A stretch of 59,022 bases of DNA, counting the filler, from Ionaspis alba (lineage: Eukaryota), in the NCBI GenBank assembly GCA_964255285.1. It is 7 parts of 7 records of this genome, joined end to end, with 100 filler letters (N's around TTAATTAATTAA, not from the genome) between each part and the next. Parts side by side here need not be neighbours in the genome. Positions count along the whole stretch, not along the records: positions 25,412 to 33,754 come from CAXUUL010000753.1; 6 more parts are not named here. The stretch is one strand, 5' to 3'. Made by a program: the position numbers and the translations under genes. This document shows positions 1 through 59,022 of the stretch, one piece after another; position 1 is the first letter of the stretch, and the number at the start of each line of letters is the position of its first letter. The notes beneath the pieces were generated by a model. The model saw only the letters and a list, made by a program, of their open reading frames with translations. It was not told the origin of the DNA and did not search any database.

Positions 1-503
1 TTTCTCTATCGGAAAACGCATTTAACGGGTCGTCAAGGGGGTTTTGGGCTTCTGAGGCTGGATGAATGATTCGGACTATTGCTCCAGTTCTAGGATCCCG
101 CTCTATTTGAACTTCTTTGGGAGTGAGGATGGTAGGCAATTTTGATGTGACGGACAAGGGATCTTGAGACTCCGTCAACGGCGTCGTGGAGTCTTCAGCA
201 GCGAAGGCTAATCTCTCGGTGCCGCCTGTTTGCGTATTGAGCTTCGAAGTAAGCCCCAAACGGCGATAATTCTGAGATAATGTGAGGCTCTGATCCCTAG
301 AAGCCATATCAGGACTGATCAAAATCGCCGGCATGTATTCAGAAGTTTCAATCCTCGTTTAAGACTCAAGAGGGAGCACGAAAGGCGTACCAGTTTGCAG
401 CCACTATGGGATTGCCCCGCACATTGATTCTCTTGGACTTGGGTTTCCGCTTGACTTTCGGTATTGAGGACTTGTTCTTCTTCTTCTGTAGCTCACGACC
501 CAT
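1..503 (-). CDS. NOP16: Nucleolar ribosome biogenesis protein Nop16, 3' end outside window; intron 297-390
   Basis: ATG at 503; spliced translation MGRELQKKKNKSSIPKVKRKPKSKRINVRGNPIVAANW|DQSLTLSQNYRRLGLTSKLN matches the fungal Nop16 N-terminus; GTACGC...CTAG intron keeps the frame. Confidence 0.9.
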
Positions 504-745
504 GACTGCGCGCCTTCTCGAGAAGGATAACTTTGTTCTTGGTGGGGTCGAATATGGGGGGATATCCAAGTGGGCTGCACCTGGATGATTTTACATCGCC
601 GAGTTTTGAACACATGAACAAGCATCATCGGGTAGGGCTTAGCCAGGCACGGAGGATTCTGGGGTTAACCCTGTTACGTTGGTGTCACTCTCGTGCTTCG
701 AACTGTTTTATCAGCACATTTTCTATTGATCACCACTCATTCAAG

Positions 746-2247
746 ATGATGAGAAAGTTTTTTGGTGACCCTCGATGGACCTCCACAGCTTTTTTATTAG
801 CCTTGTTAGTGATCAGCTTATTCAAATCGGTCGTAGCGGAGAAGGCAGAAGATGTACAACCTCTTGCTCGCATGAGCCCAACGGATATCGAAGACGCTCT
901 CCAGGTAGGAAGCCTCGTCCCGGCCACAAGATAGGGAAGTTATCGCGACTGATCAATTACAGCTGTGTCCTCTCGTACAAGACCTAAACCGTTATAAGCT
1001 CGCAAATACTCCTCAAACCTCCGGCCTTGTATCTCGACTTTTTGCCATACTCTTCCCTGGATCACCAGCCATCAATGCTCTGCTGGCAACGATGTACATA
1101 TCCGGGCCACCAAGTAAGCCTAAGAGTATCAATGGGCAATTGGCTCTACTAAGTAATACGCACAAGACTTTCTTCTGGCTTTGTGCCCACCGAATATCGA
1201 TCCATCGTCCCTCTCAGTTATGGTTGCTTTCGCTGTGGGTGGCCTGCTTGGCGATACTCTTTTCCACCTTCTCCCCGAGATATTCTTAGGCGAGGACTCT
1301 CCCGAACGTGTTCGCTTCGTCCTCGTTCAACCCAATAGAAACCTCCTTCTTGGCGTTGCGATAATGTTCGGCATCCTGACCTTTGTCGCCATGGATAAGG
1401 GGCTTCGAATTGCCACGGGTGGGTCTGGAGGACATGACCATAGTCACAATCATAATGCTACTAGTGGGATTGTACCAACGTTAGATACTGCTACAGCATC
1501 CACCACTGGATCCTCCATTTCGGACGAGAAGAAACTGAGGTCTCGAAAATCTCAATCCAGCGAATCTGAAACATTCTCAATCACCACGTCCCTACCATCG
1601 TCACAAGCAACCTCTCCTTCTATTAGACTCTCTGCTTATCTGAACCTCATAGCCGACTTCACCCATAATATCACGGATGGACTTGCTCTCTCTTCCTCAT
1701 TCTATGCTTCTCCTACTCTCGGCGCAACTACAACAGTGGCGGTCTTCTTTCACGAGATTCCGCATGAGGTAGGAGATTTCGCTCTGCTCATCCAGTCCGG
1801 ATTTTCGAAGAGAAGGGCCATGGGAGCGCAATTTGTGACTGCCGCAGGGGCTTTTCTAGGGACATGCCTGGGTATAGCAGTACAGGAGATGGGCAAATCA
1901 TCGGACGGCAAGAACGACCTTGGTACTGCACTCAATACTGGTTTGGCGGGTACAGGTCTAGGTTGGGAAGATCTACTCCTGCCCTTCACGGCGGGTACAT
2001 TCTTATATGTAGGGACAGTAGCAGTTATACCAGAGTTGCTCGAAACTGGAGAAAACAAAAAGGATGAGCTGTGGAAAACGGCAAAGCAATTTGTAGCGAT
2101 GGCGGCTGGAGCGGGGATCATGCTTGCGTAAGTGAATTATTCTTTTTTTTGTCTCTGAATCTTAGAACGGTTTTGTTCTTCTGCTGTAGAACATTGTGGT
2201 CAGGCCGGTACACTGCTAACTGTTTTGTCAGGATCTCGTGGTCATAA
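746..2247 (+). CDS. YKE4: ZIP (SLC39A7/KE4-like, LIV-1 subfamily) zinc transporter, 4 exons
   Basis: N-terminal hydrophobic leader, FAVGGLLGD..HLLPE, His-rich HDHSHNH loop, DFTHNITDG and HEIPHEVGDF motifs; introns at ~905-962, ~1113-1166 and ~2129-2231; ends ISWS-TAA at 2247. Confidence 0.9.
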
Positions 2248-3284
2248 ATCATCTAGAATTTTCATATCCTCAGGAAATTAAATGGCAGTGTCATAATAAG
2301 TCTTTACTTGGTGGAGATGCATGTAATCGAAAGAACACCTGGAAAAATTCAATGAAGATTGTCGGGGTTGTGGCAAGGTTTTCCGTTGGATTTACACCAT
2401 ACTTCCAATTGCGGTTGGCTGCTTTCTCTCCATCTGTGCCTGATGTGATAGAGACACGCATGCAACGCGTCGAGTTTGTTGTGTACCAGCGTGAACATCT
2501 GATATGAAATCTGGTATCTGCTCGGAAGAACTTCACAATTGCCGTGGGACAAAAATCTCGCTGCCAGTGCACGTAAAGCATTCATCGCCATCTCTGCCTG
2601 AACCTTTTCATGGGTAAATGTGCTTTCAAACGTTTAAGGGATCTTGCCTGTCGAATTGATATTGGAGTGCTGTAGATAGCTATGAGTTACAGGAGTGCGA
2701 CGCCGCTCTGCGAATAGGGAGGTTGCCCTCAGGGACATTCGAGCGCACCCGTATTGCCCAAACATTTTCCATGAATCCACAAGAAAGCGCCTGTATAAAG
2801 GTAGGAGACTTATCCCACGAGATCGTTCCAACTGTGGGAAGGGAAAATAGTCAAGCTGGGTTAAATGAATGAAAAGAAGGTTGGGCTTTCAGATGACGCT
2901 ATGAAATAAGCTCATAATTTGGCTGGACTTGCCCCTGCATCTGTCATCCAAAAGCTCGAGTTTCCGACGAACAGAAACAGCCCGGCAAACCGCAGGATTC
3001 ATCAGCCAGCAACGACGCGAAGTTGGCCTCCGGGGAGGTCAGCGTAGTGAACATCGGTCAGCAACGCACGATTGCAGTATCGAGGCAGTGGTGCACGCTA
3101 CAGTACTACAGCACAATGAGGGCGCGCTGCTTCTAACCTCATTTCTTGAGGTCACTCGTCACCCTTTCGTGTATGGATAAGCAGTGTCGGAGGAGCTGGA
3201 TCTACCCTTGGCCCCGGTCGATACTCCAATTTCCCGACATTTCCAGAGACAAATCACTGTCGTTATTCTTTGAGTCCCTTGACC

Positions 3285-6200
3285 ATGCCTGCGAAAGTGA
3301 TACCAACCCAGGACACTGCCGACGGGAGCAGCGTGAGTAGTGGGCGACTCTTCAGCCTACAGGGCAAGAAGGCAGAAAATCCCGCTCTGAAAAATCCCAG
3401 TCCCAGTGGTACGTGAATCACAAACCCCAGCTGGTTCTCCCGGGTACCTGCGTGTTTTGGCTGGACCCCCATTCGCTAACACACGACGTGGTAGACGGTC
3501 GAGCGCGCAAGAGGTTACAGAAAAGTACTTCCGATGGTTCAGTAGCAATCCAACGTCCAGAGGGACAGCCAGCAACCATTCCTGCAGAAACACGATCCAA
3601 TTTCACGAGCCGGAGGAGGCAATCCGTGAGAGAACAGAAAACACCCCTGGGTGCAAGGCCTCTGGAACTCTCCCCATCCAAGAGGTACGTCGCCAGGGTG
3701 CTCTAACCATCACATCAGATAGTCATCAGTACCACTGACCTTTCATATAAAGGTCAATTAGCAATACTTTTCAATCCTCGTATACTGCTGGACGCCCGAC
3801 TTCATCAAGCATAAGACAAATTCCTCATTCCCGGCAAGCTTCGACCAATTCAGTGTCTCGATTCAACTTTGGCTCCGCAGCTCTCGACGATAGAAATACA
3901 GTAGAGGCAAGTGCCGAAGCCTTCCAGTTCCTCCCTACGGTAAATTTCGACGATTTTCATACAAGCCTTGCGCAGGAGCGACCTGGTCTCAACAATGGAT
4001 TGTTGCCCAGAGGGAATGTCCTGACTTCCAGTCGAGGCACGGGGATCGAAAGCATCGGCAAGGGCAAAGGTATCGACGATGGGTCTTTGACAGCTGCTGT
4101 GCCTGTAGAAACGGGAACGCGCATAGCGAGAAGTGGGTCTTTTCTACGACGCCAAAACAGTGTCACACGCAACCAACAACCGCAATCCTCACATCCAGAG
4201 GCCATGCCTCCTCCAAGTGGCCCGCCGACGACCAAGAGTAGGCGCCAGAGCCAATTTCCTACACCAACACCAAGTTCTTCCATCAGCCGAACTCCCAGAA
4301 AGTCCATCGGACCAGGCGTGCTTACAAACAGCTCATCAGAGTATTCGTTTCTAGCCAGTGGACTTTCTTTCAAGAATGGACAAACCCAACAAGCATTAGT
4401 ATCGGGGTCAGCTGGTGGCGATTTCGCTATCCTGCAGGCAGAAGAGAGGAATCCCTCAGCACAAACTCGGAGTGCCAAAGCTAAATCGTTCCATGCACCA
4501 TCCAGAACTCCCCATGATTATCTCACTGCCTCTACGACCACTCCGGATGGTCCATGGGCCAAGCCGGTCGCTATACCACGTTCACCCAATCGAAGTGCAG
4601 AACGAGGCACTGCAACTCCATCCTCTGGAAAACGGCTGTCGGTCATGCCCGGGCACGCTACTGGACTCGGAGCACGGACAATTAGTCCCACTGATGCTCG
4701 TAGAATAAAAAGGATGTCTATGATGTCAACCGCACCGCCTCTTCCTTTCCCACCAAATGTCCCTATGCCAGATCAGCTTTGCCTTGGTAGGCTATCTATA
4801 GGAGACTCGCCTTCTTTTATTCCTCGAAAGAGTGTCACTCCGTCTTCAAATCGCACGACTCCTGATCACAATCGAAAGTCTTATAGTTCCGTTATCTCTA
4901 ACTCCTCAAACACCAGCTATAACTCTCTGAAGAACCCGACGGCTTCCATGAGAGTGCAGCAAAGCTCTTCCTTGTCTCGATTACCTACTCTCAAAAATCG
5001 CAGTGAGACTGCTTCTGCACCAAACGAAGAGGAAGTGCCCCCGGTTCCTGCGATCCCCAAAGCCTACGAGTCTCCGAAAACCGAGCACGAAACGCCATTC
5101 TTCAGTACCAGAAAGCCAAGCTTTCCTTTCGATTCGGGCAGCTTAAATAGTGCATCCACGGTTGATTATGTTTCTGCTCAGTCGTCTGACAAAGAGCAGG
5201 CACCAGCGCCACCACCAGTACTACCATCTCAGAATGATTCGAGACAGCGTCGAGGTCATACCGTGACGGCTTTAGCTCCTTCGGAAGAGAAGACCAGCCA
5301 TGGAATACAAAGCAATGGTAGAAATCTGCAGCCGCTAAGATTACCGCCGATAAATCTGCAGCCACTGAGTACTCCTACGGCAGATAAGATTGCGGCACTG
5401 CAGGACAGATCAATTGAGCCTCAGTCAGGAATAAGGACTCCGCCTCCAAGAAAAGGTGGCAGAAAAACCCCAAGCACTCCCATGACAGCTTCCAAAGCCA
5501 GCTTTTTCTCGAGACATCATTACAAAGAGGAAGCTGAGCCGCTCCCTGTACAGACACGAAGCAGCAGCTCGCACTACGCATTAAGGTCCGCAGCATCGTC
5601 GTACCGAGCGACAAGCAGCTCTAGTTCCAACGTACCACTGCCCCCAGAACATCGCGCCGGTCGTAAAGCCGTGTCTCCGTTTGTATCGTCGTCACTCCCG
5701 AAGGCTAGTCTAGATTTCGGTTCCCTACGCTCTAAACCTTCCGGAGAACACAATACCAATCTTGCAAGTCAAGAGATCAAGATTAATAAATTGAATGGCC
5801 CTCGTGCGCAAGTCACGTCTAAGGCGGGCAAGACTGAGACACGGAGTCAGCCTCCGAGTCCCGTGGAGAAGGAAGCACACTCTTTTGGATCTTCTTTGCG
5901 ACGGAAATTGAGTCTGACTCGCAAGAGGAGCGCATCCAAGACCGAGATACTATCAATAGGAGATGGCGAACATCCTCCACAACCGCCCAAGCATGATGCA
6001 ATGCCTCCACCTAGGCTGCCCGCGTCGGCTACTTGGAACGGCCCTTGGCTATCAAATCCAGAATCCGCGCAAAAGCCGAATTATCTCCATTCCAGAAGGA
6101 AAGCATCAAATCCAGAGTCGCTCATTCGACACGACAGGACACGGAGTGGTATATCTGTTATTGATGGAGCCTCTGACAAAGATTCGAACCAATTCCCAGG

Positions 6201-8051
6201 CACGAAGGTCGCGCAAGCTTCATTTAAAGTGCCTGAGACAATGGGAGTCTCTAGTTCCAAGCTCTCGGTGTCACACAAATCTACAGGATCAACAAAAACA
6301 ATGGGAATTGAGCCGCACCTCGATCGTGACGATCTCGTAGCAGAAGACGAGATGAGGAGACTGGCGCTGAAGCGTAAAGAAACTGAAGCGGCAGCCAAAC
6401 TGCTCGATGAACTACGTCGAAGGGCAATGCCAAAGGAGCGGGTCTCTCCAACCCAAGCTTTGCGAAGTGCTCGGCTCAACATCTTTGAGCGTGGCGAGAT
6501 TATTGATTACAAGGAAGTGTACTTTTGTGGGACACAGACTGCAAACAAGTATACTGGCGATTTACAGGCAGAAGGAGCTAATTTTGGATACGATGATGAA
6601 CGGGGCGACTACAATATTGTTTATGGCGACCATCTTGCTTATCGCTATGAAGTCATCGACATTCTCGGAAAGGGAAGCTTTGGGCAGGTTGTGCGCTGCA
6701 TCGACCACAAGACTGGCGGTCTGGTGGCCATCAAGATTATCAGAAATAAGAAGCGATTCCATCAGCAAGCTCTGGTTGAAGTCAACATCTTGCAAAAGCT
6801 GAGGGAATGGGTAAGTACTCTTTTCGACCGAGATCTTGGTTCGAATGCTAATCTTGGTATGATACGCAGGATCCACACAATAGGTACAGCATGGTAAACT
6901 TTGTACAGAGCTTCTACTTCCGGGCTCACCTATGTATTTCTACCGAATTGCTTGGGATGAATTTGTACGAGTTCATCAAGGTTCATGATTTCAAAGGATT
7001 CTCTTTGAAGCTAATTCGACGTTTCACCAAACAAATCTTGAACAGCCTTGTCCTTCTTAAGAGCCAAAAGGTCATCCACTGCGACCTGAAACCGGAGAAT
7101 ATCCTACTCGCACATCCTGCGCAGTCCGAGATCAAAGTCATTGACTTTGGGTCAAGCTGTTTGGAAAACGAAAAGGTGTACACCTATATTCAGTCACGTT
7201 TCTACCGCTCTCCAGAGGTCATACTCGGCATGACCTACGGGATGCCTATTGACATGTGGAGTATTGGGTGTATCTTAGCAGAACTCCTGACAGGATACCC
7301 GATCTTTCCTGGCGAAAATGAACAAGAACAACTGGCCTGCATCATGGAAATATTTGGTCCTCCAGATAAGCACTTGATAGAGAAAAGTACTCGCAAGAAG
7401 CTCTTTTTCGACTCCTTGGGCAAGCCTCGCCTGACCGTCTCTTCAAAGGGCAAGCGACGACGGCCGAGCTCGAAAACGTTGCAGCAGGCACTGAAATGCG
7501 ATGATGAGCCTTTCCTTGACTTCATTGCTCGCTGCCTCCGCTGGGACCCGGAACGCCGCCTCAAGCCTGATGAAGCTATTCATCATGAGTTCATTACCGG
7601 TATCAAGCCAGCTCCATCGCGGAACCTTCGACTCCTTCCGTCATCCTCTGCAAATGTCAACTCTTCACCAATCAAACGGTATAACTCCGTCCACACACCA
7701 TCGAGTACGATTCGACCTCTTCCGGAGCCGCCGGCCACAAGTCTAAAGGGCGGGGCAGCTGTGAAAGCTCGGGAGAGCCACAATGGTGGTTCCCCGAGCA
7801 GACCGACGCCCAAAAGATACTCGACAATGACAAGTCTTTCAAGTGGCACCAATCCCAAGAAGGCTTCGGGTGGTGCAATACCAGCCGTGACCTCAGCACT
7901 TCCTCGATTAGGTGGACCAAGACTTGCGAGTGGCAAGCCGGATCTAGCGAGTGCGGCGGCGGCTGCGGCGACCTTGGTAGGTCTACCAATTTACCCTCAA
8001 CTGAACACCCTCCTTACGAGCTGACAGGTGTCTCCGCAGAAGTCTAGATGA
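3285..8051 (+). CDS. DYRK-family dual-specificity protein kinase (Pom1/DYRK2-like) with long Ser/Pro-rich N-terminal region
   Basis: DH box (YDDERGDY), GKGSFGQV, HCDLKPEN, DFGSSC, YTYIQSRFYRSPE. Inferred introns ~3409-3494, 3685-3752, 6811-6869 and ~7977-8039. Start at 3285 is inferred from splice continuity and is less certain. Confidence 0.9.
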
Positions 8052-8376
8052 AGGGGAAAGAAATAACGAATCTCTAGGTAATCGACTTTCAGTGCTGGGC
8101 ATTGGAGGCACCGTCTGTGCCGGACGGCTGCAAACCTCATCTTTGGCGGCATTACGAGGCGTTCTCCATATCATTCTCACAGCCTGTTATACCCTTCTCA
8201 CGTTTCTAGCGATCATCTACGAGTAGACTTTTTAGGACATGGCATTGCTTGCGTTGGACCGCGCTGTCAATAGTACATATACGATGGCGTTTGTTTCCTT
8301 TTTGGTGTGCTGTTCTGTTGTGCATGTGAAATGAACACCCGCCGATGTCTCAACTTTTCTATGCCCGTCCGAGGAA

Positions 8377-8476
8377 NNNNNNNNNNNNNNNNNNNNNNNN
8401 NNNNNNNNNNNNNNNNNNNNTTAATTAATTAANNNNNNNNNNNNNNNNNNNNNNNNNNNNNNNNNNNNNNNNNNNN
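8377..8476. other. Artificial contig-join spacer N44-TTAATTAATTAA-N44 (stop codons in all six frames)
   Basis: Identical 100-nt construct also at 16852-16951, 25312-25411, 33755-33854, 42196-42295 and 50615-50714. Confidence 0.97.
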
Positions 8477-10211
8477 AAAGCAATATCAGAATGATGGATA
8501 TCTGCATCACTTTTTCCGATGTAGCACATCCACTGTAGAAAGTTAATAATTTTATAGTTCTGTATTATAGCTGATGGTCGACCTAAGGAGCTCCAACAGC
8601 ATAGGAATGAATTATCTGAACAATGGAAACCATAACATGAACATAACGCAAGTCGTCCTAGATATAAACCAGGACATAGGTGCAGAATTGTAGCCTGAAT
8701 CATCCCCGCATGGATCCGTTTTCGTTAATCGTAGATGACTGACCTAGCTAGTGACGAACTCAACAATATTTGATAGCCGTATTTATCAGGACTACGCCAC
8801 GACCCATAGGTGGACTTAGCTCGAGACAAAGCCCTGGATGTCGATACCAAGCCATATCTAGACTCGACCTCAAATGAATCCGTTCCTGCTCCACGGCGAG
8901 CCTCAGTTCGATCTCTTTCATGCTCAGCGTAAGAGGCCCTGTGGCACTGATGGCTGGCTGATCGCAGGGCAATTTTGATTCTTGCCCGGAAGAGCACAGC
9001 AGCTGATAATGGATGCGGTGTCAATGGACTTCTCGGAACTCATCAAATTGCAGAAGGCTTGCGGTGTTCAACTGATAAGCTTTGGCACACTCTCCACCTA
9101 AACTCTCACGTATGGAGATGTGTATGTTGTACACTCTGTTCCAAATGATATAGCTAGGCTTCGGCATTGCCTTGTTCTCCGCCAAGCGCAACTGAACGTG
9201 CCGAATGCTAGGGTATGGGTGGATGAGCATGTGCTTGTCCCATAGATACGGCATTGTCAGGTATTTGAAGGCTGGCATCACGCCACTCAAGCTTGTTATT
9301 TACTCCATAGTCAGCTACTCCGTGTAGGCCATCGAGCTTGGAACGAGAGAAAATGGAGAGCTTACGAGATAAATACAAAGGTGGTGTTTCAGCCCAGATC
9401 TGTCCCTAAAGCTGGATGTCCCTCTATGAGCTGGGTGGTAAACAAATGCTATGATAAGTACAGGAGCTACCCTCTCATCTTCCATGAAGGAGGAAAGCTT
9501 TGTTCCTTGACAGGTTAGCCATAACTAACATTCGAAGTAGATTTCTGAGAGTGCACTGTTTGGAAACAGAATACACAAGGTTTCGAGGTTCGAGCGAGTC
9601 TGTCTATCGTAGGGGTAGGGCATATTTGGGCGAGAAGCCTGAGGGATTGTTTCGTTGTGGTTGCACAGGAGCGGTGGGGAGCATCGTGTAGCTAATACTG
9701 GGCTGAGCACTTGTTGAGCGTTCTGATGCGTAGGAGCCTACTTTACGCGTCAGTCGTCGATGACGAACGAACAAGTGCGGGTACCTGCATTGGGCTGTGG
9801 CACAATAGAGCAGTATAAGGGCACGTGAACCACAAGGTTTCTGGGAGCACAATCAGCCCTGCAATTGGTTCGACTGATAGAATGAGAATGCTTTCTCTGG
9901 CTGATTAGACACGCGACAGACAAGCAAGTCTAATTGCTGACTCCTCATTCTTTAGAGTATAACATGCAATGAAAAGCCATGTCTCATAGGGAAAAAGTCT
10001 TCTGGGGTGGTATGCGCATTCGAAGACCATCCAGATGAGCTTTGTAGAGCCTTATTATTTAGTCATTTGCATATGTTTTTCTGGCTTTTGCATGCAACAA
10101 CACCCTCGAACGCCCGCTTATACATTTCGCAAATGTGGTATCTCCAAAATGCTCCCAGCACGAGGTCCCCTCCATCCCCATTCTCCGTGCCCACTAGCAA
10201 ACACCCACCAA

Positions 10212-11426
10212 CTATCTTTTACCCGTAGCCTTCGGCCTCGGCTTACATTCATCTGTCTGAACGCCATGCAACATAACCTTGTTGGGCAACTGGGGTGTAT
10301 TTGTCGCATAGCCTTTACTCCAATCATAACTCACCGCATACGCAAAAATCGTACCATTCCTATTGAACGCCGTCGAGCTGATGGTGCCGCCCACCTCCGG
10401 GTAGCCCTTGAGACGGTGTTTGGCGTCTTTGTCCCAGAAATGAAAGGTGCCGTCACTTCCGGCGGTGCTGAAAGTGCCGTGGACGGGGTGGAAGGAGATG
10501 GCGTTTACGGAATACACGTTTGAGACGTCGCGGCTATTAGGGGGCGTTTGGCGGTGGCATTTGAAAGAGAAGTTGGCGCTGTTGTGGGGGAGGATGTGTT
10601 AGTGGATGTTTTGAAGGGGAGCTTTTGGGTTGGGGCTTACCTAGCGTCTTTGTCTTCGACATATTGGATGGCACATCGGCCCTCAATACTTCCTACTGCG
10701 AAGCCCGTGGCATCGGTAAAGCAGCTCACGACTCGCGTCTGCCACTTCAACGGGCTCTGTAGTGTCTTGTAGAACTTCGTCGGCTGGTCTAGATTCACAA
10801 CGTTGATGTACCGGTCTGCTGTCGCAATAACAAGCAGCTTGTCTTTGGAGTCCATGCTGTAGACTCTCTCCTGGCAATCTATCGTAGCAACTGGCGTTTG
10901 TTGCCGGAGATCCCAATACTTAATGGTCTTGTCCCAGGAGCCTGTGACTAGGACTGGTCCGTTCGAGTTTGCGACATCGACGAATCGCGAGCATCGTATC
11001 GGTTGCTCGTGCGCTGCTACTTGGGTTGCAGCGGTACTGCCGGAGGCGAGATCGATCATACGGGCTGCTTTGTCGGCGCCAGCTCCGACAACTTTGGTTC
11101 CATCCTGTGATACATATTAACCTCGAAGCTCGTAGCGGTGTAGGTTTAAGCGGCAGACTTACTTTCGACCAGCAACAGCTCAAGACGGGTCCTTCATGCT
11201 CAAACATAGCCTTTCCCTCACTTTGGCCCTTGTCGTTGATTTCGTAGATGCGCACTTTCTTGTCCCATGATGCCACAGCAAGATGCTCTGATTGTGAGGA
11301 GAATGCTAGCTCTGATATGCCGTCTTCTGGGGGTGCAGTGAGTGTAATATCTCTCGATATGTCTCCGGTCGCGTTGGCACCGGAGGTTGTGCTCGTGGAG
11401 GAAGCGGAACCAAAGAGGCCGGACAT
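10212..11426 (-). CDS. GLE2: WD40 poly(A)+ RNA export factor Gle2/Rae1 (SONA), 3 exons
   Basis: MSGLFGS..., LAVASWDKKVRIYE, SPLKWQTRVVSCF, GSIEGRCAIQY, FSFKCHR, FAYAVSYDWSKG; two GTAAG...CAG introns. Confidence 0.95.
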
Positions 11427-11629
11427 GATGGCGCAGGGTAAGTAGCGAGAGAAGGAAAGAAGGGAGACCGTGACGGTAATGGATAGCTGGTTCACACTCG
11501 CGAGAGGGTCATGGTGTTGAGCTTTTATGAGCTATGCTATTGAGGCAGCAGTGTTAACCTCCAGGCTTTATTCCCAAAGCTCAGCGCGAACTACGAACGC
11601 GCCAAGATTTCTGGAAAGCTCTCGCTAAG

Positions 11630-11651
11630 ATGGCGCTAGCACTAGCGCCAT
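11630..11651. promoter_or_regulatory. Perfect 10-bp inverted repeat ATGGCGCTAG-CA-CTAGCGCCAT in the divergent GLE2 / RNase MRP promoter
   Basis: Read directly from the sequence; lies ~48 bp upstream of the predicted MRP RNA 5' end. Function is inferred. Confidence 0.5.
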
Positions 11652-11698
11652 ATCGACATTAAGTTTCTCGGAAAAGTTCCTGAATCCTTTCTTTCCTC

Positions 11699-12201
11699 AC
11701 TCCTCGCTCAAAGAATCGCAATCAAAGCTTACAAACGGAGAGATGGCTCTCGTCCCCTCTGAATCACACAAAATGCTTTGGGAGAAAGTCCCCGGACACC
11801 TTTTCGCCCCCCAAGGGAGAAGAGAATTGCGGAAACGCGCCGCCATAAAAGCAAGCTTCGCGGCTGACTCCTCCCCGCCTCCCCATCCCTTATATCCCCT
11901 GCTCTTGGCCGTCTGTACTCTTCTTGCTCTTCTTCTCTCGTCTTGTGGAGCTCGGCCGGGGAGACCACAGTGACGATGATATGAGTCCGCGCTCTCCGTG
12001 CCTGCTTTACTACCGACTTGGGAAGTCTGAGCTTGGAGAGGAGGTCGGAGTTGTGCTGGGTACGAGGAGGGGATCCATAGGCGGTGGATGGAGGCTTTTC
12101 GTCGAGATGGATAGATATGCGATTGCCCTTCTACTCTTGTGTCTTTCGGGATGTGAGGGCAAGGGGGTAACTCGATGGGGCTTATTCTTGAGGCGAGGAG
12201 T
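11699..12201 (+). ncRNA. NME1: RNase MRP RNA
   Basis: P1: ACTCCTCGCTCAAAGAAT pairs with ATTCTTGAGGCGAGGAGT. P2: AATCGCA pairs with TGCGATT after CR-IV ATAG (12111). P3: AAGCTTACAAA...AATGCTTT. CR-I GAAAGTCCCC (11784-11793) pairs in P4 with GGGGCTT of CR-V ACTCGATGGGGCTTA (12170-12184). P8-like TGCGGAAACGCG (~11828). Same order of motifs as yeast NME1. Confidence 0.92.
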
Positions 12202-12332
12202 CCCCTCTTTTTTTCCTGGGATCTGATACTTGGGCTTTGAGATACTCTCCCGCAAACTCTTATTGGGAGTAGGTGTCGAGGGCTGCAGGTCGCTGGGTCA
12301 TACTGGCCGGATTCGTTGTGGGCGTCGGTTGC

Positions 12333-12437
12333 TGTTCAGGTGATGATATAACAAACATAGAGTCAAGCACTGAGGTGCTCCGCTTGTCGGGGTGCCACTG
12401 AGCGACTACGTTTATGCGTTATGGTATCTGATGAACA
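12333..12437 (+). ncRNA. SNR66: Box C/D snoRNA, snR66 homolog (guide for LSU rRNA Um2417, yeast numbering)
   Basis: Terminal stem TGTTCA/TGAACA; C box GTGATGA 12340-12346; D' CTGA 12370-12373; D CTGA 12428-12431. Guide TAGAGTCAAGC (12358-12368) is complementary to LSU GCUUGACUCUA, and the D'+5 rule lands on the second U of GCUUGAC. Confidence 0.88.
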
Positions 12438-12438
12438 T

Positions 12439-12538
12439 NNNNNNNNNNNNNNNNNNNNNNNNNNNNNNNNNNNNNNNNNNNNNNNNNNNNNNNNNNNNNN
12501 NNNNNNNNNNNNNNNNNNNNNNNNNNNNNNNNNNNNNN
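12439..12538. other. Plain N100 scaffold gap (second example at 19024-19123); truncates the aconitase 3' end
   Basis: 100 N without the TTAA linker. Confidence 0.95.
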
Positions 12539-14949
12539 ATCGTGTGCTTGGTCTTGACCTCCACCACCTTACCGTTCCTCTTCTTGACTCTTAGCTTGAC
12601 CTCCCCGTTCCCGCCATTCTGCAGCATATCATACAACCCAACGGTGCTGACCTCATCGCAAGCATCAACCAAATCATAATCCTCCTTATTAGCAAAGGTC
12701 AGAGGAACGACACCCTGCTTCTTGAGATTGGTCTCATGAATCCGTGCAAAAGTCTTCGCAAGAATGATCCTGCCACCAAGATACCGAGGCTGTAAAGCAG
12801 CGTGCTCTCGTGCGCTTCCTTCGCCATAGTTGTCCTCCGCCACGACCAGCCACTCCTTGCCTTGGGCTTTCCATTTGCCTGCCAAGTCAGGAATGCTGCT
12901 TGTTGGAGATCCTGATTCAAAATGATCATAGGCCACATTCGTCTCCCCAGTGGCAGCGTTGACAGCGCCGATCAGTGTGTTGGCGCTGATGTTGGGTAGA
13001 TGACCTTTGTACTTGAGCCATGGTCCTGCTGCGGAAATGGTGTCGGTTGTGCACTGTCCTTTGACCTTGTACAGTACTCTTAATGCTTCGAGTTCACCTC
13101 TAGGGAATGGAGCAAAGGGTTCTAAGACAGCCAAGCGATCTGAGGTGGGAGAAACATTGACCGGAGCACTAGGATCTGGCACACCGGCAGTCGGCATGAA
13201 TGCAGGGTTGCCTTGTGCAAACCCAGCTGATGGTAGGTCCGAGCCATGGGGAGGAGAGAAGCGAAATTCGGAGCCATCTGATGTCGGAATGGTATCTGTG
13301 AGGGGATTGAAGGTCGTGCTGCCGGCATAAGCCATGGCTGTGACGATCTCAGGGGAGGCGAGGAAGTTCATGGTAGCTGGATTGCCGTCGTTACGGCCCT
13401 TGAAATTCCGATTGTAAGAAGAGAGGATAGCGTTACTGTCACCACGCGAGACACCATCGGTGCGTTTCCATTGCCCGATACATGGACCACAAGCATTGGC
13501 GAGGATAGTTCCACCAGCGGACGAGAACGTCTCTAAAGTAGAGTCTCGATCGAGCGTAGCTCTGATCTGCTCGCTACCTGGAGTAATAAAGAAATCTGCC
13601 ATAGGTTGGAGACCAGCAGCTGAAGCTTGTTTGACAAGGTCTTCCGCTCGTGTCATGTCCTGGTAGGAGCTATTTGTACAACTTCCGATCAGGCCAGCAC
13701 CGAATGTCTCTGGCCAGCCGTTGATTTCGACGGCTTTCTTGAATTGTGATAATGGTGTGGAGAGGTCGGGTGTGAAGGGCCCGTTGATATGTGGCTCAAG
13801 ACCGGAGAGATCAATCGTGATATGCTGGTCATAATCTGCGCCTTGATCCGCGCCTAGGAGATTCTGGGCTGGAGTACCTCCAGCAATCCTAGTTGCTTCT
13901 CGTGCTATCGGACCTCGGTGTGTCGATTCGAGGTATTGGCTCATGCTAGGTGTAAAGGGGAAGATGGATGTCGTGGCTCCAACTTCGGCGCCCATGTTGC
14001 AGATCGTGGCCATACCAGTGCAGCTGAGCGTCTCGACTCCTTTGCCAAAATACTCGATGACATATCCAGTACCACCTCGAACGGTCAAGAGACCTGCCAG
14101 TCTCAGGATGACATCTTTAGGAGAAGTCCAACCACTCAATTGTCCTGTCAACTCCACTCCTAGAACTTTTGGTGCTTTGAGTTCCCAAGGAGCATCCACA
14201 AGTGCATCGACAGCATCAGCACCCCCAACGCCAATAGCGATAGCACCCAATCCTCCGCCATTAGGCGTGTGACTATCCGTCCCAAGCATCATCAGCCCTG
14301 GCGCTGCGTAGTTCTCTAGCACTGTCTGATGTATAATGCCAGCACCAGGAGGCCAGAACTCGATTCCATATTTCTTCGCGGCTGATTCGAGGAAGTCGAA
14401 GACTTCCTTATTCCCCTTGATCGAAGCTGGGAGATCGACATCTGCACCTCGCTCCCCAACTATCATATGATCGCAGTGTATGCTCGCCGGTACTGCTGTC
14501 GAAGGAAGCCCACAAGACATGAATTGTAGCAATGCCATCTGTGCCGACGCGTCTTGCATCGCAACCCGGTCAGGCTTGAGCTTGAGGTTGCCATTGCCTC
14601 GTATACTCTTTCCATTCTGTGTACCGGAGAGCAAGGACTCTTCAGGATTGTCGAGATGGGAGTAGAGTATCTTCTCTGCGAGAGTCAGGGATCGAGACTG
14701 GCCAAGCAACTTCCGGACTTGGGCCAGGTTCTTGATTAATTTAGGATATGGCGGTGTTCTGCTGGCAAGGTCGGAGTGGACTGGAGTACTAGACTTTGCT
14801 TCCGTGGCCAGACATCGCCGAGCTGTCTTGCGAGTCGTCTGGCCGAAACTTCTCTGTAGAACTGTCAGCCATTGTTCAGCTAAGATCTGTCAAATTTGTC
14901 ATACATGCAGCCCACCAGTTCCACTGCATCGCATCGTCACCAACCGCAT
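12539..14949 (-). CDS. ACO2: Mitochondrial aconitase paralog Aco2/AcoB type (homocitrate dehydratase-like); C-terminus lost in gap
   Basis: Arg-rich mitochondrial leader across an intron (~14856-14904); DRVAMQDASAQMALLQF, SIHCDH, TDSHTPN, Fe-S cysteines in IGSCTN and ACGPCIG, NYGEGSAREHAA. The DASAQMALLQF variant favours Aco2 over Aco1. Confidence 0.88.
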
Positions 14950-15454
14950 TGTTGATAGCCCATAGCACAATGGCTAAAGATTAAGGTTGCAAATGTTAAG
15001 AGTGTTTCATTGTTGGGAAGTTTTCTAGCATTGATTACCTTTTTTACGAGCTACGCCACTACGTGTCCACTGTGTTGGATATTCAAAGATCACGTTTTTG
15101 TATCTGTTCATAAGAACATAAGGACATTCGTTGAAAGGTATCTGCACAATACAAGGAGTTCTAAGATGTTCTTCTAATATGGTTCGTAAACCAGTGACGT
15201 CTCAAAAAAAGCTCGGATATATTTTTTGATAAATTCCGTAAAAACGAAGACCCAATGCGTGAAGTCTCACGCAACTATCCCCTAAATGCCGTTGATATGG
15301 CACTTAAAACACCAGTCTATTTGACGAAGAAAATGCTCGAAGACAGCTGTACGCTTTCACAACAGCAACGAGAACTAGCAGCCTGGGCAGGATGGCCAAA
15401 TGGTACAGGGTATGACAATAGTACGCCTAATGCCCAATCCCTTAGGAATTATAT

Positions 15455-16270
15455 CTATTGTAGTACCATCACGACGCCAACAGCTCCAAGAAGAACAACG
15501 GCGTACGAACCCGCGCCGGAGCTTGAGGCAGCGCCTGTAGAGATAGGTGCAGCAGAACCGGAAGTAGAGCTTGAGCCTGACTTGGGGGAGATTGGCGATC
15601 CTGTGGCAGCAGAGCCAGTACCCGAACCAGCACCAACGCCAGAGCCAGCACTTCCAGTCGCAAATCCAGATGCCACAAGAGCCGTGGTCATGCTTCAACA
15701 TTGTCAGTCTCGAATGCGCAGTCGCAGTGTATAATGCTTACCTGAAAGCGGAAGTTGTGGTGCAAGAGCACGAGGAGTCAAAGAACGTGGAGGTATAGAC
15801 GATCGTTGAGTTCATAGCGCTGACGGGGCCGGATGTCATCGTTGCTGAAGCTGAATCGCTCGTGCCGGTCGCCGTCCCAGTCGCACTAGCTGTTGATGAA
15901 CCCGATACTGACGGAGATGCTAAAAGTATCTTTCAGTAGAGCATCTTGGAATATGGAGCTAAGACTAAACGTACGAACTGTCTTCCCCGCTGCAGCGCAT
16001 GTGCTTGCAAAGGCCTTCAAGGCAGAATCGGAGTTCGAGCCACACATGCTCGATATCTGCCCTTGGACTTTTTGTACATTGCTACCACAGATCGTGTTCA
16101 GGTCGCTTGGGTCAGGCTGAGTGCTATTTGGGTGTAAGCCTCGAAGCATCTCAGGAGGTGTTTAGAACATACTTCAGAGCTCCTAGAAGACATCCGGGAG
16201 GACTTGCCACAGCCAGCTGAGCTGAAGCCGCAAAAAGGGCGAGAAAAAAGGTGGATTTGGCGGCGAACAT
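15455..16270 (-). CDS. GPI-anchored Ser/Thr-rich cell-wall protein with N-terminal Cys-containing (CFEM-like) domain, 4 exons
   Basis: Signal peptide MFAAKSTFFLALFAASAQLAVA, then PPGCLL...ICG...MCG...STC, a Ser/Thr/Gly-rich stalk and a hydrophobic C-terminal GPI signal YAVVLLGAVGVVMVLQ; three canonical introns. Confidence 0.8.
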
Positions 16271-17117
16271 ATTGAATGCTCGAAATCGTTGGTCTGGAAT
16301 TGTCGTTCGTGCAAAGGAATTTCCGGAGGAAGGAGAATTAAGAACGAAATGTACACGTGATCAAAAGTAGAAGCGATGCTAAAGAGCGACTGTGGTCAAT
16401 GGAAATCAAAGAATGAGAAAGAAAAGAGTGTGGTTGGTCGTGCTGGCCGTTTGTTTGCAGTTGTGTTAGGAGGAAGTTGCAACTGTGGTTTGGAAACCTC
16501 AGGGGAAACACAGACGCGCTAGTAGGAGCCAGTCTATAATTAGTGTAGCGGCCGTTTGATCACCCAATTATTCTGGAGTTAGCCTCTACAGGCCGAGCAT
16601 TATTGGCACAATGAATCCAAGAAGGCAGGGCTCTTTTAGGTACCGATACGCTATTGCAAGCCCCTATCTCACCGGGCAGAAGCCCCCTGGAATTCGATAC
16701 CTCGCTAACCGTGCTAATTCTGCTTGGCAACGATTCCTGTCCACGCGCCTCGCCAGTGATAGTATCAATCCTTCTGGGAATGTCCTCGATACTGTTAAAT
16801 CTAGACGGCGTTTGGAGGTTTATTAAAGGCATCCAAAGCAGCATTTGCTAANNNNNNNNNNNNNNNNNNNNNNNNNNNNNNNNNNNNNNNNNNNNTTAAT
16901 TAATTAANNNNNNNNNNNNNNNNNNNNNNNNNNNNNNNNNNNNNNNNNNNNCGCAAAACGCCTTTCAATCAAGCAGAAGAGTTGAATATCTAGACTGTTC
17001 TAACTCAGCTAGTAAGACGCATTCCTTCCCATTGATACCTACTTCATTGGCCCCTACGTCCCAAATGACCCGTGAACTCCGTGTGCCTGGCGTGAAAACA
17101 CCACTATGAACCTCTGT

Positions 17118-19019
17118 CTAACAGTCCCCATCCCAATTCTCCTTTACCCACCTTGCCAGCATGGTAGTAAAGTCCTCGCCACCCATGTACTCCTTGGTAT
17201 CATCCGACGTGTACTCCCCGCCCAGAAACTTCAATGCAAGCAAAACCCATGGTTGAATGAACTCCAAGAAAACCAGATCGACCTTATCCACCGGCTTCTC
17301 CCCGCCCTCAGACTCACTTAGCAAGGTCGGGATTGTGGTGTTGATGCGCGCTTCAATACAATTGGGCACCCGGTAGAAATCCACAGGTAAGTGTGGCGTG
17401 TCGTCGCCATCGTCGCCAGCATCGTCGTGTGTTGTGTAGCCCGGTGTGAGTTTGGGCTCTGGGCTAAGGGTCTTCTGTGGCCCTGGCTGGTACAAATTAT
17501 TGTTCCGTTCCCTCACGATATCTTTGTGGTAAGCCATTTGTTCAGGTGGAGCGAGCATCCAGCGTTGTAGCTCGGGCGCTCCCTGTTCAAGGATGGGTCC
17601 TTCATTGTTCAAGATTGATAGAAGTCGATCTGCAATCTTGTACGGGACATCTTGGATGTACCGAAACCCGGTCGCAAATGGTGACACAGTGAAGGTAGTG
17701 TCTTTTGTAAAGGGCCCCTTGAAGATGTCGAAACGGATAGCGCCAGTATTTGCAAGCACAATTCGCGCGTGATCACTGCGCTTGGTATCGTTCACGATGT
17801 TCGGTAAAACGCGCTCTCCAAGCCAGGTGAAAATGCTGTGGGGACTGGGATACGGGGCCCGGTTCGTCCACAGGTCTTGTGGCGCGCAGCCGAATTGGCT
17901 ATCGAGTTTAAGGGCTGTCCGAGCTTTGGATATGAGCTTAGAGACATTTCGGCCATGCGGCGTGGAAAAAGTGGTACTGTTCAAGGCGGTGTGGTGGTGG
18001 AACGAGAAAAGATTGTTGTCAATGTATCGGCGGGCAAATTTAGGTGAGGCTGTAGTCTTGACCACCTTTCCCTTTTTACCGGTCGACAGTCCCGTTATGG
18101 ACTGAAAGCCGATTGTCTCCATGTATCTCCCGCTTGCGAGAGCATAGGCCTTGGAATCGTACTTCTTATAGTCACGGATATGCAGATGGCCTCCAAAGAA
18201 TTGGATTGGAGTGTCCCATTGAACTTCTCGGATAGCTTTGAAAATCCTCAAATATTCCTCTGAGCGAGCTGTGACATGGCCTGCAACCAGAAACAAGTCC
18301 ACATCCCTGTCCCGAATAGCCTCCTGGAACCATGGTTCTTCGATAGTCTTTTCCACAGGCTGGACAATTGTATTATTCGAGTTTCCAGTAAAATCAAATA
18401 TGAAGCCAAACGCGATGATGCGAATGCCTTGATTCTTGGTCGTGAACTTTTTGTATCGTTGTGCCAAAGGCACTCTCTCCCCTTCCTTTGGCTCGAGGAT
18501 GTCGAGATTTGAGGCCAGATATTTTCCCTTGAAGTTCGGTACTGTCACTAAGTATTCATCCTCGGACGCATTCTTTTTGTAAAGCTCATGGTTTCCAGAG
18601 CATATGACATCGATATCCTGCTCTTTGAAGATATCTGCTGTGTATTTGCCTTTCGGGTCTGAGGCATCATACAATCCGTTGCCTTCTATTCTGTCACCAG
18701 TATCAATCACAAGCAAATCACTCCCATTCTTATCGGCCCTTTCTCGTAGATGCTTCGCGAAGGATATGTAGTCCCCCCAGTCTGCGCTGAAGGATGGTCT
18801 AGGACTCCGTCAGCAAGGTCGAGAAGTTCGAGGTCTGGGAAATCACTCTTGGAGGTGCCCAGCGTGCCAGCCGTGGGTGTCTGTAGTGTGAAGAAAGTTG
18901 AGTTGACCCCACGGTAGATCTCGGAGTGGTGCAGATATTGGAGACGGCGCTGATGGTTGAGCTGCTTGTACTGCAGCCTTGAGAATCAACAATACAGGTA
19001 TGACCGACCGGATTATCAT
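17118..19019 (-). CDS. Secreted/vacuolar calcineurin-like metallophosphoesterase (5'-nucleotidase-like, YHR202W family)
   Basis: Signal peptide; [33 protein letters not shown] metal-binding motifs; one intron ~18799-18846. Confidence 0.88.
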
Positions 19020-19147
19020 AACGNNNNNNNNNNNNNNNNNNNNNNNNNNNNNNNNNNNNNNNNNNNNNNNNNNNNNNNNNNNNNNNNNNNNNNNNNNNNN
19101 NNNNNNNNNNNNNNNNNNNNNNNCAGTAGTCGCAGTCGCATACGCAT

Positions 19148-20680
19148 ATGTTGCGATTATGGCAGGCTCAAGAATTCCTGGGAAAGCAAGCCTATTACAA
19201 AGGCCTCAATGCCTTCATCTCTCACGGTCAAGCCGCGGAATCACTTGAGAGATCCCTACTAGATGCAGCAAGCCGACGATCTACAGGTTGGCATTGTCAA
19301 GTTGGTGCAGTACGGGAATGCTGACCGGGCACAGGGCAATCGAAGTCAGAAGTTGATGGACAATTGATCGCAATAAAAGACAACATATGTACCCTTCAAG
19401 CAAATACAACATGCGCGTCGAATATTCTCAATGGTTTCGCCAGCCCGTATTCCGCTACAGTGGTCGAGAAACTTCGAGCTGCGGGTGCCATTGTCGTGGG
19501 AAAGACAAATCTTGATGAGTTTGGTATGGGCTCATACTCAACTCATTCGGCATTTGGCCCAGTAGAGAACTTCAAAGGAGAAGCCAATCACCGTCTCGTT
19601 GCTGGTGGAAGTTCTGGTGGTAGTGCTGTAGCTGTCGGGACACAAACGTGCCTGGCCGCCTTGGGGACAGATACTGGTGGCTCAGTCAGACTACCGGCTT
19701 CATACACTGGAACCGTAGGATTCAAACCCTCGTACGGGCTGCTCTCTCGCCATGGTGTCATTGCTTACGCCAATTCGCTCGATACCGTAGGCATCATCGC
19801 CCAGGACATCAACATTGTGAAGAGACTCTTTGATGTTGTTAAGGGTTATGATAGCAAGGATCCCACGAGTCTATCTCCTGAAACCCTCGGCCGCATTGAA
19901 AATTGGAAAAGTGCTCACAAAAGATCTGGACCCTTGAGAATAGGCATTCCTTCCGAGTATAATATTGCGGAACTTGATGGAAACGTGAGGAAAGCATGGG
20001 AAACTGCAATAAATGCTTTGGGGATGCGCGGACACTCTATTCATCGGGTATCTCTGCCCGCTACAAGACTTGCACTATCTGCGTACTACATCATTGCACC
20101 AGCTGAGGCTGCCTCGAATCTTGCCAAATATGATGGGGTACGTTATGGTAATTCCGACGTACCAGGGAAAACGCCAGAGGGAGTACTCTTTGCATCTGCT
20201 CGGGGTCAAGGTTTCGGAGTCGAGGTCAGGCGTCGAATTCTCCTTGGTGCCTACAGTCTCAGCGCTTCAGCGATTGATAATTATTTTCTCAAGGCTCAGC
20301 GGGTCCGCCGATTGGTCCAGCAGGATTTCGAACGAGTCTTTTCGAGAGCCCACCCTTTGTTGAAAGTGGACAAGCAAACGGAAGAGTCAGGCGTGGATAT
20401 TTTGCTTACGCCGACTACGCCTACCATGCCCCCGAAGCTTGCCGATCTTACCGATCAAACCCCTGTCGATACATATCGCAACGACGTCTTCACCGTACCG
20501 GCGAGTCTCGCAGGTCTCCCTGCAATCACTGTTCCAATTCACCTCGTGAAGGAGGACCACACTTCAAGGGGAATAGCAGCCATGGACAGTATTGGTATTC
20601 AGCTGATTGCTCAATATGGCGATGACGATCTATTACTTGAAGTCGCGGAAACCCTTGAGAGCAGCCGCCCTCGAGACTGA
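19148..20680 (+). CDS. HER2: Mitochondrial glutamyl-tRNA(Gln) amidotransferase subunit A (amidase signature)
   Basis: [64 protein letters not shown]; one intron ~19287-19334. Confidence 0.9.
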
Positions 20681-21116
20681 GTAAAATGCAGCGGTCTGAT
20701 GCATGAATGGATGAAGATCGATGGTCAGTGGAGGGAGCACGCAGCTAATACACCTATAGATTAGTGTGTACGCAGAACCAGGGTCATTCTTAATCGAACC
20801 AAGGTCTTCAGTGGGTGCAATCAATATGATGGACTCAACACGCCAGGACTTGGCAATACCCTGAATTTTGATCTGAACCGTGTTCGCGTTCCATTTTGAC
20901 TTTTATACCCATAAATATCTTCGATTCCCCCTGAGATTTCAACATAATTTTTTCTTTGCCAAAATCTTGCATCTTGAAACCATCGCCATCTTGCAGCTTG
21001 CACCTGTTCATCATTCTAATTATTTGGTGGCAAACCACGAGCCTACTTCCACACCTAGACGTTCCAACTCAGAGCCTGCCTCCTAGTCAAACGATACTCT
21101 GATTTTCTAGACTACG

Positions 21117-22061
21117 ATGTCTTCCTCACCCTCATTCCTGTGTCTTCCCTCGGAGGTTCGCTGCATGATCTACCGCAACCTCTTCCATGCGCACTTACAT
21201 GTTGTGAACATCAACGGAACGGAACGGCAATCCTTCAACACTGCCCTCCTTCGCACTTGTCAACAGATCCACATGGAAGCAACAGCGATCTTCTATGGGG
21301 AAAACAAATTTATGTTTGTCATAGATAGCGACCGCGGCTTGAAATTCTATCCTGCATTCGCTCTCTGCGGGACCGTTTCCCACCGCAACTTTCTCCAGAT
21401 CCGTGACATATATCTCCAAATCTTCATCAGCATGCAAGGGGGATCTTGCATCTCGATCCAGCGCAACAACAAGGAGGTGGCGGCAATTGAGGAGACACTT
21501 GTTGTAGACGAGTACCCGGATCTGGTCAAGCGCTTCTGCGTCATGAGGAGGCAATCGACTAATACCGTGAAATGGGTTCTGGATCTGGATCATCCGGAGC
21601 TCCCGCTCGAGTTTATTGAGAGTCTTGATGTCAGTCTCACGAGATGGAAAGCGATCTGGGAATATCGATGTCAACCAAATGCTGCAATGTCGATCATGAA
21701 TTCTCGGTTACAGGCTGTGAGACGCTTGGTGAAGGAACTGGAGATGTCGAAGGGACTAAGGGAGTTGCAGATCATGATGGATGGTGAGATGATGTCTCTG
21801 GATAGATTTCCTAGGATGGACGCACTGGAGAAGCCGGCGGATTGGGTTGGGAGGCAGGTGCTCGAGTGCTTCCGCGTACCGCTAGGCTTGGTGGGCGTGT
21901 CTATTTCACTGCGATATGTTGACGAGGAGTATGTTCGTGGGATTATTAGGTGCTTGCTGTTGAAGAAATGTGTGGCTCCGGAGAATCAAGTGCCGAGGAA
22001 AATCTGGAGTTATCGAATTGGGAGTAATGGCATAAGGCCAATAGGCGTAGCTACGGAGTAG
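21117..22061 (+). CDS. Hypothetical protein with N-terminal F-box-like motif, intronless
   Basis: 314-aa ORF; SFLCLPSEVRCMIYRNL and LLRTCQQIHMEATAIFYGENKF are typical of fungal F-box-like families. Confidence 0.7.
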   Translation: MSSSPSFLCLPSEVRCMIYRNLFHAHLHVVNINGTERQSFNTALLRTCQQIHMEATAIFYGENKFMFVIDSDRGLKFYPAFALCGTVSHRNFLQIRDIYLQIFISMQGGSCISIQRNNKEVAAIEETLVVDEYPDLVKRFCVMRRQSTNTVKWVLDLDHPELPLEFIESLDVSLTRWKAIWEYRCQPNAAMSIMNSRLQAVRRLVKELEMSKGLRELQIMMDGEMMSLDRFPRMDALEKPADWVGRQVLECFRVPLGLVGVSISLRYVDEEYVRGIIRCLLLKKCVAPENQVPRKIWSYRIGSNGIRPIGVATE

Positions 22062-22794
22062 ATTAATCTTCCTCTGTCCGGTTGGGAAGACGGAAAAAAA
22101 GACGATCAGATTTTTTTCTTATGACTAGATTGGCATGGGAAACCAGTCCAAAATGAAATCTACCGGGTACCGGCCTGCAGGCTCCATTTTCATAACCTCG
22201 TGATGGTTTCCATAATTCGTCGAACGGGTTCGTAATACTTGATCATAAATATCTGGAACTCATACTGGAAACGTGTACGGTTCCAAGCTCCTGAAACACA
22301 AGATCTTGACTGGCTTTGAGAGTGCTTCGACACAGGCAAGGCGGTGGACAAAAAATTGACGCACACAAGTATTCACATAGGGGGAGGTCTCCGAGTCTCA
22401 AAGTTTTAGCAGGATGGACTCCCAAAAGCAGCTCCTAAAGATAGACTTACAGTTCTGATGCGGCCCCCATTTTTTGACAGACTCTCGATTAAATCATAGA
22501 CTGACTGCCCGATGATCCCTGCGATTCATTGCCCTAGGCGCCCAATCCGTTTAGCGGAAGGTGTCAACACAGCTGTAAAAACAGACGCCAGAAAAGCGAC
22601 CTCATACCACTTCTAACAACACCACCACGATCACAGCACCAATAATTATCGGACTTTCTCTTAGGTAGCCATCTCAACAGACTCTTTACCATTGCACTCT
22701 GAATTACACTGCTACTTAGCAGAACAGAACGTCTTGATCCTTTTCTCAAGTTCTGAAAGAGTTTCATCCACAACTGCACATTGAACAGTAGAAG

Positions 22795-23796
22795 ATGATT
22801 CTTACTGAACTGCCAACCGAAATCCTCTCTGAAATTCCTCGCCATCTCCCAACCCTTTGGGATCACTTCTGCTTCCTTCGAACCTGTCGTCTCTTCCATC
22901 ACATCTCCAAGACACCAGCCGGCAATCCTGCTCTATCTCCTTCCTTTCCCGAAATCAATGGACGACATCTGTTTTCACCACATCCACATTTCCTACTGGC
23001 GGGTACTGCGCGTCCACTTGCTGACTGGGCTATTCAGGAAGCCTCCAATCGTGAACGACTCCGTAACGCCCTCGTAGGTGGCCCCGAACTTCTTTTGCAA
23101 TTAGTGGAAAAGGTCGTTCGTGTCTGCCTTGACGACATCCGGGTCCTACACAGCAAAAAAGCAAGCCTAGTGGATCCGCTAGCTCGACTCATTGATCTGG
23201 ATTGTGGACCTAGAACCGATCATGGGAGAAGCGTAGTGGACAGTCTTGGGTTCGATCCTAATAATGGGCGTCGATTGGTGTGCAACAAGCTGGATAAACT
23301 GTTGTTGATCCACTGGATTCGTGGAGAACTGTTCCACCACGATATCGATCCCTATCTAGTGGATCACCAGTACAAGGGAGGAGGGGCTATGCTGGGTAAG
23401 GCAGTCCAAAAAAGTTTCAGCGACTACTGCACGTTATACCTGGGATCAGATGCGTTCGGGCCTGTATTTGGGAAACATGTTGCTCGTACTTTTGACAAAC
23501 GGTGGAGGAATTTATTGCAATTCTCGCGCAATGGATGTTGGGAGGAAGATGAGGAGGTGAGTACCCTGAACACATGGCATTTGGACGAGAGCGAAAGACT
23601 TTTCATTGCCGTGGCGCGTAGCCTAGGTGAGGATTCTCTGGCGATGCTATTGCCGGGCGGGATGGAGAGATGCAAGAAGCGGCTGGAAGTAGCGAAGGCA
23701 GGATTTGCGGCGATGGACGATCGTGTTTTAGACACAACACGGGACTGGTTGTCCAGCTCTACATTTGCAAGAGGGCCACCCTGGATTGACAGATAG
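22795..23796 (+). CDS. F-box-like protein, intronless
   Basis: 333-aa ORF starting LTELPTEILSEIPRHLP...FLRTCRLFH. Confidence 0.72.
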   Translation: MILTELPTEILSEIPRHLPTLWDHFCFLRTCRLFHHISKTPAGNPALSPSFPEINGRHLFSPHPHFLLAGTARPLADWAIQEASNRERLRNALVGGPELLLQLVEKVVRVCLDDIRVLHSKKASLVDPLARLIDLDCGPRTDHGRSVVDSLGFDPNNGRRLVCNKLDKLLLIHWIRGELFHHDIDPYLVDHQYKGGGAMLGKAVQKSFSDYCTLYLGSDAFGPVFGKHVARTFDKRWRNLLQFSRNGCWEEDEEVSTLNTWHLDESERLFIAVARSLGEDSLAMLLPGGMERCKKRLEVAKAGFAAMDDRVLDTTRDWLSSSTFARGPPWIDR

Positions 23797-24208
23797 ACAG
23801 TTGCTTGTTGAAAGCCAGATAGGCTATTACCGCCTCTTGTCTGCACCTTTCGAACAAGATCTCTTGATCTGCGGTCGATGGAAGTGTTGTCTCTATGATA
23901 CGCTCTTGTCTGTTCGTAGAAAGAGCATTTATCCAACTCGGACAGCAAGCATGTATGCAATGACAACTACGATGAACTTTCTCATTTAATCAAATATTGA
24001 GGGAACTCAGCGAGTAGGGAGGCACAAGTCTTGACGTGTCACCAATCTACGAGCCGTTTCAGCTTTTCTGAACAGCCGTTCCGGGCGAACTTCTTCAAAC
24101 AGTTGGACAATATACAAATTTGGGTGGAGAATAGGAAGTGGAATACGATGATCAGGAAGATAACATCTTGGTATAGGCCTTGACGAAACCTCAGCTAAGA
24201 CATCTTCC

Positions 24209-25200
24209 TCACATCCATCCTCCAATGAGTGGTATCCTCCGGTACAACTCATCATACCCCCTTCCCACCCAACCCACCGCCTTTCCTGCCCTCCCCACCA
24301 CTCCCAGTCCTCCCGCCATCCACAGTCCCGCAACCAGCGCCGCCAACCCATTGACTCCCCACCACCTCCGCCACTTCCTCGCAGCCCTATCCTCATCATC
24401 TCCCTCCCAACTCGCCAAATCCGGCGTCAACCCCAACCACTTCGCCCAGCCCCATGCAAGATGCCAACTCGCTACAGTCACATAGACCGCATACCCCGTA
24501 AACGCCAGCGCAGGATGTTTCGCAAATCCATGGGCCACATAGCCCAGTCCAACGCCCGAACTTCCTCCTTCTACCCAGAGCGGTAGGATGCGGTTCACGA
24601 ACACATGGCCCGCAAGTAGCGGTGTGAGGACGTAGCCCAGCGCGCTCGTCCCGCTGAGTTTTGGCCACGCGACTTTCCTCCGATCTGAGCGCGTCTCAGC
24701 GCCGTAGCGGGTGGCGGTGACGCGCCGGCGATAGATGCGGAGGGCGACGCCGGATGCGATGTGGAGGGTTAGGGGGGCGACGATTAGGAGAGGCTCGAGA
24801 AGGGGGGACTGGTAGTAGGGACGGGTGAGCAGCAGGTAGGTTTCTGAGGATTGGAGGGATTGTGTGGCGAGCGGGAGGAGGGAGGTGTTTGTTATGTGGG
24901 CGGCGAGGAAGAGGGTGAAGGTGTAGGAGGAGTAGCGGTGGATGCGGTTCACTTTGATGATGGTGTCAGCGAGTGAACAATGGGAGATGACGGCGAATGA
25001 AACGTACGCCACCACGGGGTAGTATGACCACTGAGGCCTAGGGAGGAGGAGGACGAGGTCAATGAAGGGCGGGATGGCGCATCCTGCTGAGGAAAGTATT
25101 CGCCTTTTTCGGTGCCAGACGGTGTATCTTCGACTGGAGAGGGTTCTAGCTCTTGCATTGATATCGGGCCAGGAGATGATGGTCTCTTTTCACGCGCCAT
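24209..25200 (-). CDS. DUF1691 mitochondrial membrane protein (Mcp1-like), 2 exons
   Basis: HRYSSYTFTLFLAAHITNT, YLLLTRPYYQ, HIASG, GHVFVNR, YVAHGF; several TM helices; intron ~24953-25008. Confidence 0.8.
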
Positions 25201-25411
25201 TGTGGTGGTTTCTCTCCCACTATTGGTGGAAGTAGCTGCAGAAATGCTGAAGGCTGCAAGATAATGCAAGATCCTAACGCCGGAGATAGGGTTTTGGAGC
25301 TATGACCACCANNNNNNNNNNNNNNNNNNNNNNNNNNNNNNNNNNNNNNNNNNNNTTAATTAATTAANNNNNNNNNNNNNNNNNNNNNNNNNNNNNNNNN
25401 NNNNNNNNNNN

Positions 25412-25737
25412 GCGGGGTTGAGGGGGGAGTCGCCGGTGGCTTCGAAGGGGTTGGTGGTGGTGGTGTCGCCGCTGATGCTGCTGGTGCGGGCGGTAGCGGA
25501 GAAGGTGGATTTTTCGGTGAGGGTGCGGGCTAGTTGGTGGATTTGATTGGAGTCCCGCGTGCTGATTTGGCGTTCGCGGCTATAGGGTGTGTCTTCGGGG
25601 GTCTTTTCGAGGGACTCGGGAGTTGCTGTTCCGGTGTCGGTGCTTTCTTCGGGGACGATGCCTTGTCTTGGGCTTGGGGCTCCAGCGTTGCGGGCTGTGC
25701 GGTCGTAGTTGACGGAGACGTTGCCGACGAGAGACAT
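25412..25737 (-). CDS. N-terminal fragment of a PDR-type ABC multidrug transporter, truncated by contig end
   Basis: IHQLARTLT...NPF...DSPLNP resembles the conserved pre-NBD N-terminus of fungal ABCG/PDR transporters; no ATP-binding domain is visible. Confidence 0.65.
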
Positions 25738-27306
25738 CTTGGATGTTCGGAAGGGAAGGTAGTAAGGTTAGGGAAGACCGTGTGTGCTATAGACAGGAGA
25801 AATCAGTAGTTGGTGAAGTGGTACATTCTCAACAAGCTAGCTCTCATGTATAGAGTATCTCGTGAGCTGTTTACTCGGGAAGTCGGGAACGATCACTCAA
25901 TTGAAAGAACAGTCAAGCTGAAGGGAAAGAGATGGAAGAGTTTAGTTTTTCAGTTCATTGAACTACCACCTAGCAATAACATCCCTAGACCCACGCCTAG
26001 GCCGATACTGACAAGCTGACATGACCATAATGCGGTCACTCCCGCCTGCACAACATTTACTCAATCAAACACCCAAGTGCATCGGTAAAACAACCTCCGA
26101 TACCACCGGATGCAGAAATTCGCGGATGACGATGCATAAAAATGCTTGGCAGGCGTTCGGTAAGTAAGCTGATAGCTGGAACCAGTGAAGCCCCTGTCCT
26201 TCTACTCTAGATGAGACCTCGTTTCGTGGGGATTGGCGTTTTTCTGCATAGTGAAGAGTTGGGGGTCTACGCCGCAGCATGGGACGGCAGCATGAGTAAG
26301 CCGATTACTTGTGATCCTTAAGCAACGAGAATTGCGTGTCGCTGCGGTGTCTGGCTCGCATGCCGAAGGCAGCGGGTAAGAGAATAGAGAACCGGTATTA
26401 TTCCGGATCGGATGAGCTGATCTAATGCACCCGGAACCGCCACGCGGCTTGGAGTAAAGTCCGATATGTCGGTATGCAGGCTACATGGACCACATACAGG
26501 ATAAGAATATTAATAAGCGTCCATAGCTACAGTATATTTTCAGAAGAAGATGAGATGAAGACCCGAAATGGGGCCGTCGGCTCCAAGTGGTTAAGGTTTG
26601 TGCAATTTATGCATGATGCCGGAGTGGCGGGTGCGAATTGATTGTGGCCGAGCATAATTAGCAGTATTACTAGCTAATCATGCCTATGAAGCGGCTAATT
26701 TTCGAGGTTTGAATCTTAAAAAGTTAGAAAGGAATATTCGGACAAAAAGGTTCAAGTAGATATAAGTATCAAGTAGCGATGAAGAGCCAGGTCGTCATGA
26801 AAATTCGTGCATCATACTGTCGAGAATCTGCATTGTTGTGCTAATGCTATACAACCATCTCATCATCTCGGGTAATCCTTCCACTTCCTGTCTGAGGCTT
26901 CCTATCAGGCTTGTTGTAAGGCTAACTGCCAAAGTCTCTCGTACCAATAATGAAACCTCTATGCGGAGCGCTGAGGCTTTCTCTGCGACGATTTTTTGAT
27001 ATCACCGGCTTGGAAAGGCACTTCCTATATTAGAAGGGTGCTCATGTTGGTTCCTAGATGCGCATTTTGCTTGCTTTTACAGCGTATATTGAACACTACC
27101 TTGGATGTACAACGACAGACCTTTTGATCCACCTTATATGGCATGTTCTTATATGAGCTCTTTCGTCAAATGTTTCTTGACATTAACATCATGTCATTGA
27201 TTCTTGTGCACTGATTGCGGTGCATTCTACTTGTACAAATGATGAAGTCTATTCCGCCGCGCCTTTCCCTTCCTCATTTCCAACATAAACGCTATCATAT
27301 ACAAAG

Positions 27307-29448
27307 ATGGCAAACTACGCCCAAAACCTGCCCATCGAGCTCATCCGCGAGATAGTCAACTACATCGACCCCTCACACATCTACAACGCCACCACCATTT
27401 GTCGCCTCTGGCACGAAGCAACTAAGGACATCGTATACGCAAAGCTCAAAGACCTAGACACCAATTTTGCCATTCATCACCGTAACGGTCAGGAATATGC
27501 CGAGCGCCTGATAATCGAGGCTCGGCATGCGAAGACCTTGGCTGGGAAATGGCGTTTCGTGGTCTCCAGGCAACTGTCGTGGTTTCAGGCAGCGCACCAC
27601 ACAGTTCATTGCGTTGTGGGGAGTCCTTCACAAGACGGTGCCAGGTACACCGCTTCCAAGATCTTTGCATCTACAGATGGGCGAGTGTTGCTCCGAAGCA
27701 GTGAGCGAGAAGGCCGATTGAAAAATGAACTATTCGCAACCGATGATCTTCGATCAGTCGTACAGATCTCACCCCGGAACTTCTACCGACGCCGTTTAGC
27801 CATCTTTGCTCGTCGTCCAGATATCAGCTACCAGGGTTTCGAAGTCATCGCCGAAGACCTTAGACCCTCGTACCTTCTAACCTTGCCTTCGACTTCCCGC
27901 CTGGTGGACGTTTCTTTCATATCAAGCGTCGAGGGGACAGTCCCCGTCCCCGGTGATGCTACGCGTGCGAGATTGGAGAAGTCCGAACGGCCACTTCATG
28001 GCTCCGCAAAGGATCTGTACACGCCGATATTCGATATTGCCATGTTAGCAGCTGATAGACAAGTCATGATATCGACCGTCATTTTGAAGTACTCGCGTTC
28101 GATGCGACGTGCCCTACGCACCTTTTCTAGTCGCTTGGGGCAATCCGTTGTCATACCATATGTGAATATGTGGAAGCGACTTTCCGAAGGTGTAAGACAC
28201 TGGGATGGAAGGTACAGCGAGTTGACCAGATGTGACAGTTTTGTGTACAGCTGGTTCACGAAAGCCCCCGGCACCGCGGTGGATGTATGTCGCGGGAGGT
28301 CTGAGCCAACTGCTATCTTGCTAAATGCTACGCAATCCGTCACATTGGTAGCTTGCCGCGAAGGTATCGAAATCCTCTTCCTGTCATTCGATGGTGGCTG
28401 GCCAGGCGAGAGCTTGGGCAAAGCCGGCAGGAGGTGGGTCGGCTTCGACAATCCAGGACCCGAAAAGATCATCGCCATGGTCCACTGCAGACCAGGAGCG
28501 ATATTAATCACCCGAGCATCCACAGCTACGGAGAGCTCCTCCAACCCTACGGAACGATCCACCGGACTCCTGAACTTCCCACTTGCCACATGGCAGCTCG
28601 TTCTGAAAGAACCACTCTCGGATCCTTTCTTCAGCTATCAATACGACACCGTCCCCTACACCGCCGAATTCACCTCGCTTCATGAACCAGAAACCTGCAT
28701 CTCCCAATGGCTCGAGTCGCTGACCTTGGTCGCACACACTCAACACGAATTCATCGCCTGGGATCCATGGGGCGAAGTCGTCAAAATGGTGTCAATCCGA
28801 CTGGGTGAATTCTCAAAAGGCCGTGCCTACAACATCATGCAGCTCGAAAAAGTGATTTCCGATCTCGCGACTCCGAAACCTGTAGCACTCGCGGGAACTG
28901 TATATCACTCTGAACGACAATGGACGTCCTTTGATTGCTATGAGCTCAAAAGCAGCTCCTACATCGCCGTAGCGGCATACCGCATTGCACCACTATCTGT
29001 CCTTGGGGTGATGCGGACGATTCATAATGAATTAGCACTGGATACCGCTGCCAACGCGGGCATTGTCGAGGATATCTACCTCGCCGAGTATCAAGGCAAA
29101 GCCGTGACCGAGATCATCGACAATGGTCATGGTGTCACTGTCGAACCCCACTACATCATATCCATTCGCTCGATGAAGGGTATTGCGTTCCTGCGACTCG
29201 ATAACCGGAAATCGAACAAGCGAGCAGGTATCAAGAAATATAAGGGAGCAGATGTCGACTTTTTGGTGCTCGTTATCGGTTTGCACGGTGGGAATGAGGT
29301 TATTGTTAAGTACTTGGTCAAAGCTATCAGGCCGGCGCTCTGTGGAGGAAAGAAAGAGGTTTGGAGGGTTAAGGGGGAGACGATGATTAGAGATGGGGAT
29401 AGGAACCCACCGATCACATGGAGGTATAATGATTATAGGGCTTGGTGA
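27307..29448 (+). CDS. F-box protein with unassigned ~650-aa C-terminal region, intronless
   Basis: 713-aa ORF; NLPIELIREIVNYI...ATTICRLWHEA F-box motif. Confidence 0.75.
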   Translation: MANYAQNLPIELIREIVNYIDPSHIYNATTICRLWHEATKDIVYAKLKDLDTNFAIHHRNGQEYAERLIIEARHAKTLAGKWRFVVSRQLSWFQAAHHTVHCVVGSPSQDGARYTASKIFASTDGRVLLRSSEREGRLKNELFATDDLRSVVQISPRNFYRRRLAIFARRPDISYQGFEVIAEDLRPSYLLTLPSTSRLVDVSFISSVEGTVPVPGDATRARLEKSERPLHGSAKDLYTPIFDIAMLAADRQVMISTVILKYSRSMRRALRTFSSRLGQSVVIPYVNMWKRLSEGVRHWDGRYSELTRCDSFVYSWFTKAPGTAVDVCRGRSEPTAILLNATQSVTLVACREGIEILFLSFDGGWPGESLGKAGRRWVGFDNPGPEKIIAMVHCRPGAILITRASTATESSSNPTERSTGLLNFPLATWQLVLKEPLSDPFFSYQYDTVPYTAEFTSLHEPETCISQWLESLTLVAHTQHEFIAWDPWGEVVKMVSIRLGEFSKGRAYNIMQLEKVISDLATPKPVALAGTVYHSERQWTSFDCYELKSSSYIAVAAYRIAPLSVLGVMRTIHNELALDTAANAGIVEDIYLAEYQGKAVTEIIDNGHGVTVEPHYIISIRSMKGIAFLRLDNRKSNKRAGIKKYKGADVDFLVLVIGLHGGNEVIVKYLVKAIRPALCGGKKEVWRVKGETMIRDGDRNPPITWRYNDYRAW

Positions 29449-29992
29449 GGTAACAAGAGGCTGGTGAGAGCGACGTATCGGACTCGAAATTTCCTGGAGG
29501 ACTTCAAGATTGGACTATGTTCTTACGTTGGAGCTGCCATTGAGACCGAGCGCAACCGGTGACCATAGTGGGAGCCTATCGTCAATACTCGAAAAGTTAT
29601 CGAACGGTGCGTAGTAAAAGACACTGTCTCGAGATATGCACCCTGCTTGGATTCAAGTCGGGTGGACAGAAATCGTTGCCGAGCGTAATATAATTAGCGA
29701 GGTATTGAGTCTACGGGGCTCCCGTCAGGTGAGACAGGTGCTTTCAATAGAGGATGAGTTCCCCAGGGCCTCGCCTTCTTGGTATCGTGCTCGGCAACGA
29801 TTTCTGTGCACCCGCATCGTCCAGGCCGCTGGGCACGCTTAGATCTTGGCGGGCATAACGGGCACGACGTCATTACGGATATTTTATGGCCCCACTAACA
29901 GCGATTTGTGTCTTTCAACAACAACTCCGATTGTAATTCCTGAACGGGATCATCCAAAAACACTAGATCTTCTACTATCATCTGTCAGAATT

Positions 29993-30538
29993 ATGTCGGG
30001 AACTTCATCCGTGGGCCAAGGCTCTGTCTACGAGGCCGGTGACCAGCGCAATGTTCCGCAGTCAGAAATTAAAGACGCGGAGAGGTACAATGAGGGGAAA
30101 GAGCATTCGCACAAGAGCACTGACTCTAGTACGTATTGCTACAGCCGATATCCCACCTTGCTGACTTGGTCACACGTTTTTGGGAACATTGACTTACAAT
30201 ACTACAGAGGACGAGCGCTCCATCGCCAATCGTCTAGCCAATGAAGAGGTAGCACCTTCTCCTCCTGTCCTCTTCACTCAACAAACAACACTGACGAAAT
30301 TTCATTGCCAGAAAAAGAAGGACAAAGACGAGGACAGTTTAGAGACCAAGCAATCGAAGAAGGATCCTACACTACCGGTGAGTCTCGCACTTGAGCGTGC
30401 TTTAGCAGGCTTTGTGACAACGGGCTGACGGCGTGGCAGGCACGCAGTCACGGAAATGAGCCTTCGAAAGGTGCGAAGATCGATGCTGAGATCCAGGCCG
30501 AGGAGGAGGAGGAGCTGAGGAAGAAGGGGAAGAAGTGA
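29993..30538 (+). CDS. Small highly hydrophilic conserved fungal protein (~113 aa, 4 exons)
   Basis: Splices to MSGTSSVGQGSVYEAGDQRN...DSKDERSIANRLANEE...KDPTLPARSHGNEPSKGAKIDAEIQAEEEEELRKKGKK; three canonical introns. Confidence 0.8.
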
Positions 30539-30760
30539 GCGGGATGTGGAAGCCATGAATATGGATCACATAAATCTTGGCTCATTGGCTGCACTGAACG
30601 GCATTCTGTGTGAAAGCATTGAGCTTGCGATAAGGGTCATTTAGATGCAGCTAGTGGAATGCAGAACCAGGCTTCCCCGAAGAAGGATCCATCGAGTCGC
30701 GTGACCTTTTGAAGAAGTTTGTCCATCGATATAAAATCTTCAGAGACCGGGGGCGCTAGT

Positions 30761-31540
30761 TCAGTGTACTTGTTCACGTGAATTCGGTTGAGCGATCTTG
30801 CCAGAACGAATCAAGACTCTCAATTCCTGTAGCGGCGGAATACTTTCAAGCATTCCTTCGGCCAACCTGTCCCACAGAATACCACAAGTAGGCTTCTTAG
30901 CCGCAGTCACCTCAATGATGGTGGTGGGAGTAACGACGAGATCACAAACAGTATCGAACTCTTCAGGTACCAATTCCTCTTCTAGCACCTGGAAATCATG
31001 GACAAAAGCTACCGTCTTTGTCTCCAATGTGACAGTGCCAAGCGTGAAGAGCATGCCCCATTCCAGATCAAAGAATCCATGGCCCTTTCCAAAGCGGACA
31101 CCTTTGTGATTGATTGCTCCAGTGCCTGTCACCATCAGATCCACACGGATGCCCGATCTTTTTATTTCAATGAGGTCCAGCGGACGGGCAGACTTCTCCA
31201 TACCATCTAGTGTAGAGGCATATTCGAATTTCGAAGGATGGATGTCGTCAGGGTCAAGCATCCAGAAGCCTCTCCTGATAGCATACGTGGTCATAAGTAT
31301 TTTCTTTCCATCCTGAAGAGATCTCAGTCGCAAATTCTCGAGGCAATTGTCAGGCGTGATGAAGATGGTCTGCGCAGATTTATAGCATTCCAGCACCGTA
31401 AGTCTTTGTGTAGCCTCCTCAGAACCTGAGAAATCGGCGATGAACTCGCCGAAGTCGTAGTGGAACCGCGAGTCTGGATATGCGACTTTTCGCAGTTCCG
31501 ACCAGACCTTCTCACGGACAGTAGACTTGTGGTCCTCCAT
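30761..31540 (-). CDS. 5-formyltetrahydrofolate cyclo-ligase paralog, COG0212/MTHFSD type, intronless (259 aa)
   Basis: REKVW, IADFSGS, FITPDN, VDLMVTG, GVRFGKGHGFFDLEWGML, VHDFQV, DLVVTPT, GILW, IPPLQEL parallel the MTHFSD/COG0212 motifs rather than canonical Fau1. Confidence 0.85.
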   Translation of the reverse strand: MEDHKSTVREKVWSELRKVAYPDSRFHYDFGEFIADFSGSEEATQRLTVLECYKSAQTIFITPDNCLENLRLRSLQDGKKILMTTYAIRRGFWMLDPDDIHPSKFEYASTLDGMEKSARPLDLIEIKRSGIRVDLMVTGTGAINHKGVRFGKGHGFFDLEWGMLFTLGTVTLETKTVAFVHDFQVLEEELVPEEFDTVCDLVVTPTTIIEVTAAKKPTCGILWDRLAEGMLESIPPLQELRVLIRSGKIAQPNSREQVH

Positions 31541-31851
31541 GCTGGATGTACATCGAATAAAAATCCATCCTGTACGACGACATACCAGGGTCTTGCTTCC
31601 TCGGCATTGCTCAAGTCGGAGGAAAATGCCGTTGAAGATCCCTTTAGCGCGGCTCCAACCGGAATGCTTATCACGCCCTAAACCCAATGCACAACTTCCG
31701 AACCTCCACCTCCCTATCAATCCACCGCACTACAAGTCCCTAGCCGTTTTCTCGTGCTACAATACAAAAATCCTAGCAAACACGATGGCCTCTCCAATCC
31801 CTCCCTCGTCGCCAGCTCCTCCGCTTCCCCTCCCATCCTCACCACCTTACC

Positions 31852-33630
31852 ATGGCCTCCATCACAGACTCCGCCTCCGACGACAAACACCCCCACAACG
31901 CCTCGGATGAAGGGAAGAAGCGAGAAGCAGAATGGCGACCTGCCAGCCGCGATGACTCGGCGTTGGCAATCCTGCAGCATATCAAGCAGGTGGATCAGCA
32001 CCATCCCGTGCATTGGCCGAGCTGGAAGAAGTGGTATATCGTCAGCGCGTACTGCTTGCTGCAGATTTTCGTGACCTTGACCTCGACGTCGTATGTCTCG
32101 GTGGAGTTCTTGATCGCGGAGCAGTTGGGAGGAAGTCAGCAAGTCATTACGCTGGGGCAGTCGTTGTTTATTGTGGGGAATGCGGTTGGGCCTGCGGTGC
32201 TGGGGCCGTTGTCGTGAGTGAGATGATGTGGAAAGAATGCGGGAGTTGTGTCTGACGGAATCTAGTGATATTGGAGGGCGGAAATGGGTTTATGTGGGCT
32301 CGATTTTGATGTATGCAATCTTGAATATTGTACGACCATGACGACCATTCAATCTTGTCCACAGGAAGCTTACAAGTGTTAGGGCTCTGCGAAAGCGCTC
32401 AATCTCCCTATGCTCATCATCTTCCAATTCCTCTGCGGCGCGGCAGGCAGCACAGCGCTCTCCAACGTCGCCGGCACAATCGCGGACCTCTTCGGCTCGT
32501 CCGATATCTCGGGCCAGGCAATGGCGCTCTTCGTGTGGTCCGCGAACGTGGGGCCTAGCATTGGAAGTCCTATCGGCGAGCTGATTGCCGACAACGAGAA
32601 TATGGGGCTTCCTTGGGTCTTCTGGATCAAGTGAGACTGCTAGATCCTGTTTTTTTTCTAGACGTGGAAGGCTGACCGCCCACTCCCGCAGTGTCATCAT
32701 CGGCGCCATCTTCGCAGCTGCCATGTGCTTCATCCCCGAAACCCTACCTCGAATCGTGATTGCCCGCGAAGCCCGAAAGACGCACGATCTCAATCCCGAC
32801 GAAATCGTCATTATGGAGTCGAAAGTCAATGTCCTGCATCAGATCCGATTCATCACGACTATGGCGCTGAAAATCATGGTCACCGAGCCCATTGTCGCGT
32901 TCCTGGCCGTCTACAACGGGTTTGCCTACGGTCTGCTGTTCCTGTACCTGGATGGAGTGTTCGCGGTCTTCGTCGTCAATAATGGTCTTAGCTACCTGAG
33001 TGCTGATCTCACGTACCTCAATTTTGTGGTTGGCGTTACGATTATGTTCCTCTTTATGCCGGTCCAGACCTACCTGTTCAAGCGGGATCGGCTGAAGAGA
33101 GGTGGGCAAGGACGGCCGGAAGCCAGGTTCTTGACGTCGCTGGTTACGGTCTGGGGATTCCCGCTGTCGCTTTTCTGGTTCGCGTTCACGTCCGATGGGA
33201 ATACTTCGTTCTGGTCGCCGGTTGTGGCGGGTGCTGTGCTGGGGTTTTCGGATCCGTTGCTGTATTTGAGCATGTTGAATTACATCACTGGTGAGTATTG
33301 ATGTACCACACCAGAACGTTCAAGTGCTGATAGTTGGCCCCAAATAGATGCCTACCCAAACGTTGCGGCGTCAGCGATCGCCGCATTCTTGATCCCTTCG
33401 TTTGTCGTGGCCGCGGCTTTCGCACATATCGGTGAGCTACGATCATCACTGATTATAGCTTTGGGAAGACTAATATACAAACAGGTATTGTCATGTTCGC
33501 CAATATGACCAGCACATGGGCATTCGCCACTTTGGCGTTCATCTCTCTACCGCTTGTCGCTCTTGTCTACGTACTCTATTTCTTCGGACCTGCGATTAGG
33601 AGGAGGTCAAAGCTTGCTAGTACATTCTAG
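31852..33630 (+). CDS. MFS DHA1-family transporter, Bsu1-like (vitamin B6/pyrimidine uptake-like), 6 exons
   Basis: HPVHWPSWKKW, GPLSDIGGRK, GTIADLF, FIPETL, PEARFL, YITDAYP, RRSKLA; five canonical introns. The Bsu1-like subfamily call is from recalled similarity and is unverified. Confidence 0.85.
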
Positions 33631-33854
33631 ATTAGATATCACGTTTCTCCGCATTGTTTGGAGGTTTGAGCATATTGATACAACAGATTCCTATTCCAGC
33701 AGTCATCTAAAGAGCATACACTTGGACTTCATGGTTTGAAGCTTGATAGCTCATNNNNNNNNNNNNNNNNNNNNNNNNNNNNNNNNNNNNNNNNNNNNTT
33801 AATTAATTAANNNNNNNNNNNNNNNNNNNNNNNNNNNNNNNNNNNNNNNNNNNN

Positions 33855-34149
33855 GGGCGTTCGTTGCCGGAACGGGGGGTGGGACATTACGATTCGTGGG
33901 CAGCAGGGCTGGAGTTTGGGTGTCTTGAATCTGTCTGGATGGATTCAACAATTGGTCAGGAAACTTCGTCATCTACGTGGTGCATTATTTCATGCTCTGC
34001 AGTGCGACTTCCCCATCAACCACTTCAACACCCCCACCATTCACTTTAAATCCCGGGTTCTTCGAATCTTTGATCACTCATACACCTCTCTACCACGCCT
34101 CTACCGAATGCCGTGCTTTCCCTTCCCAACTACCCAACGACCTACTTAC
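33855..34149 (-). CDS. Probable 5' end of a gene truncated by contig end (MSHPPFRQRTP..., ATG 33887) preceded by a 215-nt intron 33935-34149
   Basis: GTAAGT donor, CCTGAC branch and CAG acceptor on the minus strand, then an ATG; product unidentifiable. Confidence 0.35.
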
Positions 34150-34451
34150 ATGCATACCAAAGCACCACAATCCCTCCTCCCGAGAGCAACTCGCACGCGT
34201 GGGGGGGAAGCGGGGCTGGGAATGAGCGGTACAGAGAGCGAGGGAGAGAAGAGCGCTCCTTTGTAGAAACCCGAGGACGCGCGATGCAAGCATCCATATC
34301 CTCCGGGTAGCGTGCGCGAGCTAAGTGTTTCGGAGCTGCGTCTGCAGGCGAGTACATACATACATAAGTGGGGTGCTTTGTGCTTTGTGCTACGCTGCGT
34401 CATGCTTCAATGCTTTCCGAAGGTAGGCTTTTGGAATAATGGTTGCTCGAT

Positions 34452-34468
34452 TAGATAGATAGATAGAT
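34452..34468. repeat. (TAGA)4 microsatellite
   Basis: tagatagatagatagat. Confidence 0.8.
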
Positions 34469-36881
34469 GCATCTCACGGCATTTTTCGAGAAGTGTTTGG
34501 AATTTTTGTTCTCACATTCACCGTCGAGTGGAGGGAGGAGAGACAGTCATCGTTAAATCTTTCGAATCCCATTTCGAAAAAGTTACCCAGTCTACCGTCT
34601 ATAAGCTTTCAGCCGGATCCACCTCCTCGTACCTCCATGCAGGGACGCGCCCTCCCACCGGGTTTGCTCCAAACTCAATGGTTGGTTGGCTGGTGTCGTG
34701 CGGATGCTGGCGGGATGCACGGTGGATCCGATGCTTTTTTTGTCCCCCCTTCTCGCTTTCTCGTCTGGGGAAAGAGGGGGCTTTCTCGGAGGAGGTTGGG
34801 CGATTTGTTTGTGCGTGCGCTAGGGCTGTGTTACCTGTGGGGGGAGTTAGCCAGTCGGAGGGGTGGAGGGGTGCAGGAGGATAGGTTTGTGAGGGTCTGG
34901 GCGAGAGAGAGCTGGATGTGGGGTTTAAGCGAGGACGGTTGGTGATACTTGAGATTTTTGGTTTTGTTTTATTCCTCCTTCTTTGGAGTCGGGGGAGGGG
35001 TGGTGGAGTGGCGGGGATGTCGTGCATGGAGAGGATTTTTTTCTTTTTCTCTCAGGTGCGAAGGGAGTGGAGGTGTTTGATGTGATGGATCAAGATAGAG
35101 ATAAGTTCTATCCAGCACGTGAATATCTTCTCGAGGTCGCTTGGACCTGGCGATGATTTGGGTTTGTGTATCTATTCCCCTGTTTTGGAGATTCACGTGC
35201 AAACAGATCGTAGGGAGGGATCAAGGAGAGGAGCTATCATCGTTGTACGTATATCCATGTCTAGCTGCTGGAATCAATTGGAATCTCCGGGGGATTAGAA
35301 TGGACGGCGATCAATCAGTCCCGTGGCTGGGAGATCCGAGAGGTGGGGAATCCCGAATTCCGGGGTTTATCCATTGCGGCCAGGTGTGTGTCGACATTAA
35401 TGATTTTCAAGGCAGCTGGAGGGTTTGAGCGAGCATCTTCCTCGAAGCAGATCACCCTTTTTTTTCTCTTTCCGAGACCCGGCTGTGCTGGCCACATTTT
35501 TATCTTCCTAGCTCCCTAGGCCTGGTAATGTGCTCTTTTGTGATTCGCAGGCATTAGTTGGCTTTCCAGCGATATGGTTGAGAGAGAAAAAGGATCAGTG
35601 ATTGGATGTAACAACACCGTGGCCGCACTGGCCGTAAGCCTCCCCTTTTGTGTCTTGGGCTGGAAGTGCTGGGCATGCATTTGCCTGTTGGATCCTTCCA
35701 ATCATGGGTATGTAGGCGTGAGCCATTTGTGGGTTCGCAAGTCAGAGAGATAACCGAGAAATCTAGTTCGAGATGGAGCGATCGCTGTGATAGGTGTGTT
35801 GCTCTCTCCACACTCAGCTGAAAGAGTCGCAGGTGGTGGTCGTGGTTATCGACGTGGTGATAAATTGAAAAGATGCAAGCCTCTTGGGAATAGATCATGT
35901 TTTCGGTATCGATAGCAATATGATGCGATGCACGGATAATCAATCTCGACGCCATATGATGTGCTTTCTCTTGATGGGAATAATTCCGACCGCTTCGTTC
36001 ATTCACTGCATTGCATGCTCGCGCACAGGAGCTTTCTTCAGATTGTAACGATTGGTCGATCGGCATGCTTGTCTTAGGGCGGCTTGTTGTTCATGCCATG
36101 CAACATCCAAATTTGCGCTGGCCGCTCTCATTGGTGGATGGCGTCGAAACGTGTCGTAGAGATTGAGATCGCCCTCTTAGAGTTTGGGGCGGACACTCGA
36201 GAACCATGATTGTACAGTACGGTAGGATTACTAGTCCGTGCTGAGAATGCAGATAGAAAAGTTGCTGGATGAGCATATGAGAGATTGCTTGTTGTCTTCA
36301 TGATGAAACAACGGTCTTCGCTTTTGACCCAACGCGCTACGGTAACCAACGGCATTCTCTCGAGCCAAGCAGCGTCGCTACCAGTATTTTGCGAGCGGAA
36401 CATGGTCCAATGGATCCTAATTTACTGTGTCATTCCCTTGGAGATTGCAGAGCGTTTCGGAAAGTTGGACGAAAGAAATCACAAGTTGAGCGTGCAAAAG
36501 GCGTTACGCTATGTATGCAGAGCGTGCACCGATGGTGGGGGGAATGCAACTAAAGGACTCGGGATGCGCGGCTCAGCCAAAGGGAAGAGGAGAAAGATGC
36601 CTGTGGGTTTCTGCTCCTTTTCTCTCGTGTCCTCGGGAAGGTCGCAATCATTCGAAATGGTTGGTGCTCCTACGACGTGGTACGGTTGCCGAGACTAGGT
36701 CGGGTTCTTTGGGTCGTTTGTGGAGATGATAACGCGTAGAAGTCGGTGGTGATAGTGGGTTGGTATGTACTGTATGCATGCAATGCAATGCTGTGGCAGA
36801 GAAAAAATTGATTCGTTATTCTACAGATACAGAAACGGGCAATATTCAACATAGACACGTAGATGATAACACTTATGACAG

Positions 36882-36900
36882 TAATAATAATAATAATAAT
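36882..36900. repeat. (TAA)6 microsatellite
   Basis: taataataataataataat. Confidence 0.85.
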
Positions 36901-38270
36901 GACGCCGACAAGAATAGACAGCAGAGACCGATGGCACCGATGGGCACCTTAGTACGAGCAGATCCCAGTCGATAGGCTGTCGCCCGTGAAAAGTGGATTT
37001 GCAGGACGCGTCGGGCGGATCTTAGCCAGCTCAACACAGCTTAGATCCATCGACTAGGTATCGCCAACGATGTTCATGATTGATCCAGGAGACGAGATGA
37101 CGCTTCAAAGACTCCCTTCAGGTGCACCCAGAGGCCACCCTTTTGCCCTTGCTGGAATGTTATAGCCTTGTTAGTACGCAGAGTAGTCTGCTCCATGGAT
37201 ACACTACTACTACTACAGGGAAATTCTTTAGGCGTAGCAACAAGGCCGACTTTTGCTTCTCCTTCGAGTTGCCAAAACCCCCCTGTCACTCCGCCTTCCA
37301 ATCGGCCGGTGCTTGAACTCCCCCAAAGCTCGACTTTTTTTGTATGTGGGCTTAAGGAGTGCTGGCCTTCATTCGGGCTGCACACCACACCCGGCTCGTA
37401 ATCCATTATTCTCCTCCCTCATCCATTACCACCATTACCTCCTCCTCCTCCACCATCCATCTCTCTTCCTCCTTCGAACACGACCAGTTCTTATTCTTCT
37501 CCTCTTTCCCAATCCCTTCCTCTCCTCGTAATTGCTTATTTCCCCTTGCTGCTCTTTAGTGGAACAAGTTCCGACGCCTGGGCGGGCTCGGTGACACGCT
37601 CGCTTCAGGAGATCTTCTCTGCCGAAAAACCTTCTTCAGTCTCCTTTTACCAGCAACTTCCGTCGTCTGGTCTTCCCCCTCGTTGAAGAGGACAATGTCG
37701 ACTTGCTAAAGGGCCTTTGCCATCTTCTTTGACCTCAGCTATTGGACCCCTAGAGAAACGGTTTCCAGCGGTCCTCCAGCGTCTTCCATCTGCTTTTCTT
37801 TTCTACCGGCTGAGAACCGAACAACCGGTCGATCACCTCGCTCTTTTGACTTGCTCCAGACACTCCTTCACGACAAATCATCACGACTCCTTCCATTCGA
37901 TCGTTGTCTTATTACATACAATCCTTTTATACGGGCTCATGAGATCCCTCCTATAGTACAGTTTCCATAACGTACGTGCCGGAGTCGTAGATCGGTCCTC
38001 TCTCCTCTCCTCCCATCCACTACCAAAACAATGCATCTCAATCTGCTGTGAATCATTCGTCCTTCATCACCTTGCACACCATGTCAGCCTGCATCTAGTC
38101 TCCAGTACGCCTTATTCTCATTCATGGCACAGCTGACAATAGTCTCATAGATAGGTTACCAGTCCTACGAAACACAATAATCCAAGTCCTGCCTCCATTA
38201 CCTCCACCTTCACCCACACATAATCCAATTCACTCGAACGCGAATCCTCTACAGATTCTCCACCAAAAAT

Positions 38271-40954
38271 ATGGCTGCTCTTGTACAGTCGTTTCCACAA
38301 CAGTCCTCAACCGTCACGATGCTACAGACGCGTCCATCTTCAGACCCTTTCCAAACTGGAGGTCCTAGTGCACAACAACTTCGAAACTCTGGAATGGCAC
38401 GGCATATCTACAATGGTGGGAATATGACTACAACGTATAGAGGCCAAAGCTCTTTACCTCCGGTCGCACCCTATGCATTTACGGCTACACCTGTCCTTAC
38501 GAGTGGTGGAAATCCTCTTCGTCAACATCCTACAGCACCACACCTACGATTGGAAAATCGTACCTTCTCTGCTCCTGCAATAGCTCTCACATCCCAAACC
38601 ACAAACAATCCCTCGAACCAGACTAGACAAAGGCAATTAGCTGCGGTCCCTGTGGCCGTATCTGCTTCAGGAAATGATGTTGCTATCACAAACCAGCAGA
38701 CCGGTTCCAGGGATGACAACGTGATACCAATACAAAGGACTACGGCACTTGCACCTCGACCATTATCTGCAGCGGACTTGAATCTACCAGAACCCAAATT
38801 ATCCAGTGCAACAACTCCATCTAAACCATCTCCGGACCGGTATCGACGTAACCACCGTCGAGCCGAGACAAGTCAACCAGCTCTGGCCTCGACCACAAGT
38901 GGCTCTGCCATGCCTTCAGGTTCGGGCATGGCTACCGTGGGCCATCTATACACCGCTCCTACCCAGACATCCCAACACTCTAGAATGTCTCAAATTTCCA
39001 CGAGTCAAGACAATTTACCTTCTCAATCCCCAGCACCTCGGCTTGTCAGCAAAGATGATATGAATCTTAGCCGCCAAGCATCTTCAGATCTTGCCAAGAG
39101 ATATCGCCGACGAAGCATCAGCAGTCTGGAGGCTGGGGAGTTTGCAGGACAACTGATTGATCCTCGTGAAATAGCACCCATTCCTCATACCAAAAGTTAT
39201 GCATCGGTTGTTTCAGCTCCATACCAGCCAGATAGACAAGACCTGAGGCCCGTACAACCTCTTCAACGACCTATCTCCTCTCATGCCCGGCATGCCAGTG
39301 ATGAAAGTGTCAAGACCAATTCGAGACCATCATCAGTAAGTTCCAATTGTTCCCAAACGTGAACGGACGTAGCGTGGCGCTAACTTGCCTTCCCATAGTC
39401 GAAGCGAGATACGGGCGCAATTGCAACAACCAATCCCACCACGTTACATGGTACACCAATTGCCAAACACGAAGTGAAACTCGTCAATGTTCCTCCTCGT
39501 GGTTCTTCTGATGCCAATAAAAGACTCACAAATCCATCGCCGTTATCAAGACCGATGGCCGTTGAGCAACCACCAAAGCAGAAGCCATTTGGAGACTCGA
39601 AACAAGCAAAAGCACCACAACCTCAAAATCCTCCTCCTCCCACGATCACTGCACAAACCGAAAGTCCAGCTGCTCAACATCTCGCTGCCCTAAACAAGAA
39701 GGAAACAAAGAAGGATGGCAAATCGTCACGATTACGACGCGCTTTTTCGTTCGGAAGTGCAGCAGAACTACGGAAAGCTTCTGCAGAGAATAGCCACAAC
39801 AACAATGTCTCGGCAGATCGTGCCAAGCTTCGAAAAGAGCGTTATCAAGATGAACAAGAGGCGGAACAAGCAGCCATTGTACAAAAGCAAGAGGCAGCTG
39901 GTCTTGGCGAGGGAATATATTCTGGACAAGGTCGATTTTTTACTGGTTCGACCGATAACTTATCGGTTTCTTCCACGGCTTCGTCTGCTTCGGTGATGCT
40001 TAGGAAGATGGGTAAGGGAGTGAAGAAGTCGACTCGATCCCTAGTTGGTCTGTTCAGACCTAAGTCTGTGATTGGTGTTCCGGCTGCAGATGCTGCTGTT
40101 CCAGAGATAAGCACCGCTCAGGTGTCGATGGTTACGGTTGAGGCCGAAAGGGAAAAGGTCAATGTCAACATTGACCCTCATGATCAACCTGGTGGAGGCA
40201 CTGGCTTTCCCAAGCTGGAGAGAAATTCGGTGGATGCTGCAAGCATGGGCACAAATGAGCCTGCTTTGTCGTTCAGTGATCGAAGCAGCAATGATGCTCG
40301 GGCTCGACCTAGCATTGTCGGTGGCGAGAAGGAACGTGCTGAAGTATTGGCAGCTGTGAAGAAGGGAATTCTGAAACGTGAGTCTCATCATCGTGCAACA
40401 TCGACATAATACTTATTGAACCCAGGCAATGCCACATACGACTGCAGCAGCACCTCTCCCCAAAACAAACCCGTCGACACCACCAGAACAACCGACTTCA
40501 CCCTGCCTCCCCTCCCCCGCTTCAACGACTCCCCCAGCTCTAGCACCCCCAGCACTCCCGGCGACGACCACCCGAACCGCAACGGTCATCGACGCACCGA
40601 CTCCGTGACCATCGAAGGAGAGGACTACTTTATGAGTATTGCCCGTTTCGCCAACTCCGAGACCAAGAGCTTACCTGGCACGCCACGAAGCATGGCTGCT
40701 CGAAACATCACTTTCAGCCCACAGATCCAATTCCACGATACTTGGACCGGCTTGGAATATGATCGACGAGGCGAGATTGCGACGTGCAATCGACTGACTC
40801 CCATGTTGGCTCAGCAGATTAAGGAGGAGTTGAATAGCTTTAAGATGGTAAGCCCTTGACATCCTTACTCATCATCACGAATTGCAGGACTAATTCTGGT
40901 CACCAGGAAATGGAAGTCCACGCCGACTCAAAGCGATTCACGCACTTCTTCTGA
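38271..40954 (+). CDS. BNI4: Bni4-like PP1 (Glc7)-targeting scaffold protein, 4 coding exons
   Basis: Low-complexity body with conserved C-terminus KKGILK...ITFSPQIQFHDTW..EYDRRGEIATCNRLTPMLAQQIKEELNSFKMEMEVHADSKRFTHFF. Confidence 0.85.
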
Positions 40955-42545
40955 TGAGTCCTCGGGTATCTCTCGATAAATCTCCTCCCCACAACCACGT
41001 CGGGATCAACAAGCATCTATCTACACACAACCAACCAACCCATCACGACTGCTAGGAATTACGACCACCACTTTTTTCATATTCACAAGCGAGGAAAGCA
41101 TACATCAGGCATTTGTTTGCACGAGGTCGTTTCTTTGCATTTCACGATGCATTTTATTCTCTTTGTATGCGGGCGGGAGGAATCATTTCACTTCACACCA
41201 AAAACAACATCCGCGGCTAGGCAGAGAGACAGACGGGCAGGGCAGGGGCATTCACATAGCACGCGTGGGAAAGCGGGACACATTCTCCTTGGTTCAGTAT
41301 CGTGCTTTTTACTTTTTGTTGTGGCTGGGATGCGGCGAGCATTTTTGTGTGCTGCGTGCGTGCGTGCGTTGATGCATTGGCGTGTGTGGTTGGTTTGTTT
41401 TTTTGCTTTTGTTTGGGTGAGCCAGCGGTGGGTTGGTTTGCTGCGGTGGGGATTAGGAAAATTGGACAGGGAAGGGAAGAAGTGAGCAGGAGGGAGGGAG
41501 GGGAGGGAGTGAGGAGGAGGGCTCCGGATTGAGATTTCTTCTTAGGGTCGAATGAGGAAGCACTCGTGGGAGTGTGGGGTTTAATGGATGAATTGAACTG
41601 GGTGGGATGAATAGTACGAATGTGGTACTTGATGTGAATCATTGTGATACGTGTGCAATGGTTGGGATTCGATGAAATGCTAATGGTGTTCCTGTTGTAA
41701 AAGGATTGAGGTGTGAAGGACGCTTCGATTGTAAATGACTCCTGAGTACGCCTTCCATATCCCATTGCAGCAGGAAGGCTGGCCTCCATTACACACGGGA
41801 ACTCCTACCCGTTTGCTATTCTAGAAAGAAAATCGTTATTCGTGATCCAAAACCCTGCTCCCTATCCCACGGTCCTCTTCGACAACTTCCGTCCTTCATC
41901 CAATGACGATCAGCCCTCCCGTTTACTTTCCTCTGGCTCCAAGTGAACGAGCTCTGTCTCCCGTCCTTGTCTACTGATCTCTGACTTCCACGGCTAGGTT
42001 GTACTGGCTGACATGCTCCAGTCCCGAATGATGGAACTGAAAAGCCAACAAAGGTATTGATATCCTGTCTGCCGGTAGTCTCGGACACGTCCTGTTGATC
42101 TTCACATAGTATAGCGGAAGGGGATCCCTCATTCTATCAAGGCATTCGGCACGGTGGCATCTTCGTAGTCGGATGTAGAGGAACTGGTCGCCGACNNNNN
42201 NNNNNNNNNNNNNNNNNNNNNNNNNNNNNNNNNNNNNNNTTAATTAATTAANNNNNNNNNNNNNNNNNNNNNNNNNNNNNNNNNNNNNNNNNNNNTCATT
42301 TCATTCTCTTCTCTTCCAAGAGACGTCACGATCAATCAGCCAGAGCCAAATATAGAGAAATCAAGACGGCAACGCTCCACCGAAAGAGTGAAGTAGGCAG
42401 TCATCCGACAGGCCTTTAGATTGCACCCTTATAGTTACCCCTTGAAAAGCGAAACGGCCTTAATTCATCAGGGAGAATATGAACGTACATAGAAGAGAGC
42501 GTATCGAGCCTTTATATGAATCTCGTGTCCAGTTGTATAGAAAAT

Positions 42546-44747
42546 TTAGCAGATAACAGTCCAGGGTCCGCCTGTATCCTCCCCCTCGATCATAGCGCAG
42601 AGAAGCTGGCCAGAATGCTGCACAATCAATGTAGAACACTCCATTTCTGACCGCCTTCGTTGTCGGTATACAAGTCCGGAAGAGAAGAAACGGAGATTTG
42701 AATCTCGAAAAGTCTTCAAAATAGTCTTGTCTACGAGGCGTTCGATACGCCAATGATAGAACGACCTCCAATACACTTGAGATAAGCTGGCCTGGCTTCT
42801 CTTTGCAAGCTCTTCTTCTTGACGCAAGGTAAAACCAGATTGATCGGTAATATGCTTGGCAAATAGCAGCTCACGAACGGAATCTGACCAATTCACAGAG
42901 ATCGAAGTTCCGTCATGTAGGTTGAGGTAGGACTTCATATGCAGCCGCGTCCCAACCACTGCTACAACCATTTCGAATGTTGGGTTCCTCTCTTCACATC
43001 TAGGTACCACCCCCAAGTATTCTCCATCACGGAACATCTTAAGATAATCCAGCTCATCCGTGTATCTTTTTCGTTGTGAGTGGCCAATTTCCTCTCGAAT
43101 ACTGCTGTACGAGATCTCATCTCTTTTTATAGCCCCTGGAAGGACACGAAACATCAACGCTTTATCTTTGCGCATGTTTTTTTCCCAGAGAGAGCTAAGA
43201 GCGGCGACATAACCATTTGACGAGATGACGACATCCAAGTCATCAAAAGGAGCGTTCCCCGGAAGAACTTGGGCCAAACAGTGTCTGCGATATTCAGAAA
43301 ATTCCATGCCATTACAGGACAGAAAGGCAGAGATGCAGTCTTCGGCAAAACCAGAATTTTTGTAACAAAGAGGTGCGATTCGTCTCGTCCCCGATTCGAA
43401 ATGGCATATTGCTGTAGTTATAGCATCGATAGCAACATATGATGCTGCACAAGCGAGCACTTCTAATTGGTAAGTACCGTGTCCCCTGAGGAGTAATCTT
43501 GTCTCTAGGAAGACTTTGATTCGAGATTTGAGTCGATCCCAAATAATTTTACCATCTCTGGAGGAGCGTTCCGCTCGTCTGAATTCCGTTTGCAGAATCT
43601 CAACTAGCTGCTCCTGGTTAGCAACAAAAGAGTCGGAGTCATCCCATCCATATCTCTTGAGGATAGATTCATAGCTGTTTGTCCAGTCTTCCAGGAAGAT
43701 CTCTATCAGCGAAACTCTCTTACATTTTGTATCAGATCTCTCGCAACAACTCTCCGAGTGATATATGGAGCCAAATTCCGAAAGGAAGACAATGAGGGCG
43801 CCAGCTACCGCTCCTATAGCAGATATTGCACTTTGCCTGCTAGGAGTATTCCAAGAGCGCACATGGAGTTCGGTGAGATAATGCTTGGTGAGCTTCAAAG
43901 GTATGTAGCTGCATTGATCGTCGGATATGGCTACTTCTGGTATGACAAACTTAGTTACACGTTCCTTTCTCCATTCCTTTATCGTCCAAGCTTCCCCGCC
44001 GAGAGAAGTTGTGAGCTCCAATTTTAATCTGGCTGTTTGCTTGGAGCATCTAACTACCTTGCCGTTTATTGAGAGGACCGTGGTTTCTGGAATCACGAAG
44101 CAGAAAAAAGTCGCAAGCCACAATGCGCTCCTTCGACCAGAGACAGTTATTGTGTCGATCGATGTGTCGATCAGAAGCTCAAAGATCCGGACTAACAGTT
44201 TCGCTAAAGCTGCTTTATCTATAAGGCGACAAAAATCGTATTCGTTTGGGGCATGTTTATCAATTTCCACAGCTAGTTCGCTCATAAGATCGATTGGGAG
44301 TAATGTTTCAGAATGACCGGAGAATGACTGTATAAGATCGCAGAGTTGAAAAGACGCCACAGGATACCTTTTGAGAAGTCCGGATTCTGCTAACATGTGG
44401 TATATCAAATCGCCGAGGTCGGAATTTGTGTAACACGGCCTCCATGCGGTTACCAAGAGGAAAAAAGCAATCAAAGGAGTCGATTCTCGAAGTGCCTTGA
44501 CTGTACCGCCTTGGCTGAGGCCGATGACCGTTTTGAGATTCTCAATTCTGAAAGATTCATTGCCTTTCAAAGCCAATATGGCCTTGTGAAGGAGCTGGTC
44601 AGAGAAAGGGATGATTGCACCGAGTTCGTGTGCAGCAGCGAGTGCCAATGGTTGGACATTATCAACAGAAAGTGATCGCATCAAGTTCCAAATGTTGCTT
44701 GCGGCAAATATCGATGTACCACCGACTTCGAAAACCGTGCTGGCCAT
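42546..44747 (-). CDS. Uncharacterised 733-aa protein, intronless
   Basis: Long open frame with ATG at 44747 in a good context (AAAATGG); globular composition; no recognised motif. Confidence 0.75.
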   Translation of the reverse strand: MASTVFEVGGTSIFAASNIWNLMRSLSVDNVQPLALAAAHELGAIIPFSDQLLHKAILALKGNESFRIENLKTVIGLSQGGTVKALRESTPLIAFFLLVTAWRPCYTNSDLGDLIYHMLAESGLLKRYPVASFQLCDLIQSFSGHSETLLPIDLMSELAVEIDKHAPNEYDFCRLIDKAALAKLLVRIFELLIDTSIDTITVSGRRSALWLATFFCFVIPETTVLSINGKVVRCSKQTARLKLELTTSLGGEAWTIKEWRKERVTKFVIPEVAISDDQCSYIPLKLTKHYLTELHVRSWNTPSRQSAISAIGAVAGALIVFLSEFGSIYHSESCCERSDTKCKRVSLIEIFLEDWTNSYESILKRYGWDDSDSFVANQEQLVEILQTEFRRAERSSRDGKIIWDRLKSRIKVFLETRLLLRGHGTYQLEVLACAASYVAIDAITTAICHFESGTRRIAPLCYKNSGFAEDCISAFLSCNGMEFSEYRRHCLAQVLPGNAPFDDLDVVISSNGYVAALSSLWEKNMRKDKALMFRVLPGAIKRDEISYSSIREEIGHSQRKRYTDELDYLKMFRDGEYLGVVPRCEERNPTFEMVVAVVGTRLHMKSYLNLHDGTSISVNWSDSVRELLFAKHITDQSGFTLRQEEELAKRSQASLSQVYWRSFYHWRIERLVDKTILKTFRDSNLRFFSSGLVYRQRRRSEMECSTLIVQHSGQLLCAMIEGEDTGGPWTVIC

Positions 44748-46517
44748 TTTTGAGTGAAAACCGCAGGAAATAAGGATTGTTGTTGGATAAATTCTGGTGA
44801 AGTAGGGTTTGAAAATATTATGGCGAAGTAAGGAACGCTTGATGATCTTTGAGAGCCTTGGGGCACAATCGCAAAGAACGTAGCAGACGGTAAGCAACAG
44901 AGCGCTTATAACTTAAGAGTTTGTGAGACAGAGCACGGGCGACATACCCCACCACAGGTCGATGCGACATGTCGATTGGCGGTTGCATCAGGCAGCAACT
45001 TTCCTCTGCATGCCCAGCGTTTGCCTTCTTTGTGAGGCTGCAAATCCCAGGGCATACAACTGATCTCTTTTTCGGAATCTAACAAATCATAAACTGTCCC
45101 GCTATCGTAAGTCAGCCTCGTCGGCGCTTGGATTACCATATCCACCATGCGACCCAGCACCGAGAAAAGGGAGAACTCAGCTGTGAGGTGTAAGATGCTG
45201 TAGTTCCTAACTACGAGGAAGGCATTATTGTAACCTTCGGGACTAGGCTAACGTTGAGTAAAGTATCTCCCGGTTGTCACTGCTCCTTTCCTCCCATGCA
45301 CGTGACAAAATAAATGACCACGGCTCGGTAGAAAACTTGCCCGATCCGCCGCTATTGCCGCCCTACAAACCAGGCCCCAAATCTCGACCCTCCGCTCAAA
45401 GATCCCCCCGAATCCACCTGTCAACATCATCCCGGTCCCTACCACCCCAAAACGCTCAGCCGCACGCGTTCAACTAAAGCATCCTCTCTCCACACCAAAC
45501 AACGTTCACCAAAGACTCCAGTACATACACCAGCTAACCACCAATTCATTATCCACCCTCCAAACCTCCTCGAACCAGCGCACGTGTACCTGCCCCTACT
45601 TGCCTATCTTCCATTCACATACATAAAAGCCCTGTCCAAGTTCTAGCGAAGGCTCTGTCACGGCACGCGAACAACAATAATAATAATATCTCAGGACTCA
45701 CATAGCCAGCCACGAGAGCGGCATCCCCGGAGAAGACGGCACATGGCGTATGTTGGCGGCGTTTTTCTTCTCGGGAGGGATTTTGCGGGGGTGGATGTGT
45801 TTGCGACGCCGCATACGTGCGTACGCTTTTATAGTAAGTAGTCCGTTTATGGCTGTAATTCACCCGTACGGGAAAGTAGAGTTCTGCTTTGGGCGAGTAG
45901 GGTCTAGGTGAAAGAGCTCGTATGTAGACACAATAATGGACACGGATGAGTAAGTGATGCGGGAAAGTAGGTTGTTCCGATACTAGATTGGTTTGGAAAT
46001 GGGCGTGGACGATTTATCTGCAGCTGGACTCAAGTGTAGCTGGATTGAGGGAGTGGCATGCATTATTGGGTGGAATGCTGCAGGAGGTCGTTGGTGCAGA
46101 GACGAGTCAGCTCGTGGAAGGACGACGGTTTCGGGGGGTTGGGGGGGTTGGATGGAAGAGGCAGGTACGGATCGCGTATGCAGGGTGTGGTGTTCGGGAG
46201 CTGAGCAGGTCGGTGGATTTCGGGGGTTGGAACCTGTGGAGTGACGAGGTAGAGATTGGATCGTTCGAAGTAGAGAATTGAATTACGATGCACACGGAGG
46301 AGTGGTTACAAAATGATCACGATTGGGATATGAGGGATTTGGGTATTTTCCAAAAGCTTCAGGTAACCTATCTACACACGCCGACCGCATTACGCATCTC
46401 CCTTCCCCACCAACTAGATAGATACCATCCACTCCGTTCATACAACAACAACCCCATCAAGACACGCTAGCTTATCGCATTTGCACCCCACACGAACAAA
46501 TCAATCTCTCTCAAACT

Positions 46518-48232
46518 CTACTCGACATGTTCCGCCGCCCTCTTGTCCGTCATACCCATATCAGCCGCGAAGGTACTATGCGGGACCCACTTGCTGGAGT
46601 TTCTGGCATTGGTCTCCTCGAGCATCTTATCGACCTGCTCGAGAGACAAGCCCTTAGTCTCAGGAACGAGGAAGTAGGCATACACGAAGCAGGCGGCGCA
46701 GAGGGAGCCCCAGACGAAGAAGACCTTGGCGCCGAGGTTGGCTTCGTCGGAGCCGACCATGTAGGGGGTGATGACTGTGATGATCTGTTTTATCGAGGGA
46801 TTTTGATTAGTGGGAATGTGGGGGGTTCGAGGGAGATGTAGACGAGACTTACGCAGTTCCAGAGCCAATTCGAAGCAGTCGACAGAGCCACACCACGCGA
46901 GCGCATCGGCAGCGGGTAAATCTCGCCAATGACAACCCACGCGCCAGGACCCCACGTCGAAGCGAAGAAGAAGATGTAAATACAGATGAAAGCGATCATC
47001 GCCTTGACCGTATTCGGATTCTGGCCATCAACAGTCCCCGCAATGGCGACAATGAACTGACAAACCACCATACCGAACGCACCCCAGATCAGCAGAGGCC
47101 GACGCCCGAAGCGCTCGATCGTCCAGAAGGAGATGGGAGTCGAGCAGACGTTGACGAGAGTGGTGACGAGGGAGATGAGGAAGGGATTCTTGATCGTGCC
47201 GAGCGTTTGGAAGAATGTGGTACCGAAGTAGAAGATGAAATTGACACCGGTCCACTGCTGCATCATCTGCATCGACGTACCCAGGATGGTACGACGCAAA
47301 TTGCTGCTGGGTTTACGGAGTCCGCCCTTGAAACAAGCGGCCCAACTGCTCCAGTAGGTGTTGGTGGGCACGACTTGCATTTCGTATTCGTGGTTAGCGA
47401 CGATTTCCGCGAGTTCGTACTGGACGTAGTCGGATTCGATGGGCTGGGAGCGGAGACGCGACAAGCTCCCGGCGGCCTTGTCCAGCTGGCCCTTCTTGAC
47501 GAAGTAACGCGGGCTCTCGGGCAAGAGGAACAGACCCGTTGCCAGGATCAAGGCCCAGGCCATCTGGATGGCGATGGGAATGCGGTAGGAGCCGGTGTCG
47601 GGACGATCCTGCGTGGCGTAGTCGACGCACGAAGCGAGCAGGATGCCGATCGTGATGCAGAACTGGTAGCCGGAGACGATGGCGCCACGCACCTTGCGGG
47701 GGGAGATCTCGGACATGTACAGGATGATGATCGCGGAGACGAAGCCGACGCCGAAACCGGCAATCAGGCGACCGGCAACGAGGAGACCGAGAGCCGTGGA
47801 TGCGGTCTGCAGGATGACGCCCACGATGAAGACGAAGCAGCCCATGATGATGGTCGTGCGGCGACCGAACCAATCCGCCAGATCACCGGCGATGATGGCG
47901 CCGAAGAAAGTGCCCGCCGATAGCACGGACGTGATGAGCGATTTCTGCGACGAGGGCAGGGTGAAGGCTGTCGGGTTGTTTTTGATGAATTGCGAGTTGG
48001 GATCCAGACCGGTGTAGAGGGTGATGAAGTAGGGCATGCCCATCACACCGCTGATGTATCCGGAGTCGAAACCGAAGAAGATGCCGCCGAAGGCAGCGAA
48101 GGCACACATTAGGTAGCCTTTGATGTTGACGGGGGCTTCGAGTTCTTCGGGCTTGGAGGTGGCCATGATTTCTTTGCCGCCGACGGCCACGGAGGCCTTC
48201 CGGGCGGCGGAGCTGTGGCCCTTTTCTTCCAT
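46518..48232 (-). CDS. MFS sugar porter, high-affinity glucose/monosaccharide transporter-like, 2 exons
   Basis: FGFDSG, DWFGRR, YMSEISP, PESPR, QQWTGVNFIFY, ERFGRR, WGP, PETKGLSLE; one intron ~46786-46852; strongly GC3-biased codons. Confidence 0.95.
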
Positions 48233-48543
48233 GGCGGCGATTGTTTTGAGCTCCGGCTGCAGAACAAACAATTAAAGTTTCTTCACGGGCTTTGTTTGTT
48301 GTGGCTGGGCAGTAGGATGAAGAAAATGCGGGAGGATGAAGGAAGATGATCCTAAGCGAATTTGAGGTGTTGAGCGCAAGATTAATCAAGAAGATTGATC
48401 TTGCGACCGATTGAAGAAGAATGGATGACAGAAAGACGGGAGGAGGTAAGGAGATGAAGAAGGGAGTGAGTGAGTGAGTGGGACGAGTGAGAAAGATGAA
48501 GACCCGAGGAGAGGTGGTGGGAGATTAAAGCATTCTTAAAAAG

Positions 48544-48678
48544 CTGGGGTATCCGGAGGCTTGAAATACAAACGGGACATTTCACTTCCAGTTTGTCGTC
48601 TCATTGGCTACTAAGCAGGTGGTGGTGTGGTGTGGTGGAAAGGATGATGATGATGCTGGGGTGGCCCGCCGTCCGGGG
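48544..48678. promoter_or_regulatory. Cluster of CreA/Mig1-type SYGGRG sites upstream of the sugar transporter
   Basis: CTGGGG 48544 and 48656, CCGGAG 48553, CCGGGG 48673. Confidence 0.4.
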
Positions 48679-48683
48679 AATAA

Positions 48684-48710
48684 TAGCTAGTAGCTAGTAG
48701 CTAGTAGCTA
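48684..48710. repeat. (TAGCTAG)~4 tandem repeat
   Basis: tagctag tagctag tagctag tagcta. Confidence 0.85.
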
Positions 48711-50244
48711 ACAAACAACAATAGTGGTCTGTGCTCTTCTTCTGCTACTCAATTCTACACATCATGTGGCCGCCGTGCCACCCCTCACATCCCGAGGATG
48801 TAGGTCCTGGAAGCCGAACCATCTCGATCTTGCTCCTCCTTATCTCGTTCCAGTAAGAAGATACACGAAGCTGACAACTTCTGGCCGGGGCATCTTTGCA
48901 CTACGATTGGATCGGAGAAAGGCAAAAAGGTCAGCTTGTGGTAGGGGAAGAGGAGAGGCTGGTAGGGACTGCATTATTGGATTGAACTCGTTTCTTCTGC
49001 ATGATCGTGTGATTTGGCCAACGAATGTCCGGGCCGGGTACGACAGCAGCCATTCCCGATCGGGGGAGGCGACGATGGCGCTACCGTGGGTTGTGCCAAG
49101 AGACTGGCCCTTAGTACTGCTGCTCAGGCCCACACACTTGCTCGCTCTCTGTGGCAGTGGGAGTTCTTGCATGGCTACCAGCAAGGCACCGACCCATCGT
49201 CACAGGATGGGTCCATACAGAACGGCGACCATGTCGTCGGAAATGAGCTGCCCCGTTGAAGCAGAAGTAAAATAAACGGATCCAATTAGTATCTACTTCA
49301 ATAAGCTACTACACACCTCTCCTGAACAACGTTCCCACCGGGGCGAAAGGGAAACTCTAAGCACGGTGGTATGTTCTTCTAGAACGGCTAGAAGGCCTCG
49401 GCGATTCTCGACAATTGACAATGATGGTGCTGACTCCACTCCCTCGTGCCACTCTCCCACTTCCCCTTCATCCTTCCAAAGAAGAACAATGCGACCTACG
49501 TATGACAAGCAATCCTGTCCCGACAATCAGCCAGCATTACGAAGAGGCAAAAGCTACCCCTTGCCGTTACATTGGCCCACCAGCAAAACCCGATGACAAG
49601 AAGAAGAAGACTCGACCAAGTCAGCGGATCCACTCAGGAACGAATCCAGCACCCATTCAAGGATGAGCGACTAAAAGCTGTTCGAGGAACCGAATGAGTG
49701 GACGGGGGCCGGGGCAAAGGCATCTGACGGAGGAAGGGGACACGAGTGGCCGGGAAACAATCAGTTCATGAATAAGCACAAGCGCCGCCGCTGCTAGCCG
49801 TGAGTATGGTGGGAAGAGCGATGATTGGTTGAGACTGAAGCTTGGGGGTCTCTGCAACACGGAGCGCGTTGATTCGTGGTTTAGCGTGACTTGGGGGATA
49901 TTTGGGGGTAGAGTGTCACGGGATGACCAGACAGGGATTCGGTCATGGGAGTCGGTTGTTTATTTACGTCGTTGATGGCTTGGCGTTGATGGCGGCTGCC
50001 TGGGAGACAAGACGAGAGTTATCAAATAATAACGCGGTTGTAGCGTATCTCTGCTTCAAGTTTTGCCACTCTTTTCTTCGTGCTTCATAGTTTGTTTGGT
50101 GTTGCAACTTTTGCTTGGGTACTGCAAGCCCGAGTGTCTTGCAGATTCGCCAATAGCAGCATTGAGATTTGATAATCTGGTGAACAACAATAAAGAAACA
50201 CAGCCATCGAAGCTATGCAAGACGACTTGGAAGATAACAGACCG

Positions 50245-50614
50245 ATGGCAGTACGACGGAAAAGAAGAGCAAGCACCGGACTCTCCAGCCCTCCTCATCC
50301 TGCGACCAGCTCGACCAAACTCAACGACAACAATCAATCATCCCGAAACCACAACCAACTACTAGCAACTGCGAACATACAGACCCCCACCAAACCCAAG
50401 AAACGCGTCCGATTCTCTGATCCAGGACCTGAACTCTCTGTCGAGATAGACAGCTCATCCACAGGAATAACACCCTACATCAAACGAACCACCCTGACAC
50501 CAACCCTGCACTCCACACCTCCCTCATCCCCACGACTCCTAGCAAGACCACCAAGACGTCGAGCCTCCGTCCCAGCAAACATCACCATCTCTTCCTCAGA
50601 ATCCGTTCCTACCC
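50245..50614 (+). CDS. N-terminal fragment of a hypothetical protein with RVxF motif, truncated by contig end
   Basis: MAVRRKRRAS...KPKKRVRFSDPGP...STGITP; ORF runs into the gap. Confidence 0.6.
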
Positions 50615-51082
50615 NNNNNNNNNNNNNNNNNNNNNNNNNNNNNNNNNNNNNNNNNNNNTTAATTAATTAANNNNNNNNNNNNNNNNNNNNNNNNNNNNNN
50701 NNNNNNNNNNNNNNGACTCGTTGTGGTCTGTCGAGTATAACGTTGAAGGTGGAGGGAAGAAGTGAGAGACTCATCTAAGAAAGTATTGTATCTAGTAGAT
50801 GTGATTTGCAATTTGTGTCAAGCGAACGAGAGCGCATATACCCTTTGCATGGTGCGTGTAGATTATTGTACAGAAGCAAATAATTTCATCAATGAATTCA
50901 AGCCATCTTGGTTTATACTTCTGTTAACGCTCGTGACATCCTATATCCGAGGAGTCAATGCTGTATCCCAAACCTCAAGCGTTACAAGCGAGCGGTAATA
51001 GCGACTTGTGCCTAACAATATCATTTCGTAGGGTTTTGCCAGATCTGATCTAGCCGGACACTTTAGCATCACGTGCATACTC

Positions 51083-51388
51083 GCCAAGCACTGCCTCATC
51101 ATTCGCCATGTCTTGGCCTTGGCGCTCGCCACTTCTACCAATCTTCAACGTTCCCTTACCGTCCAAATTCACTATTACTGCATCCCGTACGCGGCCATTG
51201 CCACCGTTTGACTCAACAATGGGCATAAGATCGTCCAGAGCTATCATTTATGTGCAATAGCCAAGCCGGAGAAAATGCTTGGCCAAACATCCTAGTGGTT
51301 GGGCACATGGACAGCCGGCTGCGCAACCCTACTATGCCAAGCATCTCGAGAGGTCTGACTTTCTCTTTGTTGATTCTTTGGTCTTGGC
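51083..51388. promoter_or_regulatory. Seven PacC/Rim101 consensus sites (GCCARG) in the ENA ATPase promoter
   Basis: GCCAAG at 51083, 51260, 51336; CTTGGC at 51112, 51118, 51278, 51383. Confidence 0.75.
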
Positions 51389-51603
51389 GAGCGGTATGGT
51401 TGTGCGTCATGGGTATAAGTGTCACTGGAAACTGCTGTCTAGAAAGTGTATATAGGAATGGCTAATGCCACTCGATTTGATTCAATCACAACATCCACCT
51501 TCATTTTTGGCCTTTGTTTACTGAAGGTCAATCCTGCTCAATCGAGAACTGTTGTTCCAAATTTTGACGCATATCGTCTTTACTTCTTTTAGTGTTGATC
51601 ATC

Positions 51604-54600
51604 ATGAAGACCAAGCTCCGTCCTCAAGAATACCCAAAGCATCCCTTCCTGCTGCCCATTCATGAGTTGGCAGAACTTCTAAACACAGATCTACACAATG
51701 GTCTTGTATCTCTCGATGCTCAAATAGCACGGCAGCATTATGGCCTAAACAGACTTGATGGGGAGAGTGGAGTTAAATGGTGGCCGGTTCTGGTGAAGCA
51801 AATCAGCAACGCCATGATTCTCGTACGTATCCCCCTTTTCGAAACAGCAGATTCCATTGGCCATACAAAACTTTACTCGAAGATAGTAAAGTAGACAAGA
51901 AGCTATGCTACCCAATTTCCCATACCCGCGATGCACGAAGAAGCTAATTCCCCCTTCAGGTCCTAGTACTTGCAATGGCCCTTTCCTACGGTGTGACGGA
52001 CTACATCGAAGGAGGCGTCATCACCGCCGTAATTATTCTCAATGTAGTCATCGGTTTCTTCCAGGAGTTCCAGGCCGAGAAGAAAATGGATGCTCTCAAG
52101 TCTCTCTCCTCGCCATCTGCTGCTGTGCTTAGGAACGGCGCCATTGAGACCATTCCATCCGCAGAGGTCGTTCCAGGAGATATTGTCCAAATCAAGACCG
52201 GCGATACTGTTCCTGCGGATATCCGCCTACTAGAGACCATGCACCTCGAGTGCGACGAGAAGATCCTTACTGGCGAAGCTATCCCTATCGCAAAGGTACA
52301 TGAGATGGATGTGGCAAAGTTGGGTCCGGAAACACAGGCGGGAGATCGTCTGAACATGGCTCACTCCTCCACTACTGTCACCAAAGGACGTGGACGTGGT
52401 ATTGTCGTGTTCACTGGTATGTATACGGAAGTGGGCAAGATAGCCAAAAGCCTTCAAGGCAATGAGCGGAAGCCCAATCGTTCACTATCATGGAAAAAAC
52501 ATGGGAACATGCAGCCTGTCAAAGGTCTTGGTCTGAGAATCTGGGATGGCATTGGCAAGTTCCTGGGTCTGACAGTTGGAACACCTTTGCAACGCAAGCT
52601 CAGTCAGCTAGCATACATACTCTTTGGTTGTGCACTGGTGCTGGCAATCATTGTCTTCGGTGTCAACAATTTCTACGTCACAAAAGAAGTCGCCATCTAT
52701 GCTATTTCAACAGGTAAGTCGCTATCGCAATACTACCAGAAGCAACTACATACTGATTGAGTTACAGGTATTGCGATCATCCCCGAGTCTTTGATCGCAG
52801 TTTTGACCATCACCATGGTCGTCGGTATGACGCAAATGCGTAAGAGAAAGGTCTTGATTCGACAGCTAAGTGCTCTTGAAGCACTAGGAGGCGTTACCAA
52901 CATCTGTTCGGATAAAACAGGAACTCTTACTCAAGGTCAAATGATCACGAGAAAAGCATGGATTCCAGGACACGGAACCTATACTGTTGATCATACCAGC
53001 GATGCTACCGATCCTAACAATGGTACAGTGAGCTTTCAGTCGACCATGCAGCCTCCTAATTACAACGACACCACGCTCGGCACCGAGAATATCAAGAACG
53101 AGTACAGTTCTAGCAGCAGTGGTAACTCGAATGATATGAGTACTGGTCACAAGGCAACCGCCCCTAATGTCGCACCTGGACTCTGTGCTTGCCTCTTTTC
53201 CACAGCTCTTTGTAATCTAGCAACAGTCCGCCAAGATGAACAGACCAAAGTTTGGAAGACAACTGGAGATCCCACTGAAGTCGCACTTCAAGTGTTTGCC
53301 AGCCGCTTCGGCTATGGAAAAACGAATCTCGAGTCTCTGGGTTGGACGCAGATCTCCGAGTTTCCCTTCGACAGCTCGGTGAAGCGGATGTCAGTCATCT
53401 ACCGAGAGCAGAGTACCAACACCAAATTGATCTTCACTAAAGGCGCTGTAGAACGTGTTATCGACCTTTGCACATCCATCAATCTCAGTGGCCGACAGCA
53501 GGAGATGTCCGAGGATTTAAAAAGGGAAGTAATCGAGCAGATGACAGCTTTTGCAGACCAAGGTTTGAGAGTTTTAGCGACCGCTCGTCGCCCAGCATCC
53601 GAATTCGAAGAGTCACGAGAAGAGGTCGAGAAAGGCCTGACCTTCCTTGGTCTCCTCGGCCTCTATGATCCCCCTCGCACAGAAACCAAAGCCGCGGTCG
53701 CCGAGTGTGCTGAAGCAGGTATCAAAGTCCACATGCTGACAGGAGACCACCCCGGAACAGCCAGAGCCATCGCCAGAGAAGTCGGCATCATTCCCCAGGA
53801 TTTAGGCACCCTTCCCCGCGACACAGCAGACTCGCTTGTGAAAACAGCCGCCGAGTTCGACGGCATGTCTGACTCGGAGATCGACGCTTTGCCCTACCTT
53901 CCCCTTGTCATTGCTCGGTGCGCTCCATCTACCAAGACTCGCATGATTAATGCCATTCATCGCCGTCAGGGATTCGGGGCCATGACCGGAGATGGTGTCA
54001 ATGATGCTCCTTCGCTGCAAGCGGCAGACGTGGGTATCGCTATGGGCATGGCTGGCTCGGACGTGGCAAAAGGAGCTTCAGATATCGTGCTTACAGACGA
54101 CAACTTCGCTAGTATTGTTGGCGCCATTGAAGAAGGTCGGCGCATGTTCGCGAACATTCAGAAATTTGTCCTGCACCTGCTAGCGAGCAACGTGGCAGAA
54201 GTGGTGCTGCTGATTGTTGGCCTCAGCTTCAAGGACGAAATGGGCGTTTCTGTATTTCCACTTAGTCCGTTGCAGATCCTGTGGATCAACATGCTGACGT
54301 CGTCCTTTCCAGCATTTGGGCTCGGGAGGGAAAAAGCAGCGTCAGATATCATGAGGAGACCGCCTCATGATCACAAAAAGGGCGTTTTTACCACACAGAT
54401 TCTGGTTGACATGGTTGTTTATGGTGTCATCATGGGCGCCTGTACGTTGCTGACGTTCGTCATCATCGTCTATGGTGCTGGAAACGGCGATCTGGGTATC
54501 GACTGCAACCAGACCCACAGCGAGAGCTGTACCTTGGCGTTCCGAGCTCGTGCAGCTGTTTTTGCGGAGCTGACGTGGCTGATTCTGGTTTCTGCGTGGG

Positions 54601-55043
54601 AGTTCAAGAGCATCCGTCGTAGTATGTTCAGTCTGGATCCTGCCACACAGAAGACATGCAAGTTTCCTTTTTTCAAGGATGTATATGACAACAAGTTTCT
54701 TTTCTATGCAGTTGTGCTGGGTGCGATATCGGTTTTTCCGGCTGTCTATATCCCTGGGTTGAACACGGCAATTTTCAAACATGGGGCTATCGGATGGGAG
54801 TGGGGTCTAGTCGTCGGTGGGTTGGTGGTGTTTGTACTGGGAGTCGAGGTTTGGAAGGCTGTGAAGCGGGAGTGGGGCCTCTTTGATGTTGAGGAAGGAG
54901 AAATTAAGCGGACTATCTCGAGGAAGAAATATTTTGGCTCAATGGGAGTGGATGAGAAGGAGGGCAAGTACGTTGGCGCACTGGTTACTTCGAGCTCTCA
55001 TATAGGTAGGAGCTTCCAGGGATTTGGAAAAGAAGAGACTTAA
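51604..55043 (+). CDS. ENA: P-type IID Na+/K+-exporting ATPase (ENA), 3 exons
   Basis: CDEKILTGE, IIPESL, CSDKTGT, GDPTE, KGAVE, MLTGDH, MTGDGVND; introns ~51823-51959 and ~52714-52768. Confidence 0.93.
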
Positions 55044-55377
55044 CCGACAGTCCGCGACGGAAAAGGCGCCAAGAGACCTGCGATAGTGTCTCTAAGTCGC
55101 GAGAATAGGATTTTCGATTAGTCGTTAGCCCTCTCGTTCCCGACTGCGAGAGAGCTCCTTGTCCGGTTAAAATGCCCAAAGACGTGTTTTGAAATCTTGT
55201 CAAGCAGACCGGCATCTTCCCAAGCTATTGCGAGCAACATATCAACATGCAGGATAACCTAAAGTCCCGAGACCAGTGTTGCTTCCCCAAAAAGAAGTGT
55301 CCATGTCCAGTTGTTCCCATACTCGTACAAATGCAGATGACATAATAAACCCAGAAATGTATGTCATTCTACACAAA

Positions 55378-56728
55378 CTACTCCACAGAACTCGACTCAG
55401 TACTCTTGCTACTCTCGTCCCCATTAGTAGCAGTTGGTGTCGCGCTCCCTTTATTCTTGTTCCCAGCTGCCGCCATCTGCCACGCAGGAATAGCAGCTCT
55501 ACTGGTAGACTTTCCATCAAAGTTGAATGCATTTGAGGTTTCCCTCTTTGGCAGACTTCCTCCCGAATTGGACGTGACCGTACTTGATGAAGAAGGACTT
55601 GACGGGTTTTCATTCGTAGAGTTTAGAGTATGCGGGAGTCCAGGTGTGTAGGAGTCTCGTGGAGTGCTGCTTCCACTTGCACTACCACCTCCGTAGCCAG
55701 ACCCAAAGGCTCGCCCAGTGGTGGTAGTCGGGGCTTGATTTCCGACTCTGTTGCCTACCAACATCTTCAAGCTTTTGAGCTCAGTCCCGAGGTCCTTCAG
55801 TCTGCTATCTCCATCTGCTTTCCATCCCTCCAACGCTTTCGGAATTAGGTCTTTCAGTGCCCGCACTTCGTCACCTATCCTCCGGCTATCATCCTCTCGC
55901 CTCTTGTTTGCAGTCTTGAGCTCACTGATCACAGACTCAACTTCCTGGAGAGCTGTATCCAACTTCTCGGTTCTCTCAGCTTCGGCGGTCTTCAAGGCTG
56001 CAGTGTCAGTAGCTAGTTGATCTATAAGGTCGAAGGCTCGGGTGAAGGAAGCGTCTATGGAAGCTTTGTCTTGTTCGAGTTGCGGTGGGGTAGGTGGAGA
56101 GATGAGTGGCATAACATAGCGCTGAGCGAGTGAGATCAGCATTTACCTAGATATGTGGGCGAGTTAAGCCCCTACCTTTGCAACTGTATAGAGCCCGTAG
56201 CTGACTCCTGAAGTCACCGTGGCCATGATAAACCAGTCTCGCCAATCTCGGCGAGGAGGCCTTGCACAATCAGCTCACTGTTTCAGAACTGTTATGGCAA
56301 GGGCTGGCCTCACTGTGGCTGTTGCGGACCCCACGGGGTCCCTTGATATGGCCCATACCCGTATGCGTCGGGAGCGCTTTGCCTTACAGGCCGTGGATTC
56401 GAATATCCATAATTGGATTGAGTTGGAGAAAAGGTCACTGAGTTATTCAAAGATGATGGGTCTTCGCCTGCACGGGTAAAAGCAATATCGATTTCTTCTT
56501 GTGTGAGATTTTTTGATCTGAGGAATGATTTGCGCTGGTCGATTGAGGAGTTTGCGACGGAAGGATCTTGGAGAACTAGAAAGTAGTCGTTAGACGCACT
56601 ACGTCGTGCTTCGAATAGTTCACAAGACCCAATGACTTACAGGATATCTGGATTACTTGTCAATAACTTGGACATATCCATGAGCTCATTAGACTTACAG
56701 CAGATGAGACCAGATCTTCCCTCACCAT
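55378..56728 (-). CDS. PEX14: Peroxisomal docking protein Pex14, 5 exons including a 7-nt micro-exon
   Basis: MVREDLVSSA|IS|FLQDPSV...FLRSKNLTQEEIDIA, RDWRDWFIMATV, PPTPPQLEQDK, ELKSLK, AAIPAWQMAA. Confidence 0.93.
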
Positions 56729-56988
56729 GTTGGCAATATTTGGCATATGCCCTTCACGGTTTCAAATATAATTCAGCAACCCATGCTCTCTGATATCACA
56801 GTAAGAGTTCTATTTCCTTGTAGACGTCGAATGCTTGAGATGGGACTGCAGCCGTGATTCTGTGGCCGGGGACTATTTTCACCTCGGCACCATCATAAGG
56901 CTGAGCTTGTCTTGGCATTGCAAGCTTCCGCAATACCGACCAATGGAGGCTTTTGTTTACTTTGTTTCCGATTATCGACAGAGAGACC

Positions 56989-57051
56989 TCGTCGCAACAT
57001 CATTTTCTTGTATAAATCGTCGCAACATCATTTTCTTGTATAAATCGTCGC
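56989..57051. repeat. Exact 28-bp tandem duplication containing TATAAA in the PEX14/NDC80 divergent promoter
   Basis: TCGTCGCAACATCATTTTCTTGTATAAA x2 plus TCGTCGC. Confidence 0.9.
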
Positions 57052-57152
57052 CATCACATTACAAGCTCGACCAGAGCAGTCGTCTCATGCTTGCCTTTTG
57101 CTAAATCTGTGATTATAATATCACTAATATCGTCTGTGTTGCGCATGTCGAG

Positions 57153-59022
57153 ATGTCGCAAGACACGCATCTCTTCAGTGTGCGGCGGCCACGAGAGGTA
57201 CAACTTTCATTTCCTTAAGAACACGGGAGACAGTCTTGTTGGGTTCAATGCTGACTTCTGCTCATGCAGACCCTCGGGGGTCTCAACTACAATTCCGCAA
57301 TTCCTCAGCCCGCCTCAGCTTTAAAACGCTCATCCTCCATCTCGAACACCAAGGAATCCCAAGTACAACCACCATACACATCTCACCATGCCCGATCACA
57401 GTCCTCCTCTCGCATGTCGATAGCCCCGAATCGACCTCCTCAGCCTTCACTTCAGCGCTCCTCATCCGGCACAAATCTCGCAGACATGGGTCGATCTTCT
57501 ACAGCCCAGCGCACTTCTTCCAGCCTCTTTGGCAGTCAAATACAAGGTCGTATGAGCTATGCGCCCGGTAGTGCTATGACACCACATATTGGGCCACCCA
57601 TGAATGGCTCTCAAAGTCTACAACGTCGGAGCAGCTTGTATTCACGGCCATCCACGGGACCAATGGGTGGACATCAGTCTTTCTTCACGCCAGCACCGGT
57701 GCCTGCGGGTGTGCCACGAGACCCACGACCATTGAAGAACCCGGCTTTCCAAAACCAAATGATTGAGGAACTACAAATATACTTGACGCAGAACAATTTT
57801 GAGATGGAAACTAAGCATGCTCTTGGTCCGAATTCTTTGAAGGTGCCGACGGGGAAAGACTTTCAACAAATGTTTCAGTGGCTATACCATCGCATTGATC
57901 CTGCCTATCGGTTCCAGAAAGGCATCGATGCCGAGCTTCCCCCAATCTTAAAGCAACTGCGTTATCCTTTCGAGAAGAATATCACCAAGAGCATGATAAC
58001 TTCCGTAGGCGCAACCTCATCGTGGTCGACTTTCCTCGGCATACTTCACTGGATGATGCAGCTTGCGCAAATGTTGGAACGTTGCGATGAAGGCGTATAT
58101 GATGATGCTTGTGCACAAGCTGGAGTAGATGTCAGCGGCGACAGAATCATATTCCGCTTTTTGAGTGGCGCATACAAAGCCTGGCTCTCAATTTCAGATG
58201 AGGATGACGAAGAAGATGAATCCGATAAGCTGCTCAGACCTCACATCGAAGCCATGGCAGCAGATTTCGATCGCGGAAACCAGGAATATGCAGAAGAGCT
58301 GAAAATCCTTGAAGCCTCCAATGCGGCTCTACTCCGAGAAATTACAGAGGTGGAGAAAGGAACCCCAGATCTTGAGCGGCTCGAGAAGAACTACGAGATT
58401 CTGAAACAAGATCTCGTCAAGTTCGAAGAGTACAATGAAAATGCCGGTGCTAAGATCCTCAAGTACGATGACAAAATCGAGAGCCTGAAAAAAGATATCG
58501 AGGACTGGGACAAGCAAATCAATAACGCCCAGCAGGAGAAAAAAGACTTGCAGAAAGCGGTTGACAAGCAAGGCATCACCGTCGAGGACATCGACCGAAT
58601 GAATGGCGAGCGCGAGAGGCTCCAAAAGGGCGTCGAGACCGCTAAACTCCGACTCGAAGAACTGCGTAAGAAAGCTGCGGACCGCGAGGCACAAGCCAGC
58701 AGCAAACTCTTGGTACTTGAAGGCCTTATCGATGAGTACAACTCACTCTGCTATCGCACTGGTCTCCTACCTTCCACAGCCATGAACGCCAAAGGCGAGG
58801 AATTCGAGTTGCACCTCATAATTCACAATTCCGCTCCGTTCTCATCCTCGCAGATGGGTAGCTCGCAGCTTCGAGAAGGGGATCGGCTGCTTGCTGACTC
58901 CACGACTGGGTATCATGCCGCTCATGTGCTGAATCTGGATCTTAGAGGGACAATCAAGAGTCAATTTAACGGACTGCGGAAGGAGATCAACAAGCGTAGG
59001 AACGTGGCTAAGGATGAGGATG
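57153..59022 (+). CDS. NDC80: Kinetochore protein Ndc80/HEC1, runs off window end; intron 57198-57269
   Basis: MSQDTHLFSVRRPRE|TLGG..., CH-domain motifs RDPRPL, PTGKDF, FQWLYHRIDP, LKQLRYPF, W..FLGILHWMMQLA, followed by coiled coil. Confidence 0.93.

Follow-up and report, generated by a model that had tools for sequence, protein, structure and literature searches.

Results

Architecture of the locus

The window, by which is meant the entire 59,022-nucleotide stretch of Ionaspis alba DNA that was analyzed, contains a conserved three-part non-coding unit composed of an RNase MRP RNA, a structured spacer, and a box C/D snoRNA of the snR66 type. The RNase MRP RNA gene, an orthologue of NME1/RMRP, is 498 nt in length and is delineated by positions 11701 to 12198. 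It is followed by a spacer of 134 nt (12199-12332) and by the snoRNA, 105 nt in length (12333 to 12437), which is an orthologue of both yeast snR66 and N. crassa CD2. All of these features are on the plus strand, in agreement with the preliminary description of this DNA, according to which the two genes lie in a same-strand tandem ~130 nt apart. A T7 tract (U7 in the RNA) can be read from the sequence of the spacer at 12208 to 12214 on the plus strand, 10 nt past the 3' end of the MRP RNA. Positioned 4 nt beyond it is a Y-shaped, tRNA-like element that extends from 12219 to 12314 on the same strand and was recognized by our own scan, by covariance model R1, by covariation, and by RNAalifold.

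The MRP RNA is separated from a WD40-repeat gene on the minus strand by a divergent intergenic region (11427 to 11700), which presumably contains the promoter of the unit. An ORF on the minus strand at 10920-11495 provides the Pfam WD40 match. No TATA box was found within 11427 to 11700. It does contain a CT-rich tract ahead of the start of the MRP RNA and, by eye only, shares GCGCCAAG/TAGCGC motifs with the related loci. Several reading frames of the unit itself yield ORFs of 76-100 aa, which are purely mechanical and have no supporting evidence, in line with the earlier statement that no credible ORF explains the region. The 3' flank of the snoRNA is unreadable because a run of 100 N (12439 to 12538) starts one base past its end. 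The window was assigned to the Pezizomycotina by its aconitase neighbor.

The RNase MRP RNA and the snoRNA

The Rfam model RF00030 matches positions 11701-12198 of the plus strand with a score of 101.4 bits, compared with a gathering score of 50, and with an E-value of 2.8e-27. The alignment covers model positions 1-266 of 266. The covariance-model search called for in the preliminary description thus gave a full-length match for this gene, and the RNase MRP RNA is complete, as claimed there, with its start (given as 11699) being off by 2 nt. Three blocks, GAAAGUCCCCGGAC, AUAGAUAUGC, and GAUGGGGCUUAUUCU, are aligned with high posterior probability, and these we take to be CR-I, the CR-IV region, and CR-V, respectively. 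The closing helix P1 pairs in the same alignment.

The snoRNA is closed by a terminal stem of 6 bp formed by TGTTCA (12333-38) and TGAACA (12432-37). The C box, TGATGA, lies at 12341-46, whereas the D' and D boxes, both CTGA, are located at 12370-73 and 12428-31. The D' guide, TAGAGTCAAGC (12358-68), is identical to that of the Rfam snR66 consensus and to that of N. crassa CD2, and the earlier assignment of a C/D snoRNA with an snR66-type D' guide therefore stands. A second antisense element is found at 12415-27. The methylated position relative to the D' box is set by the fifth-nucleotide rule. On the basis of its guide, the mature snoRNA is proposed to target for 2'-O-methylation the LSU rRNA uridine that corresponds to U2417 in yeast and to U2379 in N. 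crassa.

The best-scoring snoRNA family at 12333-12437 is RF00477 (snR66), yet the score of 34.7 bits (E 0.0026 in a 2.2-kb search) falls below the gathering score of 65. Note that the alignment places the D box at an internal CTGA (12398) and not at the true one. The suggested search with the snR66 model thus gave a match, but not one at the gathering score, and the homology is assigned on the basis of the boxes, the terminal stem, and the guide. Among the 39 related loci described below, the RF00477 gathering score was reached only in L002, L011, and L031. Two other candidates, L010 and L021, matched the search pattern but were rejected because they have no D box.

Conservation of the linkage

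The 39 related loci were collected from metagenomes by means of the snoRNA guide pattern, and the counts are thus anchored on the snoRNA rather than on the MRP RNA. In 30 of them (16/20 in one batch and 14/19 in the other) an MRP RNA was detected at the RF00030 gathering score. All 30 MRP RNAs are upstream of the snoRNA on the same strand, and the C box follows their 3' end by 89-211 nt. The linked loci collapse to 20 lineages (>95% likeness), among which the median pairwise MRP identity is 58%; the closest lineage is 75% identical to the window. Sub-threshold MRP matches at the expected place were observed in three further loci (L011, L031, and L017). The linked set includes both loci of the yeast type, of which L002 passes the RF00477 gathering score, and loci of the window-like Pezizomycotina type. 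That the linkage extends past this genome, as had been supposed, is borne out by these data, which also constitute the proposed survey of distances, here run on metagenome loci.

The RF00030 search revealed no MRP RNA within 1500 nt of the snR66-type snoRNAs of L027 and L028, nor within 846 nt of that of L035. A scan of genome contigs with the CR-V pattern, anchored on the MRP RNA, was uninformative: it returned one locus only (L040, on a bacterial MAG contig), with an MRP-like match of 21.8 bits and no spacer element. A lineage with a short MRP RNA (L018, L032, and L014) has flanking ORFs that are too poor for taxonomic placement.

Structure of the spacer element

The basal stem of the window element contains 7 bp, formed by GGATCTG (12219-25) and CGGATTC (12308-14), and leads into a variable central arm. 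The 3' hairpin consists of 5 bp between GCTGG (12292-96) and CTGGC (12303-07), with the loop GTCATA at 12297-302. In each of the 19 elements detected, the hairpin abuts the 3' strand of the basal stem with 0 nt between them, which results in a 12-bp stack. Of the 21 spacers scanned, these 19 gave a match, two of which were rejected as spurious, leaving 17/21 lineages with the element. The background of the scan was 428/4200 dinucleotide shuffles (10.2%) and 2/21 reverse complements. The element is missing in the L004 group, L007, L034, and L012. A long hairpin considered for these four lineages was dropped, the z-scores being unsupportive except in L004 (-2.98). No other feature of the locus is as informative as this structured element, of which the preliminary description made no mention.

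The stems of the element covary. In a sequence-based alignment of 17 rows (A2), from which L003 and L011 were left out because MAFFT misplaced their 5' strand, both partners vary in 12 of the 12 pairs; the 100% pairing in this alignment holds by construction since the scan required perfect stems. The covariation score is 0.775 versus 0.336 for shuffles, with 0/500 reaching 0.775, and sliding the partners brings it to no more than 0.203. The same 7 + 5 bp helices are predicted by RNAalifold. Our covariance model, R1, gives a score of 41 bits (E 3.1e-7) in the window, where the element is the sole significant match in 59 kb. Indeed, across the window and 24 loci there is exactly one match per locus, and it is always in the spacer. 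The held-out elements of L003, L022, and L023 were found at 29 bits, and those of L011 and L031 were missed. A second allele, 12224 T>C (run X5), changes a U.G pair of the basal stem to C-G.

The loop is 6 nt in length with the sequence NUCRNA in 18/19 elements, and its U and C are invariant. The element starts 13-27 nt past the MRP 3' end in 17/17 lineages. From its end to the snoRNA there are 5-115 nt across lineages, including 5-10 nt in L001, L003, L005, L013, L020, and L036, and 18 nt in the window, where a separate promoter would not fit. Within the 14 nt ahead of the element, 12/19 lineages have a run of at least four T's and 7/19 have none. The whole spacers are not unusually stable, with a mean z of -1.0, only 3/21 below -2, and a value of +1.09 for the window. 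Stems of the Rnt1 type, capped by AGNN, occur between the element and the snoRNA in L002 (AGUU, 9 bp) and L009 (AGAU, 7 bp), and none is present in the window spacer.

Likeness to tRNA resides in the 7-bp "acceptor" stem that is continuous with a 5-bp "T-arm," and full cloverleaf connectivity is kept in 6 lineages. Only 6 lineages have a D arm (UA-GCUU...AAGC), and the window is without one. Other traits of tRNA are missing: the loop contains 6 nt rather than the 7-nt UUCRANY, and an anticodon loop of 7 nt is absent from the central arm. ARAGORN at its default settings called 0 tRNAs in the window and 24 loci. With a 95% threshold only L018 was called (a tRNA-Gln with an intron), compared with 0/1000 shuffles, and an 80% threshold was too noisy to be of use, with 14 calls versus ~6.5 per shuffled set. 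A search of Rfam at E up to 10 returned nothing on the L026 element. The motifs TAGCTTATGG and GTCGAA are kept in six lineages, at places that presumably correspond to the A and B boxes of tRNA.

Evidence bearing on transcription

Four soil metatranscriptome contigs (X1) from relatives join 12198/12201 to 12333/12334/12357/12414; they are no proof of a single transcript, and DNA can occur in an RNA library. Together with the covarying spacer structure, they suggest, albeit indirectly, the single precursor put forward in the preliminary description. The only strong match to the window sequence is run X5, which looks like the source DNA. Run X2 covers no more than parts of the 5' domain of a relative's MRP RNA, and no sequence from run X3 could be aligned. 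A TATA[AT]A motif is missing in 20/21 spacers. In L026, tracts of T6 and T17 lie past the element and ahead of the snoRNA, and in most loci there is no T run directly 3' of the snoRNA. In yeast, according to an excerpt of bioRxiv 10.1101/352906, Pol II is present on NME1 as well as on snR66 and disappears from the two genes upon depletion of Med14. An excerpt of PMC4334505 cites snR66 as a known Rnt1p substrate, which implies a processed 5' extension.

Discussion

We lean toward a model in which one Pol II precursor, started at a promoter upstream of the MRP RNA, is cut at the spacer element to give two RNAs. From the arrangement of the locus we infer co-transcription, the polymerase, the nuclease, and the trimming steps as follows. 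RNA polymerase II would make the MRP RNA, the spacer, and the snoRNA as a single precursor. The spacer would fold into a Y or a cloverleaf with tRNA-like connectivity and would thereby mark the site of endonucleolytic separation, the foremost candidates for this step being RNase P and tRNase Z. If the precursor were cut at the element's 5' edge, the MRP RNA would keep a trailer of 13-27 nt, in most cases with oligo-U at its end, which 3' exonucleases could then shorten as far as helix P1. Cleavage at the 3' edge or beyond it would provide an entry site for 5'-3' exonucleases, which would trim to the terminal stem of the snoRNA.

A more specific version, possible but on balance doubtful, is that the spacer is a tRNA-derived punctuation mark retained from the budding yeasts to lichen-type Pezizomycotina and in a third lineage, that with the short MRP RNA. 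RNase P would then cut its 5' edge and tRNase Z its 3' edge, releasing the snR66 precursor. RNase P is the sister enzyme of RNase MRP, and most proteins are common to both. In animals, MRP RNA is made by Pol III, whose termination gives an oligo-U 3' end. If the version is correct, an RNase P cut would give a Pol II-made MRP RNA its oligo-U 3' end. In addition, the production of MRP RNA would depend upon the paralogue RNase P and would be tied stoichiometrically to that of an rRNA methylation guide.

That the locus represents two independent units is, in our estimation, rather unlikely. According to this explanation the element would be a signal for MRP 3'-end formation or termination, the snoRNA would have its own start from a promoter overlapping the MRP gene or the spacer, and the adjacency would reflect a common chromatin or regulatory context. 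The element is indeed positioned tightly with respect to the MRP 3' end (13-27 nt) and loosely with respect to the snoRNA (5-115 nt), the snoRNAs of L027/L028 and L035 have no MRP RNA within 1500 and 846 nt, respectively, and the literature presents yeast snR66 as its own gene, with only five polycistronic clusters, and N. crassa CD2 simply as intergenic. The 18 nt that remain past the element in the window, or the 5-10 nt in the six loci named above, provide no room for a start site, however, and TATA[AT]A is missing from 20/21 spacers. Contigs from relatives bridge both RNAs, and the order and strand are the same for 30/30 MRP RNAs at the gathering score.

The T7 tract at 12208-14 is a possible Pol III terminator, and at least four T's precede the element in 12/19 lineages. 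The MRP RNA might accordingly end at T7, with an A/B-box-like promoter internal to the element driving a dicistron of a tRNA-like RNA and the snoRNA that is processed by tRNase Z as in plants. The six lineages with TAGCTTATGG and GTCGAA at the presumed A- and B-box places would fit, and plant tRNA-snoRNA dicistrons do exist (Kruszka et al. 2003, as cited in PMC2780460). We nevertheless consider this quite improbable. There is no T run ahead of the element in 7/19 lineages, the D-arm/A-box part is missing in most lineages including the window, the T6 and T17 tracts that follow the L026 element would stop Pol III, and most loci lack a T run right after the snoRNA. Furthermore, in yeast both genes carry Pol II and are dependent on Mediator (NME1 and snR66; excerpt of bioRxiv 10.1101/352906). 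Almost no credence is given to the idea that the element is a decaying tRNA gene, once situated between both genes and now without function, and that the tandem is simply inherited synteny. Cloverleaf connectivity in 6 lineages, the L018 call by ARAGORN at 95%, the failure of tRNA finders on the other elements, and the loss of the element in 4/21 lineages are what such a relic would leave, but neutral decay would not retain 12/12 pairs by compensatory change at a median MRP identity of 58%, nor the invariant U and C of the loop, nor the 13-27 nt spacing from the MRP RNA.

To our knowledge, the manner in which fungal MRP RNA acquires its 3' end, and its synthesis by Pol II in yeast versus Pol III in animals, are poorly described. 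A covarying, tRNA-shaped element 13-27 nt past the MRP 3' end and ahead of a snoRNA is a concrete and testable candidate for a processing signal. If the single-precursor model is correct, a sixth polycistronic unit would be added to the yeast list, unusual in having a ribozyme RNA as its first cistron. It would also be the first tRNA-like-snoRNA arrangement outside of plants, tRNA-snoRNA dicistrons being stated as known only there (PMC2780460). We found no description in print of an MRP-snoRNA unit with a tRNA-like spacer; Lee, Lee and Chanfreau 2003 or Ghazal et al. 2005 may cover the snR66 precursor, and the yeast dicistron could already be known. For annotation, the tandem and the element as captured by R1 provide a strong anchor for locating both genes in the genomes of fungi. 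In most of these loci the snoRNA is missed by the Rfam snR66 model (3/39 pass).

Comparison with known systems

On chromosome XIV of S. cerevisiae, NME1 (YNCN0013W) adjoins SNR66 (YNCN0014W), both on the W strand (gene table of PMC9731477), so that the adjacency given in the preliminary description, with SNR66 downstream of NME1 on the same strand, is in print. The gene pair, its order, and its strand are those of the window, and the unit recurs, spacer element included, in the yeast-type locus L002. Yeast snR66 guides Um2417 of 25S rRNA (PMC8307265). The yeast genes differ in being treated in the literature as separate, and NME1-snR66 is not among the five polycistronic snoRNA clusters listed for yeast. 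The window, for its part, differs from yeast in having an MRP RNA of 498 nt and a snoRNA below the RF00477 gathering score, and from L002 and L009 in lacking an AGNN-capped stem after the element. In N. crassa, Nc CD2 (EU780926) targets 26S Um2379 and is declared an snR66 homologue (Table 1 and supplementary file 1 of PMC2780460). For its location that paper states "IR" and nothing more, and there are 0 occurrences of "MRP" in the text. The architecture of Nc CD2 is like that of the window snoRNA, with uca-GGUGAUGA at the 5' end, the D' guide UAGAGUCAAGC, and CUGAUG at the 3' end; the two differ in the element upstream of box D.

Yeast polycistronic snoRNA units such as snR190-U14 and snR72-78 are processed by Rnt1, Rat1/Xrn1, and the exosome. 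The window unit resembles them in that stable nucleolar RNAs are arranged on one strand with a short structured spacer, and in that an endonuclease would provide entry for exonucleolytic trimming. It is unlike them in that the first cistron is the catalytic RNA of RNase MRP rather than a snoRNA, and the conserved fold of its spacer has a hexaloop and a three- or four-way junction in place of a long AGNN-capped stem. Formation of 3' ends by RNase P is known for MALAT1-mascRNA and MEN-beta, and plant dicistronic tRNA-snoRNA genes are processed by RNase Z. Whereas neither ARAGORN with default settings nor Rfam calls the spacer element a tRNA, and it has a 6-nt "T loop," no anticodon loop, and in most lineages no D arm, it shares with both of these systems a 7-bp stem on a 5-bp arm placed between RNAs that are to be separated, with oligo-U ahead of it.

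RNase MRP RNA and the snoRNA

The only match at gathering score in an Rfam cmscan search of the whole window was RNase_MRP (RF00030), located on the plus strand from 11701 to 12198 and covering the full model (101.4 bits, gathering score 50, E 2.8e-27). The blocks GAAAGUCCCCGGAC, AUAGAUAUGC, and GAUGGGGCUUAUUCU are aligned along with the closing helix P1, and the RNase MRP RNA named in the preliminary description was thereby confirmed. The snR66 covariance model, also proposed there as a check, gave a lesser result. In a permissive scan of positions 11000-13200, snosnR66 (RF00477) was the top-scoring snoRNA family at 12328-12406 (34.7 bits, E 0.0026), yet the score is short of the curated gathering score of 65. 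The box C/D features were read directly, and a snoRNA does follow the MRP RNA on the same strand, as had been claimed. This 105-nt RNA extends from 12333 to 12437 (plus strand), with a terminal stem formed by TGTTCA (12333-38) and TGAACA (12432-37), a C box TGATGA (12341-46), the guide TAGAGTCAAGC (12358-68), a D' box CTGA (12370-73), and a D box CTGA (12428-31).

The fifth-nucleotide rule is established for box C/D guides. A12365, the fifth nucleotide upstream of D', would pair with a target U, and a Um site would thus fit. The guide is that of the Rfam snR66 consensus and is identical to the guide of N. crassa Nc CD2 (PMC2780460, supplementary file 1), the snR66 homologue given in Table 1 of that paper as directing 26S Um2379 through its D' element. 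Yeast snR66 guides 25S Um2417 according to PMC8307265. Immediately 5' of box D lies a second antisense element, TGCGTTATGGTAT (12415-12427), which is kept in L001, L003, L005, L007, L020, L034, and L036 of the metagenome loci (L handles) retrieved by snoRNA-guide pattern. Its sequence suggests a second methylation target, with a putative C at the fifth position; the corresponding box-D-adjacent sequence of N. crassa CD2 is different. The box-D guide CTACGACGGTAT of the snR66-type snoRNAs in L016 and L019 resembles CUACAACGGUAU, the box-D guide of N. crassa CD18, a likeness that fits the guide reshuffling between snoRNAs reported for this fungus (PMC2780460).

A WD40-repeat gene on the minus strand starts near 11427, upstream of the MRP RNA, which is thus situated in a divergent intergenic region. 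One base past the 3' stem of the snoRNA, a stretch of 100 N (12439-12538) begins; it reaches the 3' end of an aconitase-family gene (Pfam) that is convergent with the snoRNA. For the protein of this gene, the best named relatives belong to the Lecanoromycetes, which are lichen-forming: Xylographa soralifera (86%), Hypocenomyce scalaris (84%), Candelina, Candelaria, and Pycnora. Next come Xylona and Onygenales; unnamed proteins reach 92%. On this basis the window is assigned to a Pezizomycotina fungus. Elsewhere in the window, a protein kinase domain at 4204-8024 is divided between two overlapping ORFs (Pfam model positions 1-56, then 61-263), presumably by an intron or a frameshift.

Conservation of the linkage

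The yeast adjacency to which the preliminary description appealed is in print: in the gene table of PMC9731477, S. cerevisiae YNCN0013W (NME1) adjoins YNCN0014W (SNR66) between SSN8 and KSH1. A metagenome collection scanned for a C box, 5-30 nt, and CATAGAGTCAAGCNCTGA yielded 39 loci, taken with 1500-nt flanks; the pattern is blind to N. crassa-type guides (AAUAGAG), and the set is therefore not exhaustive. RNase_MRP reached the Rfam gathering score in 30 of the 39 (16/20 and 14/19), and every one of these 30 has its MRP RNA 5' of the snoRNA and on the same strand, with 89-211 nt from the MRP 3' end to the C box. Among these 30 metagenome loci, the proposed conservation of the tandem thus holds in strand, order, and distance.

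Matches below the gathering score were observed for L011 and L031 (22.3 bits each) and for L017 (23.1 bits), where TGGGGCTTA lies 134 nt before the C box. The upstream sequence of L014 amounts to 15 nt, too short for an MRP RNA to be judged, and the duplicates L010/L021, having no D box, were ruled out as snoRNAs. For the duplicates L027/L028, a true C/D snoRNA, neither MRP RNA nor spacer element was found within 1500/881 nt upstream, and for L035 (32% G+C), likewise a true C/D snoRNA, no MRP RNA was found within 846 nt. The L027 snoRNA (882-971) is well formed and of the snR66 type, with a terminal stem GTTCA/TGAAC, a C' box, and a D box; one of the two copies resides on a 1-Mb contig.

At >95% likeness, the window and the 30 loci reduce to 21 lineages. 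The pairwise identity of MRP RNAs from the window and linked loci has a median of 58% (range 20%-95%), and the closest to that of the window among the 30 loci is at most 75% identical. The set contains AT-rich yeast-type loci, which pass the Rfam snR66 gathering score (L002, 85.3 bits; L011/L031, 68.5 bits), window-like loci, and a short-MRP group (L018 and L032, with MRP RNAs of 223 and 267 nt), whose flanks provided no taxon placement. The MRP match in L008 spans 991 nt.

The spacer element

When the 21 spacers were printed and folded, a recurring architecture emerged. A basal stem of 6-7 bp begins a short way downstream of the MRP RNA; it encloses one or two variable hairpins and then a hairpin of 5 bp whose 6-nt loop has the consensus GUCGAA, and the basal 3' strand adjoins this last hairpin without a gap. 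A purpose-written architecture scan placed this element at 12219-12314 on the plus strand of the window, where GGATCTG pairs with CGGATTC in the basal stem and GCTGG with CTGGC around the loop GTCATA. The scan returned it in 19 of the 21 spacers, and additionally in L011 and L017. Its background rate was 10.2% in dinucleotide shuffles (428/4200), and among 21 reverse complements it had 2 hits. There was no candidate in L004 or L012. Those in L007 and L034 were rejected as spurious; their loops and positions deviate, and their chance rates are the highest.

Seventeen elements were aligned with plain MAFFT (alignment A2), leaving aside L003 and L011, in which MAFFT misplaced the 5' strand. Changes on both sides occur in 12 of 12 pairs (45 cells). 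The covariation score is 0.775 as opposed to 0.336 ± 0.033 for shuffles, of which 0/500 reach it, and with partners slid by 1-3 columns it is at most 0.203; the 100% pairing in A2 is by construction of the scan, whereas the covariation is not. Run on A2, RNAalifold predicts the same two helices. Our own covariance model built from A2 (R1) matches the window significantly at a single place (41 bits, E 3.1e-7) and each of 24 loci likewise once, every time in the spacer, and it recovers the held-out L003, L022, and L023 at 29 bits. It has no match in the L004 group, L007, L034, L012, L011/L031, or the snoRNA loci devoid of MRP RNA. A second allele in the sequencing run X5 carries T>C at 12224, which converts a U.G pair in the basal stem to C-G. 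The folding stability of the spacers is unremarkable, with a mean z of -1.0, values below -2 in only 3/21, and +1.09 for the window.

The tandem also occurs in lineages without the Y-shaped element, namely L004/L015/L024/L030, L007, L034, and L012. In the L004 group, L007, and L034, GGGG(A/G)...CTTCAA is positioned right 3' of the MRP RNA and GGCTTC(G/T)GGGGG right 5' of the snoRNA. Folding z-scores established no alternative spacer fold for these or for L012.

The distance from the MRP 3' end to the start of the element is 13-27 nt in 17/17 lineages, and that from its end to the snoRNA is 5-115 nt (18 nt in the window). In 12/19 cases four or more consecutive T occur in the 14 nt preceding the element, the T7 of the window at 12208-14. 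Although the MRP RNAs of linked loci differ in length by a factor of more than four, these loci keep both the element and its spacing from the MRP 3' end.

In six lineages (L001, L013, L017, L018, L026, and L032) the connectivity of a class I tRNA is complete. A 6-7-bp stem is followed by a UA linker, and a 4-bp GCUU/AAGC arm with a loop of 5-7 nt (containing GG in 5/6). After a single linker nucleotide come a central arm, a stretch of 3-4 nt, a 5-bp arm, and the basal 3' strand. The remaining lineages, including the window, have just one central arm besides the 7+5-bp stack. Within A2, a U and a C of the element loop are invariant. Note that this loop has 6 nt as against 7 in tRNA and that an anticodon loop is absent. 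At default settings ARAGORN called no tRNA in the window or the 24 loci, and Rfam at E up to 10 placed nothing on the L026 element. At the 95% threshold only L018 was called (tRNA-Gln with an 8-nt intron; 0/1000 shuffled sequences), and the 80% threshold was too noisy (14 calls versus ~6.5 expected). Since these tests of tRNA membership fail, the element is referred to as tRNA-like in shape and not as a tRNA; it is perhaps tRNA-derived.

Transcription and processing

Run X5 is the only run in which the window sequence is strongly represented (0.88 of words), and it behaves like source DNA. Over 12178-12319 it contains two contig versions of equal depth (~41 each) with eight differences and a 1-nt deletion, and the source thus holds two haplotypes or strains. 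The soil metatranscriptome X1 provides 41 contigs from relatives. Four of these connect the MRP 3' end (12198/12201) to the snoRNA (12333, 12334, 12357, and 12414); others extend a median of 172 nt beyond 12201. These contigs carry the adjacency to further relatives and show the presence of spacer sequence in an RNA library; a single molecule is not thereby proved.

The snoRNA could be transcribed from a start site of its own, or the unit could be a product of Pol III. The element is an RNA that in window-type loci ends 5-25 nt before the snoRNA, so that element-bearing transcripts must begin inside the MRP gene or before it, with no space for a separate start. Against Pol III, most loci have no T run immediately 3' of the snoRNA, and L026 has T6 and T17 tracts between element and snoRNA. 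By eye, TATA boxes lie upstream of the MRP RNA in yeast-type loci, and CT-rich tracts with shared GCGCCAAG/TAGCGC motifs in window-type loci. In yeast, Pol II is present on both NME1 and snR66, and depletion of Med14 removes it from the two genes, as given in bioRxiv 10.1101/352906. The most economical reading is a single Pol II precursor comprising, in order, MRP RNA, oligo-U, structured element, and snoRNA.

That the element keeps a fixed distance to the MRP 3' end points to the making of this end as its first role. In such a precursor, an endonucleolytic cut at the 5' edge of the element would leave a short MRP trailer ending in oligo-U, and subsequent trimming would shorten it as far as P1. 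Oligo-U is a La/Lsm-type 3' end, as in Pol III transcripts and pre-U3. A cut at the 3' edge, or in yeasts an Rnt1 cut further on, would allow 5'-3' trimming to the snoRNP. The smallest fold that serves RNase P and tRNase Z as a substrate is a 12-bp stack bearing a T-like loop, although action of these two enzymes at the element is a tentative and rather doubtful assignment. Canonical AGNN-capped stems lie between element and snoRNA in L002 and L009, consistent with PMC4334505, where snR66 is named, after Lee, Lee and Chanfreau 2003, as a known target of Rnt1p "also processed by other ribonucleases"; none was found in this interval of the window. Taken as a whole, the model of one precursor with the spacer as its processing element is favored to a modest degree.

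Comparison with known systems

In the full-text literature searched, which covers few subscription journals, no description was found of a conserved MRP-snR66 unit or of its spacer element. The term "MRP" never occurs in the N. crassa snoRNA paper (PMC2780460), and the fungal snoRNAome paper makes no mention of MRP, NME1, or synteny. The five polycistronic clusters listed for yeast in bioRxiv 10.1101/352906 do not include NME1-snR66. Neither RNA family is new, and annotation already records the adjacency in yeast. What is probably new is a putative polycistronic nucleolar RNA unit with a ribozyme RNA as its first cistron and a tRNA-shaped element in its spacer.

Follow-up and report, generated by a model that had tools for sequence, protein, structure and literature searches.

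The window analysed here, the whole stretch of 59,022 nucleotides from Ionaspis alba (GCA_964255285.1), consists of seven contigs joined by N44-TTAATTAATTAA-N44 spacers. One of these contigs, 8,343 bp long (positions 25412..33754; beyond its edges lie other contigs, which provide no genomic context), carries two divergent genes in our ORF and gene models. On the minus strand, an open reading frame at 30761..31540 encodes a COG0212/MTHFSD-type paralog of 5-FCL as a single exon of 259 residues plus stop. On the plus strand, a gene for a predicted major facilitator superfamily (MFS) transporter runs from its ATG at 31852 to its stop at 33630 and encodes 500 residues. In the gene model, its exons lie at 31852..32213, 32266..32329, 32383..32630, 32692..33290 (the largest, which served as search query), 33348..33431 and, stop codon included, 33485..33630, and all five introns are of the GT..AG type with lengths of 52–61 nt. 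As regards base composition, GC3 amounts to 0.53 for the enzyme gene, 0.70 for the MFS gene and 0.58 for a neighbouring ORF, values that are not decisive.

The original prediction had placed the two ATGs ~310 bp apart on the same contig, and the spacer between the start codons (31541..31851) is exactly 311 bases long. A public run, assembled independently, yielded a 1,129-nt contig that spans positions 31227–32355 with 3 differences and bridges the 5' end of the enzyme gene, the spacer and exons 1–2 of the MFS gene. The gene pair at this locus is real. Presumably, the spacer comprises the 5' UTRs and would act as a shared divergent promoter.

Two Zn2Cys6-type triplet pairs had been described between the genes, and both are found on the plus strand where predicted, CGG-N9-CCG at 31617..31631 and CGG-N6-CCG at 31650..31661. 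Their frequency, however, is at chance: the whole window holds 12 matches of the former (10.8 ± 3.1 in shuffled sequences) and 5 of the latter (10.6 ± 2.9), and at neither spacing do CGG/CCG triplet pairs exceed the shuffled expectation. What had been observed at the locus is confirmed for the gene pair, the positions and the motif sites. Searches against Rfam returned no match at E ≤ 1 for the spacer or for any other part of contig 25412–33754, where the TPP riboswitch (RF00059) was accordingly not found, and in 11 of the bacterial loci described below they gave no match at the gathering score, thus no TPP riboswitch there.

Family and origin of the enzyme

Pfam family PF01812 matches the enzyme with 52.9 bits (cut-off 27) over profile positions 1–186 of 186, and an alignment with 35 homologs runs end to end with 59 invariant columns. 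An AF2 model (pLDDT 91.4), when submitted to Foldseek, retrieved 5-FCL/MTHFS structures as all of its best 12 matches, followed by eIF2B and ribose-1,5-bisphosphate isomerase, and predicts that the enzyme has the 5-FCL fold. The 5-FCL/MTHFS structures (EC 6.3.3.2; 1ydm, 2jcb, 1sou, 3hy6 and 1wkc) were matched at E 1e-9 to 1e-7 and target TM-scores of 0.63–0.73, with an identity of only 16–18%. They share with the enzyme an R-x-G-x-G-x-G-aromatic-aromatic-D stretch and later aspartates; the stretch reads R-F-G-K-G-H-G-F-F-D in the enzyme and aligns with G-x-R-x-G-x-G-x-G-Y-Y-D of the 5-FCLs 2jcb and 1wkc. Residues R149, G151, G153, G155, F157, D158 and D196 are invariant in 36/36 sequences, while F156 and D200 are conserved in 90% or more of the 36. 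In 5-FCL-type enzymes, the glycine-rich stretch and the downstream aspartates have a role in nucleotide/Mg binding.

Despite this shared fold, the enzyme is about 60–70 residues longer than 5-FCL/MTHFS and carries a conserved C-terminal extension (K-P-x-C-G-I-x-W ... I-P-P-L-Q-E-L) that is absent from 5-FCL. The enzyme fails the NCBIfam equivalog models for canonical 5-FCL, with 25.7 bits vs 84.9 for TIGR02727, of which the match covers residues 132–205, and 23.3 vs 343 for NF007661, both matches being confined to residues 132–209. Sequence and profile searches of the PDB gave marginal 5-FCL matches (E 0.83 and 0.29), and the ESM Atlas returned generic '5-formyltetrahydrofolate cyclo-ligase' clusters only. 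With animal MTHFSD, the enzyme domain matches end to end, C-terminal extension included: the pairwise alignment with the sea-urchin protein shows 29% identity over 246 aa (E 8e-34, query residues 5–241), and the enzyme-family profile matches lobster, scallop and sea-urchin MTHFSD at E of about 1e-38 to 1e-39. On account of this end-to-end match, the enzyme can be classified by its sequence as a COG0212/MTHFSD-type paralog and not as a canonical 5-FCL, in agreement with the original prediction, the placement in COG0212 being made through animal MTHFSD only. The animal MTHFSD proteins examined are longer (385–582 aa), and animal MTHFSD has in addition an RNA-binding domain, which the fungal protein lacks. 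A function as canonical folate-salvage 5-FCL was rejected in view of the TIGR02727 failure and of a passage in PMC3223725 that lists COG0212 as 'not a 5-FCL; involved in thiamine salvage'. This passage also bears out what had been stated about the family from the literature, and an excerpt of PMC4120688 reports co-expression of COG0212 with THIC in plants.

The fungal enzyme is far closer to its bacterial orthologs (46–64%) than to animal MTHFSD. Among the matches listed, its closest non-fungal relatives are proteobacterial with 60–64% identity, which is in line with the proposal that the intronless gene is compatible with a bacterial origin. In quick trees, fungi and high-identity proteobacteria form one clade, which indicates a probable inter-domain transfer of the enzyme gene, in either direction. 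Fungi appear as sister to, or as a grade around, the proteobacterial clade, both arrangements being compatible, and an AU test does not reject fungal monophyly (p 0.69). As to a nesting of the enzyme within bacteria, for which the original prediction had called for a phylogeny, the common clade is found, with either of the two arrangements in it. In our reading, an enzyme gene of proteobacterial type moved between bacteria and an ancestor of several ascomycete classes.

Transporters beside the enzyme gene

The MFS product aligns over residues 1–500 with residues 1–497 of Trapelia P0121 (80.8%). Pfam MFS_1 matches the ORF piece 32410–32631 in exon 3 (E 2.5e-9), full-length relatives carry PF07690 and PF00083, and a crude scan of hydropathy shows 12 partly overlapping peaks; judged from its profiles, the transporter is a member of the major facilitator superfamily. 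Its predicted likeness to Bsu1 is reflected in database names alone: among the matches listed, about 17 of 120 MFS relatives, the closest ones included, bear the source name 'vitamin b6 transporter bsu1', and two are called 'polyamine transporter 3'. We know of no report of Bsu1 beside a COG0212 gene. S. pombe Bsu1 (Car1) is, like the protein here, an MFS protein of ~500 aa; it imports a small N-heteroaromatic compound and is repressed by thiamine, whereas the present transporter is tied to it by the names of its relatives only. What had been said of Bsu1 itself holds, according to the sections available of PMC6253932, which describes it as a pyridoxine proton symporter, and of PMC4153625, which describes its repression by thiamine. 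Equally similar MFS orthologs occur in many fungi, including Botryosphaeriaceae, Helotiales and Chaetothyriales, for which there is no enzyme match among the best 120 enzyme matches, from which it follows that the transporter can do its work without this enzyme as well.

Fungal synteny was assessed for 18 other species in which a single assembly supplies the locus tags or accessions of both proteins; it was read from these tags and accession numbers and not from DNA, orientation being covered at the present locus. Enzyme and MFS genes are linked in 15 of the 18 species. They are immediate neighbours in 14 (six Xylographa, Pycnora, Cirrosporium, Anthostomella, Gnomoniopsis, Pseudomassariella, Pleurostoma, Whalleya and Xylariaceae FL0016), of which the six Xylographa belong to one genus and are not independent, and two tags apart in Trapelia; in three species they are unlinked. 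The linked species cover Lecanoromycetes, Candelariomycetes, Xylobotryomycetes and Sordariomycetes. Because it recurs in 15/18 other fungal species, the pairing is far beyond chance, and an absence of linkage elsewhere, which would have spoken against the original prediction, is not what we see. A metagenome scan for enzyme-bearing fungal contigs gave 80 loci, none with a Bsu1-like MFS gene, and the count across all prokaryotic/metagenome loci was 0/159; the fungal synteny therefore rests on tags and accessions. In the literature searched, no eukaryotic COG0212–MFS linkage was found.

In prokaryotes, the orthologs adjoin importers as well. An NMT1-type binding protein or its fused permease lies beside the ortholog in 115/159 loci; when only the 82 loci flanked by 3.5 kb or more on each side are considered, the count is 60. 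Pfam NMT1/THI5 recognises the binding proteins at E 1e-40 to 1e-46. In the case of L001, the sole locus whose binding protein was searched, the top-ranking relative with a solved structure is FAMP-binding ThiY (3ix1, E 3.4e-16), THI5 being a more distant relative. The permease of these operons is a fused double domain. Regulators are of the RpiR/SIS, GntR or MalT type, with an RpiR regulator (HTH_6+SIS) in 93/159 loci, and versions of the enzyme fused to a GntR domain occur. Pribat et al. (2011) reportedly described a clustering of prokaryotic COG0212 members with thiamin-type transport genes, and this clustering is shared by the prokaryotic members here through their ThiY/NMT1-like ABC (115/159) and YkoE-type ECF neighbours (L096).

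Other importers were sought in 28 loci picked for having no ThiY-type ABC match (L093 has a downstream match only). In some of these 28, the enzyme adjoins a YkoE-type ECF system (L096), ECF components (L134, L135 and L159), an NCS1 cytosine/purine permease (L125), a PnrA/Bmp-type nucleoside binding protein (L092), a bacterial MFS protein (L109) or a TonB receptor (L155). In our reading, the transporter beside the enzyme is interchangeable between loci, and the proposed coupling of uptake and conversion is strengthened by these prokaryotic neighbourhoods. Some of them also contain genes of purine metabolism: in 8 betaproteobacterial loci, the gene immediately downstream of the enzyme encodes an adenosine deaminase (PF00962), which is divergent in L159; an adenine deaminase comes after the permease in L054, L063 and L079 and stands convergent in L086; and a nucleoside hydrolase is encoded directly upstream in L085.

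A putative uptake-and-conversion module

We consider it rather probable that the two genes constitute a module for the uptake and ATP-dependent conversion of one small molecule. The MFS protein, of a DHA1-type subfamily named in databases after S. pombe Bsu1, would import a small nitrogen-heteroaromatic compound, an assumption made by analogy with Bsu1 and the bacterial importers, and the enzyme would then convert it at the expense of ATP, through phosphoryl activation and, possibly, the closure of a ring, in the manner of its relative 5-FCL. In bacteria, the importer that serves the same enzyme would mostly be an ABC system whose binding protein is ThiY/NMT1-like and whose regulator is of the RpiR/SIS type; in fungi, the adjoining MFS protein would take the importer's role. 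We infer the direction of transport, the use of ATP and a shared regulation of the pair; as to the substrate, breakdown products of the thiamine pyrimidine, B6-like compounds and purine derivatives all come into consideration. The original interpretation is supported in this form with respect to the enzyme family, the linkage and the principle of uptake and conversion, but not with respect to the Zn2Cys6-type motifs, which occur at chance, or to a thiamine or B6 specificity.

A more specific version would restrict the pair to thiamine/B6 salvage: the MFS protein would be truly orthologous to Bsu1 and take up B6 vitamers or thiamine pyrimidines, the enzyme would process a thiamine-pyrimidine breakdown product, and thiamine would repress both genes via a Zn2Cys6 factor. 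The listing of COG0212 under thiamine salvage and its co-expression with THIC speak in favour of this, as do the proximity of the L001 binding protein to ThiY, with THI5 more distant, the YkoE-type ECF system in L096, the Bsu1 names among the MFS relatives and the thiamine repression of Bsu1. Yet these names are automatic, the CGG motifs are no more frequent than expected by chance, neither the contig nor the 11 bacterial loci yielded a TPP riboswitch, and the bacterial operons carry RpiR/SIS, GntR or MalT-type regulators instead. Furthermore, for COG0212 proteins, Pribat et al. (2011) reportedly detected no activity towards thiamin, its breakdown products or the phosphates of these. In some bacteria, the neighbours are of a purine type and hint in another direction, and we regard the thiamine/B6 specificity of the original prediction as doubtful. 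These neighbours (adenosine and adenine deaminases, the nucleoside hydrolase, the PnrA-type binding protein and the NCS1 permease) would themselves fit a salvage of purines or formamidopyrimidines, in which a damaged or ring-opened purine or nucleoside-like molecule would be imported and re-closed or activated by the enzyme, its product entering ordinary purine salvage; 5-FCL chemistry, with a formamide, a neighbouring amine and ATP-dependent closure, would suit formamidopyrimidines. However, such neighbours are present in only about 15/159 loci, the support comes from bacterial loci alone and from no fungal one, and ThiY-type binding proteins are, to our knowledge, not known as nucleoside binders; we regard this version as unlikely.

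Little credence can likewise be given to an adjacency without pathway meaning, whereby a transferred enzyme gene would have landed by a housekeeping or drug-efflux MFS gene and been kept there by promoter architecture or slow rearrangement, or the MFS protein would export the enzyme's product. Divergent gene pairs may indeed persist on account of their promoter, DHA1-type MFS proteins frequently act as exporters, the MFS gene is more widespread than the enzyme gene (as judged from the best 120 enzyme matches) and 3/18 species are unlinked; but the adjacency is kept across four classes, and prokaryotic orthologs are independently linked to at least five kinds of importer. Given this prokaryotic linkage, a transporter beside the fungal enzyme is unlikely to be a coincidence. 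As to the uptake-and-conversion module itself, the points to be held against it comprise the riboswitch that was not found in the contig and the 11 bacterial loci, the chance frequency of the CGG motifs, the frequent exporters among DHA1 proteins, the wider occurrence of the MFS gene, the three unlinked species, the non-independence of Xylographa and the reportedly negative assays.

A bolder proposal, which we see as a long shot, is that the COG0212/MTHFSD family represents an ATP-dependent 'formamidopyrimidine cyclo-ligase' that, like 5-FCL, activates a formamide so that a neighbouring amine closes the ring. The enzyme would act on scavenged bases whose ring has been opened, e.g. FAPy-adenine, to be converted to adenine, or on a thiamine-derived formylaminopyrimidine. 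If true, this would explain the interchangeable importers (ThiY-type ABC, YkoE-type ECF, NCS1, PnrA-type and fungal MFS), the adenine or adenosine deaminase after the enzyme in some operons, the GntR-fused versions, which could act as ligand sensors, and the fungal retention of a transferred copy beside a transporter of N-heteroaromatics.

The COG0212/MTHFSD family spans bacteria to humans, and in the literature searched we found no substrate for it. The enzyme appears to keep a transporter neighbour even after crossing between bacteria and fungi, and the problem narrows to the cargo of these transporters. Experimental handles are offered by the two-gene fungal module and by a five-gene bacterial operon with a soluble ThiY-like binding protein, and at this locus a gene would, in a clear-cut manner, have crossed between domains and then been re-wired functionally to a transporter of its host.

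Relation to known systems

The COG0212 '5-FCL-like' paralog of Arabidopsis (At1g76730; Pribat et al. 2011, Funct Integr Genomics 11:467) likewise belongs to PF01812 and is not a canonical 5-FCL; the copy described here is, by comparison, fungal, of proteobacterial type and head to head with an MFS gene. In Bacillus, Jenkins et al. (2007) reportedly found formylaminopyrimidine to be salvaged by ThiXYZ/YlmB/TenA, where, as in the bacterial loci here, a converting enzyme has as its neighbour an ABC importer whose binding protein is ThiY-like. This converting enzyme is an amidohydrolase or TenA in Bacillus and a COG0212 protein in our loci, and regulation is by a TPP riboswitch in the former and of the RpiR/SIS type in the latter, whose fused double-domain permease also sets them apart from Bacillus ThiXYZ.

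The divergent gene pair and its linkage in fungi

The enzyme is encoded by an uninterrupted minus-strand ORF at 30761–31540 (259 aa), i.e. without introns, while the adjoining MFS gene has five. The latter runs on the plus strand from the ATG at 31852 to the stop at 33630 and was modeled with GT..AG introns of 52–61 nt (exons 31852–32213, 32266–32329, 32383–32630, 32692–33290, 33348–33431 and 33485–33630). An ORF piece within exon 3 (32410–32631) matches MFS_1, and residues 1–500 of the 500-aa product align to residues 1–497 of a Trapelia coarctata protein with 80.8% identity. The original prediction had put the two start codons ~310 bp apart on one contig; the distance is 311 bases, both lying on the 8,343-bp contig at 25412–33754. 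Independent assembly of a public run gave a 1,129-nt contig that spans 31227–32355 with three differences from the window, hence an assembly artefact at the head-to-head junction is excluded. In run X1, two sequence variants cover 30700–33700 at depths of ~90 and ~37; they differ at many, mostly synonymous-looking sites and may represent two haplotypes or a pair of related strains.

The window consists of seven contigs of ~8.3–8.4 kb each, joined by N44-TTAATTAATTAA-N44 spacers (8377–8476, 16852–16951, 25312–25411, 33755–33854, 42196–42295 and 50615–50714), with two further 100-N gaps at 12439–12538 and 19024–19123. Because the pieces are separate contigs, genes on different pieces are not genomic neighbours, and since the pair lies wholly on 25412–33754, that piece alone is its genomic context. 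Its sole other recognisable feature is a long ORF at 27289–29445 with a weak F-box-like match.

The synteny survey in fungi, set beforehand as a check, bore out the proposed linkage in 15 of 18 species, covering four classes; the six Xylographa species do not count as independent cases. Linkage was judged from locus tags and accession numbers (two homolog lists and cluster look-ups), which report on adjacency and not orientation, in the 18 species with both proteins from one assembly; seven fungal enzyme entries without a same-assembly MFS entry among the best 120 were left out. The genes are immediate neighbours in 14 species (six Xylographa species, Pycnora, Cirrosporium, Anthostomella, Gnomoniopsis, Pseudomassariella, Pleurostoma, Whalleya and Xylariaceae FL0016) and two tags apart on one contig in Trapelia. 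They are unlinked in Agyrium rufum, Hypoxylon crocopeplum and Xylographa carneopallida, for which the MFS listed may be a paralog. Three database entries appear to be merged gene models, namely P0046 (enzyme plus bZIP domain), P0133 (MFS plus NAD-dependent epimerase) and P0139 (MFS plus ~540 extra residues); they are probably annotation fusions, hinting that in those fungi the pair has additional neighbours.

Searched with exon 4 as query, the MFS relatives are fungal proteins of ~490–500 aa with PF07690 and PF00083, at 55–83% identity (56–83% for full-length ones). Many carry the automatic name 'vitamin b6 transporter bsu1' and two are called 'polyamine transporter 3'. The description of S. 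pombe Bsu1 as a thiamine-repressed B6 transporter agrees with passages that present it as a pyridoxine proton symporter (PMC6253932) and its mRNA as repressed by thiamine (PMC4153625). Comparably similar MFS orthologs are also present in Botryosphaeriaceae, Helotiales and Chaetothyriales, groups without a match among the best 120 enzyme homologs; judged by these searches, the MFS is thus probably more widespread than the enzyme. As for the predicted Zn2Cys6-type CGG...CCG motifs in the spacer, they are present at their predicted positions, but their frequency window-wide is at or below that of shuffled sequence (CGG-N6-CCG, 5 versus 10.6 expected; CGG-N9-CCG, 12 versus 10.8).

Importers beside the enzyme in prokaryotes

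We surveyed 159 prokaryotic loci with an enzyme ortholog (79 genomic, 80 metagenomic). In 115 of them the ortholog adjoins an ABC importer, identified through its binding protein or a fused double permease; where the flanks reach 3.5 kb or more on each side, the count is 60 of 82. All 11 scanned binding proteins match Pfam NMT1/THI5 (E 1e-40 to 1e-46); for the sole one searched against solved structures, from locus L001, the best relative is ThiY (3ix1, E 3.4e-16), THI5 being a more distant match. The ligand of ThiY is N-formyl-4-amino-5-aminomethyl-2-methylpyrimidine, a product of thiamine breakdown. In 93/159 loci there is also an RpiR-type regulator (HTH_6+SIS). The enzyme gene comes first in the operon in low-tier orthologs (46–52% identity to the window enzyme) and last in high-tier ones (60–64%). 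Among L001–L079, ABC binding proteins are ~65–73% identical between the tiers but the enzymes only ~46–52%; one lineage may have had its enzyme gene replaced.

Of 28 selected loci, 27 had shown no ThiY-type ABC match, the other being L093, initially unchecked on its downstream side; enzyme-flanking ORFs were Pfam-scanned in 24. Near the enzyme lie a YkoE-type ECF system (L096), ECF components (L134, L135, L159), an NCS1 cytosine/purine/thiamine-type permease (L125), a PnrA/Bmp nucleoside-type binding protein (L092), a bacterial MFS (L109) and a TonB-dependent receptor (L155). A relative of the fungal MFS is found in none of the 159 loci. Adenosine deaminase directly follows the enzyme in eight loci (L009, L011, L016, L018, L082, L093, L094, L098), and four (L054, L063, L079, L086) have adenine deaminase within or next to the enzyme-ABC operon; these neighbours are a recurrent link to purine salvage, not to thiamine. 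Directly upstream of the enzyme, a few loci carry inosine-uridine nucleoside hydrolase and ADP-ribosylglycohydrolase/PfkB proteins (L005:3185–5011, L085:2180–4974, L096:483–1589; ADP-ribosylglycohydrolase and PfkB kinase fused in L005 and L085), hinting that the enzyme substrate may take a riboside form.

Family and origin of the enzyme

The enzyme matches PF01812 across the whole model (52.9 bits, cut-off 27). A true 5-formyltetrahydrofolate cyclo-ligase (5-FCL) was rejected, as the NCBI equivalog model scores 25.7 bits versus 84.9 needed, over residues 132–205 only. PDB sequence searches returned marginal 5-FCL matches alone (E 0.83 and 0.29). Structure comparison of the AlphaFold model, which was built from 36 aligned sequences and is confident (pLDDT 91.4), places 5-FCL/MTHFS entries in all the top positions (E 1e-9 to 1e-7, 16–18% identity), with eIF2B subunits and ribose-1,5-bisphosphate isomerase next. 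A family-profile search yielded 2,086 clusters at E<=1e-3, including animal proteins named 'methenyltetrahydrofolate synthase domain-containing protein' (MTHFSD; E about 1e-38 to 1e-39). The window enzyme aligns end to end with sea-urchin MTHFSD (29% identity, E 8e-34). The alignment also covers a C-terminal extension absent from 5-FCLs, and the sequence of the window enzyme hence identifies it as the COG0212/MTHFSD-type paralog originally proposed. The family is under strong constraint: 59 columns do not vary among fungi, proteobacteria, cyanobacteria, a verrucomicrobial genome bin and one archaeon, including R-F-G-K-G-H-G-F-F-D-x-E-W, which lines up with the glycine-rich 5-FCL stretch. That stretch is tied to ATP-dependent chemistry in 5-FCLs, and its invariance and alignment support the view that such chemistry would be retained here.

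The 25 named fungal entries in the best 120 homologs (56–68% identity) belong to lichen-forming Lecanoromycetes, Candelariomycetes, Xylobotryomycetes and Sordariomycetes; those 120 also hold nine named Hyphomicrobiales (Rhizobiales-type) bacteria at 63–65%. In the prokaryote genome scan, the high tier is mostly Hyphomicrobiales (Rhizobiales-type) alphaproteobacteria and Burkholderiales, and the low tier contains many alphaproteobacteria, cyanobacteria, the verrucomicrobial genome bin and a Thermofilum bin. In two quick maximum-likelihood trees (52 rows, and 47 rows leaving out L027, L039, L040, L045 and L064), fungi and high tier form one clade (SH-aLRT 99 and 100), within which the high-tier bacteria are monophyletic (99 and 100) and the fungi sit at the base without resolved branching. 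Fungal monophyly is not rejected (AU test, p 0.69), the constrained tree being better by 7.6 log-likelihood units. Since the fungal enzyme resembles bacterial orthologs far more than animal MTHFSD, sequence comparison indicates an inter-domain transfer in either direction, for which one event suffices. Of the suggested bacterial origin, the intronless gene and the bacterial-type enzyme stand, but the trees do not fix the direction of transfer.

COG0212-type domains also occur behind a GntR helix-turn-helix, with both domains matched in P0249, P0252, P0253, P0263, P0272, P0273 and P0294; for P0303, P0311 and P0318, Pfam shows GntR only and the enzyme domain comes from the family-profile match. 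Given the GntR helix-turn-helix, these proteins are presumably bacterial; one adds UTRA and one a 4Fe-4S domain. Fusion to a DNA-binding domain suggests that the COG0212-type domain can act as the small-molecule sensor of a transcription factor. Other entries (P0314, P0363, P0344, P0241) comprise fusions to RNA 2'-phosphotransferase Tpt1/KptA, GTP cyclohydrolase II and CCHC zinc knuckles, and a 1,810-aa protein with several tandem copies.

Reading of the locus and candidate substrates

Across the prokaryotic loci the enzyme stays constant while the importer varies, as is typical of the salvage of scavenged compounds. Because of this pattern, and because adjacency to the MFS is kept across four fungal classes, we lean slightly towards reading the fungal locus as an uptake-plus-conversion module. 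The COG0212/MTHFSD literature searched comprises plant/prokaryote COG0212 work, its uses, and human genetics papers mentioning MTHFSD; we found in it no biochemical function, fungal gene pair or inter-domain transfer. Judged by that literature, the eukaryotic form is new, while the association of COG0212 with transport genes was already known. The locus makes the substrate of the family more directly testable.

One candidate for this substrate is a thiamine-pyrimidine or B6-like compound, favoured by the likeness of the binding protein to ThiY, the YkoE-type ECF system, the Bsu1-like names of the MFS relatives and the link of COG0212 to thiamin made in a table of PMC3223725 and in PMC4120688. 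A simple thiamine regulon, however, is opposed by the sugar-phosphate-type regulators, the purine-type neighbour genes and a search for TPP riboswitches that found none in the fungal contig and 11 bacterial loci; the same three observations suggest a purine-derived or formamidopyrimidine compound instead. Pribat et al. reportedly saw no activity on thiamin breakdown products. In 5-FCL chemistry, an ATP-activated formamide closes onto a neighbouring amine, and by analogy this would fit formamidopyrimidines of both kinds.
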